Part shown: positions 1 through 64,000 of the stretch, in pieces
How positions within the stretch are numbered: the first letter of the stretch is position 1
Layout: each line of letters begins with the position of its first letter
Assembly: GCA_023920165.1 (NCBI GenBank)
Contig: CP089277.1
Coordinates: 2,666,001-2,730,000 of the forward strand
Direction of reading: 5' to 3'
Length of the DNA: 64,000 nt
Source: Curvularia clavata
Lineage: Eukaryota
Notes under the pieces: generated by a model
Seen by the model: only the letters and a program-made list of their open reading frames with translations
Told to the model about the DNA's origin: nothing
Database searches by the model: none
Position numbers and translations under genes: made by a program

Positions 1-165
1 TGGGTTGCCTCCGAAGCACCATATGACCGCGATTTTCTCACCCAATACAATGAGTGGACAATACCAAGCACCTCAGGCACCAAGACGAGCACTGGTTAAT
101 CAGACACCCACCAGAAGATCTCGATTCATCCATGGCTACATCCCCAACCCACCACCCCCTTCAAC

Positions 166-717
166 TTATCCCTTGAACCCCACAGCCTCCAGATTCGTCT
201 CCCCCACCTCCTTCCCCTTCGCAGCCGTGATCAATCCATCCAGCCAATCCTGATGCCCCAACAACATAGGATTCGGCTTTCGAGCCTCCCATTCCTTAAA
301 AATGCCTCCAATCTGACTCTCTTGCGTCAAAATACGCACACGCTGGCCCTCGAGATCCTCCACCACCCACGCATGATACACCTCCAGGCCCTCTGGCGTC
401 TTGGAACTCCACGCCAGGCGGCCCGCCCGCCCATTGCTCTCTGGCGCCAGCGACTCTTCCACCGTGCACGTCAGCGGCGGGAACCCAAAAGTCGAAAATT
501 TAAACACGTCGCCTTTGTGTAGAAAGCCGTTGCCCGTCTCTGGAGGGGTAATTTGTCCGCAGTTTTTGTAGTACGATTCCCATTTGGTGATGTTGGCGAG
601 GAGCGCCCAGATTTGTGTAGAGGTTATGTCTTTGGCGATGCGCTCGTTGGATACAAAGTTGTCGGTCGTGCCGGGGAGGAAGTGCGAGGGCCAGATGATG
701 GAGGACTGTGAGGACAT
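166..717 (-). CDS. SRPBCC/START-like (polyketide cyclase/dehydrase-like) protein, intronless, 183 aa
   Basis: Single clean ORF. Motifs IIWP..FLPGTTDNFVSNE, F.TFGFP, HAWVVEDL..RVRILTQESQ and PNPMLLGHQDWLDGL recall a bacterial-type SRPBCC family. Confidence 0.75.
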   Translation of the reverse strand: MSSQSSIIWPSHFLPGTTDNFVSNERIAKDITSTQIWALLANITKWESYYKNCGQITPPETGNGFLHKGDVFKFSTFGFPPLTCTVEESLAPESNGRAGRLAWSSKTPEGLEVYHAWVVEDLEGQRVRILTQESQIGGIFKEWEARKPNPMLLGHQDWLDGLITAAKGKEVGETNLEAVGFKG

Positions 718-1616
718 TTTTTTGCTTTTGGTGTATGTATATGCAAATTGCTAGTCAAATGAAAATCGCGTCAATGTTTAGGGGGCAATGGCAGCTTTGG
801 ACTTGTTGTGTTGTTAGGTGGATGTCGCTGGAATATTAACTAAATGTGATTGACGTTCGTAGCATGCTTATAAAGCATCGTTTCCGGAAGAGAGGAGGCC
901 GTTATGTACTACTTGCAGATCCTAGTAGCCCACCTCATGTTAGTATAGGCGGCGTCCATTTCAATTGCGTACACTGGCAAACATTGATTGGCGCTGGCGC
1001 AAAACAGACAGGGATCGGGGTCTAAACGTCATCGCAAAAGAAAAGATCCAGGCTAGCCAAAGACGACAACTATATGACGACGCGCAAACATGAGTAGAGT
1101 AGCACTGCAGTAATGTCATCGATAACCTTCACGCGGATTTCACAAATGCAAGTTGAAGACAGTGTAGAGTTTCCAATATATTATTACATGAATGCTCTAG
1201 CCTCGTCCCATATCCGCATTCACGAGGTCACATCGAATCGTATTGATCAAAGTCCATACTCGCGTCCAGACGCCCGTTATGGCAAGAGGAGATGAACGAA
1301 GGTCCAAGGAAAACCCCTCATGCAGACCTGGAAACAAATGTCGCATGTAACATACGCATGGACTGAAAAGAAAAAAAAGAAATTGGGAGTACACTGCCTC
1401 CCGGAAAAAGCGACCTTGTGCTCCACTCGAAGCGTTGTGGTACAAGATGCCGCAGGGTTTACTGGTTTTCAAAGAAAAGGAGGCGCCGAATCATGTGCTG
1501 GCTATCAGAACAGTTGTGTATGTGCTCTCAAGTTGATGCCATTGAGTGGGTAGTAGGACATGCCAACAAATACTTCGCAAATGAAGCATCCAGATAGAAA
1601 CATCAACAAGACACTT

Positions 1617-4600
1617 CTAGGCTGCTGCAAGCTTTGCCCAGGTCGTCGGCTGCTGAGTTGACGGTGCGCGAGTGTTGGTGTTGTTCGCCCATGACTTTGC
1701 CCCAGATGGATGAGGGGTGTTGCTGCTGGTGTATGGGCGATCAGCCTGACTCTGTTGCGATGCCTTGCGTGGACGATCCTTGGCACCGTTGGGAAAAGCT
1801 GCATTTGAGGCACCAGTGGGCTTGAGTTTGGCCTGTCGGGTCAACTTTGGGCCGTAGTGCTTCTTCTGAACAGACTTCGTCACGGTCTCTTTCATGTTTG
1901 GAAGACGTATGGCCACGTCGAACTTGCCCTTGTGCTGGGACGTCTTCTCGATGTCGAAAGCTTCAAGTCGGCGCATCGTGAACGGGTTCTCGTACTTTCT
2001 GTACTTGATGTGCAGGTCGTCCTTGGGGGCAGCCTTGGTCGGCAGATCCGCCGCTAGGTGAGGGACCTTGGACAACTTGACAGTGGGCAACGAGCCAAAC
2101 TCCCTGTCTTCAAAGAGAGCCTCGGCGCCTTTGCGGGTGATCACGTCTTTACCGCGGTCGTTCGAAAAAAAACTCTTCTGCGGGATGACAGGGAGAGATA
2201 CAGTGGCGGGACCAGTGGGTCCACGGACATCGAGGGAGGCTTTGGACAGAGCAGCTGGGGCGACAGCGCCTTGCTGTGGAACAACGGCAGGCGCCGGTGC
2301 GCTGGCCGAATGCGATGGTGCACGAGTGGGAGCCGTTCCGGGTTTGTCGAGCAGTTTGTTGAACCGAGCCTGCCATTCCGGACTCATGGCAAGGGGCCGA
2401 GCACCCAAGGCCTGTCCACGCGATGGCATGGTGACTTGAGGGGTGACGGCTTGGCCACTGCCAGATGCCGACGGAGGCAGACGCACAACAGGAGAGGGCT
2501 TTGGCAGCCTGACTGTTGGGTGTCCCGTCTCGCTGGTGAAAGCAGGGTGGGTGTCTGTCTCCGGGGGAGGAGGGGGGGAATCAGCCTTGCTCGAGGTGAG
2601 CGTTGCTGATGATGACGCCTCTGTCGACAAATCAGTTGGCCGAGGAAAGAAGCGGGACGGGCGAGAGCCAGTCGCTTGCTGAAGGGTGCCTTGACCAAGC
2701 ACCTGCTGCGGCGAATGACTTTCGGCGGCGGGCTTTGAGGCGTCGTCCTTCTTCAAACCCTCAACAAGACCTATGTCGGTTGCGACCTTGTCATGCAACT
2801 TGGCCTGGGCCTGACCGCGCTGATCCTTGAAGGTTTCACGCAGCTCAGGGCGGAAACCTTCTACCTGACGTTCACGGCCCTGCATGTTCTTCACCGCAAC
2901 ATCTTCGTCGTCCTTGCGGATGAGATCTCCGAAATTGGCCCAGCCGCCGCCAGTGACGGGGGGCTTGACCACCCTGGCCGACCTTGACGGCGGAACGGGC
3001 TGGCTGTGGGAGGGCCGCTGCTGAAGCATTGTTTGTGAGGCAGGCATGGGCCTGGTGGACTGTGGAGTAAGGTTTGGTGGAGCAATGGCAGTGCCAATGG
3101 GGGCTGCTGCTGCTGGTTGAACAGGAAGTTGCTGCTGGGCTCCAGGACGAGAAGACTGGCCTCGATAACTTGAATCAAAAGTACCGTTGCCAAGAGCGCG
3201 ATCTTTCGTTTGCGGAGGCCCCCACACCTGGGATGTCCAAGGTCTGGGTTGGGGTTGAGGCGGCGCTGTTGCTGGCGACCAAACGGCAGGTGGGCCCTGC
3301 GGCCGGGGGCCAGAAGGAACGGCGCTCTCTGATTGGCTCGCAGGAGTGTCCGAGTGAACAGACTGAATAGGCAGCCTCGACTTATCATTGTCACGCGCAA
3401 ACGAGTCAAACGATTGTCCAGGCTGTTGCTCGTGTGAATGCGGTGCTGTAGACGGTGCAGGGACCACGTGTTGGCCCGGTCGGGCGTGCTCCGTTTGCGG
3501 TGACTTTTTGACTGGGTGAGGCTGGTGCACTTTCATCATGCCATACTGAGTGACTTCGCCTTCCGCAGTCGGGACAGGTGGTTTCGGCGGCGGTGACTGC
3601 ACAGGAGCAGAAGCCGTCTTTTCTTTCTGCGGGAGCTTCTCAGGGCGTGAGGGAGACTGCTCCTTGGCCTTTGGCTTCTCAGGCGGGCCCATGGCAGCAA
3701 GCTTCTTAGCAAGGCGCTCTTTTCTCTCTGCCTCTGCTCGCCTCTCTGCTTCCTGGTCTTGTTGCTTCTTGAGACGAGCTCGCTCAATCTTCTCGGCCAT
3801 GAGGCGTTTCTGTACCTCGACAGGATTCTCCGCAGGCGGGGCTGGTGCTGTGTTCGGCGCGTCCTGGGCAGCGGATGAAGCAACAGAGCCATAGGGTGAA
3901 GCGGGGTGTGCGTGAGTAACGTTCGGAGACCTCATCTGTTGGAAAGGCGAGTGCCGAGAGGTCACTGACTCTGCATGGTCGTAGCCATTGACGGAATGCG
4001 ATTCACGACGCTCCATGTGCATTGGGCCAGTGGGCATGTCTGGTGCTCGTGGGTCTATCGACATGCGTCTAGGCATGCCACCACTGACGTTGGACGAGTT
4101 CCTCCGCCTGCCCCATGCAGGGCCGTCCGCACTTGCCCTCGAGGTCTGGAAGGCAGCTGACGGTTCTGCCGGGCCTTCTTGCGCAGGTCTCTGCAAAACC
4201 GAAGGTTGCTGTCGGAAGCCACTGTCGCGTGGACCGCCCCTCCGCACATCGTTGTGAACAGGCTCATATCGACCGCTTTGTGAATTGAAAAGCTCCCTTC
4301 CGTCTCGTCCGTCTCGTCCACCGCTGTCATTTCGCCATGAGCGATTGAAGTCGTCAGGGGCGATCTCCTTGGCGGGTGGTGGGGGCACGCTGTCGTAGGC
4401 ATGAGATTCCCGCTGCGAGTAACGCTGAGGAGGGAGCTGGTGTGCAGGAGGGTTGATTTGCACTGGTGACACCTTCTCAATAGGAGGCAGTGGTGCCCAT
4501 GGTGACTTCTTCTCGGTCGCAGATGGCTTGGCTACCAGCGTTGGCTTTTCTGGTTGACCCTTGAGGACTAGACTCGATTTTCCAGTAGGCTGTCCATGTG

Positions 4601-5705
4601 CTCCAGGCTTCAAAATAGTCTTGTTTCCACCGGTGACGCTGGGCTTAGAGACATTCGCAGTTGGAGCTGGAGATGTTGAAGGTTTCGGTGTCTCGGCGGG
4701 TGTCTCAGCGGGTGTCTCGGGCTTGAGTATCGTCTTTGGCTCCTCCGCAGGCGGAGCTGGCGTTTCTGATGGCACTGCAACCGAAGACTTTGTTCCGTCC
4801 ATCCATTGCACAGTTTCCGGAGCCCAGTCGTCCTCATCATCGTCAATATCAGCCCACTTGGCTTCCTTGCCTGCCTCGTCGGCCTGTAAGCGCGTCGCCA
4901 GATGAATTCCGTACTGCTGCTTCAACTCCTCGTCGGTGAACTGCTTTGGTGGAGGTGGAGGTACTGGCTGGTTCTTATTCCAGACTTTGCTCGCATCTGG
5001 ACCTGCGCCCGCGCCATTGGCCTGTCCGAGCGTACGTGGGGTATTGCTGCCGCCCGATTTGGCAACGAGGCGGGGTTTTGCCGAAAGCACGTTGGAAGTT
5101 TTGAGCGGTGCAGCAGGTGTAGCTTTATCTCCAGGTCGCGCAGCAGGGGTTGAGGGAACCGTTTTCGCCAAAAAGCTCTTAGTCACAGATACCGACTTGA
5201 AAGGCTGCTTCTTAGCTGTCGAGCCTGTCCGCACATGGCTCCCATCCCGTTTCGACTGGTCAACACTGCCAGGACGACTGATATCCGTATCTGAACCGCC
5301 GCTCGTGTCGGCCACAGCCTGCGAGTCGGCCACCGAGAGTTCGCTGGAGCCCCCAAGAAGGTGGGGTTGTTTAGTCTCATGCTGTGATGCGCCTGACTGC
5401 TTGTTGTCGGCCTACCACTGTCAATGCCACCGCCTTTGCCCCTAATTGTTGTTACTTACATCTGCCGCTTGTCCTTCGTCCCTCTGCGACATAAGTGCTC
5501 CACTATCCGAAGCTGTGTTTATGCCGTTTACAGCGGATTTGGATGAGGTCGCTTCGGGTGGAGTCAGTTTCGTGGTCGGTGTGCCCGAGGGCGGTTCGCC
5601 GTTCACGGCGGGGTTGTTGGTAGTTGACGCAGAGTCGTCGATGGGCGCAGGACGTCCCACCGACTGTGCTTCCTTTACCACATCGTTGGCAACCTGCTCT
5701 GCCAT
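1617..5705 (-). CDS. Large low-complexity Pro/Gln/Ser/Arg-rich fungal protein (about 1346 aa), 2 exons; function unknown
   Basis: ATG at 5705 (MAEQVAND). Exon 1 is 5460-5705. A phase-0 intron at 5412-5459 (GTAAGT...TTGAC...TAG) joins it in frame to the 1238-aa ORF. Conserved-looking islands: KVWNKNQP, YGIHLATRL, KWADIDDDEDDW, SPWAPLPP and a central coiled coil. Confidence 0.8.
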
Positions 5706-6659
5706 AACAGTTTCCGGAACTGCAGTGGCGCAAGAATGAATGTCAGAAGAATGTTCGTGCTTAGGATTGTAGATAGAATTTGGTGGGAGTGGCGCCAGCT
5801 GGTGCGAGTCCGGATGCCCGCGATCCCGCATATGCGACCTCTAAGCTAAGAAAAGTTGGAGGTAATCACCTAATGTCAGATGCTAAGAGTCGCCACAGAT
5901 ATTGAGTAGGCGCTTCCGCAGAATCGCTATCTGCAAGGTCGTGGCTTCACGCGGCGGGTGGTGCGAGTGGTTTCGAGGGTAACGAGGGTTTCAAGGTGGA
6001 GCTGGCGGGCTGAGCGGGCTGGCGGGCAGTCGCGAACACGTGCGAAGTCGCGCTGGTATACCGAACGGCGTGGGCTCGTGGCCGGGAGGGAGAATTTGGG
6101 GAGAAGGAGCCCTTTTGTGGCGGGGCGATTTGCGGTTGAGGATGGATGTATAGGAGGTTGAGGCGGTAGTAGCCACGATGGTGAGAGGCGCTAGTCTTGG
6201 CATGGGCTGGGGCCTTCTTTGTACGTGGTATGACGAGCGTTTGCGCCTATCACGCCCTCGAGTGCCGCATCAACGATTCACGCATGTGCTATTGATAGGG
6301 GGGAGCATTGCAGAGTCACCAGTACGATCACGAGCGCAGGCTGTGATAGCCACGTGAGAGCCATTCAACACCTCAAACAGACGTATGACTGGGCGATGTG
6401 ATACAGGGCAAATTTCTGATAGCAGCTACCATCTGGTGTCTTGTCATAAAAAGCATATAGTCATTGCAGCCCAAGGATATTGTCCGAGGCGGTGCAGCCT
6501 GTTCTGTGCTGAAACTTGGGCTGAAAAAAAGAAAGAAGACATGGCAAAGCGCACGATCAAAGGGAGCATCTTCGCAGATTGCTTGATTCCGTCTACACTT
6601 TAGATATACAAGTGCTGTCTATCCGCTCATGGTCATCCAGCGCATTTCAATCGAGCCGC

Positions 6660-7338
6660 TTAGTGCTCGTTGTTCTTGTGGTGGCCTGTCGTTTGTGAGT
6701 CACCTCGTCTCATCCATGCAGCTAATCAAACTTACGGAGATGGAAGTAGTAGTTCTGGGCGTAACCAAGCGCGATCAAGAAGCCAATCACGTGGACAAGC
6801 GCTGTGCTCGGTCAGTCTCATGTTTAGTATGCCATAATTTGCCTTTTTTGGGTGCGAGAGCGGATCTCTTCCTGGGCTTTGCCAGATGTACTTACGCCTT
6901 CCTGATGGGTTCTTGCCCATGTACTTCTTCTGGTAGCGTCCGAGAAGACCCTTGGCCTCGGGCTCGGGAGCTGGGCCACGGGGAAGCTTCTCGTAGAAGT
7001 TGACGACCTTCTGCATGCGGACGGCATTGGGGGAGGAGCCGATAGCCTAGCGAATTTATCAGCTCTGCTCTGGGTTGTGATACATTGAGCTCTGGGGGTG
7101 CGATGCGATCTGCTCGGGTAGTCATGGTGGTGGGTGTGGTTTGCGGTGTTCCAAAATATAGGTGGTCGCGGTTGCGGGTCTTCGGAACGTCGTGGGCGTA
7201 TGCTGGGGGAGAGTTCTTACATTAGGAGAGGCAATCTGTAGAGAATTGTCAGTGAGATGCGCCAGAGGAGGGGTGGAGAGAAAGCCGGACCTTGGGGGGG
7301 ATGAGGGTCGAGAGACCGCGCTTGGTGATGAAGCTCAT
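6660..7338 (-). CDS. ATP17: Mitochondrial F1Fo ATP synthase subunit f
   Basis: Five coding exons: 7291-7338, 7221-7235, 6896-7046, 6736-6801, 6660-6685. They give [48 protein letters not shown]...PLVHVIGFLIALGYAQNYYFHLRHHKNNEH, typical of subunit f. There is also a 5'UTR intron at 7347-7409. Confidence 0.93.
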
Positions 7339-7580
7339 CTTGACGGCTATAGCTCAATTAGCATCAATTGCCTCCTCTCTAAGTAGCTGTCTGAGTTCGC
7401 GCGACGTACCAGGGCGGGCAAGACGATGGAGTGGAGATGGAGGTCGTGCGGTCGGTGGTGAGGTTCGAGAAGAAAGCTGCAACGGATTATGCCGGGGCGC
7501 TTTTCGCCAAGCAGCCACCCCAGCTTCAACTCAACGACATCACCGAACATCGTGCACGCCACATCGACACCACAACCACT

Positions 7581-8359
7581 ATGTCTGCCCTACCCAGGTC
7601 AATTGGATCACGGATGCTTGCGCCTGCCCTGAGGCCTTCGGCGACTAGGGCCATCGCCCCCTCCTACCGCGCGTACTCGACCAACGAAACCACTCCACAC
7701 GAACACAAGACGAGCTCCGAGGATGCGCCTGCAGTCAAGCTCACCAGCTCTTCTACTCAGATCCGGGAGGAGGGTGCGGCTGAAGGAATGAGGCACCGCC
7801 CTGACTACAACGTCGCGATCGATTACCGTGTCTCGTGCGTCACTAAGGAACCCGGAGCGGCATAGATAGGGCTAACATCTTGCCAGCAACTTCTCCCCCA
7901 TTCCCAAGCGTGTTATGGACGGAAGCGAGCCCGGCGATAGCGTGCCTGCTGCTGTTCTCTCTGGCGCTCCAACCGATCTCCAGGCGCGTACTGTTCGGTA
8001 CGTCAGCCCCGCTCACCGGATATTAAAACATAATACTAATTGTTCCCAGCATCTACAAGCCCTCTAAGACGGCCACACAGTCTGGTGATTGGAACGCATC
8101 GCACTGGCTCATGGACTGGGACGTTCTTCCCAAGGGCCACCGGTGGGAGAACCCGCTCATGGGCTGGCAATCATCGGCCGACTTCATGAACGGACACCGG
8201 ATACAGTTCAAGACCAAGGAGGACGCCATCAACTTTGCTAACAAGCAAGGCTACGAGTACTTTGTTCAGGAACCCAACAAGCGAAAGTTTGTTCCCAAGG
8301 CCTATGCCAACCTGTTCACTCACAGCCCCAAGAAGCTGAAGATCATTACAACCAAATAA
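7581..8359 (+). CDS. NDUFS4: Complex I accessory subunit NDUFS4/NUYM (18-21 kDa)
   Basis: Arg/Ser/Ala-rich presequence MSALPRSIGSRMLAPALRPSATR. Introns at 7835-7886 and 7998-8049. Hallmarks RIYKPSKTATQSG, RWENPLMGWQSSAD and F.TKEDAI.FA.KQGY.Y. Confidence 0.93.
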
Positions 8360-8860
8360 GTGTTGGATCCAGCAGAAGAAGAGCAGGTGTTTCTACGCCA
8401 TTGGTTTATACTCTCAATATCACTGTTGTTCAATTGACACTTGTGACCTTCATATTTCTGTTATGTCTGTACTGCCAGCTTTTGGCGACGCTGTCCGCCT
8501 CTGTGGTATTTCTAACCTTTTCCAATAACGCATACAGGCGGTCTCATGTCTCTGTGCTGTCTTTTCGCTAGATGGTATGGCATCTCAAAGGTTTGTTTGT
8601 CGTCAATTTCCCTTGTCGTCATCTCCGCTTCCGTTCGTCGCCCAAAACGTCACATTCACTTTCGTCGCGCCACTACCAGCCTCGCCAGGGCAAACTGGCC
8701 ACACATTTACAAAATCCTGCTCATACTCGACTGGATCTACCCTTCCATCCCTTAGCACCAGCGCTCGTATCTACTGTATATTGCGTCCTGCCCTACCTAT
8801 TGTACGTTGCCTCTTGTCACGTCTTGATATTACGCCTTGCACTGCAATCAAACCGAGAAA

Positions 8861-9272
8861 ATGGGTCGCAGCGGCTACGACACCACGTATGTCTGCAATG
8901 ACAAGAACTCTGCTGCTGCCGATGTGGTCGCCATGGTCAACCATCAGCGCGCCCAGAACGCGGTAAGGATACTGAGCACATCTACGGCAGATACAATCTG
9001 CTAACACCTAAGCAGGAAGCCCTCGAGCGAGCCGCGGCCGCCGCCCTGGAAGCCAAACTCATCAAGAACAAGCGCTCGCGCGGGATCAAAGTAGTTAACA
9101 ACACAGCGATGCCCCTCTTTGTCACAGAAGTACAATCTGTTGTTGTTCGGAACTAACATTCTGATGCAGGCATCGCAGAAGGTCGCCGCCGCAGAAAAAA
9201 AGGCCGCCGCTGCCCTTGCCGACGTTCAGGCCAGCTCCAAGTCGTCTGGAACAGGAACTAAACGCTAAATAA
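8861..9272 (+). CDS. Small spliced gene starting MGRSGYDTT; isoform depends on donor choice (91, 67 or 34 aa)
   Basis: ATG at 8861 in AAAATG context. Donors GTATGT (8887) and GTAAGG (8963); branch GCTAAC with CAG acceptor at 9015; second intron 9091-9169 (GTAGTT...ACTAAC...CAG). Not represented correctly in the ORF track. Confidence 0.6.
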
Positions 9273-9743
9273 ACGGCCTGTTTCGTCAAAGAAGGCCCTG
9301 GACGTAGTGATGTCACTGCCATGCGAACAACAGTAACAGACGCTAAGCGGTGCTACCATCATCACCCCAGCTGTACAAAGCCATTCACCGTTTGTTTCTA
9401 GCACGTCACGTCTTGTAAGATACCCAAAAGGCAGCGCCAAGCACCTTGATTCAGAAAAGTGTGTTGGAGTTGGGAGGAGTAACAACACTGTATAAAGAAG
9501 TGAGGAGGAAGCTTAATGGCAGGCGTTGGAACAATAGTGCTGTAAGATAAGGAAGGACTTGATTACAATATGTAAAGAAGCAGAGTGTGTGAGAGAAAGG
9601 GAGCAAAGTAATCCAATCATGAAATTCGTCAACTTCGTTAAGAATCTACAAGCCTTTTTTTGCTTTCGGTCTATTATATACTAAATTTGTATACACACAA
9701 TGAATAGCTCAAAAAAAATTCAACATCAGCAAGGGATATCTCT

Positions 9744-10543
9744 CTACGATTGCAAAGTCCTCCACCTAGCGGGCGTAACTTTCCTCGCCTTTACGCCGCC
9801 AATGGCGCGAATGGCCGTCTTAGTCGGCTCGAGGAACTTGGCCGCCATTTTCTGCACGCCTGTGCTCAGATTCGGGTGCTCGCCGTCATCTGTATCCTTG
9901 ACGGGGTCGAAGCCAGAGAAGTTGTCGACAAAGTAGACGGGACTTTGGGCGGTGCTCTTGCCAGGCGCATACTTTGCGATTTCGGCATTCAGGTCCTTGA
10001 TTCCTTGGACGGCGCGAGCGGGAAAGCGTGCGGGATCCAGGGGCGGCAAGTTAGAAAAGATGATTTGCATCTTGGGGTTCTTGTTGCGCATGTCATTGAG
10101 AAGGATGTCGTAGGCAGACTTGATTTCGACAATGGGTTTTTGGCCGATGAGCACATCGTTGGTGCCGATGAGCATGATGACTACGTCTGGAGGGTTCTGG
10201 TTCAGCCAGCCGGTTAAGTTGGCGTAGGCGGCAAAGGTAGTGGCTTGGGATCCTGGGTGGCCTTCGTGATTTTGGTCGACGTTGCTACCGGTGCAGGAAC
10301 TTGTTTGGCTGCCGACGAAGTCAAAGTTGGTGATGCCTGCACTACGGAGGGAGGCTTGCAGGTTGGCGCGCCAGCATCGCTGAGGTCAAGGTTAGTAAAT
10401 GGAGTGCTTTGTGGAATCTCAAGGCATTGAAGACTTACAGAGACGATGGAGGCGCCAAAGGGCATAATCTTGACCGTTCTTTGTGCGCATACCTCAGTAG
10501 CCAGACTGAGAAGCCCGAGGGCTAGAGCACCGAATTTGACCAT
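9744..10543 (-). CDS. Secreted SGNH/GDSL hydrolase, carbohydrate esterase family 3-like
   Basis: Signal peptide MVKFGALALGLLSLATEVCA. Intron at 10380-10438. Blocks KIMPFGASIV, FDFVGS, HEGHPG, LIGTND and DGEHPN. Confidence 0.85.
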
Positions 10544-11570
10544 GATGGATGATTGACCGGGGTCTCAAAAGGCGTTCGTGAACAACTCCGAAGGGGTTCC
10601 CTTTTTCCAAAAGCGCGATTCCAAAGGGGAAAGTCGATATATAAAGTGACTATATATAGCGAGTAACTGGTGGCGATGGAATAGAGTTTGGTGGACGGCA
10701 GCCGGGGTTTTGTCAGATTACCGGCCGGATCGAAATGCGGGAGAATAGGAGTATGTATGTAACCGCCGTTCTATACGAGAAGGGACGGAGTAATTTTATT
10801 GTATTCAGATTCGGAGGCGGGCCGGGTGAATTAGATAGCTAAACCCTGTGGCGATCCCGATGATGAGACGCAAGTATGGGCGTACAATAAAGCTAGGGCC
10901 GGGTTCGCAAAGGGTTATGTACAATTAGCGGAACGAGTAATTTACGAGATACCGCGAAGGATGGTGCCTGCAATAAAACAAAACTCGTGGAGCTGCAAAG
11001 GCGTGCTCCCTTATATCTGAGAGTCAGGCCGACATACGCTGAACGCTAGGTACAGCCCAGACGACCTGGACGGCGGAGTACCGAGCGGAAACCTGTTTCC
11101 AGGCGTGCAGCCCACACACCCTCCGTCTCCATAAAAGTCGCTAAAGAAAAAGAGGCAGTGTAGAGGGAGGGGTGCATGACTGGGGGGGCGGGTGCAAAGG
11201 GCGGCGCGTGGTGCGATTGTTGTAGAGGCACGAAGCGGCGGTACCTGTCTGATGCAAGACGGAGAGGCCAACCCTGTCAAGACTCCACATTGAGTCTAGA
11301 CAGCGCCTGGTAGGGCTATTAGACGGCTAACAAAGCTAGCAAGTCTAGTCTGACGTTGGCGAACCGTATACGGAGGGGGGTGAGCAGACAGGGGTGACGG
11401 ACCATCTGGCCCAAAGTGTGAGAACGGTGTTCCATGTCGTGTCGCTCACCCACCCAACAGGACCTCTTGTCTTGTTTCAGACGCTGCCGGTTTCGACGTG
11501 ACAAACGCGACGGAAAAGCAATCCACCCATAGTGGAGCGTATATGGTGATGGCAGTTTTGCCGATATACG

Positions 11571-11598
11571 CTCCTTTGGCTCCTTTGGCTCCTTTGGC
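11571..11598. repeat. Tandem 9-mer (CTCCTTTGG)x3
   Basis: Read directly in intergenic DNA. Confidence 0.9.
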
Positions 11599-14500
11599 AC
11601 CGAGTCCCGCAAATGACTCTTGGGGGGAACTATTTGGAGCAAATTGGCCGCAAATGAGACGGCCTGGCCCCTTGGCCGGACAAATGGCCAGCTCGGCATG
11701 GCAGGCTGGCTGACTGACTGTACATGGGAAAAGCTTAGCTCATCGGCAAGTGAAGTTAAGCATATCTTTGTGTATGCAGGGCGGATGCAAGCGCGCAGCA
11801 GAGGGGCGCAGAGGATTGGGTGGGCTTGTGTGGCAGGGCATGGTGGCTGCGGTAGATGCAATTGGCGGCGACCAGGGCAGCGGAAACACTTGTGCGGGCG
11901 ACGAGAAACACGCTGATACGCTGCTTGATGGAATGGCCGCTCCGATGACAGTTATGGACGCCTTGGGCACCTGATGATGTGAGATTGTCATTTTTGCTTG
12001 TTCTGCTGCTGCTGGCAACATTAGCTGCATGCCGCCATTCCAGGCCAGAAACTAGCATTGCCGCAGACGCGACCAGGTGAGATGTTGTCTGCACACATGG
12101 GCAGACACAACATGGACACGTCCAGCTGCGCCGCCCAACAGCGTTGGATCCATCGCGACGAGGCGTAGGTAGGAATGAGGTCGAAAGAATCTGGACTTGG
12201 GACCCGCAATGGGCGAAGCCTCGTCGCTTAGCCATCATACCGGAAAAGGACGCTCACTGCCGGAATAGGAAGCGTTGCGCCGCCCACCATGGCAAAGATT
12301 TGCACTCTTCGCTTGTTCTGGAGCCCGCGAAGACTACGAGGCGCACGTTGGTGGTAAACTAGCGACTAGCGACTGTGCAACCACAACTGCTAGGTGACTG
12401 CAGCAACGGGAAGAGCCCAAAGACGGTTTGGCTTTGTTCGGCATCTCCTTCAGCCACCTGTTCGTATTCGCATGTTTCCGTCAAGCCAGATCCAGACCAT
12501 GTACTTCAGTCAGCCGTACCTTCATCGATAACTACCCAGCAGCCGGTTACCGCTCCATGCGGGGTGAATATACGACGGGAGAGGACGATCGTCTTCCATT
12601 TGGCGCCAGAGACTCGCCCGCTACCGTATCCGATGACCACGTGTATTGGGGGATCACCCTCGACCATGATCACGCCTGCATGTACATGAGATACATACTG
12701 CTAAGCGCATCGGACGAACCTGGCGGCTGGAACTTTCTTTTCGAGTCCACCACTGACACATCTGCCAGCGGACAAAGGCGGGGTAACAAAGCACTGCCTA
12801 GACGAAAAGCATCAGCCAAGCTTCCAGTCTCACTCGCATACAACGATGTCGTGAGAACTACCGTACGCAACCGACGTGCATCAGACACGCAATACTACAG
12901 GTAGGCAGCGACGCCATAGGAAAAGCCAAGTCGGCTTGACGACCACGTTGAGGCGCAGTGTCACTCCATAAGCATCATCGCCATCATCACCATCACCACT
13001 GCATCACAGATAGTCGGTGCAATCCAAGTGGCGTGCGTCGGGTGCACCCAGCCTTCGGTGCGTGCCAGACGCCCCGAGCCCAGTGGCTTGCTGAAATGTG
13101 GATTCGCAAGACATGGAAAAAGTGACGCGACGTGCCAAAGAAAGGGACCCAGAAGACGAGAGAGAAAAAGCAAAGCTGAGCAGAAAAGCTTATTTGCATA
13201 CCTGTGCCTGCAATAAGCAAATATCTCCGTCCAATCGGTAGGCAGCAGAGACACACACAGAGACATACCTACGTGCGAGCACTCGGTACATGCAACTCCA
13301 CTAAGCAAATGGCGGTGTTGCAGTAAGAGTAGCTGAGAAAGACAACCCGCTTCTTTACCTCATCTACATAGCTCAGCAGCACACATGTCTATCCTCATGT
13401 ACCTGATTCGCCCAACTTGCAGCAACGTGCAGCAATGTACAGCAACGCTCCCCCGAACCGAGCTAAAACTATCTGCATCTCAGTTGTGCAACTCTGATTC
13501 CACTTCTCTGGTATCTCACACCATCATCTTATTCCATACTTCCTCTGCACCCATCCCTCCCTCGCTTCCAACGGCTCACCCCAGACACCGGCTCCGCCCC
13601 TCTTCATTTCCCTAAAAAAGAAAACAGAATTGGAAACAAGCTTTCCCGTCATACTCTCATCGTTTCTTCTTTCTTAGAGATAAGTACATGTAAGACACAA
13701 AACAAAAAAAACCTCGTCCCTTCACCAGCGAAGCTAGCCATGCAATCACCTCTAGAGCAACCAATAAAACCAGAGAACCAAAGACGACATGGGTTTCACA
13801 TAAAACAAGAACTATCAATGTAGTACTTTAACCATACTATGTGCAAAAGTAGTCATTGGTTCCGAGGGGTGCTTATTGCATTCTTATCAAGGCACCACCA
13901 TTTCCTGTTTTTTCTTTTTCTTTCTATGTTTGTGACACGATGAACCTACTTTGCTAAAACATGCGATCACGGGCCCCCTTCTCCCTTTGCATGATAGAGA
14001 AGAAAAAAAAAGAAGAAGCAGTACATATCAGAAACCAAAAGACGGCATGCAATGCAGTGTGTGTGGTTGTGGCAGGGAAGAAGCGGAACACGAATCCTCG
14101 CGTGTTTCAGCAACGAACAGGCGTTTGGTACGTGCCTGAATTTCTTGGCTTAGACATGGCGAGCCAAGGATATGATCCGGTGAATAATCGGGGGTATGTA
14201 GTAGGGTATCCTGTGACGTTCTTTGAGAAACGGGATGTTCTGCAACGTTTTTTGACTTGGTTTCGGGATTTGTGGGGAATGGGAAGGGGAGGGTGAGGGG
14301 AGGTACTTGCTTACGAGATACACCAAGTAACTCTCTCCCTCTCTCCCTCCCTCCCTCCTCTCTTAGTAGGCAAGGCGAGGAAACGGTACAGTCCCTGACC
14401 AGACATCCAATTCCAAGCTGAGTTTACCTGCACCGCCGTTTTGCACAACGCCAGTGTACTCTATACTTGGCACTTCTCTCAGACCGAGTCTCCACATCAA

Positions 14501-14893
14501 CGTGAGATTCTAGACACAGCACTAGGCACTTGGAAAAAGGCTGAGTAGATAAAATCATGTTACATTGAAGCTGTGTAGATAAAATGATACTAATCTGGAA
14601 TCCGGGCCCTAGTACTAGCTTCCCGGGATCACTGTGAACGACCATTACATGATCTAACTTGATTCAGACATAAATCCATCTTCTGAAAATAGGAACGCAA
14701 GTAGGGTGAGATGGGGGAAATGCAAGTTTGGTAGTGGTGGGGGGGACTCAAACGTCATCTTTAGTGTACTTACGCTAACGCAGTGAGATTGCTGATGGCG
14801 GCTGAGAACAATGCTGGCTGTGCGGTTCTGGCGAAACGATGGTCGCTTGCGTGTACCAAGGTCTTGGTTGGACATGAATCAGTCTGTGCATTT

Positions 14894-16186
14894 CTACATA
14901 GGCAGATGCGCACCCGATGCGAGGATCTTCATAGACTCGAAGATGAATTCCGGCGTTCCAACTTCGCTGCTGATGAGACCGAGTTCGCCATTGTAGTGGG
15001 CACCATCGAGACCGTAAGTCAGTGGAGCAGGCTCGTCATAGAGAGCGTAACTGACGAGAGCACGGTGAGACGATAGCTCACGTTCTTCGCTCGTCTCCCG
15101 GTACTCTACTTCGGGGATAACGGAGATGCCCTCAGTTGTTGGTAGCGGATCCGAGTCCGTTTCGTTATTGTCGACCGGGTTCTCCTTATCGTCATCGTTA
15201 TACTCGAGCGGTGAAAACGCATGCGCCTCGGAGGCGAGCTGTTCTGAAAGATTCTCGATGAAGACGTTGAAAGGTTGACCTAGTTGGGCAGGGTATGCGT
15301 CTGCGTCTGCGTCGTCCTCAACGCATGTCTCCCAGGAGGATAGAGAGTCAACATCCATGCCGGCTTCGTACTGGATACCTTCTTGTGGGTGACCTGCAAC
15401 TGGTGATGTAGGGGAGCTTTCAATAGCTGCAGGAGCTGATAAGCTGTCAGTGTATAGTCTGTAAGGACCCGAACGTATTAGGTTCGGCAAACTCATACCA
15501 TCTGCATCAGTCTCTACGCTACACAAACCATGCTCATCGCTAGAATCCGAGTCGTCACTCGTGGAGTTCTCGACATAGTCCGCGTACTTTCGTTTAACAG
15601 ACTTGGATACTGCAGCTCCGCTATACAAGTTCGGCTTGTTGACGAGCTGCTCGTGTTTGGACGGCTTGGCCTTCTTCTTGGACTTGACCTCTTCTTCGTC
15701 ACTGGACAGGACCAAAAATGCGTCTTGAGGATGAACACTAGTGTTGTACGAGACTTTCGGCTCCGAGACATTGCGAGGAGAACGGCGAGTCGGTCCAACC
15801 ACTGGTCGTGACTGAGCGAGCCTACGCTTCTTGCCCCTCGCGGCTTGCTTTGGTTCCTCTTCAGCCTCATTCTGGTTATCCTCTGACTCCTCAGCATTGG
15901 TATGAACAGTACTACCCTCACTCGAGTCATCTGAGTCCAAACAAACTTGTTCCTCTCCACGAGCTTCACGACGCTTTGCAGCTTGTATCGGCCGGATGGT
16001 GTCATCCATAGGGTGATACTTGGCATCGTAGACCAGCCTGCTCTGCCTTCGGGTGCGGAGACTGTAGCAGGTGGTAGGGGCTGAGGAAGTCGGGGGTGTT
16101 GGGTGCGACCTCTCAACATCGATATCCTTTTGTTCGGATCCAGAAGCAGTGTTTGCAGGGCCGCGCTCAGTGGATGGAACGTGTGG
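14894..16186 (-). CDS. Acidic/basic disordered hypothetical protein; 5' end unresolved
   Basis: 432-codon open frame with NLS-like RGKKRR and KSKKKAK. Two related motifs, YDAKYHPMD and YNTSVHPQD. Probable in-frame 63-nt intron at 15436-15498 (GTATGA...ACTGAC...CAG). Confidence 0.6.
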   Translation of the reverse strand, partial: PHVPSTERGPANTASGSEQKDIDVERSHPTPPTSSAPTTCYSLRTRRQSRLVYDAKYHPMDDTIRPIQAAKRREARGEEQVCLDSDDSSEGSTVHTNAEESEDNQNEAEEEPKQAARGKKRRLAQSRPVVGPTRRSPRNVSEPKVSYNTSVHPQDAFLVLSSDEEEVKSKKKAKPSKHEQLVNKPNLYSGAAVSKSVKRKYADYVENSTSDDSDSSDEHGLCSVETDADGMSLPNLIRSGPYRLYTDSLSAPAAIESSPTSPVAGHPQEGIQYEAGMDVDSLSSWETCVEDDADADAYPAQLGQPFNVFIENLSEQLASEAHAFSPLEYNDDDKENPVDNNETDSDPLPTTEGISVIPEVEYRETSEERELSSHRALVSYALYDEPAPLTYGLDGAHYNGELGLISSEVGTPEFIFESMKILASGAHLPM

Positions 16187-17069
16187 CTGCAACGATCAGT
16201 GATCCAATTTATGTCGTTGATCGAGATGAGAAAAGAGACGAGAACAGACAAGAAAAAGAAATCAGAAATACCTATCGCTTTATCTAGGGTTGCCGCGGTT
16301 TCGCCGCTTCGACATTCAGGACGAGCCATATCAGAGGCTTGACCTTGACCGCCAGTCGCCTCCGAAAAGTCGGACGACTCGGCCATCGCATACGACGCAA
16401 TATGCGTCTCGTCGAAGCAGAGGTGATGTCACAGTAGAATGCAGCGCAACCGCGTAGAACGAGGAGCACAAGATATAAAAGTAAAGCCACCGAAGGAAGG
16501 AGCGACCAGAGAAGTACCCACGTGCGCCGCCTTGCTCCTTCCCCCAGCCGGTGACCCATACCTTCCTGCTTTACCTTGCAAACGAGAAAAAAATGGGGCA
16601 AGTTCAGGTGAAAGCGAAACAGGCAGACGTGACGAACGACTGCAACGACTGCCTTGATTAAAAGTGACTATAGATGGACAACAATCCCATTGACCAACGG
16701 ATACCAAACATGCATGTTGTAGTAAACAGGACAAGAACTTGCCATGACAAGAATATGGGTTTCTTAAGGAGCTTTCGTATAAACCGATTCCCAAAAAGCT
16801 TTCGAATATACCAATGCATACAGCAATGACGCTTGCTACGTACAAACGCGAAAGAAGTATCAGATATTTGATCAGCAGCGAGCGCGTAATCGGAACGCCG
16901 TGGGTATATAGACGATCCCTATTTTCCTTCACAACAGGATGCAATACACGTTTTGCCTGTTTGTTCCCCAAGTACCCTGAACGCCAGATAGGAAAGACCA
17001 TGAATGAGATGAGACTCGCTTGAACGCACTGCAAATAACGAATGTGACTAGGAAAGTGACGTCGAACCT

Positions 17070-18110
17070 TTATCGGTTCAGCCGGGATGTCAGCCGGATG
17101 GGAGGTAGGACAAAGTCGTCATCAGATTCATCATTGTCGTCAACCTCGATGTCGACAATCTTCAGTGGTCCCGAAGCGGCGCCATCATGTGGGTTGGTCT
17201 TGTTCTGCGGATCGGACAGCGGTAGAGAGGGTTGTTGGGCCTCTTTGGGGCAAGGCATCTCAGGTTCTAGTGAAGACACGGATGTGTCCGAAGTTTCATG
17301 AGCCTGTAGCTCTGGCGGCTCCTGCAGCTTGCGCGCGTTGCATTTGTCAACTTCGGTCTTGGCCGTCTCCATCAAGGCCTCGAAGCTTTTCCGTACGGTG
17401 GCTAGCTCTTTCCTGCAGTCACCATCACGCAGGGTGAGGTGCGCTGCCTTTTCGCATAGTTCTTGTGCTTGTTCTAGGATCTTGTCCGTCGAGTCGAATA
17501 GCTCGGCTGGTGTGTCAACGCCGTTGCTGACGCCCAGTCGGCCACTTCGTCTCGCTGCGGATCGTGCACGCAGTGCCGACATGCGTGCGCGGTAGTTTAC
17601 TTTGGATATGCTGATTTCATGATCGTCGTCATCGTCGTCTTCTTCGTCGTCGTCGCTCGAGGGCGCCATTGTAGCCATGTCGTTCATCTTGGCCTCCATC
17701 TTGGCCTTGCGTAGTAGGTTGCGCCCTGTTCCGAAGGCGCGAACAAGCAGTTCAAAGGACTTTTGCATATCTCCGTCGTAGTTGGTGACTACCATGGTTC
17801 GAGGGCGATGGCGTGAGGACTCGGGCTCGTGACCCGATGAGACGGAGAGAGACTTTCGCTTGCGGCTTCCGGTGGGCTCGGTAGGAGGTGCATTGGAGGG
17901 CGTGGCGTCTTCTGCGATGGCATCGAGTTTGGTTGGACGTATCGAAGCGGCCGAATCCGTGTCCTTGTTCCCGAATGGCGACTGCGATATGTGCACTCTG
18001 GTAATTTCATTTTGCATGGCCGTGACTCTGTCCTCGGCCGTGGTGAGCTGGTGCAGCCATTGTGGGATGTTGTCGTGCAGAAAGGTGAAGGACTTGTCGA
18101 TATCAGACAT
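17070..18110 (-). CDS. Conserved fungal hypothetical protein (346 aa)
   Basis: Single ORF with CAACCACCATG start context. Helical blocks VVTNYDGDMQKSFELLVRAFGTGRNLLRKAKM and LEQAQELCEKAAHLTLRDGDC, plus acidic tracts. Confidence 0.8.
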   Translation of the reverse strand: MSDIDKSFTFLHDNIPQWLHQLTTAEDRVTAMQNEITRVHISQSPFGNKDTDSAASIRPTKLDAIAEDATPSNAPPTEPTGSRKRKSLSVSSGHEPESSRHRPRTMVVTNYDGDMQKSFELLVRAFGTGRNLLRKAKMEAKMNDMATMAPSSDDDEEDDDDDDHEISISKVNYRARMSALRARSAARRSGRLGVSNGVDTPAELFDSTDKILEQAQELCEKAAHLTLRDGDCRKELATVRKSFEALMETAKTEVDKCNARKLQEPPELQAHETSDTSVSSLEPEMPCPKEAQQPSLPLSDPQNKTNPHDGAASGPLKIVDIEVDDNDESDDDFVLPPIRLTSRLNR

Positions 18111-19772
18111 GGTGGTTGGATGGGCGGCAGTAGGGAAGCGGAGATGCGGCAGCTAAGCGGAGCAGTTCGCGTGGTAGGTAGCGGCGGGCTGTCGCATGCG
18201 GCTGCGCCAGCGACGGCAGAAGAGTGGGTGCAGACGCCGAGTCGCAATCGAACGAAGACGTCGTGTGGCAGAGGGCGGACGACTTTGAGAGAGGGCGTGA
18301 GGGTGCGGTGGGCAGCGGGCGCGGGACAATTAGTGCCAACGACGATGCGGGCGGGCCAAAGGATCGGCCGTTAGTTATGGGGAAGGGACGGGCTGAGGGA
18401 CAGGGGAGTAGTTCTGATCGCGGGTGGGATCAACGGGGCCAGCGCGGTCTCGTCTCTGGCTGGCGACAGACAAGTTGCACTGCATGAAGGAGAGAGGGAG
18501 AGGGGGGAGGGGCCGGCAGGATTACTATACATGTCGCTGGCACTGACTGGCCTGAATGAATGGGCGTTCCCACGGGAGCGGTTCAGAAACGAGCGCACCC
18601 TTGGCGATGATCGAACAGGCCGCTCGGCCTTGATGCAGACATGCGGCGACATTATTACATGAATCCATTGACAGCACGCACATGGACACGGGCGACGCGG
18701 CGTGGTACGCCATGTACTGTGTATGTACACGAGTTCCTGGAGACAGTAAGCACTTGACGAGGAACAAGCCGAAGCCTCATCTGCCGCAACGTTTGGCCAG
18801 AGCCAACGGGCCGACAAGGAACCAGGCAATGCTGGCCAGTGGACAGGACAAAGCAGCCTCCCACTCCCTCGACCTTTTCCCCTCCCCCCGTTTTCCCCAT
18901 TGCGCTTGGCAACAGCGCGCATGTGGCCGCGTTCCGGCGGCTAATGTTCCCAATCAGCGAATCCACCGCGTCTTGCTACCCGTGCCGCAGCGCCTCTCCC
19001 GAAACAAAACAACGCATGGCGTGGCCATGTATGCACTGTCATGACATGCCACAGTCGGTGGGCGCGAGCGGAAAACGGTCGCCTGCATAGGTTTGAGGCG
19101 CGGTCGTCGTCGTGTGCTCTTTGTTGTCGACCTTTTCGCCCTGTGGACCGTCGGCTAGGGGAAGTTTAATCACGATGTGCCATGCACAGTCCAGGGAGAC
19201 CAGCGTCACGTGAACGGCCGCACCCGGGCCGGATGAATGAATGGCTGCTTCATTCGCACGCCAAACGCTATTTGTGGCCTCTTCTCCCTGTCGCATTGCT
19301 CGCCTAGCTGTCCCACCCAAGCCGCCCACCGCGCAGCCTCCCAACCGTTGCCCCAAACGTTGCCGCCGCAGCCCAGCCATTGTCTGTGCATTCCCTTCGT
19401 CACCATTGTCCCGAAATCACTGATGCACATGTGCAAACCGCTCGATTCCGACCAGCTCAACAGACTCTACCATCTCGAGCGACAGGGTCAGGCGAGTAGA
19501 CAGGGGCCTATTCTCACCTCGCCGACCTGAGCCACTGCCTTGGGAACTGATGCACTGGAGCCATGCATGCCAACGCTGCCTCGCAAGGGTATCTGTCACT
19601 CACACACCATCTCCTCTCGCTACAACGCACCTCACACAAATTACGCCTACGGAGCTCCCGAACAGACCCATTTTCTTCTATTTGCGGCATTAGGGTTTGC
19701 AATCCTATATTCTCGTGACACCTGTCTGTCGTGACAAGAACAATTACCCATCGACAGGCTCGCTACCACGCT

Positions 19773-20677
19773 CTAGGGCCACAGCTCTTCAGTTCTCCAT
19801 CCCGCGTTCGCCCGGTTGCTCTCGTCAAACGTGTATCTATACCTCCGCGCCTTTTGAGGGTCGCTCAGGTCAGTCTGCTCCACAGAATCAGGAACAATGA
19901 CGACGACACGAAAGTTCTTGCGTGCGACACTGTCGTCCAAACCGTCCACCTTGGAGCCCAGTGCAAGGTTCTTGTCGTCGTACGGCTTGGATGTAGGTTG
20001 TCCAGGCGGTGGGTTCTTGAAAGAGCCTGTAGTCGTGTCAGAAGACGGAACAATGGCTACATCATCATCACCGTTTGAAGCGCCTTACCCTTGATACCAG
20101 GGCTTTGATTGCCAAAGAAGCCTCTGATCTCTCTCTGCCAGCTGAACTCCCCCTGCTTGCCCTCGTCCACGATCCTCATCCTCTTTCCCAATTCGCTCTT
20201 GACCGTTCGGACACCGCTGCTCTCTTCGCTGCCCTCGATATCATCTGCAATGACAAATGCCCTGCCCTTGATCCGCCATTGCGTCCCAGTGTCAGCATTC
20301 CAATACACTGCTTCGACCGGGCCTCCTCCCCCACTTCCCTGCACCTGCTCACTGCTCTCCGCATGCCCCGCGCTCGTCGCAAAAATCTGTCCCACCTTTT
20401 CCATGCGCACGTCCGTCGTGAACGTCGGGCAATCACTCTCGTAGACATGCGGGTTCCGCTCAGCGTCATTGTGCTTATTCTCCGGCAGCTCAGCCCAGAA
20501 GCCTCGGTGAATGCAGTATCGTACACGCGGCACATACGGCGTCGGCGAGCCCGAGGGCGCCTTGTCGAGCGTCCCCAGCACAAACTCGGGCGACTTCATC
20601 TTCGAAATATGTTCGCTGAAGAGCGCTTTCCATGGTGCCGGCGGCAGTGCAGATGCAGAGGGCGCCGTAGTTGACAT
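19773..20677 (-). CDS. Pyridoxamine 5'-phosphate oxidase-like FMN-binding protein (Alr4036-type)
   Basis: ATG at 20677; intron at 20027-20088. Motifs APWK..F, PRVRYCIHRGF, FTTDVRMEK, QWRIKG, ARKNFRVVV and C-terminal W..EELWP. Confidence 0.85.
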
Positions 20678-21735
20678 GGTGCGTAGGACACGCGAGAGGC
20701 GGTGTGATGCTGTGCGTGAAGCTATGTTTGCTGAATTGGCGGGGTGAGAAGGAGTTACAAAGGTGAGTTGAGCAGTTCTGAAGAGATATAGCACTCGCGA
20801 TCTCAAAGTCGTGACCAAATTGATAATGATTCCTAAAGTGATGTCGTCATCATCGACATCTGGGTACCTGCGCAATCGTGCAGATGTAATGAGGTCAGCC
20901 GCAGCGCGTGTCTAAGCTCAATGGACGCCATTTCTTTTGCGGACTGGGCGATCCTTGCTTAGATGAAATCGAAAACTTGAGAAGAATCAATTCCCCATGT
21001 TGCTCGTATGAGATTGTTAGAATGGTAATGGGACATTGATGCTAGCGTGCACGTGACTAGGCGCTGCTGGAGTTCAGCTTCATCATGGCGTATGTGATGG
21101 CTCCTCAGCCTTGCAGTCACCGCCTGGATCTCTGTAAGCCCCGGCGCTTGCATCCTTAAAGCACCCCAATGGCAACAGTGCTCTTGCGGTAATGGATTTC
21201 TCGCTACATTAATTTGTCTCAGAGGCTATCGCGTGGTCTTTCAACGATCAATCAGCTCGACGAGAAGAACGCCAGGCTAAACCTTCCTCCAATTAGAGCT
21301 CACCGGTCTCCAACGCCTCCACCAGCCTTCGACTGCGCCCTCTCCAATCTGCATTCAGGACGCATTGTTGCCTGTGTGCCAATGAAGCGTGGCATGTATC
21401 GATTCGCTGCAGGCACATCATGTCCAAGCATCAATACCCTGTCTTAAGCCCATTGCTTCAACTTGTTTGAGCGATAATATCACTCTTCAACTCTACTCCA
21501 ACTACACATAGCACCGACCGAGTTCTTTATACTGAATCTCAGCTCAGTTCTGGGCATCCTAGACGCGAACACGATGGAGACATGGGCCCCAACCCGGTCT
21601 TCATCGGGTCAAAATTTGCATGAGTAGATGCTCCAGTTCATTCTTCTAATAACACCTATTCGCTACAAACCCCCCTAGTTCCGTATCCACAAGTACACAA
21701 GCGATATGCATACAAATCACATATAAAGTAATGCA

Positions 21736-23805
21736 ATGCAACTGACCATCTTTGCAAGAGCGAGATTTCAATACTCGGACTGTCTCGATGACAGAAAAAT
21801 ACGGCTACTCGAACTTCACTTCGGCCACAGTGACGAGATCGTCTGCCTCAATGTTCAAACGTACTCTATCAAAGATTACCCGCCGTACATTGCACTCTCT
21901 TACACATGGGGCGACCCAAATGACACTGTGAATATATCTTGTAATGGAAAGATCCTCGCTGTGACACGAAATCTCCAAGAAGCCCTGTGGCAATTTCGGG
22001 AAGATCTAGCTAGGTTGGAGTCTTCTGAAACGTCTCGTGGCCAGTCTCTGCACTTCTGGATTGATGCCATCTGCATTAACCAAAAGTGTAATAAAGAGAA
22101 AAATTTCCAGGTTGGCATGATGGCCAATATATATCAGCAGGCCCGTCATGTCTTTACTTGGCTAGGACCCGCAGATAAGAGCAGTGACGTAGCAATCCCC
22201 TGCATCGATACCATTGGAAAGATGGCGGAAGATTGTGGATTCGAACATGGCGCGAACGCATGCCATCAAGTGTGGCATGAAATGGCTTTTGTACCTGGAA
22301 GCATCGAAAAATATCTTACCGTCGACCCAATCTATGAAGATATAGATGGATCCCTGAATAAATTATCTGGAAAAGCTTTAAAAGATCTGTTCGATGCCGT
22401 CAGCGGCTGCAACGGACAGAACAGCTTGCTACCAATCACTGAGTTGAAGGACTTCTTTACCAGGCCGTGGTGGACTCGGATATGGGTCTTGCAGGAAACT
22501 ACTCTTTCAAAAGACACTCATTTTATCTGCGGTACGCAAAGACTTCAAAGAAGTCGCTGCAGCGCATTCATCAATATGTACCATGCGCTACGAGCAATCG
22601 TAGTTACTGCGACTCATAGAGATCAGGAATCTACGAACGAGTATCAGTACAATATTCTACAACAGCCTTTCCATCGCCGCTCTCTCGTCCTGCTTTCCTT
22701 GCCCAGGATATATCTTCGAAAAAGATTCCCCCTTGTGGCCCTCCTTGTCGCGACATGCTTTGGCATGAGGGACGCGAATTGGCATGGACATCAAAACTTC
22801 GAATCAACTAGGCCAGATGATAAGGTGTTCGCCCTACTAGGTCTGGCTGCGGATCGAGAGGAGCTTAAAGAATGCGGCGTCGTCCCGAATTATGATATTC
22901 CGTATCAACAAACATATGCTACTACAATGGCAGCACTACTTCAACAGGGTCATATATCACTACTTTCAATGTGTCAGGCCCCAAAATTGCCAGATTTCCC
23001 ATCTTGGGTTCCAGATTGGTCCCAGCCGATGACTGATACATTTCAGGAACCACAGGGCGACTATTCAGCAGTAAGCCCCGGGTTCCAATGCTCAGGACAT
23101 CGAAAATGTACGACTTCTACAATTAAATTGTTCAATGACCATGGGATCGTAAGGCGCATATCAATTCAGTCTTACCTTTACGATGAGATTTATCAGGTTG
23201 GCTGTTTCACCAACCGGGGTGATGAGGAGGAGTCATCGGATTTGCAGACGACTTCATGGCCAGTAGATTGGCTGCTCGAGATCCTGCGTCTAACTTATCG
23301 CACAAGAAAGGACTATGAAGTATTTTCCGACCGATTGCGCGCCAGCGCACGGACCTGTATTGGGGACATTGGATGGGGCATAAATGGAGATATAGAACGA
23401 GTGGGAGATACTCGGTATTCTGATGCTGTTTTGCTTTTACTCCAAGGAATTCAGCATATTAAAAGAGGGCGTTTCAGACTCGAAGCACAATGCTTCTTGA
23501 CCACTCAAACAGTAATCGCTGCACTTATGGGAAGGAGAAAGGATGAGATTCAATTGGTAAAGGATATCATGAGAAGGAGCAGACGCCGGCTTCCTTTCGT
23601 CACTAGAAAGGGATATATCGGCCTGGGTTCTCAATACATAATGCCAGGTGACGCGATCGCAATAATTGAAGGGGGTCAGGTTCCTTTTGTATTTAGACGG
23701 CAGGATAAGGGGCGGTTTAGCTTGATTAGCGAGGCATACGTGCATGGTATTATGGACGGCGAGGTTGCAGACACCGGAGACTATAATCATGTCACTTTGG
23801 TATAA
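21736..23805 (+). CDS. HET-domain protein, HET-6-like (heterokaryon incompatibility / non-self response)
   Basis: Motifs IRLL, YIALSYTWG, WIDAICINQ, QV.MM..IY..A..V..WLG, WWTRIWVLQE, DKVFALLGL, PSWVPDW and C-terminal EAYVHGIMDGE. The true start may involve an upstream exon (ACTGAC...AAG near 21741-21758). Confidence 0.9.
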   Translation: MQLTIFARARFQYSDCLDDRKIRLLELHFGHSDEIVCLNVQTYSIKDYPPYIALSYTWGDPNDTVNISCNGKILAVTRNLQEALWQFREDLARLESSETSRGQSLHFWIDAICINQKCNKEKNFQVGMMANIYQQARHVFTWLGPADKSSDVAIPCIDTIGKMAEDCGFEHGANACHQVWHEMAFVPGSIEKYLTVDPIYEDIDGSLNKLSGKALKDLFDAVSGCNGQNSLLPITELKDFFTRPWWTRIWVLQETTLSKDTHFICGTQRLQRSRCSAFINMYHALRAIVVTATHRDQESTNEYQYNILQQPFHRRSLVLLSLPRIYLRKRFPLVALLVATCFGMRDANWHGHQNFESTRPDDKVFALLGLAADREELKECGVVPNYDIPYQQTYATTMAALLQQGHISLLSMCQAPKLPDFPSWVPDWSQPMTDTFQEPQGDYSAVSPGFQCSGHRKCTTSTIKLFNDHGIVRRISIQSYLYDEIYQVGCFTNRGDEEESSDLQTTSWPVDWLLEILRLTYRTRKDYEVFSDRLRASARTCIGDIGWGINGDIERVGDTRYSDAVLLLLQGIQHIKRGRFRLEAQCFLTTQTVIAALMGRRKDEIQLVKDIMRRSRRRLPFVTRKGYIGLGSQYIMPGDAIAIIEGGQVPFVFRRQDKGRFSLISEAYVHGIMDGEVADTGDYNHVTLV

Positions 23806-24471
23806 ATTTTTCGATTGAACACAAGTTAATAAGATGAGTATATCAGTTGTAAAACACTTGCTGAAGGCAATGACATCCAGCTACGGTGGATTCAAAGGAG
23901 AGCTGCTCTCCTTAAGCGGGACGAAACAATACTGAATGTGGCAACGACATTACGAAGAGGTACATGAGTTAGCATTGATGACAAGAGAATAAGTAGCCAC
24001 AACAAAAGTACCTTCTTGCTCAAAGAAACCAATGCAGCCTACTGGAAATAAAAGGTCGAAAAGGGTTCTGCAATAAAAAATAGCAGGTCAGATGGAGGAC
24101 CTAGGTTTCAGAACTTCGGCACTGCTCTGAGTTCTTAAGCGTGCTCCACGTTGCGTAATCAGAAGCCTGGTACACATTACAGAACGACATCATTATCACC
24201 AATAGGCATAAGCCGATTGGGCAACAACTATTAGGGGTGTACCAAAAGCCTTTGAACCATGTTTGTGGTGAGGATACACATAGTGACATAGCGCAGCAGC
24301 TCACCACGCTGTTCTCGCGGCGTCAGTCCCTGTCTTAGCCGTCGCCTCCGAATACTATAGCTCGTTCGTCTATATGCACCAATGAAAGCTATACAATAGT
24401 TGTGAGGTGCCTTCAAGCTACGGCCATATCCATACGAGAATGACAAAGGGAAATAGCGGTAGACGTTCGCT

Positions 24472-24538
24472 AGGCATCAGTGAAAGTAACCTGCAAACGA
24501 CGCTCACCAGGCATCAGTGAAAACAACCTGCAAACGAC
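24472..24538. repeat. Direct repeat of 2 x 30 bp (28/30 identical), period 37 bp
   Basis: AGGCATCAGTGAAAGTAACCTGCAAACGAC at 24472-24501 and AGGCATCAGTGAAAACAACCTGCAAACGAC at 24509-24538. Confidence 0.9.
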
Positions 24539-24623
24539 CTTCATCTCAGCATCAATTCAGATCACCAGTCCCAATTCTCTTTCAACTTAACATTCTAATC
24601 CATACTTAGCACTACTTCCTACC

Positions 24624-25136
24624 ATGACCTCCCCCACCTCATCTCCATCCCCCAAACGCGACATCTTCCTCGTCGTATACCAAGACAAAATCGCCGTACC
24701 CGCACACTGGGCTCTCTTCGTTCCATTCTCCAATGACTCCTCGCACGGTACCAAGATCCATGCCATCGGCGCCCCGTTCTTCGGGTACGGGTTGGAAATC
24801 AACCCCTCTTACGATCTAAACGGCACCAAGCGGCGCCACATCAAGATCCTGCTCGGACAAGTCGACGAGGCCAAAGTACCGGAACTCGAGGAGGTGGCTA
24901 AAGTGGTGCCCACGCCTGGTGTCAGTAAGACGCCACTGGATCCGTTTGCGGTAGGATATTCATGCTGTTATATGGGTGTTGTGTGTGAGGAGTGGAATGC
25001 TAATGAGTGCCAGGGCGAGCATTGTCAGCATTGGCTGAGGAAATATGTCGATAGGTTGATTTTGAACAAGGTGGTAGAGAAGGATGTGGTCCGGGTTTTG
25101 GGGGAGGCGCCTACGTTGTACAACGGTGCGGCTTGA
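24624..25136 (+). CDS. Small fungal hypothetical protein (DUF6540-like; HW...CQ.W pattern suggests a permuted papain-like fold)
   Basis: Motifs HWALFVP, IHAIG.PF.GY.LE and HCQHWL. An in-frame 63-nt intron at 24951-25013 (GTAGGA...GCTAAT...CAG) removes a Cys-rich non-protein-like stretch. Confidence 0.7.
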   Translation: MTSPTSSPSPKRDIFLVVYQDKIAVPAHWALFVPFSNDSSHGTKIHAIGAPFFGYGLEINPSYDLNGTKRRHIKILLGQVDEAKVPELEEVAKVVPTPGVSKTPLDPFAVGYSCCYMGVVCEEWNANECQGEHCQHWLRKYVDRLILNKVVEKDVVRVLGEAPTLYNGAA

Positions 25137-25683
25137 TGGGCAGTCTGGTGCAATTTTATGGGATATTGATAGGGTAGCGTGAGGTCTGTTGACTAGCTAG
25201 GCCCTTCAGTGACATAGAAAGAAGCGGAATTATCCATAGCTGAGGAACGAGATAGAGCCAATCATTCTGCGTTTAATGAAGCACCTCTCTAAGACTTACT
25301 GTTGCTCGTATTTGCCTCAGGGATATGCTTTTCGGTTGCTCGATCCTGTCCCAGCTCCTTCGTCTTCTAGATAGATACTACTACACATTACGTGCATAGT
25401 TATTTCAACACGCTACTAGTCTTTGTGGGTGGGCTCTACGCCCGTGACGAAGCAACATATCTTGTCTAGTCGGTATCCTATTCTAGCATTCCTACGAGTT
25501 CTATGAGACAATTCATTTTTTGTGGTTATGGGTCACTCTTAGGATACCATAGAGTGCCAAAGGCATTGTATTGCTCAAGTAAATAAAGACTACACATGCA
25601 AGGTCTGCTTTGACTATCCGACACTTATGCATATCTCTTCAAGGCCTTGTAGGGTGAGTGTAATCTGGCCCTCAACACTACCA

Positions 25684-26617
25684 TCAATACCCAAAAGCAT
25701 GAGGATACCATTCCCACCAGTCGTAGAAATCAACAGGGTCGACAAATTGTGGGATATACTCCATGGCCCATTCCTCACCATACCAAGCAGTGTACAGAGC
25801 TTTACAATATTCCCAGTAATTTGGATACCATCCTGACTGATGCCAATCAATGATAGCAAGTACCTGGCCTGACCCATCAGCGGATACCATGATGTTGCTT
25901 CGATGAAGATCGGCATGAGTGAAAACAACTTTCGAGTCATCTGGAAGATGCTCCCGGATGGGATCTGTGGCTTCTGGGGCTTTGTCTTTCAGCACCACAG
26001 CGGAGAGCCAATCATGAAACTCTTTGACAGTGTTGAATGGTCCGGCTGGGGGTTTCTTACCGCCCGTGAGGACGGTATCCAGAAGCGGTTTTCGATCAAT
26101 TCGACCTTTGTAGATTAGCATAAGCTACGCGCTATTGTTTAATGAACGCACCAAGAAACTGATCATTTGGATCCTGCTGCACCTTGCGTAAAGCCTCCAC
26201 GATAGTGCGCAGTTGGGTGCAAACTTCCTTCCTCGCTTCCGGCGAGAGCACCTCCCACTGGCTCTCCAAGGTCACGCCTTGGATAAGTTCCATGTAGATG
26301 AAAACTTCGCCTCCCTCTTCACACCATCCATATACCTTAGGAACAGGTACTTCAGGTAGCAATTGGAGAGCTCGGAGGCAGTATGCTTCGGACGCAGCGA
26401 TGTCAACTCCATATTTTACAATGATGTTGAGTGAGTCGAACTTTGTTGCAATGGATCCCAACGTCTTTCGCAGCACTGGATTCTCTCGAACTTCTGCAGG
26501 CGAGGGAAAATGGGCGGGTCTGTTGCCGTCGAAAAAATCCAAGTTCTCGAGCTCGGAATGTCCTTCGGGTGAGACGATCGAAAGCGGATAGCGATTTGGC
26601 ACACGTTCAGAAGCCAT
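25684..26617 (-). CDS. APH/choline-kinase-like phosphotransferase (atypical kinase fold)
   Basis: Exons joined by an intron at 26106-26151 (GTGCGT...GCTAAT...AAG). Motifs IVKYG, VPVPKVYG, FIYMELIQG, Brenner motif FTHADLHRSNIMV and IIDWHQSGWYP.YWEY. Confidence 0.88.
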
Positions 26618-26763
26618 TGCAGTAGGCACTACACAGGCTTGTGACCACGTGAGTGTATTCTATACGTGTTAGTCATGAACTCATTCCTGATATGTTGTGC
26701 TTCTTACTGTAACCGAAGAACCAGGTGTAGTAAGGATCTCTATGCCCAAATCGGTATATTAGA

Positions 26764-26790
26764 AGTGGACTGAGTGGACTGAGTGGACTG
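26764..26790. repeat. Tandem 9-mer (AGTGGACTG)x3
   Basis: Read directly, upstream of the kinase gene. Confidence 0.9.
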
Positions 26791-27208
26791 TATGTTTCTG
26801 AGTCGGCATCCACTAGGCATCCAATTGGCTACCCCGCTGTTTGCAACCGACGTTACACCGCTTTGTGGCATCCCTGAATTTGTGTGATCTTCATGCAAAC
26901 GCCGCTTCCGTGCATAGTACGTACACATCTCGTATGACGCACGCTATCAGCCTCGCTTCGCGCAGAACAACACTACCAAAGACTTAGTGCGGGAAACCAG
27001 TGATATTTATGCGGATACAAGCATAATCATAGCGTAATGCTTCTTGGAATTATGTCGTGGCCTGTAATAGCTACAACACCATGTTGCGAACGTCTCGCAA
27101 CTGGACACATAGTAGCACACCACTCAATGTCAGAGTCTTAATTTCGTATGGTAATGGTATGGAGAAGCCGTAAGTAAACTAGGAGTGACAGGCCGTGTAA
27201 TACATGTC

Positions 27209-28944
27209 TCAAGCCTTCTTGAAGAAACTAGCAATGCTGCCCTGTCCTTTCATACCAGCACTCTTGCCCTTGGCTGAGCTTGCTGGTTTCGCAGGCACGG
27301 GCTTAGCTTTCTTTGGCGCAGGCTCTTCTTCAGAGAACGACTCCCATACAGCCTCTTCTTTGGTAACTGGAACACATCAGTAAAGCTACCAGAGTACGCA
27401 AAACCCCACTCACCGAGATAGCCCTCCTCGTCCTTGACCTTCTTCTTCTTCATCACACGTCTTCGGCCACGTCTTCGGCCGTTTGTAACAGTCACCGCTG
27501 TCTCACTCTCAGTTGGCTTTGATGTATCTGCTGCAGATTTGTCCGCTGGAGCTGTCTCAGGCAGTGATTCTGCTTCGACTGGCGCGTCGGGCATGTCTTC
27601 ATCTGTACCAGTTAGATAGGAGATAAACACCCGCCATGTCTGACTTACCATCGTCTTCCATCATCTTTCGCAGTCGCTCAGCTCGTTCTTCACGCGCTTT
27701 GCGAGCTGCTTCCTGCTTCTCCTCATCGATCTTGACTTCCGGCTCATCGTCTGGATCGCCTTCATCTTCGGACATGCCTTGCATTGGTTCTAGACATGTA
27801 AGCCATTTGGTATGGACTTTGGCATGAGGCCGACTTACCGTCTTCTGCAGGAGCCGGTGTAGACTCCTTCGCTTTCGGCTTAGCTTTAGCAAACGACTTG
27901 AATATATCGCTCGTTGCCTTATCCTTCTTCGCTCCCGACTTGGAATCGGACCGCTTGAGTGTACTTGAACCAGTTGCAGGCTGCGGCGTTGAACGTGCCG
28001 ATGCCTTCTCCTCAGATGTATTTCCTTTCTGTGCAGGGGCTACTGATTCCTTCTCCTTGACACCCAGGGTTGCTGCGCTCTTGGCAGCTGGCTTCTCAGT
28101 GGGCTTTGGTGCTGGCCTCGACGAAAGGGTCGAGGATTTGGCCGTGACAGGAGCATTTCTAGGTGTCCTTCTCTACTGGGATATGAGCTTGATTCTCTGT
28201 ATGCAGGATACAACAAATCTCATACCTTAATGTGCTGATTTTGAATCACGCCATAAGTCTTCCATCGCTCCAGAGGGTTCTCATCTGCGTGCTCAGTCAA
28301 AATCTCGTGATTACACAGAGACAGCACTCCGAAGGTCTAACGTCATTAGCATCATCCACTCCAAGTCCGAATCATGCATACCTCGAGTGGTCCGGGCTCT
28401 AAACTGTAAACATGAATTGATGCACCTTCTTCTAGCTCTGCAAGAGTCTCTGGTACAGCCGTCAGCAAGTCTCTCTAACGACCCTCAGCAAAACGTACCC
28501 TCCAACTCCTCTTCCCGCACCAGCAAGATCTGAGTCTCTTTCACACCCTTTGGTGCTGGCGTGTTCTCATCGTCCGAATTGGTTGCATAGTTCGAATCTT
28601 CGTCCTCCTCAGGCTCGGGCATGGAACTCATGACTGGAGAGCTGCGCATGTCGGTGTCTTCGCCCTTTCGTTGTTTGGAGCCATTGGCATGCGCGGTCCT
28701 TCGAGGCGTACCGGTGACGATATAGGTGGCGTGAACAGAGTTTGGTTTGCGTGCATTCTGTGTCTTGTGGAACTCAAAGAGCATCCTGTCTGTGTGAGCT
28801 GGCATTCATCTCTCGCCGTGGCGGTACTGACCGTTTCGCGGTGTTGACATTGGTCTTCAGCGCTCTGCTGAGCAACCTGTAGGTGACAGGCTTATGCTCG
28901 GCAAGAACCCTTGCTGCAAGATAATCCTTGTATTCTTCGGTCAT
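27209..28944 (-). CDS. cdc27: DNA polymerase delta subunit 3 (Cdc27/Pol32/POLD3)
   Basis: N-terminus MTEEYKDYLAARVL...VTYRLLSRALK.NVN.AK.ML.EF and HATYIVTG. Late motif RRRGRRRVMKKK..KDEEGYLVT.EE..WESFSE. C-terminal PIP box QGSIASFF. Seven GT-AG introns traced. Confidence 0.92.
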
Positions 28945-29000
28945 TGTGCTATCCCCGTGGTTGTCGCAGTCGTGATCACCGGTGGAGAAAGAAGTCGGGA

Positions 29001-29034
29001 AACCGCGTCGCGGGGCTGACTCAGGTTCACGCGT
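29001..29034. promoter_or_regulatory. MCB-like (MluI cell-cycle box) elements in the cdc27/TBCD divergent promoter
   Basis: ACGCGT at 29029-29034 plus CGCGTCGCG near 29004, inside a 181-bp head-to-head gap next to a DNA replication gene. Confidence 0.5.
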
Positions 29035-29125
29035 CGTGCGCTTCTGTCTTGACGAAACTGACTCAAGCGACAAGGCATCCGTCATTGCCCACAACCCAGC
29101 TAACAAGACTCCATCATGACCAAAG

Positions 29126-32100
29126 ATGAGCGCCGGTGAGGACGAAGATCTTAAATTGCAGAGAGCATCTGCCCTGCTGCTGTCTGACCTTGAGAGGCTT
29201 CTTCCGCGATTACTGCGGAAACGCCAGCAAGGCACCACACTAGGCCATGTCCGCCATAATGTTAGAACGACGGATATGCAGAAGGCTTGTAGCTTGGTAT
29301 GGCTTCGGGAAGCTGCTCAGTCAGACTTGGACTGACAATCGCTAGATCGAGCCCTTCCAAGAGGATCCCCAACTTCTAGATACTCACCTCAAAACTTTCA
29401 TCCCGCCACTCGTCACTACCTACTTGGAAACAATATTGACGAGCACCAAAGAGGAGCCCAAACATGGCTTTATGCCACTCTCACATGCTATATGTCATAT
29501 CCTGAATGTATTCTGTAAGGTCCGTGGCGAAAAGGTCATCAAAGGGTTCTTTAATAATGAGCCGCGTTACCTCGAACCAATTCTGAAGGAAGTTGAGGCC
29601 AGCAAAGACACCAGCGACGACTCCGAGACTGCTCAGCGGCAGGATGGCCAGCCTTGGGTTCGCCGCTACGTTCTCCTTCTATGGCTTTCGCAGCTACTGT
29701 TGGCGCCCTTCCCCTTGGAATCCATGTCTGGACTAGAGTCCTCTGCAGAAGCTTCAATTGCGCCTGGATTAAAGCTGCCTGATAAATTGCCTGGAATAAC
29801 TCTTCGCGTGCTTTCCATATGCATGTCACAACTTCAGGCTCCAACCAAAGAGAAAAGTGCTGCCGCCAAATTGCTGGTGCGTATCTGCGTGCGTCCAGAC
29901 ATGCAGAAGATCGGATTACTAGACGCCATGGTGTCATGGTCGCTTTCCTTCTTCTCAGAAGTGAACGACGACAAATTTGACATACATCAATGTCTCGGTG
30001 TATTGTCATTCATTTCTGGTCTCCTCGCGTCCGCTACGAACGAGGAGCTTGGTCCGTTCCTTGCTGCAACCTACCAATCTTGCAGAAAGGTGTTGGACCA
30101 AGAGAGCCTGGCTTTCATCAAATCGTCCGCCGTAGCTCGCAAACTCATCATAAAAAGCCTCCGTAATATCGTGCTGCACTGTTTACAGACAACAGCTGTT
30201 ATACCAGGACTGGATTCAACCACAATCCTGGAAGAAGTCATCGAATTTCTCCTAGAAGCACTCGCAGACGGCGATACTCCTGTTAGATACGGGGCAAGCA
30301 AAGCGCTCAGTATCATCACATTGAAGCTCGATGCAGATATGGCTGACGAGGTTGTTGAAGCCATTCTTGGATCCCTTACTGAGAACGTCTACTGGCAGGG
30401 TTCCACACGCAACCTGAGCAGCGTAAACCCACTGCGGTGGCACGGACTGACCTTGACACTTTCTCAGCTACTCTATCGAAAGGCCGTCCAAACAAACCAC
30501 CTACCAGATGTCCTCAACGCACTTCTACTCTCCCTTGGATTTGAGCAACGATCACCGACTGGCGGATCCATCGGTACAAATGTACGCGATGCGGCTTGCT
30601 TTGGCATTTGGGCGCTCGCAAGACGCTATGCCACTGCGGACCTCCTTTTAGTAGACACGGCGTCGATTCGGGCTTCGGAGCACCTTAAGACATTGAATGT
30701 GCCCCAGGTCCTTGCAATCGAGCTGGTAGTCGCCGCGTCCCTTGACCCAGCGGGAAACATCAGGAGGGGATCATCGGCTGCTCTGCAAGAACTGATTGGA
30801 CGACATCCAAACACGGTCGAAGAAGGTATACCGCTGGTGCAAATGGTTGACTTCCATGCAGTCGGCCTCCGTCAGCGAGCTATGTGCGATGTAGCGATCA
30901 AAGCGGGAGACTTGCATTCGCTCTACTGGGAGGCGCTGTTTGAAGGTCTCCTCAATTGGCGAGGTACAGGGTCTTTGGACTCTGACTCTCGTTTGTTTGC
31001 AGCGGAGGCCGTCGGATCTCTCTCCAGGGGCCGCTCACTGAACGTGTTGCAAAGGATGTCAAAACAAGTGCGCAGTGCGCTTGCAGCATTGCGGCCTAGA
31101 CAGGTAGAGGAGCGCCAGGGACTTGTGTCTGCGCTTGCAGCTCTCGTGAATACTGCGAGGGCTTCTGAAAGTAAAGCAGAAAGCGAGACCCTATATGCGT
31201 CTCTCTCAGGCCTTTGGACACTTTTGTCGAGCGATTTGAAGCTGGAAGACAAGGCGTTTACCTCGCCCGCACTACGGCCCCAATTCACAGCATCTTCTAT
31301 ATGTGCTTTCATTGGAGCGATGGCTACGTTCACGACCGAGTGCTTTGGTAGCGTCAATCCATCTGAGATACCCTCGGAGGAGGTCTGCCGTCTCTTCGAC
31401 CTCTGTCTTGTTCGTCACGAACAGCCAGTCTTGGATGGAATCGCTAGCACCTCTCCAGCCGTCGTTTTGCTTCTCTCCAAGATACCCGATGCCAACACAA
31501 TCGAGTTTGTGTCATCATGGCTAACAAAATTAGAAAACGAGGCATCATACAACGGACTGCGATGCTCAGGCCACGCAGTCGCGCTCGGAGCCGCGTACGC
31601 CAACTTGAGTAACCTCCCTGCTAACGCAGAAAGAGAGGATCTACAACGTCGCATTGTCAAGGTGCTTACATTCCGATGCACGGCAGCCGTAGCCATCGAA
31701 GCTCGCATCGTAGCCCTACGTGCCTTGGGCGATTTACTCAGCAGCAAATCCTCAGGCCTGTACCACCTCGCTTCCGATTCAGAGACGCAAATCGGAAGCG
31801 CTCTACACATTGCTCTCAACGACTACACGATTACAGAACGGGGAGACGTTGGTGCCCTCGTCCGCCTGGAAGCCCTGAACACCGTTCATTTAGCCTGGAC
31901 ATCAGGTCTCCTTACTTCACAGCACGAAACATGCGGCCAAGAGATCTACGCAGATGTGTTGCGCTTGTCGCTGGAGAAGCTGGACAAGATGCGTGTAAAG
32001 GCGAGTCAAGTGCTGCAGAAGACCATCGACCCTGGTGCCCTGGACGCCGGCGTCTCGTCCAAAGCGTACTTTCTCAATGCAATCACTCTCTCGCAGTCGT

Positions 32101-32828
32101 CAGTGGACGCTGTCATCAAAGAGGCCATCTGTTTGGGGTTCGTGAGCTCTGCAGGCATGGGCTCAGAGTCTGTGGTGCAGAACTCGCGGATGGCATTGCT
32201 GAGCTTCGTTGATACGCTACCAGACGAAGAGGACGCTATGCAGTATACCCTTGTTGATTTCGCAAACTGCTTCCTAGGACTTCTCAAGAACAATCTTGAC
32301 AATGACAGGATCCTGCTTCCGCTACTCGAGGTTGCGGCGTTCTTGTTCGATATGCACGTTATGCAGCGTTTGACGGCGACAAGCTTCAAGTAGGTGTCTT
32401 ATAGTCTTACCAAAGAAGAGAAAGTGAGAGTAGATTGCATGCTAACAACGCCTAACAGTTTTCGAAGCCTGCTCTCATACACACAGAAAGCTCATTTCAA
32501 ATCAACGCATGTGCAGAAGTTGCACCTCGCCCTGGACATTTACCGCGGTCTGGGCACGATTCCTGCTACGCGCACCGACACGCTGAGCAAAGTCACCAAT
32601 ATGCTTTTGCATCCGTTTCCGAAAGTGAGTGCTTTATTTGTGATATATTTCACTACAAGGTGATGCTAATACAGCGAGTAGATACGCGTCACGGCAGCAG
32701 AGACACTCTGGTTTCTAACGCAAGAAGAGGGACTGAAGCGACATGACTGGAGTCTGCCATCGAAGAGCTTGAAGCCTGCAGTCGATGAGATAAAGTCCGC
32801 ATTGGTAGCAAACAAGGAGCCACGGTGA
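29126..32828 (+). CDS. TBCD: Tubulin-folding cofactor D (TBCD/Alp1/Cin1)
   Basis: IEPFQEDPQLLD, KVRGEKVI..FF.NEP, LLLWLS.L.L.PF.L, NVRDAACFGIWALARRY, NDYTITERGDVG..VRLEA and EKLDKMR. Introns near 29297-29346, 32390-32458 and 32625-32681. Confidence 0.93.
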
Positions 32829-32916
32829 GCAGGTAAAGCTATGGCGATGCATCTAACAAGCGGTAGTAGTTGTTCAAGAATAGCTAATTGATAGTATTCA
32901 TCGTCTAATGTCTAGC

Positions 32917-34260
32917 TCAAAGCTTAGCTCTTATCTTATCTTGTTGCAGAGCATCGAGCACCAGTTGCTCAGCTTCCCATGCGCTGCCCCAACCGCTTTG
33001 GTAGCCATAACCTGCGTGTCCATAGCTGTGTACAACCCATTTACCATCAATCATCTCCTTCTCAACCCTTGGTCCACCAGTCCTCATTGGCCGCAAACCC
33101 ACGCCGTGTCTGATGACACTGAGTTCAGTTACCTTTCCCGTTTTTGGTGCGAGTGAAGGACACAAGTCAATCGAGCGCTGCATGATACGCTGAGCAAGAT
33201 TAGGATCCGGCTGGCTCTCCCACGAGCCGTGCTGCAGACATCCACCAAGAATGGTGCCTCCACCGACAGCTCGTTGCATGATGTAGGTAGCTTCGTCACT
33301 ACCGTCATCAGTACCACTGACAGTCAGCATAATACCTGGCTCGTTTCTGACTAGCACAATCTGGCCGCGCCCTGGGTACACGTTGGCATCCATAACGCCG
33401 CCGAGCTGGGCAGCAAGGAGACCGGTGCAGTTTACCACGACATCGGCATGGCCAGAGGGGTGGAAGCTGGCTGCTTCGGAAATGTGAGAGAGAATGCCAC
33501 GTTTGAATACCACGCCTGCTTTTACGCACTGGCCGAGGATCCAGGGCAGGTACACGGCAGTGTTGATGCAGACAGAAGAGAACTCGGTGCCAGTGTCACA
33601 GTCGTCTGGGAGCTCATGTTTGCCCAGGACACGGAACTAACAGTCATCAGTCACACTCTACCACAATACCAGTCGACAAAAATGGCATACATTAGGCACC
33701 ACGTCCTTGAACCACGCATCTTCCTTGGTCAATTCCTCAAACCACTGGCCAGTCGTCGTGCCTGCATCCTTCTTCCTTCCATACACTCTTGTGTTCTGGA
33801 AATGAATGCCAGCCTCGGGGACGTTCCGACAGAGTCGCTCAAGCTCAGGCCAGGTAGCTTTCTCGAAGCGCTGCAGATTGGAGCCTGGCTTACCAACGGG
33901 GAAATAGTTGGCTCCAGCCCAGGGGGAAGCATATTCTATATCATAATCCCCGGGCATGTGCTTGGCAACGACGGTGATGCTGAGGTTCTTGTGCTTAGAT
34001 AGCACCTAATCACCACGACGAAATTAGAAGTGTTCAACCATATTCAACTAAAAAGAAAAAGAGACGAACGCACCAAGGCGGTGGAGAGGCCGATTACGCC
34101 CGCACTGGGGTAGCAAAGTCAGCATGGATCACGGCGTGCGGACTACGGACTACTGTGGGGAGGAGAGGCGGGTCGGCACATGAAAATTGCCAGCCCAATG
34201 GAAGGAGTCATGATGGGCGGGCTGAGCTTACCCCACAACAACGACATTGCGAGTGGCCAT
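32917..34260 (-). CDS. DAO1: D-amino-acid oxidase, peroxisomal
   Basis: GAGVIG dinucleotide-binding motif split over exon 1 and a 31-nt exon (34074-34104). Motifs YASPWAGAN, VVNCTG, GLRP.R and HSYGHAGYGYQSGWG. C-terminal PTS1 AKL. Introns at 34105-34231, 34006-34073 and 33637-33690. Confidence 0.93.
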
Positions 34261-35182
34261 GATGGGTGTGTTGGCAGGGTTGGGAGCAGGCGAGGGTGTT
34301 TGGTCGGGTCACATGGCATCACATGTGGTGTTCAGTCATAGTAGTAGCAGTTGGTCGAGGTTGGCGGGGTCATGCTGCCTACCCTCGCCTTTTCCCCCCT
34401 CGCCTATTGGCTGCCCTGCCCACACGAGCACAAAACGCGTGCCTTTGTTTACTTTACTACGTCCATACTTGTCATCTACTCACCAGAAGGCTGCGCTCCA
34501 ACTTCAGTTGCAAACCTCTTCTCCCTAACTCTGCTCCACGCTCGCGCCCGAGACCCGCAAAAGAAAACACCACACATTCACCGTCGGGCCCTGCTTTTTT
34601 TTTCTGCTCGCCCCTCACCGCCCACTGTGCAGCACGAAAATCAGTCGGGCGCTGCCCCAGCGGCTAGCTAGGGGGAGGCTCTGTGGTGCCTGACATCATT
34701 GCTCGAGTCCGAGGTATGCAGGCCGAAGATTTTTCCGCCCGAAGACAGTGCTGGCCTCGCCGGGAGCTCGCCCCCAAGAGTACAATACAAAAAGACGCCG
34801 TGGTTGGCTGAAGCCCGTTTGTCTCCCATTGTCCTGGTATTGTGCGCACGCTGGTCCCGAGTCAGGCTGCGTTCGTTTGTTCCTGAGACTCGCCAAGCGG
34901 AGCCATCCCTGCTGCCCGTGTCCCTTTACCAGAGCTTCACAAGTTCGGAGCGCGTCACACAGGATATTGTTCCTCTCCTGCTCACCCATCACCGGCCACG
35001 ACCTTCACCATTCACCGTGGCGTGGCCGGCCCAATCCCTCTTCTGCAGTCACCTATTGTTGCTCTGCTCCTCAATACCTTCCCATTTATCCATGACCACC
35101 TCACCCCGCCTGTGCCTTCGTCCTCTCTGCACTATACACCGACTTCTCCTGTCCCCCAAACACCCTTGCTACAACCGCAACC

Positions 35183-36287
35183 ATGACTACCCGCAAACTC
35201 CGGGCCAACTCGCCTGAATTTCCCATTTTAGACGCCAACTCCCTCTACGCGAGCAAGATTCGTGGCGACGGTGAGCTTGCATTTCCAAATCTCCCCTCGC
35301 TTCGCTTCTAACTTTGGCCCAAGGCAACTGTCTATTCAACGCCCTCTCTGACCAGCTCTATGGCCACCAAGACATGCACGAGGTCCTGCGTGCCGCCACC
35401 ATAGAGCACATGAAAGCCTCCGCAGAGTTTTACCGTCAGTATATGGCCGTCAACACTGTGCGGAGGAACCCCAAGCGCAAGACTACGGCCGCCACCACCA
35501 AGCGCCTCGACACAACCTACTATACCGAAGAGCAGCTGCAGCTGCAGTTTGACCAACATGTAGAGAAAATGGGCCAGCCCGGTGAATGGGCAGACAACAT
35601 GGAGGTGTCAGCCTTTGCCTCCGCTCTCAACGTCAACGTCCGCCTGTGGCAAGCAGACTATTCGTACCTTTTCTCTCCACGCACCACTTCTGCCTCGAAT
35701 GACGATCCTGCTGCGGACCACAAGCGGCAGACACTCCACATTGCTTACCACGTAAGTCTTAGGCTCCTGCTGCCTTGTCCCTCTCCATACTAACGTAGTG
35801 TTTACAGACTTGGGAGCACTACTCTTCCGTCCGCAACCTCGCCGGTCCGCACACGGGCATCCCCAACGTCACCGTCGTGCCAAAAGCCATCAGCAAGAAA
35901 CGTCCGAGCCCCAGCGTCGACGGCGACTATGACGACCAGTCCCAGCGTTCACGCAAGCGTCGCTCCCCTTTACCACTCTTCGATTCTGATTCTACACCAG
36001 AGGGTACTGAGAGCTCGTCCGACGAATCAAACGGATTCGCGGCCTCGCAGCAGTCTGCTATCCAGGTCCCTGCCCCTGAGCCACCCAAGCCAGTCAAGCT
36101 TACTATCAAGCTCCGTGGACTGCGTGCTTACGATGCTTCCTCTACTGACTCGTCTCGCGAGTCTACCCCTGCAGTGAGGACAATACTGCCTATCACTGAT
36201 GCCAGGACCATCCCAGTTGAAACAACTGCCATCCAGAGCTCTGCAGGCACCAAGAATATCACTCCCTGTTATGACTTTATCGTCTGA
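35183..36287 (+). CDS. OTU-domain cysteine protease (deubiquitinase)
   Basis: Catalytic GDGNCLFNALSDQLYG across intron 35271-35323, then GEWADNMEVSAFA and HIAYH/TWEHYSSVR across intron 35752-35807. Confidence 0.9.
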
Positions 36288-36519
36288 AAGACTTGATCGT
36301 CTCACAAAGGGATACAGTGGACGAGGTGGAACATGGTTGATTTATGATTGTTTGATGATGACGAGACGATGATACCCTTACAGCATACGGCGGGCGCCTT
36401 CTTCTTTTTATATCCCCCCCAGCCTGCATTGTCCTTTTACTTTCCCATATTCCCCTTTCTTTCGGTTCTCATCTTCTTCTTCGGCAAATCTCGCGTTCTT
36501 GCATAAAGCATACGAGCAT

Positions 36520-36544
36520 CACACACACACACACACACACACAC
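36520..36544. repeat. (CA)n microsatellite
   Basis: Read directly between the OTU and TRS85 3' ends. Confidence 0.95.
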
Positions 36545-36969
36545 GCACAAAGTATGGCTGGGTTTCGGGTGGGTGGTTTTCATCATCCCAATTCGTTTGC
36601 ATATGCCAGTGCGCATTATGACAGAATACTGGAACCGCCAAGGGTGCCAAAGTGCTTGGGCCCTTGGTGCGTCTTTTCTGTCTACTGGCTTTGGAGTTTG
36701 AAGGATTCCTGTGCGTGCTTTTATTTTAGAGTCTTTTCGACTGACTGCATGAAATGAATGATGTAATGGAATGCCATAGTGCCTCTTGCAGCTGCCGAGA
36801 GGTCTTCGAAATCAAGATTATATACTCCACTTCGTTGACCATGCGTTTGCGTGTCACTTGAACTCTATCATCGCTTATATTTACTCTCTCATGAGAAGAA
36901 GAAGAAGAAACGCAAAAAAAAAGAGACTTCGTAACCATTACACATATCTCTATCCTTCCTCTCAACTCG

Positions 36970-39377
36970 CTACTCGAACCCCTCCTCCTTCGCATCCACC
37001 TCCCCCTTCGACCTCTCAAGCGTCGGACTCAACGGCGCCAAATCACCCAGCGGCGGCGCCTTTGCCCCTATCAAGCTCTTCCTATGTAACCTCGGACTCT
37101 TATCCAGCGTCTCCGCCACCTCCTCCACCTCTGGACTCTGCACGCGACGACCGCCATGCTCGTCATCACCACCATGCCCATCATCGCCGAACCCCTGGTT
37201 CGTAAGCCTCAAGCCCAGAATCTGCTGCCGCAGCTCATCCACAAAGCGCTGCATATCCTCAAACGGCAGGCTGACGACGGCTCCATCCGGATTCTCAGCC
37301 GTGGTATTGTACAGTCTGAGCGCTGAGTCGAGAGCGCGCTCCGCCTGCTGAGATTTCTCAAGACGGTACCAGGTTTCTGCCGCAAGGACGGACCAGAGGG
37401 CTGCTTTGCGGCGGCGGGAACCCAGCTTGTAGGTTCCGAGGCCGGTGCGGATGGCGTAGCAGGCGGAGATGCGTTCGGTGATGAGGGCGTGGCCGACGGA
37501 GCCGACAAGACTAGAGTCCAGAATGCGAGTTGCCCAGCGGGCGGCGTCGTCTGCGGCGGAGGAGCCACGCAGGCGGAGGAGCTCGAAGGAGAGGGCGAGA
37601 GTGCGCAGAGCATAGTACGGTGCTGCACTGCGTTGGCGGTCCGTGTACGAGTAGGATGCGGCTTCAATCCAGGCGTCGATGTTTTCAGCGCGTGATTTGG
37701 CAGACAGAGGTGTGGGTGACATGAGGGCGGAGAGAGCGGCCATTTCTGCTGCGCCGGCGTAGTGTCGCCACGCTTTGTCGTTTTGGAAATCCGTACGCAG
37801 AATGTCGTAGGTGCTGAGTGCTAGCTTCCAGTCTCGAAGCATGAAGCAGTAGTCTGCTAGGCGGCGCATGATGGCTTCAGGGGCATCTGGGCGATAGAAG
37901 CCTTGCAGGCTGTCGTAGTTTGAGTTTCCTGATACTGTGGACGAGGAGCCGCTCGTGCGTGAGCCGCCAAATGGTGTCCAGCGTTTGGAGAGCGACATGA
38001 AGCGGCCGGAGAGTCCTCGCCGTCGAGATAGGATTTGCTCGTTCCACGTGGCGACGCTGCGCTCCATGTTGGGTATTATCGACTGTGTAACCAACTCGCG
38101 GATAAACGTGCGCAGGCTACTGATATCAGACTCTGGGAAGTAGGGCGTTGGATCTGTGATGTCGTCTGTCGTTTCTGCAAAAGAAAAGCTGTCAGTACAT
38201 GATGACAACCAGTCGTGATAATTATCATAGGCCTACCTCTTCTTTGGATCTCTGCCAGCTCCTCCGAAGCAGACATCCACTCGCACGTCGGTAGGCGCAC
38301 GCTATCGTCATCTGACGCTATGCATTGTTGGCTCTTGAGTCGTAGCAAATGGCAGTGTAGTCCAAAGTGTCGCTTCATTGAATCAAACGTCTGGTTCGAC
38401 TTGGCAATGTCTCCCGTCTCTTCGTCATGTATTAGAACGTAATAGCGTAAAAAGTCGTTTTCTACCCATTGCGGGAAGCGAAGGTCTCCATCGTGCTGGC
38501 GATTGTACAGTCTCCGTAGCTCTTCTATCGGATGTGGGTTGCGCGAGCTGATTGCTATTATGCCGGCTACGGGGTGCGAGAAGGTCTCATGCGGTACCAC
38601 TGGCAGTCCTGAAAGTAGTCGCCGCAGATATAGTGTGTAAAAAGGCGATGAGGTGCTATCTATTGGTGGCCCTGGCGGCTCACCCTGGTTCATGTAATCG
38701 GACACAGCATCTTGCCTGTTGAACTCGGAGTACTGCAGATGGCGATCCACCAGCTCTTCAATCTGTGAAACATCGCCTCCTGAGCGCCTTGGATGCCGCG
38801 TGGCGCCTACAGGTGTTCTCGGCTTGCCTGTCTGGACATGCAGATCCGGATATGCGTCCTCAACACCAATAAAGCGTACACCAAAGTCCTCCCAGCTCTT
38901 GCTTGCCCCATTGCTATCTCTTATAGTCACCTTTCCTGGGACTGCCTCGCCAAATGGGCGTAACAGCTGTAGGAGGCCTCCTTCAAGCCCCTTTGCCCGC
39001 ATCAACTCCTCCGTCTGCGCATCCGCAAGGACAGCGACACATGGCACAAAGGCCCGTTTGATCAGTGTCCGATATTCATCTGATACACCCGGCGGCAGGC
39101 TACTTGGCGTACCTGTACCACTCAGCCGCGACCCTGGGGAGAAGACAGAGCCCTGAGGATGTGTCTGGGTGGGGGTTGCGGTGCCTGAATTAGGGCGCGA
39201 CGTGGATATGGTGGTTGTCGACTCAAAGAGCTTGGACAGGCTGGGGTTGGAGCGGCGGTAGGGGAGGCTCGAGAGAGAGGATGCAGGCGACGCGCGGTGC
39301 TTGGGCAATATCATGGATGCCTCCAAGTCGGCTGGGTACTTTGGGGGTTTGGGCGTGGCATCCTGAGGCGGCGTCAT
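36970..39377 (-). CDS. TRS85: TRAPP III subunit Trs85/TRAPPC8
   Basis: LLRPFGE, PHETFSHPV, LRYYVLIHDE, MKRHFGLHCHLLRL, FIRELVTQSIIP.MER and RRLADYCFMLRDW. Intron at 38175-38236. Confidence 0.9.
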
Positions 39378-39755
39378 GGGAGGCTAGGGCAATGCGCCCG
39401 CGGGGTTCTGAATGCACACGGGGCTTCTGAGGCTGCCGGCATGTATCCTGATTGTCGTCTACCGGGCTTGAGCGACGACGAGTCGTTAGTGGCCGAATTC
39501 GCTTTCTGGTTGGCAGCGGCGCGTGTGACGACGTTGAGTTGAGTGACGCTGCATCGCCGTTGCGGCCGCTGCGCTTTCTGACTGGACGAAAGGCGGCATC
39601 TCCAGAAACCCTTGCATGTGTACCTCCACACAGCACGGCGACTCTCTGCACCCATTGCCAGCTTGTTTCTAATCCTCTTGTGCTGTTCCGCTCTTCTTGT
39701 CGCTCCTTACTGTGCTCGCAGGCCACGGACTATCCATCCATTCTGACTCACATGG

Positions 39756-42700
39756 ATGTCGCTGATAAGTCGAGCCTTCCGCATCGCTCCACCAACCTTT
39801 TCTCTGCTCTACAAACGTGACTTTTACCTATCACCTGCACGCCTTCCCTTTACAGGACACTCCACTCTCAGAGCTCTACATTTCCCTACCACTTCATCAC
39901 CTCGTATGTCCAGAGCAAGCCCCTCACCTGAACTGCAACCGCCGAGCCCAAAACGACGCAAAATCGGTGCGCCATCACCACAGTTCATTCAGCCTTACGG
40001 AGCCATGGCTTCTACAGGAGATACAAAGTCACCGCAGCTGGAGTTGACAGAGGTCGAATCCAAGCTACGACAGCTGCTACTTGACGTAGCCACCTACATT
40101 GACGAAACACCGTCAAATGGAGACGTTAGTGCCGTACAGGTACCACCCGAACTGGCCAAAGAAAAAATTGTCCTACGTTGGACAGGAGGGTGGGTGCGTG
40201 ACAAGCTGCTGAAAGTCGGCAGCCACGACATCGATGTGGCCATCAACAAGATGACCGGAGAGCACTTTGGCTTGAAGATGCAAGAGTACCTTGAGATTCC
40301 AGGAAACGCAGAAAAGCATGGTCTCATCGACAAGAGCGAAGGGCTGAGTGCTCGCGACAAGACAAAGAAGATTGCACCAGGTTTGCATAAGATTGAGGCG
40401 AACCCCGAAAAGTCAAAGAACTTGGAGACAGCTACGACAAAAATCATGGGCATTGACCTGGATCTTGTCAACCTCCGAAAAGAAACCTACAACGAAGTCT
40501 CTCGCAATCCCCAAATGGAGTTTGGCACAGCGGAAGAAGACGCCATGCGCCGTGATGCTACCGTAAATGCCATGTTCTTTAACCTGCATACCTGTCAAGT
40601 TGAAGATTTTACAGGGCGCGGGCATGATGACATGGCTGCTAAGATTATCCGAACGCCTCTGGAACCCTACCAGACATTCAAAGACGATCCACTGCGAGTA
40701 CTGCGATTAATTCGCTTTGCCAGCCGTCTAGATTACACCATTGAGCCTGAGACGGCAAAAGCCATGGGCAATCCGGAGATTCAAGACGTCTTAAAAATCA
40801 AAATCAGTCGAGAACGTGTCGGCATTGAGCTCGAGAAGATGCTAAAGGGCCCCAGGCCTCGGATGGCCCTGGAGCTCATCGACCGGTTCGGCCTGTATCG
40901 TACTGTCTTTACAGATCCCACACGAGAGTTACCCGCAGAGCCTGAAACGGGTTACTTCAAGCCAGCATATGAGGTAGTCGAGTCAGTAGTGACCAAAAGC
41001 GACGATGTACCTACTGTTGTCCCGGATACACTTCTGAGGAACGACGATGACAAGTACCTTGCCTGGATTTGCGCTACCATGATGCCATGGGCTGATGCGC
41101 CCACTGTTCCTCATCAGAAGCCCTTGCAGCGGCCGTACTTTGTTGGTTACCTTGTCGCCAGAGAGGGTTTCAAAGCCCCGAACAAGGTTTGCGACGTCAT
41201 TACTTCTTCACTGAGCAACGGTGAGGAGATCCGTAACCTTGTCGCTCAGTGCGTCAAGGGGCTCCGACGGCCTGACACTATCAATCCAAACAACAATCCC
41301 ACTGCCAGAGACACTCTGGGCATGGCTATCCGCCGTTGGGGATCTACTTGGCGGACGCAGGTTCTCTTCAACCTTGTTTATGAGATTGTGCTCGGACGGG
41401 TGTCAAAAACTGGTAGGTCACTCTATTTCAACTTTTCAATTTACATCTTGCTGACCAGAATCAGACCTGTTCCGCTCGTATGCCAGCTTCCTTAGCCGCG
41501 TCACCGAACTTGATCTCCTTGAGGTCGACACTTTCAGGCCACTTATCAAAGGAACTGATCTTGCCAAGGCTCTCAACACCAAACCTGGGCCATGGATGAA
41601 GGAGGCGCTGGATGTCGTCATGGCCTGGCAGTTGCGCAACCCCGACAACACTGATACGGCGGGCGCCATCAAGGCGGTCGAGGCTTCGAGAAGCGAACAG
41701 AACGAAAGTGAGCTTCCCCTTCGCCTGGCTTCACACTTTCTCCAGCTTACCATCCCACCTTTCTTTCCGCAGAATAAACCTACATCGAATGCATTGGAAG
41801 CATCGCGGCAACCAGCCCCATGGAAAGACGCCGGGAACCAGTACGTGCTCGACCTCTTGGCATGGTCGATTCGTGTGTTGGACAGGAAAACAGTGGAGGA
41901 CAAGTGGCGGTTTTTGATGCCTCCGGTCCTTAGGATGATGGACGACATCAATGTGGAATGGAAGGCAAAAGGCTGTCACATGCTCGGTCTGTTGCTGGAT
42001 GTTCTAAGGCAACCGCTCAGCACAGGTAGTTCACAAAAGGCTGCTGTGCAAAAGTCAACCCCCACAAGCTTCCTTCTGCGAAGTGGATATCACAACATTT
42101 TCGCGGAAGCCCTACTACCTATGTTCACCTACATTCCTTCGATTACACCGGAAAGGGAATCCGTGATTCTGTTTAGGGCGGTCTTCCCTGCCGTGATTTC
42201 GCTTGCCTTGCTCCTGCCCGAAGACAGCAGCAAAGGCGACAGTAAAGAGCTATTCTTAGACAGAGTCCTCCGAGAGGGTGTTCTGTCCCCTCTTGGACAT
42301 TTCACTACGCCCTCTATGTACCCTGAACTTGCTACGTTGATCATGTCACAGGTCCCTATTGTGGTGAACCACATGGGCATTGATACGGTCAAACATCTTC
42401 CAGACATTGTACCTCTGCTCTCAGCAATCCTACAGGAGCCATTTGCGCTCAGCCACCACAAACTAGTTGGTTCAGCTCTCGAGGCACTGCAGAGTGTGAT
42501 GCTTAACGCTTGGCCACGGATACCTGGTCACCGTGGTAGCATCATGATGGGCCTGTGCTTATTGTGGAGCCGGTGGTTAGAAGAAGAAAAGAAGTGTGGT
42601 AGCGAGCAAGTTGCACAAGTCAAGATGCAAGTCCAAGAAACGGTCGCGATGCTAGACGCCGTAATGCAGCGCGTGGACGAAGCGGGTATGGCGGAGACAT

Positions 42701-42804
42701 GGAAGACGGAAAAACAGGATTTGGTTGCAGCGGAGCCCGGATGTGAAGAAATGTTTGGTGGGTGTGCGGAGAATATGCCCTTGAACGAGACAGATGGTAG
42801 CTAG
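39756..42804 (+). CDS. CCA1: CCA tRNA nucleotidyltransferase fused in frame to a C-terminal Tti2-like helical domain (998 aa)
   Basis: Class II motifs GGWVRDKLL, DIDVA, DLVNLRKETY, EEDAMRRDATVNA, DDPLRVLRLIRFASR and ISRERVG.E. Intron 41413-41464 leads to the usual CCA tail KPGPWMKEALDVVMAWQLRNP. The frame then stays open about 365 more codons with a Tti2-like pattern. Confidence 0.88.
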
Positions 42805-44251
42805 AGGTGTCTGGCGGAAGCCCGGATCAAGACGAAAGAAAAATCGAGGTCCGCACGTGCATGGTTCGTGGGCACCACCAATGGGCAGCCCGGTCAGGTC
42901 GATGTGACAACATTGCTAGCTGCTTTTGCAATGGCAGGAGGTTGCAGGATGCAAAAGTTGGCAGTCATGGCAATGGCGTGCATCTGTCCAAGGTGGTTGC
43001 ATCACCAGACGAGGTCGAGCTTGGCAGTTGACGGCGGGGGTTTGTGGCGGTGCGGGGCGGCAGTGGGGGCTGGAAGCGCCAAGATATGGCACAGCAACAT
43101 CGATACGAGCGCTGAGTTGCGACATGCTTGGCTGTGTATTCTAGCTCGGAGCCCCTTCCCGAGTAAGCAGGCCAAAGTTATCCAGCTACCTCTATATATA
43201 TTTTGGCGCAGCACACGTGGGATCGTATCTGTAGGCGTGACGAAGCGCGAGGGTCGTGGCGGCGGGAGTGTGGCTGGTGGAGCGTGGCCGCACCAGCGGG
43301 CCGCCCACCCCACCCCTGACATGACGGCGTCTTGCTATTGGATGCTTGTGTCGACGGACGCGCGTCTTGTGTTGAATAAGACGGCATCCCGGACGAGCGT
43401 GATATCAGCATTACGCCTTTGGTTGGCGCATCCCGTAGTCCTGACAAGCTGCATATCCCGGCTCGAGCATGTCCTTCGTCCGAGCCTGACGGCGGCTTCA
43501 CTACGGTGACGACGTAGTGTAGTGGGTAGTGCTGCTACTGCGACGTTTCGACGGTTGCAGATGAAGGTCCATCTACCCTGGCGGAAATTTAACCCGCGCC
43601 ATGGGGTCTGGAAACTCGGGGCCAATGACAGAAAAGGGCGTTGGCGCATAGCTCCCCGTGTCTTTTAGTAAATATTATTGTAGTTATGGAACAGTGCACC
43701 TTGTGCCTCGCCAGTCAAAGGCTGTGTGCGTGCGTGGCGGTGCCTTGGGGGCGGCGGACTTGATGAGGCACGACGAGATGGTGTCGAGGCAGCGAGACAT
43801 GGGCTCTGCAACGGCGTATAGTCCCAAGAATAACAATAAAAGAAACACGGTGCTCCACGTCGAGCGCGCGTCTGCCGCATGCAGAGTCTCGACGTCAGGT
43901 CGACCAACGAGGCAACTCACCAAGCTTGGACCCAGCCTTGTCAAGCCGGTTACTGGATTGCGCCGGCGCCCACCCCCCTTGACATGGCATAGTGCCCTCA
44001 ATTCATCCCGCTGCGCCTACACCAATTCCTCCCGCACCTCCTTGTCCTCCTCCTCTGCTGCTGTCGCTGCCGCTGTCGCCGCTGCTGCTACCGCGACCTC
44101 ACATGTGCTCTGCGCCAGCTGCAACGACGCTCTACCCCGATCCTTTGCGGCATTCTTCGACGGTTCCTCCCGCGCAGCGAGGCAACCTGCCGCCAATCCT
44201 CTGAGTTCGCGCCGGGATTCAGTGCTCGGTATCGCGAACTGTTGTAAGACC

Positions 44252-45177
44252 ATGGCCAGAGCTTACGTCGCGTTGCTCAACTCCACATCCTCGACGACGA
44301 CGACGTGTCTTGTCAGCTCCAACCAGGACGTCACCACAATACCCGCAACTCCCTCGCCGCCTCCGCCCAAGCCCTACAACTCCGCCGCCCGCTCGACGGG
44401 CGCCTTCGTCTACGCAAAGGCCAAAGATTCGGCTGCATACCGCTTCGCAAGGCTGCCCATGCCTCTCGAGTTTTCCATTTCGTCGCGAGCGCATTGGCTC
44501 AGCCGGGTCCGCTCATGTCTCCGCCTGCTCATCATCGTCCTGAGCGGCGTCGTCGTGTGCATGTTGATGCACACTTTCGAGATATATCGGGGCAATCGCT
44601 ACATCGACCTGCGCAAGGGAGAACTGCCCATGGTCTGGCCTGCCCACACAAACCTCGCTCCTAGCATCGCCCTCTTCTGCATTGCCGCCCTAAACTTTCT
44701 CGCCTCGGTCGCCATCCTCACCCTGTCCTTCAAACGCTCCTTCCGCCGACCCTTTCGCTCACGAGACGTCTACCGTGTCGTCGCTGGCAGCTTCGGCGTC
44801 ATCACCTGGATCACGGCGCTGGTCGTCTTCTACCTGCTCAACAAGGCGAGCAAGGCTAGCTTGGGCCGATACTCGTGCACAAACAAGAACTTGTTGACCA
44901 ATGGGAGGTACCAGTACCGCGCCGTCTGCGAGGAGCAGGTAACATTACCCTCTTGTCTAGCCCTGCATACCGCCTTTGCTAACCCACCATCCAGGGAGTT
45001 GCATTCTACACCGCCATTGGCGCCGCTTGCGCCGAGATTCTCACCCTCATCACCCTCGCCATCTCTGCGGCCCTTTCAGCGAAGAACAACCATAATCCAC
45101 CTCCAATGATCCAGATTCGCGAGAAGAACAACTCCATCAGCTCTGGCTCAAAGTTTCAGAGGCCGTTAAAACGGTAA
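44252..45177 (+). CDS. Four-TM MARVEL-like membrane protein
   Basis: ATG at 44252 (ACCATGG). Hydrophobic helices LRLLIIVLSGVVVCMLM, IALFCIAALNFLASVAIL and VVAGSFGVITWITALVVF; a fourth follows intron 44939-44994. Paired Cys in the last loop. Confidence 0.7.
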
Positions 45178-45876
45178 CACTTGACAAACAAAAATCAACA
45201 ATGCTGTTACACCGTTCTTCGTTGTTCACCCAACGCTCCTTTTCCTTGCGACGTCGCTGCATGATACCCCCCGGACATCCTTGTTTAGCGACAACAAAAT
45301 TTGGCTTTCCAATGGCGTTTATCTGGTTTTCCTTTGTTCAGGGCTCCCTAGCATACCATCATGACCATGTTTTTTTTCCTCAGCGCACGCTTCTTTTCCA
45401 TCTGTTCACCTTGCATCGCATGGCGGCATCAGCATATCTTTGGAGTCTTTTGCGGTCCCGACCGTTTTTTTTGTATATTGGCATTTTCCAGCCAAACAAC
45501 ATCGCACACTATTATGCAAGATTAAGCCAGCCCGAAGAAGAAGGGCCTATACTAATCCAGAATGAGCTGTCATCACCTTTTTTTTCTGGATTGCAGCCTA
45601 GATATAGTCCTTTTAATTGGAGCAAATAGAACATGTAGCCTTCTTTAAGCTGGCTACACAGCCAGTACGAAAACAGAATAAACAATTGTAAAGAAGAAAC
45701 CCTGATCAATGCTCATGTCGGAGTAAATGATGTTTGTCCGTGTCCGGATGAGTTCATGTGGCTAGTGATCTGGAACTTGGAGTTTGCGCTAGTGGTGATC
45801 CCTGCTAAGGCCCGCCGAAATTCAGATGCATGCTCCAACTTTTACTTTTCGAAGCCAACGCGACAGAACATGAGCC

Positions 45877-48800
45877 ATGGGGAAGAGGACTGCTTACGAC
45901 GCCCATGCCAGGGGCACTAACGGTGATCGCGAGAACAAGCGCCAGAAAATCGACACAAACTATGAGCGCAATTCACCGCGGCCAAGTGGCAGCGTCGAAG
46001 AAGTCACTTCTGCGCGCGACCTACAGAATGCGTTATTCTTCGACCAGAGCTCGCAGAGCAATTTTCGAAGCGGTAGGCACAACGTCAAGTCCTATATAGG
46101 AATAGACACTCACCCGACTAGGCCTGAGCTTGTTCAAGCGTTTCCTCGATTCTATCCTCTATCCAACCGAAGAACACGATCTGCCCCGCAAACGAGCCAT
46201 CCTGCGCGAGTATCTGGACACACAAAAGGGAAAAGGGAGGGACGAAAAAGACAAGGCCTTTCTGCAGAATCTCACCCAAGCATGGGACTATGCCGTCGAG
46301 ACCAATAATAGCGCCATCGTTTCGCAGGTCACAGCGGTGCTGGCGCTTTTGTTCAAGGTTTTTGCTAGCCACGGCGATTTCCTAGAATACGGCACGCTTT
46401 TGGCAAAAACACTCTTGCAGCCGTCCATCGCTCGCCGTTTCGTGCGCAGTACATCGGCTGCATCTAAAGAAGAGAACGTCATTGCGCCTGCGCTCCGCCT
46501 GCTTAACGAACTTACCAAGTTTAATGAAGGCGCACATGCGAGGGCCGTATATGCGAAAAGAGATTTTACGTTGGAGCCAAAGATATTGGGGAGGAACATC
46601 AACCTCACCAGGGAGCAATCAGCGGCCGACCACGCCAAGAAACCAAGCATCCGGACCACAGCAGTCAGATACCTCCTGACGCACTTGCGATACCAGGATG
46701 AACGCGCGAAGAGCGAGATTCTATCGAACACCAATGTTGTCCGGACCGTGTTTGACCATATCCGTACAGATCCACCATTTTTGATCTATGAAATACTGGA
46801 TGTCTTTCGAAGCCATGTGTTTCAGGATAAGGCCATCCCGCGACACACCAAGAGCAAGATTTTGAACGGAAAGACGCTGTCACGGATAGCAAGCTTGTAC
46901 AGCTATGAACCAGAAGAGGGATCGGTTGCTGAAGGGCACAAGGCGCCTGACCAGCTTGCGCACGATTTCTTGCGTCTAGTATGCACAGATCCTGCGTATG
47001 GTGTTATGCTGCCTACACAGGGCTTTTACCCATCTTCATTTGACGATGACGAGGGCGAGCAGGACGATGGCGCCGACTACAGCAACGAGTTGGGCTTGGA
47101 CTCAGTCGACAGCTTGAGCAAGATCTCAAGAGTGCGCAACGTTATCCTGTCTGAATTCATCCAAAGCCAACGGCCATATGCGAACACCCTACACCAGGAG
47201 CTTGTTGTGGACATATTCCGAGCTTGTCCTGAGCTGATTGCAGACTATTTCATCAAACGACGTGACTTTAGCTACGACCCCAAGCTCACATCGACGTGGA
47301 TAGGGTATTCTGCGTTCATGTACCAAACCATCCAGCTGCCGGTCCCGAGATACTTTGGCGCAAAGAAGAACTATCGCGACCATCCTCCCCCTGTGCCGGT
47401 GCTGATGAACAGCATCTTGCCCCAGCCTTTGAACCAGCAAGTATTGACCAAGTGTTTAAATCATAGCTCGGACCTTGTACAGTTTTTTGCGATCCGTGTT
47501 TTGATTGTGGCACTTCAAAAGCTGCGAGGCATCCTACAAGAACTCGGCAATGCCAGTGCTGTAAAGTCATCTAAGCAATGGGAGCAGGCGTCCAAGCGGT
47601 TGATATCAGAAGTTAGTCGACGTTGTCCAGCCATACGAACAGTGTTTTTGGCGCTCAAGAAGCCGGGTCTTAAGGACATGAAGCGAGAGTCGATCACAAG
47701 GCTACTGCGGCTTTACTATGAAGTCACACCCCAAGTTGCGCTTCAAGAGAAGTTTGATGTTTCGCTTCCCCTCTGCAATGCATTGGTGGAGGCTGAGAAG
47801 TCCGCTGCATCGCCTGAGGATAAGGTGTTTCGTATCATGGAACTGGAACATTGGATACAGATGGCGAGGCTGTCGCCCGCGATGCGCTGGTGGCAGAAGC
47901 AGAGTAAGTCTTCATATAACTTGCAACACACTCTCATGCTTTGTAGTAACCGCCGCAGAAACTCTTTCATACTCACCGTTTGTCACACTCCTGAGACTGC
48001 TAGTGACCTCAAAGGAGAGCGAGCTCTATGCAGGAATACGGTCTCTGCTGAGTGACATCTTGCAAGATCAGGAAATGCTGCAAACCAAGACTTCACCCGA
48101 CGCGCTCGACGCGCTCATTGCCAGTCTGGGATCGACGCCTGGATCAAGTACGCCCTCGGCCGAAGTTCTTGAGTTCCTGGATGATTGCCTTGCGCGCTTC
48201 ACAAAGGTGCCTATCAAGTACTTTGATGATTTGGATACCATGTGCACGCGAATTGGACAGTCTGCAAGCGAGGTGGGGCCGTTTAGCAACCTGTTGATGA
48301 CTCTCGTGGAGCAATGGCCGTTCAAGGGAGGTCAGGCAGCGACGAATCAGACGGCCGATGCACTTGCACAGTGGTTGTCGAGACTCCTCTATCTTCTCAA
48401 GCTCATTGGCGAAGACGAGAAGATGTTGGGCCATGTACGCGACGCCCTAGTTGAATCGGCCAACACAGTGTACAAGGAAGTGCTCAGAGATGCTTTCCTG
48501 TGGAAGATGGGCAAGGAAAAGGCCAAGGAATCGTTGAAGCTGGCGACGGGCGCAGACTTTAGTGGTTCGGAACGATCGTCGACATCACCTGTGCCAGTAT
48601 CAGCACGAGCGCAGGAAGCTGAACAGCAAAGTAGGACAAGGTTTGCGGTCGATCTAGAAGCACCGCCCGCCGAAGACGAAAAGCATGCCGGTCTGACACG
48701 CTGGAGGAAGAAGGAGCTAGGAGAGGCGGTTGAAGACGGAGATATTGGGGAGCTAATACTGTGTCTCTGCTCAGAACACGGTGAAATCCGCAAACAGGCG

Positions 48801-49520
48801 ATTAACAACATCCGGCAACTTACAGCAACAATGAAGTTCAGCAACCAAGGGGAGAATAAGTCTGGAGGGGATGCTGGAAGCAGCATAGAGTTTGATCTTC
48901 AGCAACTCTATCTCCTCCTTGGTGAGCTCTTGGAGTCTATCGATGCCTCTGGCGCAGAAGCTTTTCCTTATGTTGGTGGCGTGCTGGCCGCGCGTTGTAC
49001 ATTGATTCTGGCCGATCCGACTCACTCGCTGTTCAGCACAGTCAACAAATTTCTGACTGCCTCGCCCGCGTGGGACGTCAGCTCTCTTCTGCGGTTCTTC
49101 TGGCACCGTATCGTAGCGAGCCAGCCAGACGACGACACGACCTACCACAAAGAAGTAGACTGGTACTTGGACTACCTGATGGACAGTCTGCGAACACCAG
49201 CGGACATGGAGCTGTTCAGGAGGAGCAACATATTCGAGCAACTGCTGAGCCATTATGGGTCTCGGTCATGTTCGGCGTCAGCCAAGGACAAGATTGTCAA
49301 GATCCTCTTGCGAGCGACACACGTGGGGGGAAGCACAACGCTCATCACGCGATGCGGTCTGGTTACTTGGATCCAGATGATGCTCGACGGCCATGATGCG
49401 CGACAGAGTTCACTGAGGGTGTTGGCTGCACGTGTCTATGAGACATGCGACCAAGACAAGGTAGCAGCCTGGAGTAGCGATAGTCTGGGGCAGACCATTG
49501 CCGGTCTTGCTAAAGCCTGA
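45877..49520 (+). CDS. URB1: Nucleolar pre-60S factor Urb1/Npa1
   Basis: Long helical protein with DPPFLI..IL, CPELIADYF, YDPKLTSTWIGYS, SILPQPL....LTKCL and GGSTTLITRCG...W. Introns at 46073-46121 and 47904-47958. Confidence 0.88.
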
Positions 49521-50226
49521 CGTGCATGATAATTGTATATAATTGATTTGGGCGTATGCAGGCCCACGGGTGATGTTTTTCTCTGTACCATGGCCGTCAC
49601 ATGCGGTGAACCCTCGAATGACGCACCTTCCGTGTTCCCCAGGGCTTCTTGGCAGGGCTCTTCGCTCTCATAGAATAGAGACCCGCACCACTGGCGACCT
49701 AAGACACACTTTCATAACAAACACACGCTATTATTCGCATATCCACGCTTCCCGTTTGCCCCAAGCTAGCATCAGAGCCACCAGGGGTGTTTGTCTGCCA
49801 CAGCCACCTCCGCTCGTAATATCCAGTGAGACCTCCATAGCTGATCCTACTCCGCTTCAGTCGCCGCTACTGCAGCCCAGGGTGTGCGCTACTCCCCTAC
49901 CACGTTGCATCCCACCAAGAGCTCGTTCACCTCACCCTCCAGCCTTGCGACACGCACGCGCGCTTTGACCGGACGCCACAAACCCTGGTTTGTTACCATC
50001 ACACCTCTCAGCTCCTCTGTTTGACCACCTCACATCGCCCACGCCTGCACACACAGCTCGTTACGTTCAATTGCAAGCGAGTTGACTGCAAACGACGACG
50101 ACCCAACCCGCCCTGAAGCTGCCCTCGCCCCCCATCGCCCGACACTCCAGAACACACGAATTACAAAACTCAGGCACAACCTCGAGCTCCCGTAGGTCGC
50201 ATCCGGCCTACCCCACTTCCTTCTGC

Positions 50227-52851
50227 ATGTCTGCGTCGCCGTCGAACGCGAGAATGCGGGGGCAAACCTATACAGAGGCTCAATTGCTGGCTCTCAAGGA
50301 ATCACCACTCGTCAAGAAGCCCGATGGCCTGCCGTCAATCTCGCAATGGATGGACGTGCCTGCCGATCAGAGTGCCAACAATGGCGGCCACACAAACAAC
50401 AACAACAACAACAATAACAACAATGGCACTATGCGTCGCACTCGAGGTGCTCGGGAGGGAGAAGGTGCTGCGACAAGCGAGCAGCGGCCACTGCACAACC
50501 CTATGGGTCAGTTTGGTCGGCGCCAGAGCATGCGTAAGTCTTCTGAAGCTCAGGGCATCAAGGCCGCTATTAACGCGCTTTTTGTAGAACCCGGCGAAGA
50601 GACTGTGCTCGGTCCGCCAAAGCTAGCCTTTCTCTCAGCCCGTACCCCAGCCAAAGCAGCGGGTGACGCAAAGGACCGTACAGGCTTCACCTCGACAGAC
50701 GGAGACAACGTCGGGGATCGCTTCCCGAAGAACGACCGATGGACGCGGGACCGTGAGACTGATCGAACTAGAGACAAGGGCTATGCCAATGGACGCCGCG
50801 GCCAGCGAGATGACGGCGAGGGCTGGACTAACGTCAAGGGTCGCAAGAGCCTTGGTCAGGAGGACTTTGAGCGCTTCAGCCGCAATGGTGACCGCAACCG
50901 CGACAAGCATGAGGGCGATCCAGAGGCTGAAATGGCCCCGCGCCGAAACAACCGTGATCGGAACGAGCCACGATGGGGTCGCCGTGACGAAGGCAGAGAT
51001 GAAGGTGGTGCAAAGACCGGCGTTCAGGGTGGTTGGCGTGATCGTGAGCGAGATAGGGAGCGTGATAGTGGCCGCGAGTGGACACGGGGTGGTGCCAATA
51101 ACCGTGGCGAGGAGGACCCTGAGTGGATGGATGCCAAGGTGGAAAAGAAGGAGTTCAAGCCGCGTACACAGGAAGACTTTCAACGCTGGAAAGAGCAAAT
51201 GCGGGCTAAGGACACGCCAGGTGGTGAAAAGGAAGAGGCGAGAGAGGCTCCAGCGGAGATTTCTACTGCCAGCGCCATCACTGCCGCTCCCATGTTGACT
51301 GCGCCTTTACACGCACCCTCCGCTGGCGAACCTACCCAAGGCATTTTGTTTGGAAACTGGGGCAGAGACAAGTCTTCAGAGATGGCGCCTGCAGAGACCA
51401 TTTCCGCAAAACCAAGGCCAGACAAGAAGTCAAGGTTTATGACCATGTTCGCCAAACCTGAGGACCAGCCAGCAGGCCCGAATCAATTGCCAGCACCACA
51501 CTCTGGATCTCCTGCACCTCCTGTAGAAGCGAATGCTGATAAGGAAGGCTTTCAGCGTATTCTTCAGATGCTCGGCCAGGTCAGCACAGGCCCATCACCC
51601 GCTCCTCAACCACCTACCAATATGCCTACGCCACCCAATGGCATGAGGCATGGTGGTGGTATTTCCCTAGACTTTCATCAACAATCTCCTCCACCAGACC
51701 CGCAACACGGCAGGCCACCACCACCACGAAGCCTCGAACAGCAGAGCATTCTAGAGAATATCTTGGCCCCTCGTCCTGCTCAGCCAGATCCTCGTGCTTC
51801 GCAGCAATCGCGTTTCAACAGCATGTCGTCTGAGAATACTCACGCTGATCAGTTCAGACTTGTCCGTCCGGGTTCTGGTCACCCTGAAGACCATTTCCCT
51901 CATCAACCGCCGCCACCACCGCGAACCATTGCCCAAGATGCCAACCTCACTGCTCTCCTCAACAGCCGGGCAAGGGAAGAATCACAGCGCGACCAAGCTA
52001 CCAAGCAACGTGAGCGTGACTTCTTACTGAACCTTATGCAGCAGCCATCTCGCAGCACACCCCCACAAGCACAAGGCCACAACCTGCCTCGTCCAACACA
52101 AGAAAACCCGAATATGCCTTTCTTTGACCAACAAAGACAGCAACCCCAACCCCAACCACAAGCTCAACTCCCCAAGGGCCGTGGTGGCCTTCCTCCAGGA
52201 TTCATGGAAGACCCCCGCATGTTTAACGAAAGCGAAATGCTGCGACGAGATGCTGCTGATCGCCGCGAGCAAATGGAGCTACGACAACTGCAGCAGATCC
52301 AACAACAACAAGAGGCCATGCGCGCGAAGAACCCACGCATGCCCATGGGATTCCCCGGACCTGAAGATGCCCTCATGGGTCTTCAACGCCGTAACACGGG
52401 CGGGGACCCTCGTATGCCTACCAACATGGGCATTCCCTCACAACCCACACCCGATATGCAGTACATGGGCGGCCGCGGCCAGCCCGGCATGCCGCCAACA
52501 CCCCAAGAGCGACCAAACATTGCTCCACCCCCAGGTTTCGGCGGTCCCATGCGTCAGCCACCCGGTCTCGGTGGCCCCGCCCCTCCTCAAATGGGCCCCG
52601 GCGGACCAAGTTTCTCAGCCGGCAACACACCACTTGGGCACCCTCCTGGCTTCCCTCCAGGCGGCAACATTCGTGGCCTAGGCTTCCCAGGCGGACCTGG
52701 CAGCAACGGCATGCAAGGCCCACCGGGCTACTTCCCACCACCAGGATACGGTGGACCACCCATGCCTGGTATGCCGCGTGGTGACGATCCAAGAATGATG
52801 TTTGATCCCCGACAGCAGCCCGGTCGTCCTGGTCCTCCTAATATGTATTAA
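50227..52851 (+). CDS. Eap1/4E-T-like eIF4E-binding protein
   Basis: N-terminal YxxxxL-phi motif (YTEAQLL), EEDPEWMD, KKSRF..MF and several PPGF motifs (GYF-ligand type). Asn homorepeat from (AAC)n. In-frame 54-nt intron at 50534-50587. Confidence 0.75.
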   Translation: MSASPSNARMRGQTYTEAQLLALKESPLVKKPDGLPSISQWMDVPADQSANNGGHTNNNNNNNNNNGTMRRTRGAREGEGAATSEQRPLHNPMGQFGRRQSMRKSSEAQGIKAAINALFVEPGEETVLGPPKLAFLSARTPAKAAGDAKDRTGFTSTDGDNVGDRFPKNDRWTRDRETDRTRDKGYANGRRGQRDDGEGWTNVKGRKSLGQEDFERFSRNGDRNRDKHEGDPEAEMAPRRNNRDRNEPRWGRRDEGRDEGGAKTGVQGGWRDRERDRERDSGREWTRGGANNRGEEDPEWMDAKVEKKEFKPRTQEDFQRWKEQMRAKDTPGGEKEEAREAPAEISTASAITAAPMLTAPLHAPSAGEPTQGILFGNWGRDKSSEMAPAETISAKPRPDKKSRFMTMFAKPEDQPAGPNQLPAPHSGSPAPPVEANADKEGFQRILQMLGQVSTGPSPAPQPPTNMPTPPNGMRHGGGISLDFHQQSPPPDPQHGRPPPPRSLEQQSILENILAPRPAQPDPRASQQSRFNSMSSENTHADQFRLVRPGSGHPEDHFPHQPPPPPRTIAQDANLTALLNSRAREESQRDQATKQRERDFLLNLMQQPSRSTPPQAQGHNLPRPTQENPNMPFFDQQRQQPQPQPQAQLPKGRGGLPPGFMEDPRMFNESEMLRRDAADRREQMELRQLQQIQQQQEAMRAKNPRMPMGFPGPEDALMGLQRRNTGGDPRMPTNMGIPSQPTPDMQYMGGRGQPGMPPTPQERPNIAPPPGFGGPMRQPPGLGGPAPPQMGPGGPSFSAGNTPLGHPPGFPPGGNIRGLGFPGGPGSNGMQGPPGYFPPPGYGGPPMPGMPRGDDPRMMFDPRQQPGRPGPPNMY

Positions 52852-52943
52852 GCAGAAGAGATGAAAGATGAGCAGAGGAGGTTATAAAGAAACACATGTG
52901 GTTGTGGGAAAAAGAGATGGGTAACGTAGCACACATGTATGTA

Positions 52944-52968
52944 TGTGTGTGTGTGTGTGTGTGTGTGT
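52944..52968. repeat. (TG)n microsatellite
   Basis: Read directly, in the 3' region of the Eap1-like gene. Confidence 0.95.
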
Positions 52969-53843
52969 CTGTAGAGACGGAGGAACGGGGCAACAAACGG
53001 CTGCTGGGAACTGTTTACTTTAACTTTTACTTTACTTGTGAAGCGAGTCAGCAAGGCAAGGCGAGAGATAACATTAGCATGTTGGGAGGTACCAAAGTTT
53101 TCACGTCACACCCACAGAGAGGGAGAGGGAGAGAGAGGGAGAGAGAACAAATCAAAAAAAGCCTAGCAGCAACAAGCAGCAGCGGGTGTAAATTATACAG
53201 TCCTTTTTCTTTTCTTTTCTGATTGGTTGATTGAGCTGCTTCTCCTTTTTTTCTCCTCTCTTGGGTTTTTCCATGTATGTGTGTATAACTGAAATGTTTT
53301 AGTCTTAGTAGTGCAGGTCGGGTGGGCTTTTTTTTCTGGGAGCAGGTAGCGTAGTACAATATAGTGCAGCGTTTGGCATAAAAAAGGGTAGGATGCGAAT
53401 GTGGAATGTAACGTGTAAGCATAAAGAATGACCTTTTGTAGACAACAAGAAGAGAGAAAAAAAACAGGGTGAGAAGATTTTGACGGGCGTTTGTGATGTG
53501 AAGTATGGTATGAAGTCTGTGTTGCGTCACTCATGGATCACTGTGAGTGAGGTGTCACAAATTAAAGGGTTCTTTCATGAAAATGGCAGGATGAACGAAA
53601 TATATTGTTAGTTTTTTTTGTTTCCCTCAGCTATTCGTCTTCCTTGTATACCAAATCATACACTTTGTAAGATTATCAAACGCTATCTAGCCAGAAAAGG
53701 ATCAGAAGTGAAATTGGAAGATGTGATTAACATGAGTATTAAGATCTCCTAGTTCAAAAAGAACGGAAGAAAAGAGGGAAAAAGAAAAGTAGTGATCACG
53801 GTCAAGTCTTTCTCATCTTCAACTTCTTGCTACCTTTTCTTCC

Positions 53844-55571
53844 TTACAGCGCAAGCATGCCAAACAAACTTATGGCAACCAAGACACTGTAGATGCCCAT
53901 GACCAAGTCACCATGAGCAAAGAATCCCGGTGCATTGACGCTAGGAGCAGCAGCCTTGGAGCCAGAGCTCTTTGCCGCGCCTCCGTTTCCGCCACTGACA
54001 CCGGCAGTACCCTTGCCCGTGGCAGTTGGGACGGAACCCTGACCGTTTGAGCCGGCAGCACTGAGAAGAGAGGCGCAGCCGGTGGCAGTGGCAGCCGACT
54101 GTGTCTTCGCCCTACCGGAGAAGTTGCAGGCATCGGCGCGCTTGTTCTGACCGAGATAGTATTGGTTTGCGACAAAGGCAAGTTGGTCCTTGGGATCGCA
54201 GCCAGAGTAGGCACCAAAGGAGCCGGTAGTGGCGTTACGAGCAATACCCTCACAGTACTTGGAGTTCTGGCCGCAGATGTAGTTGAAGTCGTCCTGGTAT
54301 GCGTCCTCGTCGTTGGAGGTGTAGGTGCACTGCAGGCTGTCTACCATACAGGCGCAGAGCTGGGGGTTGACGTTTGGAGGCAATGGGGAAGCCTGTGCGA
54401 GCCATGTGCCACCGACTGAAGGGCAAGCAGGTGGGGTGTTGGTTGGCGTGTAGGCGGAGCGCTGGGTACCAGAGGGGGTAACAGATGCCAGCTGGCTCTG
54501 GAGAGAGGTAAAGTCAGGATAAGGAGAGACGCTGGCGTCGTTGTTTGTGAGCGAGACAAGACCGTAGTTGTTGGCGCCCATGAACCACTCGTAGACAATA
54601 CCGCCCGAGAAGACGTTGGTCATGTTGCCGTAAAGGACTGAGACCTCAGTAAAAGGCCGAGATGTGGGACCACCAGATAAACCCTCGATGCATCCGTATT
54701 CGGCGAAGAAGACGGGAACAGGATAGTTGGAGAAGAACTTGACACGCTCATCGTAAGAAGAGGAGGCGTAGTTGCTGTCACCGCACCAGGAGTATACGTT
54801 GTAACCCCAGAAGTCAATGGATGTCTTGTTGCCTGAGTCACCGGGCTGGCAAGCAAAGTAGTGGGCAAGGTCGTCGCGCGAAGGCACGTCTGCGGTAGCG
54901 TAGCCTACACCCAGCGTCTTGCGGTAGTTCTGGTTTTGAATATACGTCTTTGTATCACGGACAGCAGCCTTGACAAAAGCAGCAGCGGCAGTTTGGTTGT
55001 CAGCGCTGACGTTCTCGTTGCCAGCAAAGAAACCAATGACGTTCTTGTACTTGCTCAGCGAGTCAATGACACCGGTGTAGCGCTGGTAGAGGGTAACATC
55101 CCACTCTGGGTCGTTTGAGCGAATCGATGTAGAAGGCTCGCCCAGGTCCGAGACGACGTAGATGTCTGCGCTGGCGAGCTGCTCCATGCAGTCGTCGTGG
55201 TTCTTGGTAGGGTCAATTGCATAGACGCGGATGACATTGGTGAAGATTTGCTTGAGATAGGGAATGTCTCTTCGGCAGGCAGCGCCGTCTGCGAGGGGGT
55301 CGGTGTAAGTGGCGTTGGCGCTGGTAGAGCCGTTGGGGTTGTAGTTTTGCTGGTAAGCTACACCCTTCATGAAGCTGCATAGACAAGTTAGTGCGACAGG
55401 AAATGGCTATGAAAGGCGGATTGGCGCTTACAATTGCGAGCCATTGTTAGAGTAGAAGAAGTGCTGGCCGTAGACCTCGATTTCAGGAATGTCGTCGTAG
55501 CTGGCAGCCTCTACGTGGGTGGCCGCCAGGGCCGCCACTGCAGCCTGGAGCACGCTCTTCCACATGACCAT
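53844..55571 (-). CDS. GH72+ beta-1,3-glucanosyltransferase (Gas/Gel) with X8/CBM43 domain and GPI signal
   Basis: Signal peptide from ATG 55571; intron at 55375-55431. Motifs FFMKGVAYQ, DPLAD...C.RD, GFFAGNE, YSWCG and PVFFAEYGC. Cys-rich X8 region, Ser/Thr/Gly linker and hydrophobic C-terminus. Confidence 0.93.
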
Positions 55572-57267
55572 AGTCGTGAGCGGATGTAACGAATGTCAGT
55601 GTGTAATTAACTCAGTAGCGAGTGTCAAGAAGCTTTCGAAGCTCTGTAGCGCTGCCGGGCGGGCGACGAGAGGAAGACAGCCTACTTGTAAGTAAGCGGT
55701 AGTGGGGAACAAAGACACGGACGGCAGCGTTTGGGGAGAGCCGGTGTTTTCATAAGCTGGGGACGCGTGTCTAGCTATACGGCGTCGGGCTGCAGGTACT
55801 ACGAGGGAGCTATTCCAATCACATTAATGGCGCTGTGGCTGACGACGCTGGCCGGGCCGAGGGGCGACGTAAGAGGGCGTAATGACGGATGAGATGGATG
55901 CACTTGGTGGTGGGCGAGTGGGGCGGTGCAATTGGCCCACACCCCCACCAGTCCCGCGCTAAGCTTTTCAGATGTGGCTTGGTTCCCCGGATTTGCGTGA
56001 CAGCGTCGCGAGCACGACAAAAAGGCTTTGTGTTTTTTTTTCTGCTATCATCCAGCATTTTCTGTGTCATCAGCCGTCGCATCTGTCCGCGATCGCGCCG
56101 TAAAGGAGCGCGACGTACCAGGTGGCTGCGCTGGAAAGCCGGCAGCCAGCTTCCGGATGATGCGCCACTTGCAGTGCTCGCCTAAACACCACGCGTATTC
56201 CGCCGCTACACGAGCCCGCCGTCCCCTTTGGCCTTCTCTTCGTGTGCCAAACACAGCAAAGGCGCATAGGGCACTCTGCGCGCCTGCGGTATACAGTAGC
56301 ATGTCCATTGTTTTACGCACACGACGCCCCAGCTACCCGTGGGCCACAACAGATGGTGATGCTGCCATTCGCCCACAACTGAGACTAATCCCAATGTGGT
56401 GTTGGCCGCTCGTCATGTGCCTTGCTCCCAACTCCTACGTCTCTGTAATCTCACAGTCGCATCCTTCTCGTCTCTGCACCTGCTATAATTGTCCAGCGGC
56501 ACGATAGATTGCGCTACCTGTCAGCCCCCTCTAGCCCTGTCTGTACCTGACCGGCTCAACAGGCGTCCCGTTCCTGTCCTCAAGCTCGGCGGAACCGCAC
56601 GGCACATTCGAATCTGCCTTGTGAAACCATCAACGTTGGACTACAATTGATCCTGTATCTTGTGGAGCATGTCGCCGGTCGCTGATCAAATGGTGCCGCC
56701 ACATTTCGACTATGTTGTGGCGCATAGGCCTGGTCCTATGAGAGGGCCAGGAAAGCTTGTAGTACGTTCAAGCTTTGGCGGTTGCGCTAGGTACAACCGA
56801 CGCCCAGCATTTTGCATCAACTACCAGCCCAACCGAACTTGACAGCAACTACTGGTAGCAGGCTCGCAGACAGCCAGGGCTATTGGGAATCCAGGAGCTG
56901 CGTGAACAACTTCGTCTTTCCGGAAACAAGCCTTCGGAGAACACCCATGCCACCTATGCATGTCGAGGACGAACATGTCAGAGCCAGAGACTTGAAACTT
57001 GCAATAACAATGCAAGCATACTGCTGCCAAAGACAACCGCATTGACTAGTCAAAGATAATCTAGAACCCAAGCAGGTGCCATTACTTGACACCTGCCAGA
57101 ACGATTAACGCGTAACGTGGCGCAGCACATTACTTCCGCTTCTGGAATTTTTCGAAGATCATTGTGCATTAGTGGCGTACTCGCGCCTAGCTATGTATCT
57201 GATTTGAAGAGAAAAGAGAAAGAAACCCAAAACCACGAATTTACCCCTTCCAACTATCTCATATCTC

Positions 57268-58620
57268 TTATAGCATAACAGCCATGCCCTGAGAGTTCTT
57301 GCCTGCACCCATGCGTCCCAAATCGAAATGCTGTATCTGTTTCATTGATCCCTTTCCTCCAGATACATCCAATACTGTGATCGCTGCATTCGTCGTTCCA
57401 TTGCCCGGACTGAGCGCATAGACAAAGTCGCCTGCAGCACGGAGATCAATGAGGCCTGGGTCACCGTTTGCAGAAAGATCGAGCTCTTTGATGATGCTGG
57501 CATCGTCCAGGCTCATCTCCACTACACGATTTACGGCAACATCCGTCACGTAGGCGCTGTTTGTCGCGTCGGAGATGGTGGCCCAGCAGGTTGCTTTCTG
57601 TCCTTCAATTTTACCCGCGCCCTTGACGGTTGCCTGACCCGCTGAATCCATCTTCAAGACGGCCGCACCGAATGAGGCATCTGTAACGAAAAGCGAAGAA
57701 GGGTCTTTGGCCATGATCGCTGAACCGAATAATACAGCCGTACCATCGGGGGAGCTCTGCGTGCCCTTTGTGGAAACTTTGTTTGGCCCGCCTTGTCCAG
57801 CCTGGACCGGAAATGTGGAAAGGAATCCAGTCTTGTTCACTGTAGGGTCGCCCTTGACAGTGGTGAACAGCGCCGTCTCATCTGCTGAGAAGAAGGTGTG
57901 AGACACAGTGTTCAATGGCCCCAAGGGTGGAGTTGTTTGCCCAAGATCGAAAGGGCGTAAATTGTCCATTTGGCCGATGCCTTTGTTCGAGAAGCTTGCG
58001 CAGGAGACACCAGCTACTGCGCCCGTGGTACCGACACAAGCGACTTTGTTCTTTGCCGATGCAGCGACCGTATTGGGGAACTCGCCAGGAACCTTGACTG
58101 GTTTGCCTACGCAAGTCAATGCTGTGGGGTCTCGGCCTGAGATGGCCATCATGGTGAGCGTGTTGGAGCCTGCATTTACGGCGAAGAGGCTCTAGGGGAT
58201 GTGTTAGCTCCCTGTATTGCATCGCCAGGACAAAAACATGTGAGAAACTGTCTGAAAGGCTGAGGAAAAACTTACATTGCCAACAACCGTCACGGCGGAC
58301 TGTGATGCTAGTGCATCAGGTGCTTCTGGCTTTCCTTCTGCGTCGACAGCGGCTGATCCCGCGCCACCTGTCTTTGCCATTTTACCCGCAGATAACTTGC
58401 CGTCGGCTCCAATAGGTAATGCGACGACCGCATTTTCAGCGGCATTGGTGAGAATATAGACTGCCTTTCCAACTTTTACGGCCTTGTTAGAGCCCTGGGG
58501 CATGCAACTCATTCCACCCTGTTGCTGCTTTCCCTGCTTCATACCGGGACCATGTTGTTGATGAGGAGCCGCCACTGCCAGCAGCGGGAGTAAAGAAAGA
58601 AGAGTGGCAATATACATCAT
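57268..58620 (-). CDS. Secreted beta-propeller, lactonase/3-carboxymuconate cyclase-like (gp70-like)
   Basis: Signal peptide; intron at 58192-58275. Motifs AVY.LTN...N.VVA, D.L.SQ, LFAVNAGSNTL, GEFP.TVA and GQKATCW. Confidence 0.8.
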
Positions 58621-59624
58621 GTCGAATTTTTGGGGTTCGTGTGTGCCAGCAACAAAAGTACCACAGAATTAAATTTCAAATTTCAGAGGATATCGAAGAA
58701 GAATAGGAGAATATTGATGTTGAGTTGCAAGGTTGTAAGTATCGAACAAACCTTAGCTTCCTGGTCCTCTTTATACACTACTGCCCTCTGCCACTGCCAG
58801 CCAGTGTACTCTGTGTTTCCCAACAGTTACCTACCAGATGACCCTATCACTATTTCCTCAAGCGGTATAGCGCTCCGCCTCTCCTGCGTACGGGGCTTGT
58901 GCTTACCATAGACTGCACACATTCCAAGCCTCAAAGCCGGAACCATCAGCCTATCCTGAGGCTTCAAGTGTGTCCGCAAATTGCTGGTGGCTATTTGCGA
59001 GCGGCAATCGGGTACACGGCCAAGTGCGAAACACCTTTCTTGTATCAAGGCACGAAGCAAAGACATGTCTCGTCGATCATTACCAAAACAGGCAATTTGA
59101 TTCACGAAGCAAGATTACCTGTTGCGGTTAGGCGTGGAACGATCCCTCTGTTCTGTCCCCTCCAGCTCCCTGCCACCCTGCCCCCGCTCCTCGGGTATTT
59201 CTCAAACAGTGCCAGTGGTGGAACTGGAGATTTTTAGGGGTGTGTCCGCGCGCGCATATGTGAACCCGCACCTTTCTATTTGACGTCTACCTTCTCGGCT
59301 TTGACCAGTCTCCCGGCTAATGTCGATTCGCAGCACGGAGTCAAAGAGTTGCAGATTGATCGCGGAAAAACGTTGATGCCGCGCATTGCATTGATGATTG
59401 TGGGGAAGGGATACTGTGTGATACCCTAGCTCAGCGCGCATCAAGCAGTCCTCACCGGAGGGAGCTCAGCTACATACATAACAACGTCCATATCGAGGAA
59501 TTGGCAGATTAGTCACGAAGACACGTGGTGTTGGGAGGCTGTTTACGGGCTCTCCTGTCTTGGTTCTTTTCTCTTTTTGTCTCTCTTTTTCCTATTAGGT
59601 GGCTGGAAGCCAGCATAGTGACAG

Positions 59625-60924
59625 ATGAGGAAATTCACGTTTAAGCCTTTTAGAGGCGACAAGACGTCTTCTACGGATGGTATGTGGGGCGCGTTCCCTT
59701 TCAGACTTGTAGTGGAGAAAGATGATCGGTGCTACAAGGCTCTGTGGTCTCACACCTCAGGCAGATTCAGCTGAACCTCGAAATCCAACACAAAGGCGAA
59801 GAGAGCAGGTCCGCAGAGCGCAAAAGTATGTTACACGACCCTCTTTCCCTCAGCCTGCCGCCATCTCACATTGAGAGTATGTTTGTTGGCGATGATATGA
59901 AGTATACTCTTTCTAGATGTCCTCACAATCTAACATAACTCTCAGAACCCACCGCGAACGAAAAGAAGCATACGTCGCGTCACTAGAGAGCGAAGTAGTG
60001 CGTCTTCGCGCCAATGAAGCGCGCCTGGAGTCAGAGACCAAAGCGCTGTATGCGGAAAACAACGTGCTGAGAAAGCTGTTGACACAACAAGGGATTCGAC
60101 TACCAGCAGAAACGGTACCAGGGAGTCATGTTACCAACAACACCGGCTATTCCTCCACGACCAGCCCGGGCTATTCCTCAACTTCCTTTTCAGATGAAGC
60201 AACTGACTCCACACTCACACTATCCATAACACAAGAAGACCCCGGTGCCAAACGAAAGAATCGTCGAAAACAAATCTACATCCAGCAGCAACAGCAACAA
60301 TCACAAGCATCACCTAGACCGAACCAATCCTCTGGCGCGATAAACTTCTCACAGCCCATCACGCCACCTTTATCTGGCTCTGCAACATCGCATTTCGCTG
60401 CTCCCAGCAATCCCACCTTATTACCAACCGCCACCCTCAGCGCTCTCGACCACGAAGCCCTCGGCATGGACTTTGTCCTAACCCTCGAATCCCCCTGCCT
60501 CTCCCACATCGACGTCGCCACAAATTCCTCCCAACCCCACTCCCACTCCACACCCGGAACTGCCCTGACAACAACAACCGGCCACGCCCTCACTCTCTCC
60601 GCCTGCCTCCTCCACACGCACCCTTCCCCCGCTGGCCAACGCCTCGATTCCTCCGCTGCCTGGCCTGTCCCGCGCGCCAATCTGTCTCAACTCCTCGCCC
60701 TATCTGCTCAAATCCCTTTGGCGGATGACGAAGTGACGCCCATCCAAGCCTGGGAGTTTGTACGGCGGCATGAGGGGTTTGGCGGTTTGGATCTGGCGAG
60801 GTGGGAGGCGCTGAAGGAGAAGCTGGTAGCGGCGGTGAGGTGTTATGGGTTTGGAGGTGTCGTGGGGAGGGATGTCTTGGAGAATAGTGTTTTTGAGGCG
60901 TTTGTGGTAGGGAGGGTGTTTTGA
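59625..60924 (+). CDS. bZIP transcription factor
   Basis: Exons 59625-59679, 59765-59825 and 59946-60924 rebuild the basic region RRREQVRRAQKTHRERKEAYVASLE plus the leucine zipper. C-terminal fungal block GMDFVLTLESPCL...EVTPIQAW...CYGFG. Confidence 0.85.
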
Positions 60925-61197
60925 GGTCTCAGGGACTTTTGTGAGAGCCGAGAAGATATGGATGGGGTGAGTTACTGGAAGGTGTGAGGAACGTGGAGTA
61001 TGGAGTATGGATGGATGGCTGGTGGAATGTCGGCTACTCTATTCGTGAAATTCTGTGTAGTTGGCTTGGATTGATACCTCTGTTTACGATTATTCGTCAT
61101 TTTTACATGTTTCTACAAATATTTACATCACTATCGTACATTGCGGCAAATATGGAATTCAAAGAGCTGAATTCATTCCACGCTCGATGACCATTCC

Positions 61198-62445
61198 TCA
61201 CAAACCGACGGTATGCAGTCTGCGTATTTGCTTCCGGGTGTCTGGAGCTGAGGCCGGAGGAAAGACGTCTCCAGCAGTTGGCCGCGGTCTATGTATCTGC
61301 CTCGCTGGAGTGGGTGGAGTAACAGGTTTAGTCGTCTCAGTAGGCTGCTTGTTCACTCCGCGTGGCGAACGACGTGCTTCGTACCCATCCTCCTCCATGT
61401 CTTCCTCTTCGAGGTCCTCTATATCCTCCTCAAGTTCTCTCAATGCCTCATCGGCAGTTTTGATCTTCCTCTGATGTGTTCGTACCACGCCGCCCCACAG
61501 CGTTTCTAGATCCGTCTCTGCTCTCTTCTCCTCAGTGAACATCTGCACCACCACATTGACGCCTGGTTTGACATCTCTGAATCCCACAAACTCTTGCACA
61601 TTGTCGCCGGGCATGTGCGTATCATCAGGATGCGCCTCCAATTTACCCAAGGTGCAGCAAATCCAACCAGTGCGAATACCGTCGTCAATATTGCCCTCTG
61701 GTATTGCTCCGCCAACGTTTGCCAACATTCTCATACGTTTTGCCTTGCGCCTTAACTTTATCTTCAGCTCGTTCCGGCCTAACAATCCCGCGGCATTTGC
61801 CTTCAAACCGTGTTCTCTTCGTAGGTGCCGACAGAATCTGTCGGCTGCCACGTGCAGGTGCTTTTCTGAACGAGCGGTCGCAATAATCATGATCAGCTTA
61901 GGACCGAGCGCTGGTGGGGGATCAAGATCCCGCAGATCAAGTAGCTGTAAGTCATCCAGACCAGCTGTAACCGAGATATATTCGAGAAGAGTTTCTAGGA
62001 GTGGAGGGGGATTTGGTGGCAGCGCGGGTATCTCGGCGGGCTGTTGTGCTGGTAGCTGCACAGCTGATTGTTGTTTCAAATACCAGGGAACGGAGGCACC
62101 GTGAGTCGGAGATTGCGGAGCGGAGTGGGTGCTTTCGGTCGTGGCCTCTGGCGTACTATTTTCTACATGCTTGACGGAGATTGCGGCGGGATCTTTTGAT
62201 TCGGGATCGGTAGTAGCGTGGGTATCATTGTCGCGAAGGAAGGTAAACTCTGGGTCTTCGTTCGAGGGGTTGTCTTTTTGCAGTTCTCGAGATGTGCTCG
62301 TGCTGAAGGCGCATCGTGAAAGTCTCAGAGGCGAGGGCTGGGATGGTATGCGTCGAGGTCTTGGTAATGTTACCGATGGACGCGCATTGATTTTGAGACA
62401 GGAACTGCAGATTGATCTCGAAGGGACAGCTCTTGAAAACGACAT
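61198..62445 (-). CDS. ATP25: Atp25, RsfS/Iojap-like domain only (415 aa)
   Basis: Mitochondrial presequence. Motifs PWYL, LDLRDLDPPPALGP.LIMIIATARSEKHL, GLLGRNELKIKLRRKAKR, DDGIRTGWIC and VVQMFTEEKR...DLE.LW. Ends QIRRLHTVGL. Confidence 0.85.
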   Translation of the reverse strand: MSFSRAVPSRSICSSCLKINARPSVTLPRPRRIPSQPSPLRLSRCAFSTSTSRELQKDNPSNEDPEFTFLRDNDTHATTDPESKDPAAISVKHVENSTPEATTESTHSAPQSPTHGASVPWYLKQQSAVQLPAQQPAEIPALPPNPPPLLETLLEYISVTAGLDDLQLLDLRDLDPPPALGPKLIMIIATARSEKHLHVAADRFCRHLRREHGLKANAAGLLGRNELKIKLRRKAKRMRMLANVGGAIPEGNIDDGIRTGWICCTLGKLEAHPDDTHMPGDNVQEFVGFRDVKPGVNVVVQMFTEEKRAETDLETLWGGVVRTHQRKIKTADEALRELEEDIEDLEEEDMEEDGYEARRSPRGVNKQPTETTKPVTPPTPARQIHRPRPTAGDVFPPASAPDTRKQIRRLHTVGL

Positions 62446-62778
62446 GTTGAGGTACGATTCGGTGTCGTTGCGCGAGTAGTATCAAAGTTCGCACATTTCT
62501 TAATGACATCGGTCTTTTGCGGACCCCTGCTAGCGTACGGAGCAAATATTTGGTGCGAGGCTGCGGCGGCTGGGTCACTGCTGGGTACAGTATATACTGT
62601 GCATATTGGAATATGTGAAGCAGCACGGTCTTGTTGCATCAACCCAGCAGCGAATATCCAAGAATGCCACCAAATTGCCCTCACAACTTCAAACGTCGGA
62701 ATATTGCAATTGGAGAATGCTCTTCTCCGATGCATTTTACTGGATGGTGGCAAGCGCCACACTAAGCTACACACGTGA

Positions 62779-62831
62779 CGATAAGACCCTTATCAAACAC
62801 GCGCCAGAAGCGGGCAGGAAATTTTGGCGGG
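62779..62831. promoter_or_regulatory. Putative ribosome-biogenesis promoter elements (CGATAAG/CTTATC plus AATTTTGGCGGG)
   Basis: Upstream of NMD3. The second motif matches the URB1 promoter at 11 of 12 positions in reverse orientation. Confidence 0.4.
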
Positions 62832-62995
62832 GTCCGAATGGAGGGTGAATTTCCAAGCATTTTCGCCACACTTTTCGACTCATAATCACTACACGCCTTT
62901 CTGTCTGTTTTATAACCGGACTGTTTTCCCTCTGAAGACGTTGAGGGACCCGAATCAACACGACTAGACAACCACTCGCGGAACCCATCGCCCAA

Positions 62996-64000
62996 ATGGA
63001 CGGCACAATGGCGGATGCTCAGCGCTCCTTTGCGCCCGAGCCCAAGAACGCAGCCACGATTCTCTGCGCTGACTGTGGCGCCCCCGTCGACGGCACACTC
63101 TCCGGAGCCTTCTGCTACGACTGCATAAAACTCAAGACCGATGTCACTGGCGGCATTCAGCGTGAAGCAATTCTGCTCATGTGCCGTGACTGCGACCGAT
63201 GGCTTTCCCCACCTTCGACCTGGGTGGTTGCCCCTCCAGAGTCGCGCGAACTGCTCGCTCTGTGCCTTAGGAAATTGCGTGGACTGAACAAGTTGAGGAT
63301 TATCGATGCGGGTTTCATCTGGACCGAGCCCCATAGCAGGAGGATAAAGGTCAAGATCACAGTGCAGTCGGAACTGAACGAGGGTGCCATTATGCAGCAG
63401 ACCTTCGAGGTCGAGTACACACAAAACTACAACCAGTGCCCTGACTGCGCAAAGAGCTACACGCACAACACATGGAGGGCTTGTGTACAGGTACGACAAA
63501 AGGTGCCGCACAAGAGGACCTTTTTGTACCTGGAGCAGCTGATCCTCAAGCATGGCGCACACAAAGACACCATCAATATCAAAGAAGTACATGACGGCAT
63601 TGACTTCTTCTTCGCGCAGAGAAACCACGCGGTGGCCTTTTGCGACTTTTTGAAGGCCGTCATCCCAGTCAACATCAAGAGGTCTGAGGAACTAATCTCA
63701 CACGACATCCACACCTCGACCAAGAACTACAAGTTTTCTTTCTCGTGCGAGATTGTGCCCATCTGTAAAGATGACCTTGTGGTGCTTCCTATTCCGTTGG
63801 CCAAGAAGATTGGCAACATCTCCCCTCTTACACTCTGCTCCCGCATTGGCACCTCCGTTCAGCTGCTCGACCCCGCAACACTGCAGACTGCCGATGTTGC
63901 CACAGATATCTATTGGCGGACGCCATTCCGCCCACTGGCGGACGTGCAGGAGCTGACTGAGTTCATCGTCCTGGATATCGAGCCTCTGGGCAAGCAATCG
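62996..64000 (+). CDS. NMD3: 60S export adaptor Nmd3 (5' part; runs off the window)
   Basis: Open frame from ATG 62996 with no stop, hence absent from the ORF track. Zn-binding CxxC pairs (CADCG, CYDC, CRDC, CPDC), ESRELLALCL, FIWTEPHSRRIKV and VQVRQKVPHKRTFLYLEQLILKH. Confidence 0.95.
   Translation, partial: MDGTMADAQRSFAPEPKNAATILCADCGAPVDGTLSGAFCYDCIKLKTDVTGGIQREAILLMCRDCDRWLSPPSTWVVAPPESRELLALCLRKLRGLNKLRIIDAGFIWTEPHSRRIKVKITVQSELNEGAIMQQTFEVEYTQNYNQCPDCAKSYTHNTWRACVQVRQKVPHKRTFLYLEQLILKHGAHKDTINIKEVHDGIDFFFAQRNHAVAFCDFLKAVIPVNIKRSEELISHDIHTSTKNYKFSFSCEIVPICKDDLVVLPIPLAKKIGNISPLTLCSRIGTSVQLLDPATLQTADVATDIYWRTPFRPLADVQELTEFIVLDIEPLGKQS

Follow-up and report, generated by a model that had tools for sequence, protein, structure and literature searches.

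The CCA-adding enzyme is essential for every tRNA, and Tti2 belongs, as an essential subunit, to the chaperone responsible for building TOR, ATR/ATM and related kinases. Yeast CCA1 makes sorting isozymes from alternative in-frame starts. Kua-UEV is a conjoined, or read-through, gene. Exitrons, as reportedly set out by Marquez et al. in 2015, are introns inside coding exons, and Freitag et al. in 2012 are said to have described C-terminal switching by alternative splicing in fungi. No description of a fusion between a CCA enzyme and Tti2 was found in the literature searched, in keeping with an earlier note on this DNA that was aware of none. Among the papers listed on exitrons in fungi, none concerns a CCA-Tti2 gene, judged by title. 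The window considered here is the whole stretch of 64,000 nucleotides analysed, from Curvularia clavata. We argue that one transcription unit in it probably gives two proteins by way of a 65-nt intron, either a plain CCA enzyme or a CCA-Tti2 fusion.

Positions 39756-42804 of the forward strand are a single gene, with 998 codons that are free of stops once a 52-nt intron is removed. Its features are collected in Table 1. The ORF list gives two frames, 39756-41495 and 41455-42804, which are linked by this GT..AG intron in phase 1. The spliced reading has 0 internal stops and a TAG terminator at 42802-42804. Directly after 'KPGPWMKEALDVVMAWQLRNP', where the CCA enzyme ends, there is no stop and the frame stays open. 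There are 3 in-frame ATGs in exon 1, at 39756 (M1), 39906 (M51) and 40005 (M84). The leader that begins at M1 ('MSLISRAF...LLYKRDF') is kept in a cDNA-like contig from a relative (L021), and the ORF of that contig begins at its first ATG. A public model from Curvularia clavata (P0001, 948 aa) is 100% identical over the 445-aa exon-2 translation used as query, and its length is what translation from 39906, the second in-frame ATG, would give. Public models hold the fusion only, often from the second ATG, and the short isoform is in none of them.

Table 1. Features of the CCA-Tti2 gene, in positions of the window
Feature	Positions	Strand	Basis or remark
Exon 1: leader and CCA-adding enzyme head, neck and body	39756..41412	+	ORF, Pfam
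Intron 1, 52 nt, GTAGGT..CTGAC..CAG, phase 1	41413..41464	+	removed in RNA contig X5 record 10
Exon 2a: C-terminal tail of the CCA enzyme	41465..41707	+	alignment to S. pombe cca2/cca1
65-nt alternatively spliced intron in coding sequence (exitron-like), GTGAGCT...GCTTACC...CAG	41708..41772	+	conserved splice signals
TAA in frame only after removal of the 65 nt	41775..41777	+	gives '...SEQNEK*', 634-aa CCA enzyme from M1
Rest of the Tti2-family domain and C-terminal tail	41773..42804	+	Pfam; 3' UTR in the spliced isoform
RNA contig X5 record 10, both halves	39541..43144	+	contig ends, not transcript ends

The first part of the protein is a class II CCA-adding enzyme, with predicted CCA-adding activity. 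Both class II profiles are present in exon 1, the PolyA_pol head (PF01743, residues 141-299, E 1.8e-21) and the RNA-binding domain PolyA_pol_RNAbd (PF12627, residues 327-385, E 3.4e-8). The ORF has the catalytic and nucleotide-selecting motifs GGWVRD...DIDVA, EDAMRRDATVNA and DDPLRVLRLIRF; we take GGWVRD..DID, RRD and DDPLRVLR to be the class II motifs. Exon 2a aligns with S. pombe cca2 (9ns4_A, 414-474 of 487) and cca1 (9ns2_A, 431-484 of 502), and its match to tRNA_NucTran2_2 is below threshold (24.8 bits, cut-off 27).

The last ~365 residues are assigned to the Tti2 family. The exon-2 translation matches Tti2 (PF10521) with an E of 1e-59 and 202.8 bits (cut-off 25.2) over profile positions 25-278 of 279. 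A profile search also matched human TTI2 (7f4u_C, E 4.8e-5), and the profile alignment places the invariant Trp of PWK on human W219. Among 33 aligned relatives, PWK, MPPVLRMMDD, VKHL and NAWPRI are invariant or nearly invariant columns; WK, VKHL and WPR are common to human TTI2 and invariant among the relatives. An AF2 model of this part is all-helical with a pLDDT of 79.7. Foldseek against the PDB gave generic importin/ARM/HEAT proteins as its best rows (E of at least 2e-3), and VIA-align gave generic ARM/HEAT solenoids (Z 17.7, rmsd 5.0, 274 aligned). Neither list of rows included a TTI2 chain, and the fold comparison speaks neither for nor against the Pfam assignment.

This Tti2 is not complete. 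At its N-terminus ~195-240 residues are missing, and so are the first ~25 positions of the profile. BLASTP against a stand-alone Penicillium Tti2 (P0195) starts at residue 244 of 584, with 29% identity over 311 query residues and 339 alignment columns, and by phmmer the fused-length proteins match from about residue 196-200 of stand-alone Penicillium Tti2. Stand-alone Tti2 proteins match the profile from position 2-4 (13 in P0323) and have 58-171 residues ahead of the domain. In human cells TTI2-N (residues 1-193) pulled down TTI1 (PMC8278493). That piece has no counterpart in the fusion, so normal assembly of the TTT complex by the fusion is not assured. The earlier note had read the locus as a 998-aa CCA-Tti2 chimera with no stop after the nucleotidyltransferase, had recognised Tti2 from the same motifs, had proposed the Pfam profile as a check and had taken the Tti2 N-terminus to be apparently replaced. 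The reading holds in that the fusion and the family are right, the length is correct from the first ATG and the Tti2 N-terminus is missing, and an RNA contig runs across both parts. The fusion may, as the note inferred, link tRNA maturation physically to the chaperoning of PIKK kinases.

The fusion appears to be class-wide and not peculiar to this genome, and it is already in public gene models. All 95 of the long homologues found (780-2225 aa) carry both PF01743 and PF10521, and they are mostly from Dothideomycetes. In an unfused relative (L066), CCA1 and TTI2 lie next to each other in tandem. Its CCA enzyme stops at 821-823, and ~1 kb further downstream the same strand matches positions 1-110 of the Tti2 profile. 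Its stand-alone Tti2 has 'FLLQSFIRPLFSKSK', the coding homologue of the 65-nt segment. Stand-alone Tti2 proteins with a Dothideomycete name number 0 of 74 among the matches listed. The named ones among the matches listed belong to lichen-forming fungi, Leotiomycetes and Sordariomycetes. In a separate search, nothing beyond short or split models of this one locus (e.g. P0163, P0172) stood among the matches listed. It must be noted that 'Tti2-only' proteins of 385-450 aa were considered as stand-alone genes and rejected. They begin inside the CCA tail and most lie on metagenome/Logan contigs, so we read them as ORFs cut at intron 1.

The fusion is real but it is not simply constitutive, and here the earlier note needs amending. 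It missed an intron at the joint, and with it the two products. The 65-nt element is a real intron. In the retained form it codes for 'SELPLRLASHFLQLTIPPFFPQ', the helix with which the Tti2 part opens. When it is removed, one lysine codon follows and then TAA. We read the locus as encoding two products because removal restores both a stop and a CCA enzyme of normal length. The element is intact in 59 of 67 metagenome loci, and 48 distinct sequences (47 loci and the window) were compared. Removal shifts the frame in all 48, with a stop within 1-29 codons, and in 16 of them the stop is at the same position, one codon past the junction. GTGAGCT and the 3' AG are each present in 48/48. The branch-like CTTAC has the consensus letter in 47/48 at each of its two variable positions (one locus has CTGAC and one CTTTC).

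Codon 1 of the element is AGT (Ser) in 15 sequences and GGT (Gly) in 33, so the residue varies while the GT stays. The last codon is CAG (Gln) in 15 and AAG (Lys) in 33, and again the residue varies while the AG stays. Third positions are invariant at 3 of 22 codons in the element, exactly xGT, GAG and xAG, as against 0/30 in one flank and 0/30 in the other. As a control we took the invariant residues of the CCA tail motif in 29 of the 48 distinct sequences, a 120-nt upstream window being required. All ten degenerate invariant residues use at least 2 codons (Gln CAG 14/CAA 15; Lys AAA 18/AAG 11). In the same 29 sequences the element has GAG for Glu in 29/29 and CTT for the branch Leu in 28/29. 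Strong protein conservation of the helix could account for part of the nucleotide conservation of the element.

RNA-like contigs give both forms, the retained one on the window and the spliced one in two relatives, and the two were not seen together in one organism or sample. On the window, a 3579-nt contig (X5 record 10) covers 39541-41411 and 41464-43144. Only the 52-nt intron is removed from it ('skips 52, GT..AG') and the 65 nt are kept. Since it spans both parts, faulty joining in the assembly and the merging of two genes are both unlikely. The element is also retained in the window-matching contigs X9 record 14 and X1 record 2, but run X1 keeps even intron 1, may be DNA or pre-mRNA, and was left out as RNA evidence. 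The 41707/41773 joint was not seen in four runs on the window, which speaks only weakly against splicing since contigs drop minor forms. One contig (X13 record 7) ends at 41770 and does not bridge the joint. Among the relatives, the cDNA-like L021 is shorter than L001 by precisely 46 nt and 65 nt, and the cDNA-like L058 lacks ~45 nt and 65 nt relative to L016. The equivalent of intron 1 is missing from both. These are the only loci that join exon 1 directly to exon 2 with intron 1 removed, and both are spliced at the 65 nt. The ORF of L021 ends '...GQTDK*' (633 aa) and that of L058 ends '...MKNEI*', with the whole Tti2 region present behind its stop. Both belong to the clade whose 3' site is CAG. 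The AAG clade is larger and has a weak 3' site, and there splicing was not seen among the contigs. A 908-aa ORF on a 3165-nt contig (P0006) has no intron 1 and runs through both junctions when compared with L004 by tblastn, as would be expected of a second cDNA in the retained form.

The scenario we favour would work as follows. If 41708-41772 is spliced out, the frame would shift into the lysine codon and the TAA, and an ordinary 634-aa CCA enzyme would be made from M1. It may start at M51 or M84 too. The Tti2 region would then become 3' UTR. With the intron retained, the enzyme would continue into a Tti2-family HEAT-repeat domain to give the 998-aa fusion. This arrangement would be derived from tandem CCA1-TTI2 neighbours, and it is conserved in the Dothideomycetes and some other lineages. 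The 65-nt intron is presumably spliced in Curvularia clavata too. We infer that the cell translates the fusion and obtains its Tti2 function from it, and the amount of each product would be set by the splice ratio.

One can imagine instead that the 65 nt are ordinary coding sequence, that the fusion is the sole meaningful product and that the spliced contigs are rare noise. Only the retained form is seen on the window, no helix in the alignment is more conserved than the one this segment encodes, and the segment is homologous to coding sequence in the stand-alone Tti2 of the unfused relative. However, the synonymous sites that never vary coincide with the splice signals, with none in the flanks, and the Ser/Gly and Gln/Lys changes preserve GT and AG. 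The TAA directly behind the junction in those 16 sequences does not suit ordinary coding sequence either, nor does the assembly in spliced form of both loci with a direct exon 1-exon 2 join. We consider a purely constitutive fusion improbable. A different objection is that the truncated domain is inactive in TTT and has become an accessory of the CCA enzyme, for example a HEAT platform for tRNA or protein partners, with a canonical Tti2 elsewhere or dispensable. The equivalent of the human TTI1-binding half is absent (PMC8278493) and the fold is a generic HEAT/ARM solenoid, both of which would suit such a domain. The motifs in common with human TTI2 are nevertheless invariant, and two word-filtered searches showed no Dothideomycete-named stand-alone Tti2 among the matches listed (0 of 74 in one of them), which is a weak argument. 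This alternative is unlikely, in our view.

Gene models can also mislead, and 2 neighbouring genes could have been read as one. The unfused relatives do have both genes in tandem, and 3 proteins of 1029-1236 aa (P0092, P0093, P0094) carry the full profile 1-279, run into the Tti2 N-terminus and may be merged neighbours. At this locus, however, there is neither a stop nor intergenic DNA between the domains, and Tti2 homology begins within ~15 residues of where the S. pombe CCA enzymes end. An assembly error at the junction, which the earlier note had named as something that would refute it, finds no support either, as the RNA contig crosses the joint and the same open joint is present in 59 independent metagenome loci. 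A misreading at the window is refuted, short of one identical error in the assembly and in several independent contigs, and we find it scarcely credible. The Tti2 part could also be made alone, from an internal promoter or by internal initiation (e.g. at ATG 41596, giving 402 aa), with the fusion as a by-product. The ORF 41596-42804 is present, Met44 of exon 2 is nearly invariant, and many gene callers report ORFs of 385-450 aa. But Met44 is just as conserved in unfused CCA enzymes (L066, L067), so its conservation needs no explanation by internal initiation. The short ORFs come mostly from metagenome/Logan contigs, and they start where calls truncated by intron 1 would. Inside the gene neither a contig break nor a cluster of starts is seen, though contigs cannot show starts. 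A separate Tti2 product is very unlikely to be the main output of this gene.

The two-protein reading invites a larger scenario, which we offer tentatively as a possibility. In the Dothideomycetes the tail on the CCA enzyme may be the only Tti2, with the body of the enzyme replacing the Tti1-binding half. A regulated 65-nt switch would then couple the capacity for tRNA 3'-end maturation to the supply of TTT, and through it to the levels of TOR, ATR/ATM and Tra1. The spliced mRNA, with its ~1 kb of 3' UTR, might also be a target of nonsense-mediated decay. A fungal class with many crop pathogens appears to tie the CCA enzyme and Tti2 together in one gene, with a 65-nt switch that separates them. 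It is a natural experiment on what the TTT complex requires of Tti2, the TTI1-binding part reported in humans being gone. It is equally one on how fused genes still yield an unfused product, and on a possible co-regulation of growth signalling with tRNA supply. The locus matters for annotation as well, because the short isoform is missing from public models.

It is worth setting this gene beside the systems it most resembles. With the eukaryotic class II CCA enzymes (yeast Cca1; S. pombe cca1/cca2, PDB 9ns2/9ns4) it has in common the PolyA_pol head, the RNA-binding domain and the tail. Yeast CCA1 likewise has several in-frame ATGs after an arginine-rich leader. Unlike those enzymes, the frame here does not stop ~13-18 residues past the RNP motif but can add 365 residues, and the normal end arises only by splicing. 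With the Tti2 of the Tel2-Tti1-Tti2 (TTT) complex it shares a family match (Pfam, Penicillium Tti2 and the human TTI2 profile), and its own model is an all-helical solenoid. Stand-alone Tti2 is a separate gene, whereas here it is not, and the N-terminal part equivalent to human TTI2-N (PMC8278493) is absent. As in Kua-UEV, two ancestrally adjacent genes, to judge from L066, give a hybrid protein and a single-gene product. However, here the DNA between the two genes has been deleted together with the 5' part of the second one, and this downstream partner is apparently without a start of its own. With exitrons and fungal C-terminal switching the likeness is in canonical splice signals within coding sequence, a retained form that keeps the frame, a removal that alters the C-terminus, and a length that is not a multiple of three. 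What sets this intron apart from exitrons is that its removal restores the ancestral stand-alone enzyme, its retention adds a whole second protein, and it is conserved at the level of a class.

The fusion is read from one gene. When two overlapping frames are joined across intron 1 they give 998 codons with no internal stops. Exon 1 matches the head of PolyA_pol (Pfam, 1.8e-21) and its RNA-binding domain (3.4e-8), and the translation of exon 2 matches the Tti2 family with an E value of 1e-59 (202.8 bits against a cut-off of 25.2; 25-278 of the 279 profile positions). In its first part exon 2 aligns with the C-terminal ends of two S. pombe enzymes of solved structure, cca2 (9ns4_A, up to residue 474 of 487) and cca1 (9ns2_A, up to 484 of 502), so a normal CCA enzyme would end about 13-18 residues past 'RNPDNT'. 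This is about where the Tti2 match starts. The earlier note had proposed a CCA enzyme that runs on into a Tti2-like domain. The uninterrupted spliced frame and the Pfam matches bear this out, the profile match of the tail included.

Four public runs were compared with window 39300-43400. One contig of run X5 (record 10, 3579 nt) consists of 39541-41411 and 41464-43144, and its sole joint skips 52 nt, GT..AG. The contig is thus derived from RNA, and since it holds both halves an assembly join at the junction is unlikely. A public 948-aa model named Curvularia clavata (P0001) is 100% identical over the 445-aa query, the exon-2 translation, and its length is what translation from the second in-frame ATG would give.

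Features of the fusion gene and its neighbours (window coordinates)
Feature	Position	Strand	Details
First frame	39756-41495	+	from ATG (ORF listing)
In-frame ATGs	39756, 39906, 40005	+	three
Intron 1	41413-41464	+	52 nt, G|GTAGGT ... CTGAC ... CAG|AC, phase 1
Second frame	41455-42804	+	open (ORF listing)
65-nt element	41708-41772	+	GTGAGC at 41708, CAG ending 41772
Stop after splicing of element	41775-41777	+	TAA
Stop of fusion	42802-42804	+	TAG
Divergent neighbour	38076-39377	-	TRAPPC-Trs85 domain, Pfam 7.1e-69
Gap between RNA-like contigs	39504-39540 (X5), 39537-39660 (X1)		~40-125 nt
Downstream ORF	43763-45109	+	448 aa

The earlier note had left the range of the fusion to be mapped. It is chiefly the Dothideomycetes: all 95 homologues of 780-2225 aa found in the same homologue search have both PF01743 and PF10521, and they are mostly from Pleosporales, Mycosphaerellales-type fungi, Venturiales, Botryosphaeriales and Aureobasidium. 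Outside this class the search found Xylona and a small number of other fungi, lichen-forming ones included. Many further matches of 385-450 aa appear to be 'Tti2-only' proteins. We reject them as separate genes, since in alignment A1 they start inside the CCA tail and they lie mostly on metagenome or Logan contigs. They are read as ORFs cut at intron 1. In many fungi, the raw contigs that hold them run the CCA tail and Tti2 together in a single open frame.

The joint itself contains a coding intron. Its ends, read from the joint sequence, are 65 nt apart, and removing the stretch between and including them changes the frame to A|AA TAA. This is a Lys followed by a stop, and the product is a 634-aa CCA enzyme. 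The peptide of the element, SELPLRLASHFLQLTIPPFFPQ, is the best-conserved stretch among the 33 sequences of A1. We sampled 67 related loci on metagenome contigs, and the element is intact in 59. Three loci end at or beside it (L023, L064, L065), and two are unfused CCA genes with a stop soon after 'KEL' (L066, L067). L037 keeps the GTGAG 5' site, though there the closest 3' site, a CAG, comes after 62 nt, not 65; that splice is frame-shifting too, with a stop two codons on. L021 and L058 precisely lack the element. L021 differs from L001 by the absence of 46 nt (intron 1) and 65 nt, and L058 from L016 by that of ~45 nt and 65 nt (blastn, 99-100% identity elsewhere). No other locus of the 67 has exon 1 joined directly to exon 2 with intron 1 gone, so these two alone are cDNA-like. 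L021 has an ORF of 633 aa, counted from its first ATG, that ends in '...GQTDK*', and the ORF of L058 ends in '...MKNEI*'. The whole Tti2 region follows the stop in L058, which means the short isoform shares the same transcript body.

Nucleotide constraint was examined across 47 loci and the window, 48 distinct sequences in all, each with both flanks complete. All 48 have a 65-nt element with GTGAGCT and a 3' AG. The branch-like CTTAC has the consensus letter in 47 of 48 at each of its two variable positions (the exceptions are CTGAC and CTTTC, in one locus each). The element opens with AGT (Ser) in 15 sequences and with GGT (Gly) in 33, and it closes with CAG (Gln) in 15 and AAG (Lys) in 33. 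Thus GT and AG are constant although the encoded amino acid differs. Invariant third-codon positions number 3 of 22, exactly those of xGT, GAG and xAG, and there are none in the 30 codons on each side. For a control, 29 distinct sequences were examined at the CCA tail motif PGxWMxxALDVVMAWQL. The ten degenerate residues that never vary there are each encoded by more than one codon (Gln CAG 14, CAA 15; Lys AAA 18, AAG 11; the second Leu six codons). In the same 29 the Glu of the element is GAG in every case and the branch Leu is CTT in 28. Splicing shifts the frame in 48 of 48, and the stop comes 1 codon past the splice in 16 sequences, 3 in two, 4 in 11, 11 in ten and 26-29 in nine. A regular expression applied to the 95 named fused models returned 'SEL' in 54, 'GEL' in 27, 'other' in 10 and a missing anchor motif in 4. 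By eye the ten 'other' models are about five GEL, one REL and four without the motif.

It is worth considering which part of Tti2 is kept. By BLASTP, exon-2 residues 118-428 match residues 244-559 of P0195, a stand-alone Penicillium Tti2 of 584 aa (29% identity, E 2e-31). An exhaustive phmmer search with P0195 has the fused-length proteins (892-1000 aa) matching from its residue ~196-200. True stand-alone proteins match the Pfam profile from position 2-4 (13 in one case) and have 58-171 residues before the domain. The Tti2 N-terminus is missing from the fusion, as the earlier note had supposed, by all three measures: BLASTP, phmmer and the Pfam match that begins at 25. A profile of A1 matches human TTI2 (7f4u_C) with E 4.8e-5. 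In it the invariant PWK tryptophan corresponds to human W219, a stretch that is weak by itself, and the VKHL...WPR block to 360-433. By this correspondence, what remains in the fusion is about the part equivalent to human TTI2 ~180-508. According to Pal et al. (PMC8278493), GST-TTI2(1-193) pulls down TTI1, and TTI2(194-508) is insoluble and gives no TTI1 pull-down. A review agrees, with the C-terminus of Tti1 lying against the N-terminus of Tti2 (PMC10178989). Taken with our mapping, these reports mean the fusion is without a counterpart of the reported TTI1-binding half. The CCA body may take the place of that half, or the domain may have another role. AF2 predicts an all-helical fold for the exon-2 product (pLDDT 79.7), and fold searches with the model return generic HEAT/ARM solenoids only.

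The unfused relative L066 (548-2269) bears on the origin of the fusion. Its CCA gene ends 'AIEEVKKRSKELNIPI*' with the stop at 821-823. About 1 kb further downstream, the same strand carries a separate Tti2 gene that has the N-terminal region (Pfam Tti2, profile 1-110, E 3.1e-22) and contains 'FLLQSFIRPLFSKSK', which is homologous to the joint of the fusion. The two genes thus stand in tandem, and this is probably the ancestral arrangement. The 5' splice site of the 65-nt intron lies in CCA-derived codons ('[SG]EL' vs 'KEL' in unfused genes) and the remainder in Tti2-derived codons. In Onygenales and Chlorociboria three long models (P0092, P0093, P0094; 1029-1236 aa) match the Tti2 profile over its whole length, 1-279, and extend into the Tti2 N-terminus. 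Each may be two neighbours merged into one, not a true fusion. A word-filtered search with a stand-alone Tti2 from a lichen fungus (P0266) gave at least 74 matches, the named ones from lichen-forming fungi, Leotiomycetes and Sordariomycetes. None of the 74 listed bears the name of a Dothideomycete. It is weakly suggested that the fusion is the sole Tti2 in that class.

Retained and spliced forms are both documented, in different organisms, and the spliced form in the CAG clade only. On the window only the retained form is seen (X5 record 10, X9 record 14, X1 record 2; run X1 may be DNA). No joint or loose end at 41707/41773 is reported in contigs on the window, but minor forms are lost from contigs. 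A contig of 3165 nt holds P0006, an ORF of 908 aa that is open across both junctions and lacks intron 1 relative to L004. P0006 looks like a second retained-form cDNA. A 3878-nt X1 contig (window 39661-43400) still contains the two introns although, as an RNA contig would, it breaks off at the intergenic region; it may be pre-mRNA-rich RNA or fragmentary DNA. The RNA-like contigs of the fusion and of its TRAPPC-Trs85 neighbour end in the gap between the genes, and a very short common promoter region is suggested. The downstream ORF is serine-/alanine-rich with hydrophobic stretches near its C-terminus, and it has no Pfam match.

The first of the in-frame ATGs opens an arginine-rich leader (MSLISRAF...LLYKRDF). 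The leader is also kept in L021, whose ORF starts at the first ATG. Yeast CCA1 uses several AUGs for sorting. The multi-ATG start with a conserved leader looks like that arrangement, and the analogy suggests a mitochondrial isoform left out by annotation. Our literature search found no description of this combination, a CCA enzyme joined to a truncated Tti2, conserved throughout a class, and a splice switch that restores the enzyme in its unfused form. Both halves are known families. Exitron-like coding introns, fungal C-terminal switching by splicing and conjoined genes are all known kinds.

What the first reader, a model, noticed from the sequence alone, without database searches (positions are those of the whole stretch)
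41708..41778. Latent intron at the CCA/Tti2 junction could switch between stand-alone enzyme and fusion
Seen: exactly where the CCA domain ends there is a donor A|GTGAGC (41708), a branch-like GCTTAC (41745-41750), a pyrimidine tract and a CAG acceptor (41772). Removing these 65 nt creates AAA TAA, so the protein ends ...SRSEQNEK at 634 aa, a plausible stand-alone CCA enzyme. A nearer CAG (41745) reaches the same TAA (41775-41777), and an AATAAA overlaps it. Retained, the 65 nt read in frame as SELPLRLASHFLQLTIPPFFPQ and continue into the Tti2-like domain. Inference: one locus makes two essential products by regulated intron retention, with Tti2 available only from the unspliced form. The branch point is non-consensus, which fits partial splicing but could be chance.
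Basis: partly seen in the sequence, partly recalled or inferred. Interest (0 to 1): 0.85.

Follow-up and report, generated by a model that had tools for sequence, protein, structure and literature searches.

The report
Conserved splice switch in CCA–Tti2 gene
A 65-base stretch at the joint of a fused fungal gene is both a real intron and protein-coding sequence, so that cutting it out yields the tRNA CCA-adding enzyme alone and keeping it yields the enzyme fused to the chaperone subunit Tti2.

Summary
GTGAGC lies at 41708, GCTTAC at 41745-41750 and CAG ends at 41772. Removing the 65 nt gives AAA TAA.

The motif alone is no more than chance: 7 such patterns in the window against 8.7 expected. 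The comparative and RNA evidence makes it real.

- **Fusion.** The window matches a Curvularia clavata gene model. CCA+Tti2 fusion models occur across Dothideomycetes (86 proteins).
- **Conserved signals.** In 64 distinct homologous DNA sequences the donor codons are fixed: GGT 45/45 or AGT 19/19, then GAG 64/64. The branch codon is CTT 62/64. Other conserved residues in the stretch vary freely at synonymous sites.
- **Spliced RNA in relatives.** Two mRNA-sized contigs lack exactly these 65 nt and also intron 1. Thirteen database proteins end at the predicted post-splice stop.
- **Retained RNA.** Seen in the window's species and in one relative.
- **Coding role.** The retained stretch encodes the first helix of the Tti2 solenoid.

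Not shown: splicing in C. clavata itself, regulation, and use of the AATAAA. I found no paper describing this.

The parts
39756..41412 (+). Exon 1 of the CCA-adding enzyme gene. The first ATG is at 39756 and a second in-frame ATG at 39906 is the start of public model P0001. The exon ends in phase 1.
   Evidence: ORF. Pfam PolyA_pol head domain E 1.8e-21 and PolyA_pol_RNAbd E 3.4e-08. P0001 is 100% identical.
41413..41464 (+). Intron 1, 52 nt, GT..AG, with branch-like GCTGAC at 41450-41455.
   Evidence: Skipped in the 3579-nt X5 contig ('skips 52, GT..AG, cut +1'). The homologous 47-50-nt introns are absent from L021, L073 and P0006.
41465..41707 (+). Exon 2a: the C-terminal part of the CCA enzyme (KPGPWMK..MAWQLRNP motif, last helix and a variable linker).
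   Evidence: Pfam tRNA_NucTran2_2 at 24.8 bits, below the cut-off of 27. The profile matches solved cca1/cca2 chains up to 14 residues from their C-terminal end. The linker varies and carries insertions in alignment A1.
41708..41772 (+). Alternative 65-nt intron that is also coding sequence (residues S83-Q104 of exon 2). Donor GTGAGC is at 41708-41713, branch CTTAC at 41746-41750 (A at 41749), a pyrimidine-rich run at 41751-41769 and acceptor CAG at 41770-41772.
   Evidence: Sequence. Donor, branch and acceptor codons are fixed in 64 distinct relatives. It is excised exactly in L021 and L073. It is retained in X5, and the donor is read through in X13. It encodes helix 84-101 of the model.
41775..41777 (+). 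TAA stop codon of the spliced (CCA-only) reading frame. It lies out of frame in the retained form.
   Evidence: Every locus with a predicted splice reaches a stop after 1-28 codons, except L079, whose contig ends first. Database ORFs end at it.
41773..42801 (+). Remainder of the Tti2-like alpha-solenoid domain (the stop is at 42802-42804). It is read only when the 65 nt are retained.
   Evidence: Pfam Tti2 PF10521 E 1e-59, residues 68-330 of exon 2. The profile matches solved human TTI2 chains. AlphaFold2 model mean pLDDT 80.5.

Best explanation
The locus is a single gene, conserved across Dothideomycetes. In it the class II tRNA CCA-adding enzyme is joined in frame to an N-terminally shortened Tti2, a subunit of the Tel2-Tti1-Tti2 co-chaperone.

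Exactly at the domain boundary lies a 65-nt U2-type GT-AG intron that is spliced only in part of the transcripts.

- **Spliced form.** The frame shifts and a stop follows at once (AAA TAA here). This gives a 584/634-aa stand-alone CCA enzyme with a natural C-terminus, and the Tti2 reading frame becomes 3' UTR.
- **Retained form.** The same 65 nt are translated as the first helix of the Tti2 solenoid. This gives a 948/998-aa CCA-Tti2 fusion and is the only reading that yields an intact Tti2 domain.

Slightly off-consensus signals are compatible with incomplete splicing, so the splice ratio would set the ratio of the two products. These signals are C at donor +6, CTTAC instead of CTRAC, and AAG acceptors in most non-Pleosporales lineages.

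Shown here:
- the intron signals and their conservation;
- exact excision in RNA-derived contigs of relatives;
- retention in RNA-derived contigs of the window's species and of one relative;
- protein-level constraint on the retained reading.

Inferred:
- that C. clavata itself also splices it;
- that both proteins accumulate and function;
- that the ratio matters or is regulated.
For: (1) **Fusion.** P0001 (C. clavata, 948 aa, 100% identical) and 85 further proteins of 784+ aa carry PF01743 and PF10521 together. Nearly all are named from Dothideomycetes.

(2) **DNA conservation.** 77 of 81 sequences (80 metagenome loci plus the window) hold the 22-codon block, and 64 of these are distinct.
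- Codon 83 is GGT in 45/45 Gly and AGT in 19/19 Ser. Background usage is GGT 0.24 and AGT 0.13.
- Codon 84 is GAG in 64/64 (background 0.54).
- Codon 85 is CTN in 64/64.
- Codon 96 is CTT in 62 and CTG in 2 of 64 (background CTT 0.16).
- Codon 104 is AAG in 42/44 Lys and CAG in 18/18 Gln.
- Conserved L89, H92, F93, L94, P100 and F102 vary freely at synonymous sites.

An unbiased scan covered 54 conserved degenerate columns in 50 distinct exon-2 coding sequences, which form 29 clusters at 70% amino-acid identity. Residues 84, 96 and 97 rank first, with top-codon fractions 1.00, 0.96 and 0.90. The next column is 0.73 and the median 0.52.

(3) **Excision.** L021 compared with L001-3, and L073 compared with L016-19, lack exactly the 65 nt from GT to AG. 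They also lack intron 1 (47 and 50 nt).

Of 114 newly listed CCA homologues, 13 have exons 1 and 2 continuous and end at the post-splice stop. One of these, P0284, has an unclear tail. Two lineages confirm acceptors predicted from DNA:
- the 71-nt variant of L023/L026, seen in P0287 and P0290;
- an AAG acceptor, seen in P0307.

Two of the 13 are NCBI gene models (P0240, P0246).

(4) **Retention.** The 3579-nt X5 contig spans 39600-43000 with intron 1 removed and the 65 nt kept. A contig from X13, a labelled oligo-dT RNA run, spans 41574-41770 and reads through the donor. P0006, a 908-aa ORF on a 3165-nt contig, equals the L007 gene minus its 49-nt intron 1, with the 65 nt kept.

(5) **Coding role.** E84, L85, L89, F93, L94, T97, P100 and F102 are invariant in 25 sequences down to 35% identity. 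The model places helix 84-101 as the first solenoid helix, and fold matches span residues 82-442. Stand-alone Tti2 of other fungi have a homologous ..RPLFAK..GRK..KPWK block.

(6) **End point.** Solved stand-alone cca2 ends 14 residues after the WQxxxPE motif. The spliced product ends 20 residues after it.

(7) **Stop.** Every locus with a predicted splice meets a stop after 1-28 codons, except L079, where the contig ends first.
Against: No joint 41707^41773 was seen in any of the 4 runs laid on the window. In the one clearly spliced transcript contig of this species (X5) the 65 nt are retained. The evidence is contigs only, so minor forms would be lost.

Both isoforms were never shown in one and the same species.

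An assembled contig need not be one molecule. The retained form could therefore belong to transcripts that begin inside the gene.

Part of the amino-acid invariance in the block (E84, L85, L96, T97) may come from the splice signals rather than from protein function.

The related sequences are not independent, so raw counts overstate the number of events. The 29-cluster subsample was used to temper this.

No protein evidence exists for either product.
Confidence: 0.8

Rival explanations
1. The intron is real, but Tti2 is not made as a fusion. Transcripts that start inside the CCA gene and keep the 65 nt would be translated from the in-frame ATG at 41596 (M46) or 41620 (M54). This would give a free Tti2 of about 400 aa, while full-length transcripts are mostly spliced and give CCA only.
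For: The ORF 41596-42804 encodes 402 aa. M46 and M54 are invariant in 25 fused-lineage sequences, whereas a solved stand-alone cca2 has L and I at these places (alignment). Contigs cannot show transcript starts or link distant features on one molecule (tool note).
Against: The X5 contig and P0006 are continuous from the CCA 5' part through the retained 65 nt. The open frame across the joint is kept in all 77 homologous sequences and 86 gene models, which a free-standing Tti2 would not require. M46 and M54 lie in a conserved CCA motif and may be kept for that reason.
Confidence: 0.2
2. In Curvularia clavata the intron is latent or dead. The signals are inherited but are no longer used, and only the fusion protein is made.
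For: No spliced contig was found in 4 runs, and retention was seen in X5 and X13.
Against: Donor, branch and acceptor are identical to those of relatives whose RNA is spliced: GTGAGCT, CTTACC and CCGCAG, followed by AATAA. Contigs drop minor variants. The immediate TAA is kept even in the strain variant 41773 A>G.
Confidence: 0.1
3. Splicing is unproductive. The spliced mRNA, with its 3' UTR of more than 1 kb, would be a decay target that merely tunes the level of the fusion, and the fusion would supply all CCA activity.
For: After splicing the stop is followed by about 1 kb of former coding sequence. Long 3' UTRs can trigger nonsense-mediated decay in fungi (from my own knowledge, not tested here).
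Against: Spliced forms are abundant enough to be assembled in at least 11 non-NCBI ORF clusters from several lineages. Some of these clusters have 18-45 member sequences. The spliced product ends where stand-alone CCA enzymes end. In Pleosporales-like sequences the third base of codon 105 is T, giving an immediate stop, in 16 of 17 distinct sequences by my count from the listing.
Confidence: 0.1
4. Chance resemblance to splice signals inside ordinary coding sequence.
For: The pattern alone occurs as often as expected by chance: 7 found against 8.7 expected.
Against: Synonymous sites at donor and branch are fixed in 29 divergent clusters. Exact GT..AG excision is seen in two species' contigs, and 13 ORFs end at the post-splice stop.
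Confidence: 0.01

Closest known systems
Exitrons (exonic introns; Marquez et al. 2015, as described in passages of PMC5602073 read)
   Same: An intron lying inside an annotated protein-coding exon, with both the retained and the spliced mRNA being coding. The splice sites are weak-ish, and the origin appears to be intronization of ancestral coding sequence. Stand-alone Tti2 proteins have the homologous helix.
   Different: The length is not a multiple of three, so splicing ends the protein instead of trimming it. It sits at the joint of two unrelated essential functions. Exitrons were defined in plants and humans. My one search, 'exitron' plus 'fungi', listed 12 of 24 papers, none with a title on fungal exitrons.
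SKI7/HBS1 alternative splicing in fungi (PMC3597508; search listing and start of the abstract seen)
   Same: An ancient, conserved fungal alternative-splicing event by which one gene gives two distinct proteins. The abstract calls such proteome diversification rare in fungi.
   Different: There the two products are related paralogue-like proteins that share a domain. Here one product is an enzyme alone and the other is the same enzyme carrying an unrelated chaperone subunit. The switch here is retention of a translated intron with a frameshift.
Yeast CCA1 (class II tRNA nucleotidyltransferase), whose in-frame alternative start codons sort the enzyme to different compartments (from my own knowledge, not checked here)
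   Same: The enzyme family matches: PF01743, PF12627 and solved cca1/cca2 relatives. The window gene also has two in-frame ATGs 50 codons apart.
   Different: The yeast gene has no Tti2 domain and no C-terminal splice switch.
Tti2 of the Tel2-Tti1-Tti2 (TTT) complex (PMC4889661, start of the abstract seen; solved human TTI2 chains 7f4u_C, 9wjy_B, 7ole_J)
   Same: Pfam Tti2 match with E 1e-59. The profile aligns to human TTI2 residues of about 196-443. The fold is an alpha-solenoid.
   Different: It lacks the N-terminal region of about 200 aa that stand-alone fungal Tti2 proteins carry before the homologous helix. In its place stands the CCA enzyme.

Membership tests
U2-type GT-AG spliceosomal intron | 5' splice site GT with an extended consensus (GTRAGT-like) | tested here: met
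   GTGAGC at 41708. GTGAGCT is invariant in 64 of 64 distinct homologues.
U2-type GT-AG spliceosomal intron | Branch-site motif (yUnAy / CTRAY) 10-40 nt upstream of the 3' splice site | tested here: met
   CTTAC at 41746-41750, with the A 23 nt before the acceptor. CTT-AC occurs in 62 and CTG-AC in 2 of 64 sequences. Actual branch use is not testable with these tools.
U2-type GT-AG spliceosomal intron | 3' splice site YAG/AAG after a pyrimidine-rich run | tested here: met
   CAG at 41770-41772. AG sits at the homologous place in 60 of 64 sequences. In the other 4 an AG lies at -3 or +6 in the same phase. The +6 variant is confirmed by P0287 and P0290.
U2-type GT-AG spliceosomal intron | Precise excision seen in RNA | tested here: inconclusive
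   Met in relatives: L021, L073 and 13 ORFs. Not seen in the window's species in 4 runs of contigs.
Exitron (coding intron inside an exon) | Lies within an annotated coding exon, with coding sequence on both sides | tested here: met
   P0001 and 78 of 86 fused models read through it by my motif test. Of the other 8, most are minor variants of the motif and P0085 and P0086 differ.
Exitron (coding intron inside an exon) | Both retained and spliced mRNAs exist | tested here: inconclusive
   Both are seen within Pleosporales but in different species. Retained: X5 and P0006. Spliced: L021, L073 and others.
Exitron (coding intron inside an exon) | The retained form is translated into a functional protein segment | tested here: inconclusive
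   Amino-acid conservation with free synonymous change at L89, H92, F93, L94, P100 and F102, and a predicted first solenoid helix. No protein data.
Tti2 family (PF10521) | Match to the family profile above the curated cut-off | tested here: met
   202.8 bits against a cut-off of 25.2, E 1e-59, profile positions 25-278 of 279.
Tti2 family (PF10521) | Full-length architecture of stand-alone Tti2 (N-terminal region before the RPLF..GRK..PWK block) | tested here: not met
   Stand-alone representatives of 500-590 aa carry about 200 residues before the block. Here the CCA enzyme precedes it.
Tti2 family (PF10521) | Assembly with Tel2 and Tti1 | not tested
   No partner was sought, and the genome is not held.
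Class II CCA-adding enzyme | Nucleotidyltransferase head domain and RNA-binding region | tested here: met
   PF01743 at 77.2 bits and PF12627 at 33.6 bits. The C-terminal part matches solved cca1 and cca2 with E 2.4e-08 and 5.9e-11.

The most novel reading that the evidence does not exclude
The 65-nt element is an ancient, class-wide dual-use sequence, at once an intron and the first helix of an essential co-chaperone subunit. Its splice ratio would be a regulated valve that couples tRNA 3'-end maturation capacity to biogenesis of the PIKK kinases (TOR, ATR/ATM), because Tti2 can be made only at the expense of a CCA-only message. Dothideomycetes would then have no free Tti2 at all, and would run the TTT complex with a CCA enzyme attached.
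Probability: 0.15. Interest if true: 0.85.

Novelty: new variant of a known kind. Interest (0 to 1): 0.7.

Why it matters
Conserved alternative splicing that yields two different functional proteins is described as rare in fungi (abstract of PMC3597508).

Here a single short intron, fixed at its signal bases across a whole fungal class, decides between two outcomes. Either an essential tRNA-processing enzyme is made alone, or it is made carrying a subunit of the chaperone that matures TOR-family kinases.

- It gives a clean natural case of sequence under double constraint, as splice signal and as protein.
- It explains why public annotations of this locus disagree: fused models, split models and CCA-only models all exist.
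- It offers a simple genetic handle, because synonymous donor mutations allow each product to be tested separately.

I found no paper on the fusion or on the switch. 'Tti2' plus 'tRNA nucleotidyltransferase' gave 0 papers. 'Tti2', 'gene fusion', 'Dothideomycetes' gave nothing relevant among the 10 listed of 55.

Tried and rejected
- **Own-genome search for a second Tti2.** No genome is held for this window, so 'Tti2 only from this locus' stays open.
- **Splice joint 41707^41773 or ^41746 in the window's species.** None appeared in runs X1, X5, X9 and X13. All four are contigs, so absence proves nothing. X1 and X9 keep intron 1 as well, look like DNA or unspliced RNA, and say nothing about retention.
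- **Early poly(A) at AATAAA.** No contig ends there. Spliced contigs of relatives go on 593 and 1102 nt, and X5 goes on beyond 43000.
- **Nearer acceptor CAG at 41745.** It is not conserved (AG at codon 95 in 30 of 64 sequences) and is not used in any contig.
- **Dual coding of the post-splice tail.** Several lineages share an NLS-like tail..PPRKVRRG*. It tracks the conserved Tti2-frame motif VLPxRFVG, and tails differ widely between lineages, so I do not claim it.
- **Fold search.** Only generic HEAT/ARM solenoids (importins, CRM1, mTOR, CAND1; Z 15-18) came up. TTI2 is not among the 50 rows. I used this result only for the domain boundary at residue 82.
- **Signal pattern as statistics.** Not significant by itself.
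- **Earlier notes of this scan.** By place and by sequence there was nothing.
Full report
**What is in the window**

- GTGAGC begins at 41708, after an A at 41707 that is a first codon position.
- GCTTAC lies at 41745-41750, followed by a pyrimidine-rich run.
- CAG ends at 41772. AATAAA lies at 41773-41778, with TAA at 41775-41777.

The gene begins at ATG 39756, and a second in-frame ATG lies at 39906. Exon 1 runs to 41412. A 52-nt intron (41413-41464) follows, and exon 2 stays open to the stop at 42802-42804.

Pfam finds the CCA-enzyme head and RNA-binding domains in exon 1. In exon 2 it finds a weak CCA C-terminal match and then a strong Tti2 match, E 1e-59. The public model P0001 (Curvularia clavata, 948 aa) is 100% identical and reads straight through the 65 nt.

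**Is the motif more than chance?**

Not by itself. The pattern GTGAG..CTNAC..YAG occurs 7 times in the window against 8.7 expected from shuffles. The question had to be settled from relatives and from RNA.

**The fusion is old and widespread**

A search for long relatives gave 86 proteins of 784 aa or more that carry the CCA head domain and the Tti2 domain together. They are named from Pleosporales, Mycosphaerellales/Capnodiales-type taxa, Venturia, Phyllosticta, Lasiodiplodia and Trypethelium, among others.

By my motif test 78 of the 86 keep the 22-residue block. Most of the other 8 are small variants of it.

**DNA of relatives**

One scan of metagenome contigs gave 80 loci. With the window that makes 81 sequences.
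- 77 hold the 22-codon block, and 64 of these are distinct.
- Of the other four, two lack exactly this block (see the next section), one ends before it and one did not match my pattern.

The splice-signal bases are fixed where the genetic code would let them vary.

| Codon | Observed | Background usage |
|---|---|---|
| 83 | GGT in 45/45 Gly, AGT in 19/19 Ser | GGT 0.24, AGT 0.13 |
| 84 | GAG in 64/64 | 0.54 |
| 85 | CTN in 64/64 | – |
| 96 | CTT in 62, CTG in 2 (giving CTTAC or CTGAC) | CTT 0.16 |
| 104 | AAG in 42/44 Lys, CAG in 18/18 Gln | – |

In the four sequences without AG at the homologous place, an AG lies 3 nt before it or 6 nt after it, in the same phase.

Equally conserved residues in the same block (L89, H92, F93, L94, P100, F102) change freely at synonymous sites.

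An unbiased scan looked at 54 conserved degenerate columns in 50 distinct exon-2 coding sequences, which fall into 29 clusters at 70% amino-acid identity.
- Residues 84, 96 and 97 rank first, with top-codon fractions 1.00, 0.96 and 0.90.
- The next column stands at 0.73 and the median at 0.52.
- With one sequence per cluster the order is the same.

The sequences are related, so the counts are not independent events. The control columns show that synonymous sites are otherwise well mixed.

**RNA evidence for splicing**

Two mRNA-sized contigs, L021 and L073, are 97-100% identical to genomic-type loci (L001-3 and L016-19). They lack exactly the 65 nt from GT to AG and also the 47- or 50-nt intron 1. 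Their reading frames end one codon after the joint.

A search with exon 1 listed 120 proteins, of which I examined the 114 new ones.
- 13 have exons 1 and 2 continuous and stop at the post-splice stop. One of these, P0284, has an unclear tail.
- 96 are exon-1-only ORFs.
- 2 retain the block, and 3 are otherwise different.

The 13 include:
- ORFs from assemblies of several lineages;
- tails that match the predicted 71-nt variant of L023/L026 (P0287, P0290);
- a Botryosphaeriales-like tail that uses an AAG acceptor (P0307);
- two NCBI gene models (Coniothyrium glycines, Ascochyta lentis).

In every locus with a predicted splice a stop follows after 1-28 codons, except one whose contig ends first.

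**RNA evidence for retention**

On the window itself, the X5 contig (3579 nt) spans 39600-43000. Intron 1 is removed and the 65 nt are kept. A contig of X13, a labelled oligo-dT RNA run, reads from 41574 through the donor to 41770.

No joint at the 65 nt was seen in the 4 runs. X1 and X9 keep intron 1 too and are uninformative.

P0006 is a 908-aa ORF on a 3165-nt contig. It equals the L007 gene minus its 49-nt intron 1, with the 65 nt kept.

Both forms are therefore documented within Pleosporales, but not in one and the same species. Contigs cannot prove single molecules.

**What the retained 65 nt encode**

In 25 sequences down to 35% identity the block holds eight invariant residues. The linker before it is variable and carries insertions.

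An AlphaFold2 model (mean pLDDT 80.5) makes residues 84-101 a helix. Structural matches, all generic solenoids, begin at residue 82.

Stand-alone Tti2 proteins of other fungi carry a homologous ..RPLFAK..GRK..KPWK block after about 200 further N-terminal residues. The intron signals therefore sit on ancestral Tti2 coding sequence, and the fused form has lost the usual Tti2 N-terminal region.

Solved stand-alone cca2 ends 14 residues after the WQxxxPE motif. The spliced product ends 20 residues after it.

**Mechanism**

The best reading is a partly spliced coding intron.
- Spliced, it gives the CCA enzyme alone (584/634 aa).
- Retained, it gives a CCA-Tti2 fusion (948/998 aa), the only reading with an intact Tti2 domain.

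That C. clavata itself splices it is inferred from identical signals. Regulation and the existence of both proteins are also inferred.

Four rivals remain:
- free Tti2 made from an internal start (not excluded);
- an intron that is dead in this species;
- unproductive splicing;
- chance (refuted).

**Known relatives of the idea**

It works like an exitron (passages of PMC5602073) and like the conserved SKI7/HBS1 splice switch of fungi (abstract of PMC3597508). It differs in that it truncates by frameshift at the joint of two unrelated functions.

I found no paper on the fusion or on the switch. It is not independent evidence.

**Verdict**

- It is a new variant of a known kind.
- Interest is 0.7.

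Noticed in passing
window 39756-39908: There are two in-frame ATGs 50 codons apart. The extra N-terminal 50 residues are basic and lack acidic residues, so they look like a mitochondrial presequence. The public model P0001 starts at the second ATG, and the X5 contig reaches upstream of both. Combined with the splice switch this could give four protein forms.
   Followed up: no
window 41456-41464: Intron 1 has two possible acceptors 6 nt apart, CAG ending at 41458 and CAG ending at 41464. Both keep the frame. The X5 contig and P0001 use the second one.
   Followed up: partly
window 41773: Strain variant A>G in runs X1 and X5. It changes N105 to D in the Tti2 frame and K to R in the spliced frame, and the TAA stop is kept.
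   Followed up: partly
L045, L054, L057, L064-L072 (just after the acceptor): In these lineages the post-splice frame runs on for 26-28 codons and ends in a basic, NLS-like ..PPRKVRRG*. L044 and L078 have ..PAKVRK[CR]*. This may be a by-product of the conserved Tti2-frame motif, or it may be a selected tail of the CCA-only form.
   Followed up: partly
P0035/P0246, P0240/P0176, P0234/P0155 (public gene models of relatives): Public annotations of this locus disagree. Ascochyta lentis has both a 905-aa fused model and a 552-aa CCA-only model. Coniothyrium glycines and Plenodomus biglobosus have the locus split into two models.
   Followed up: partly
L031, L034, L037, L048 (upstream of the match): In these long, genomic-type contigs the frame is open for more than 600 codons upstream of the MAWQLR motif. 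Intron 1 is therefore absent or in frame in those lineages, while the 65-nt intron is kept.
   Followed up: no
P0085, P0086: Two fused models come from outside Dothideomycetes by name (Fusarium zealandicum, Candelina submexicana). The Candelina model has a related helix without the GEL start. Whether these are true fusions or merged gene models was not checked.
   Followed up: no
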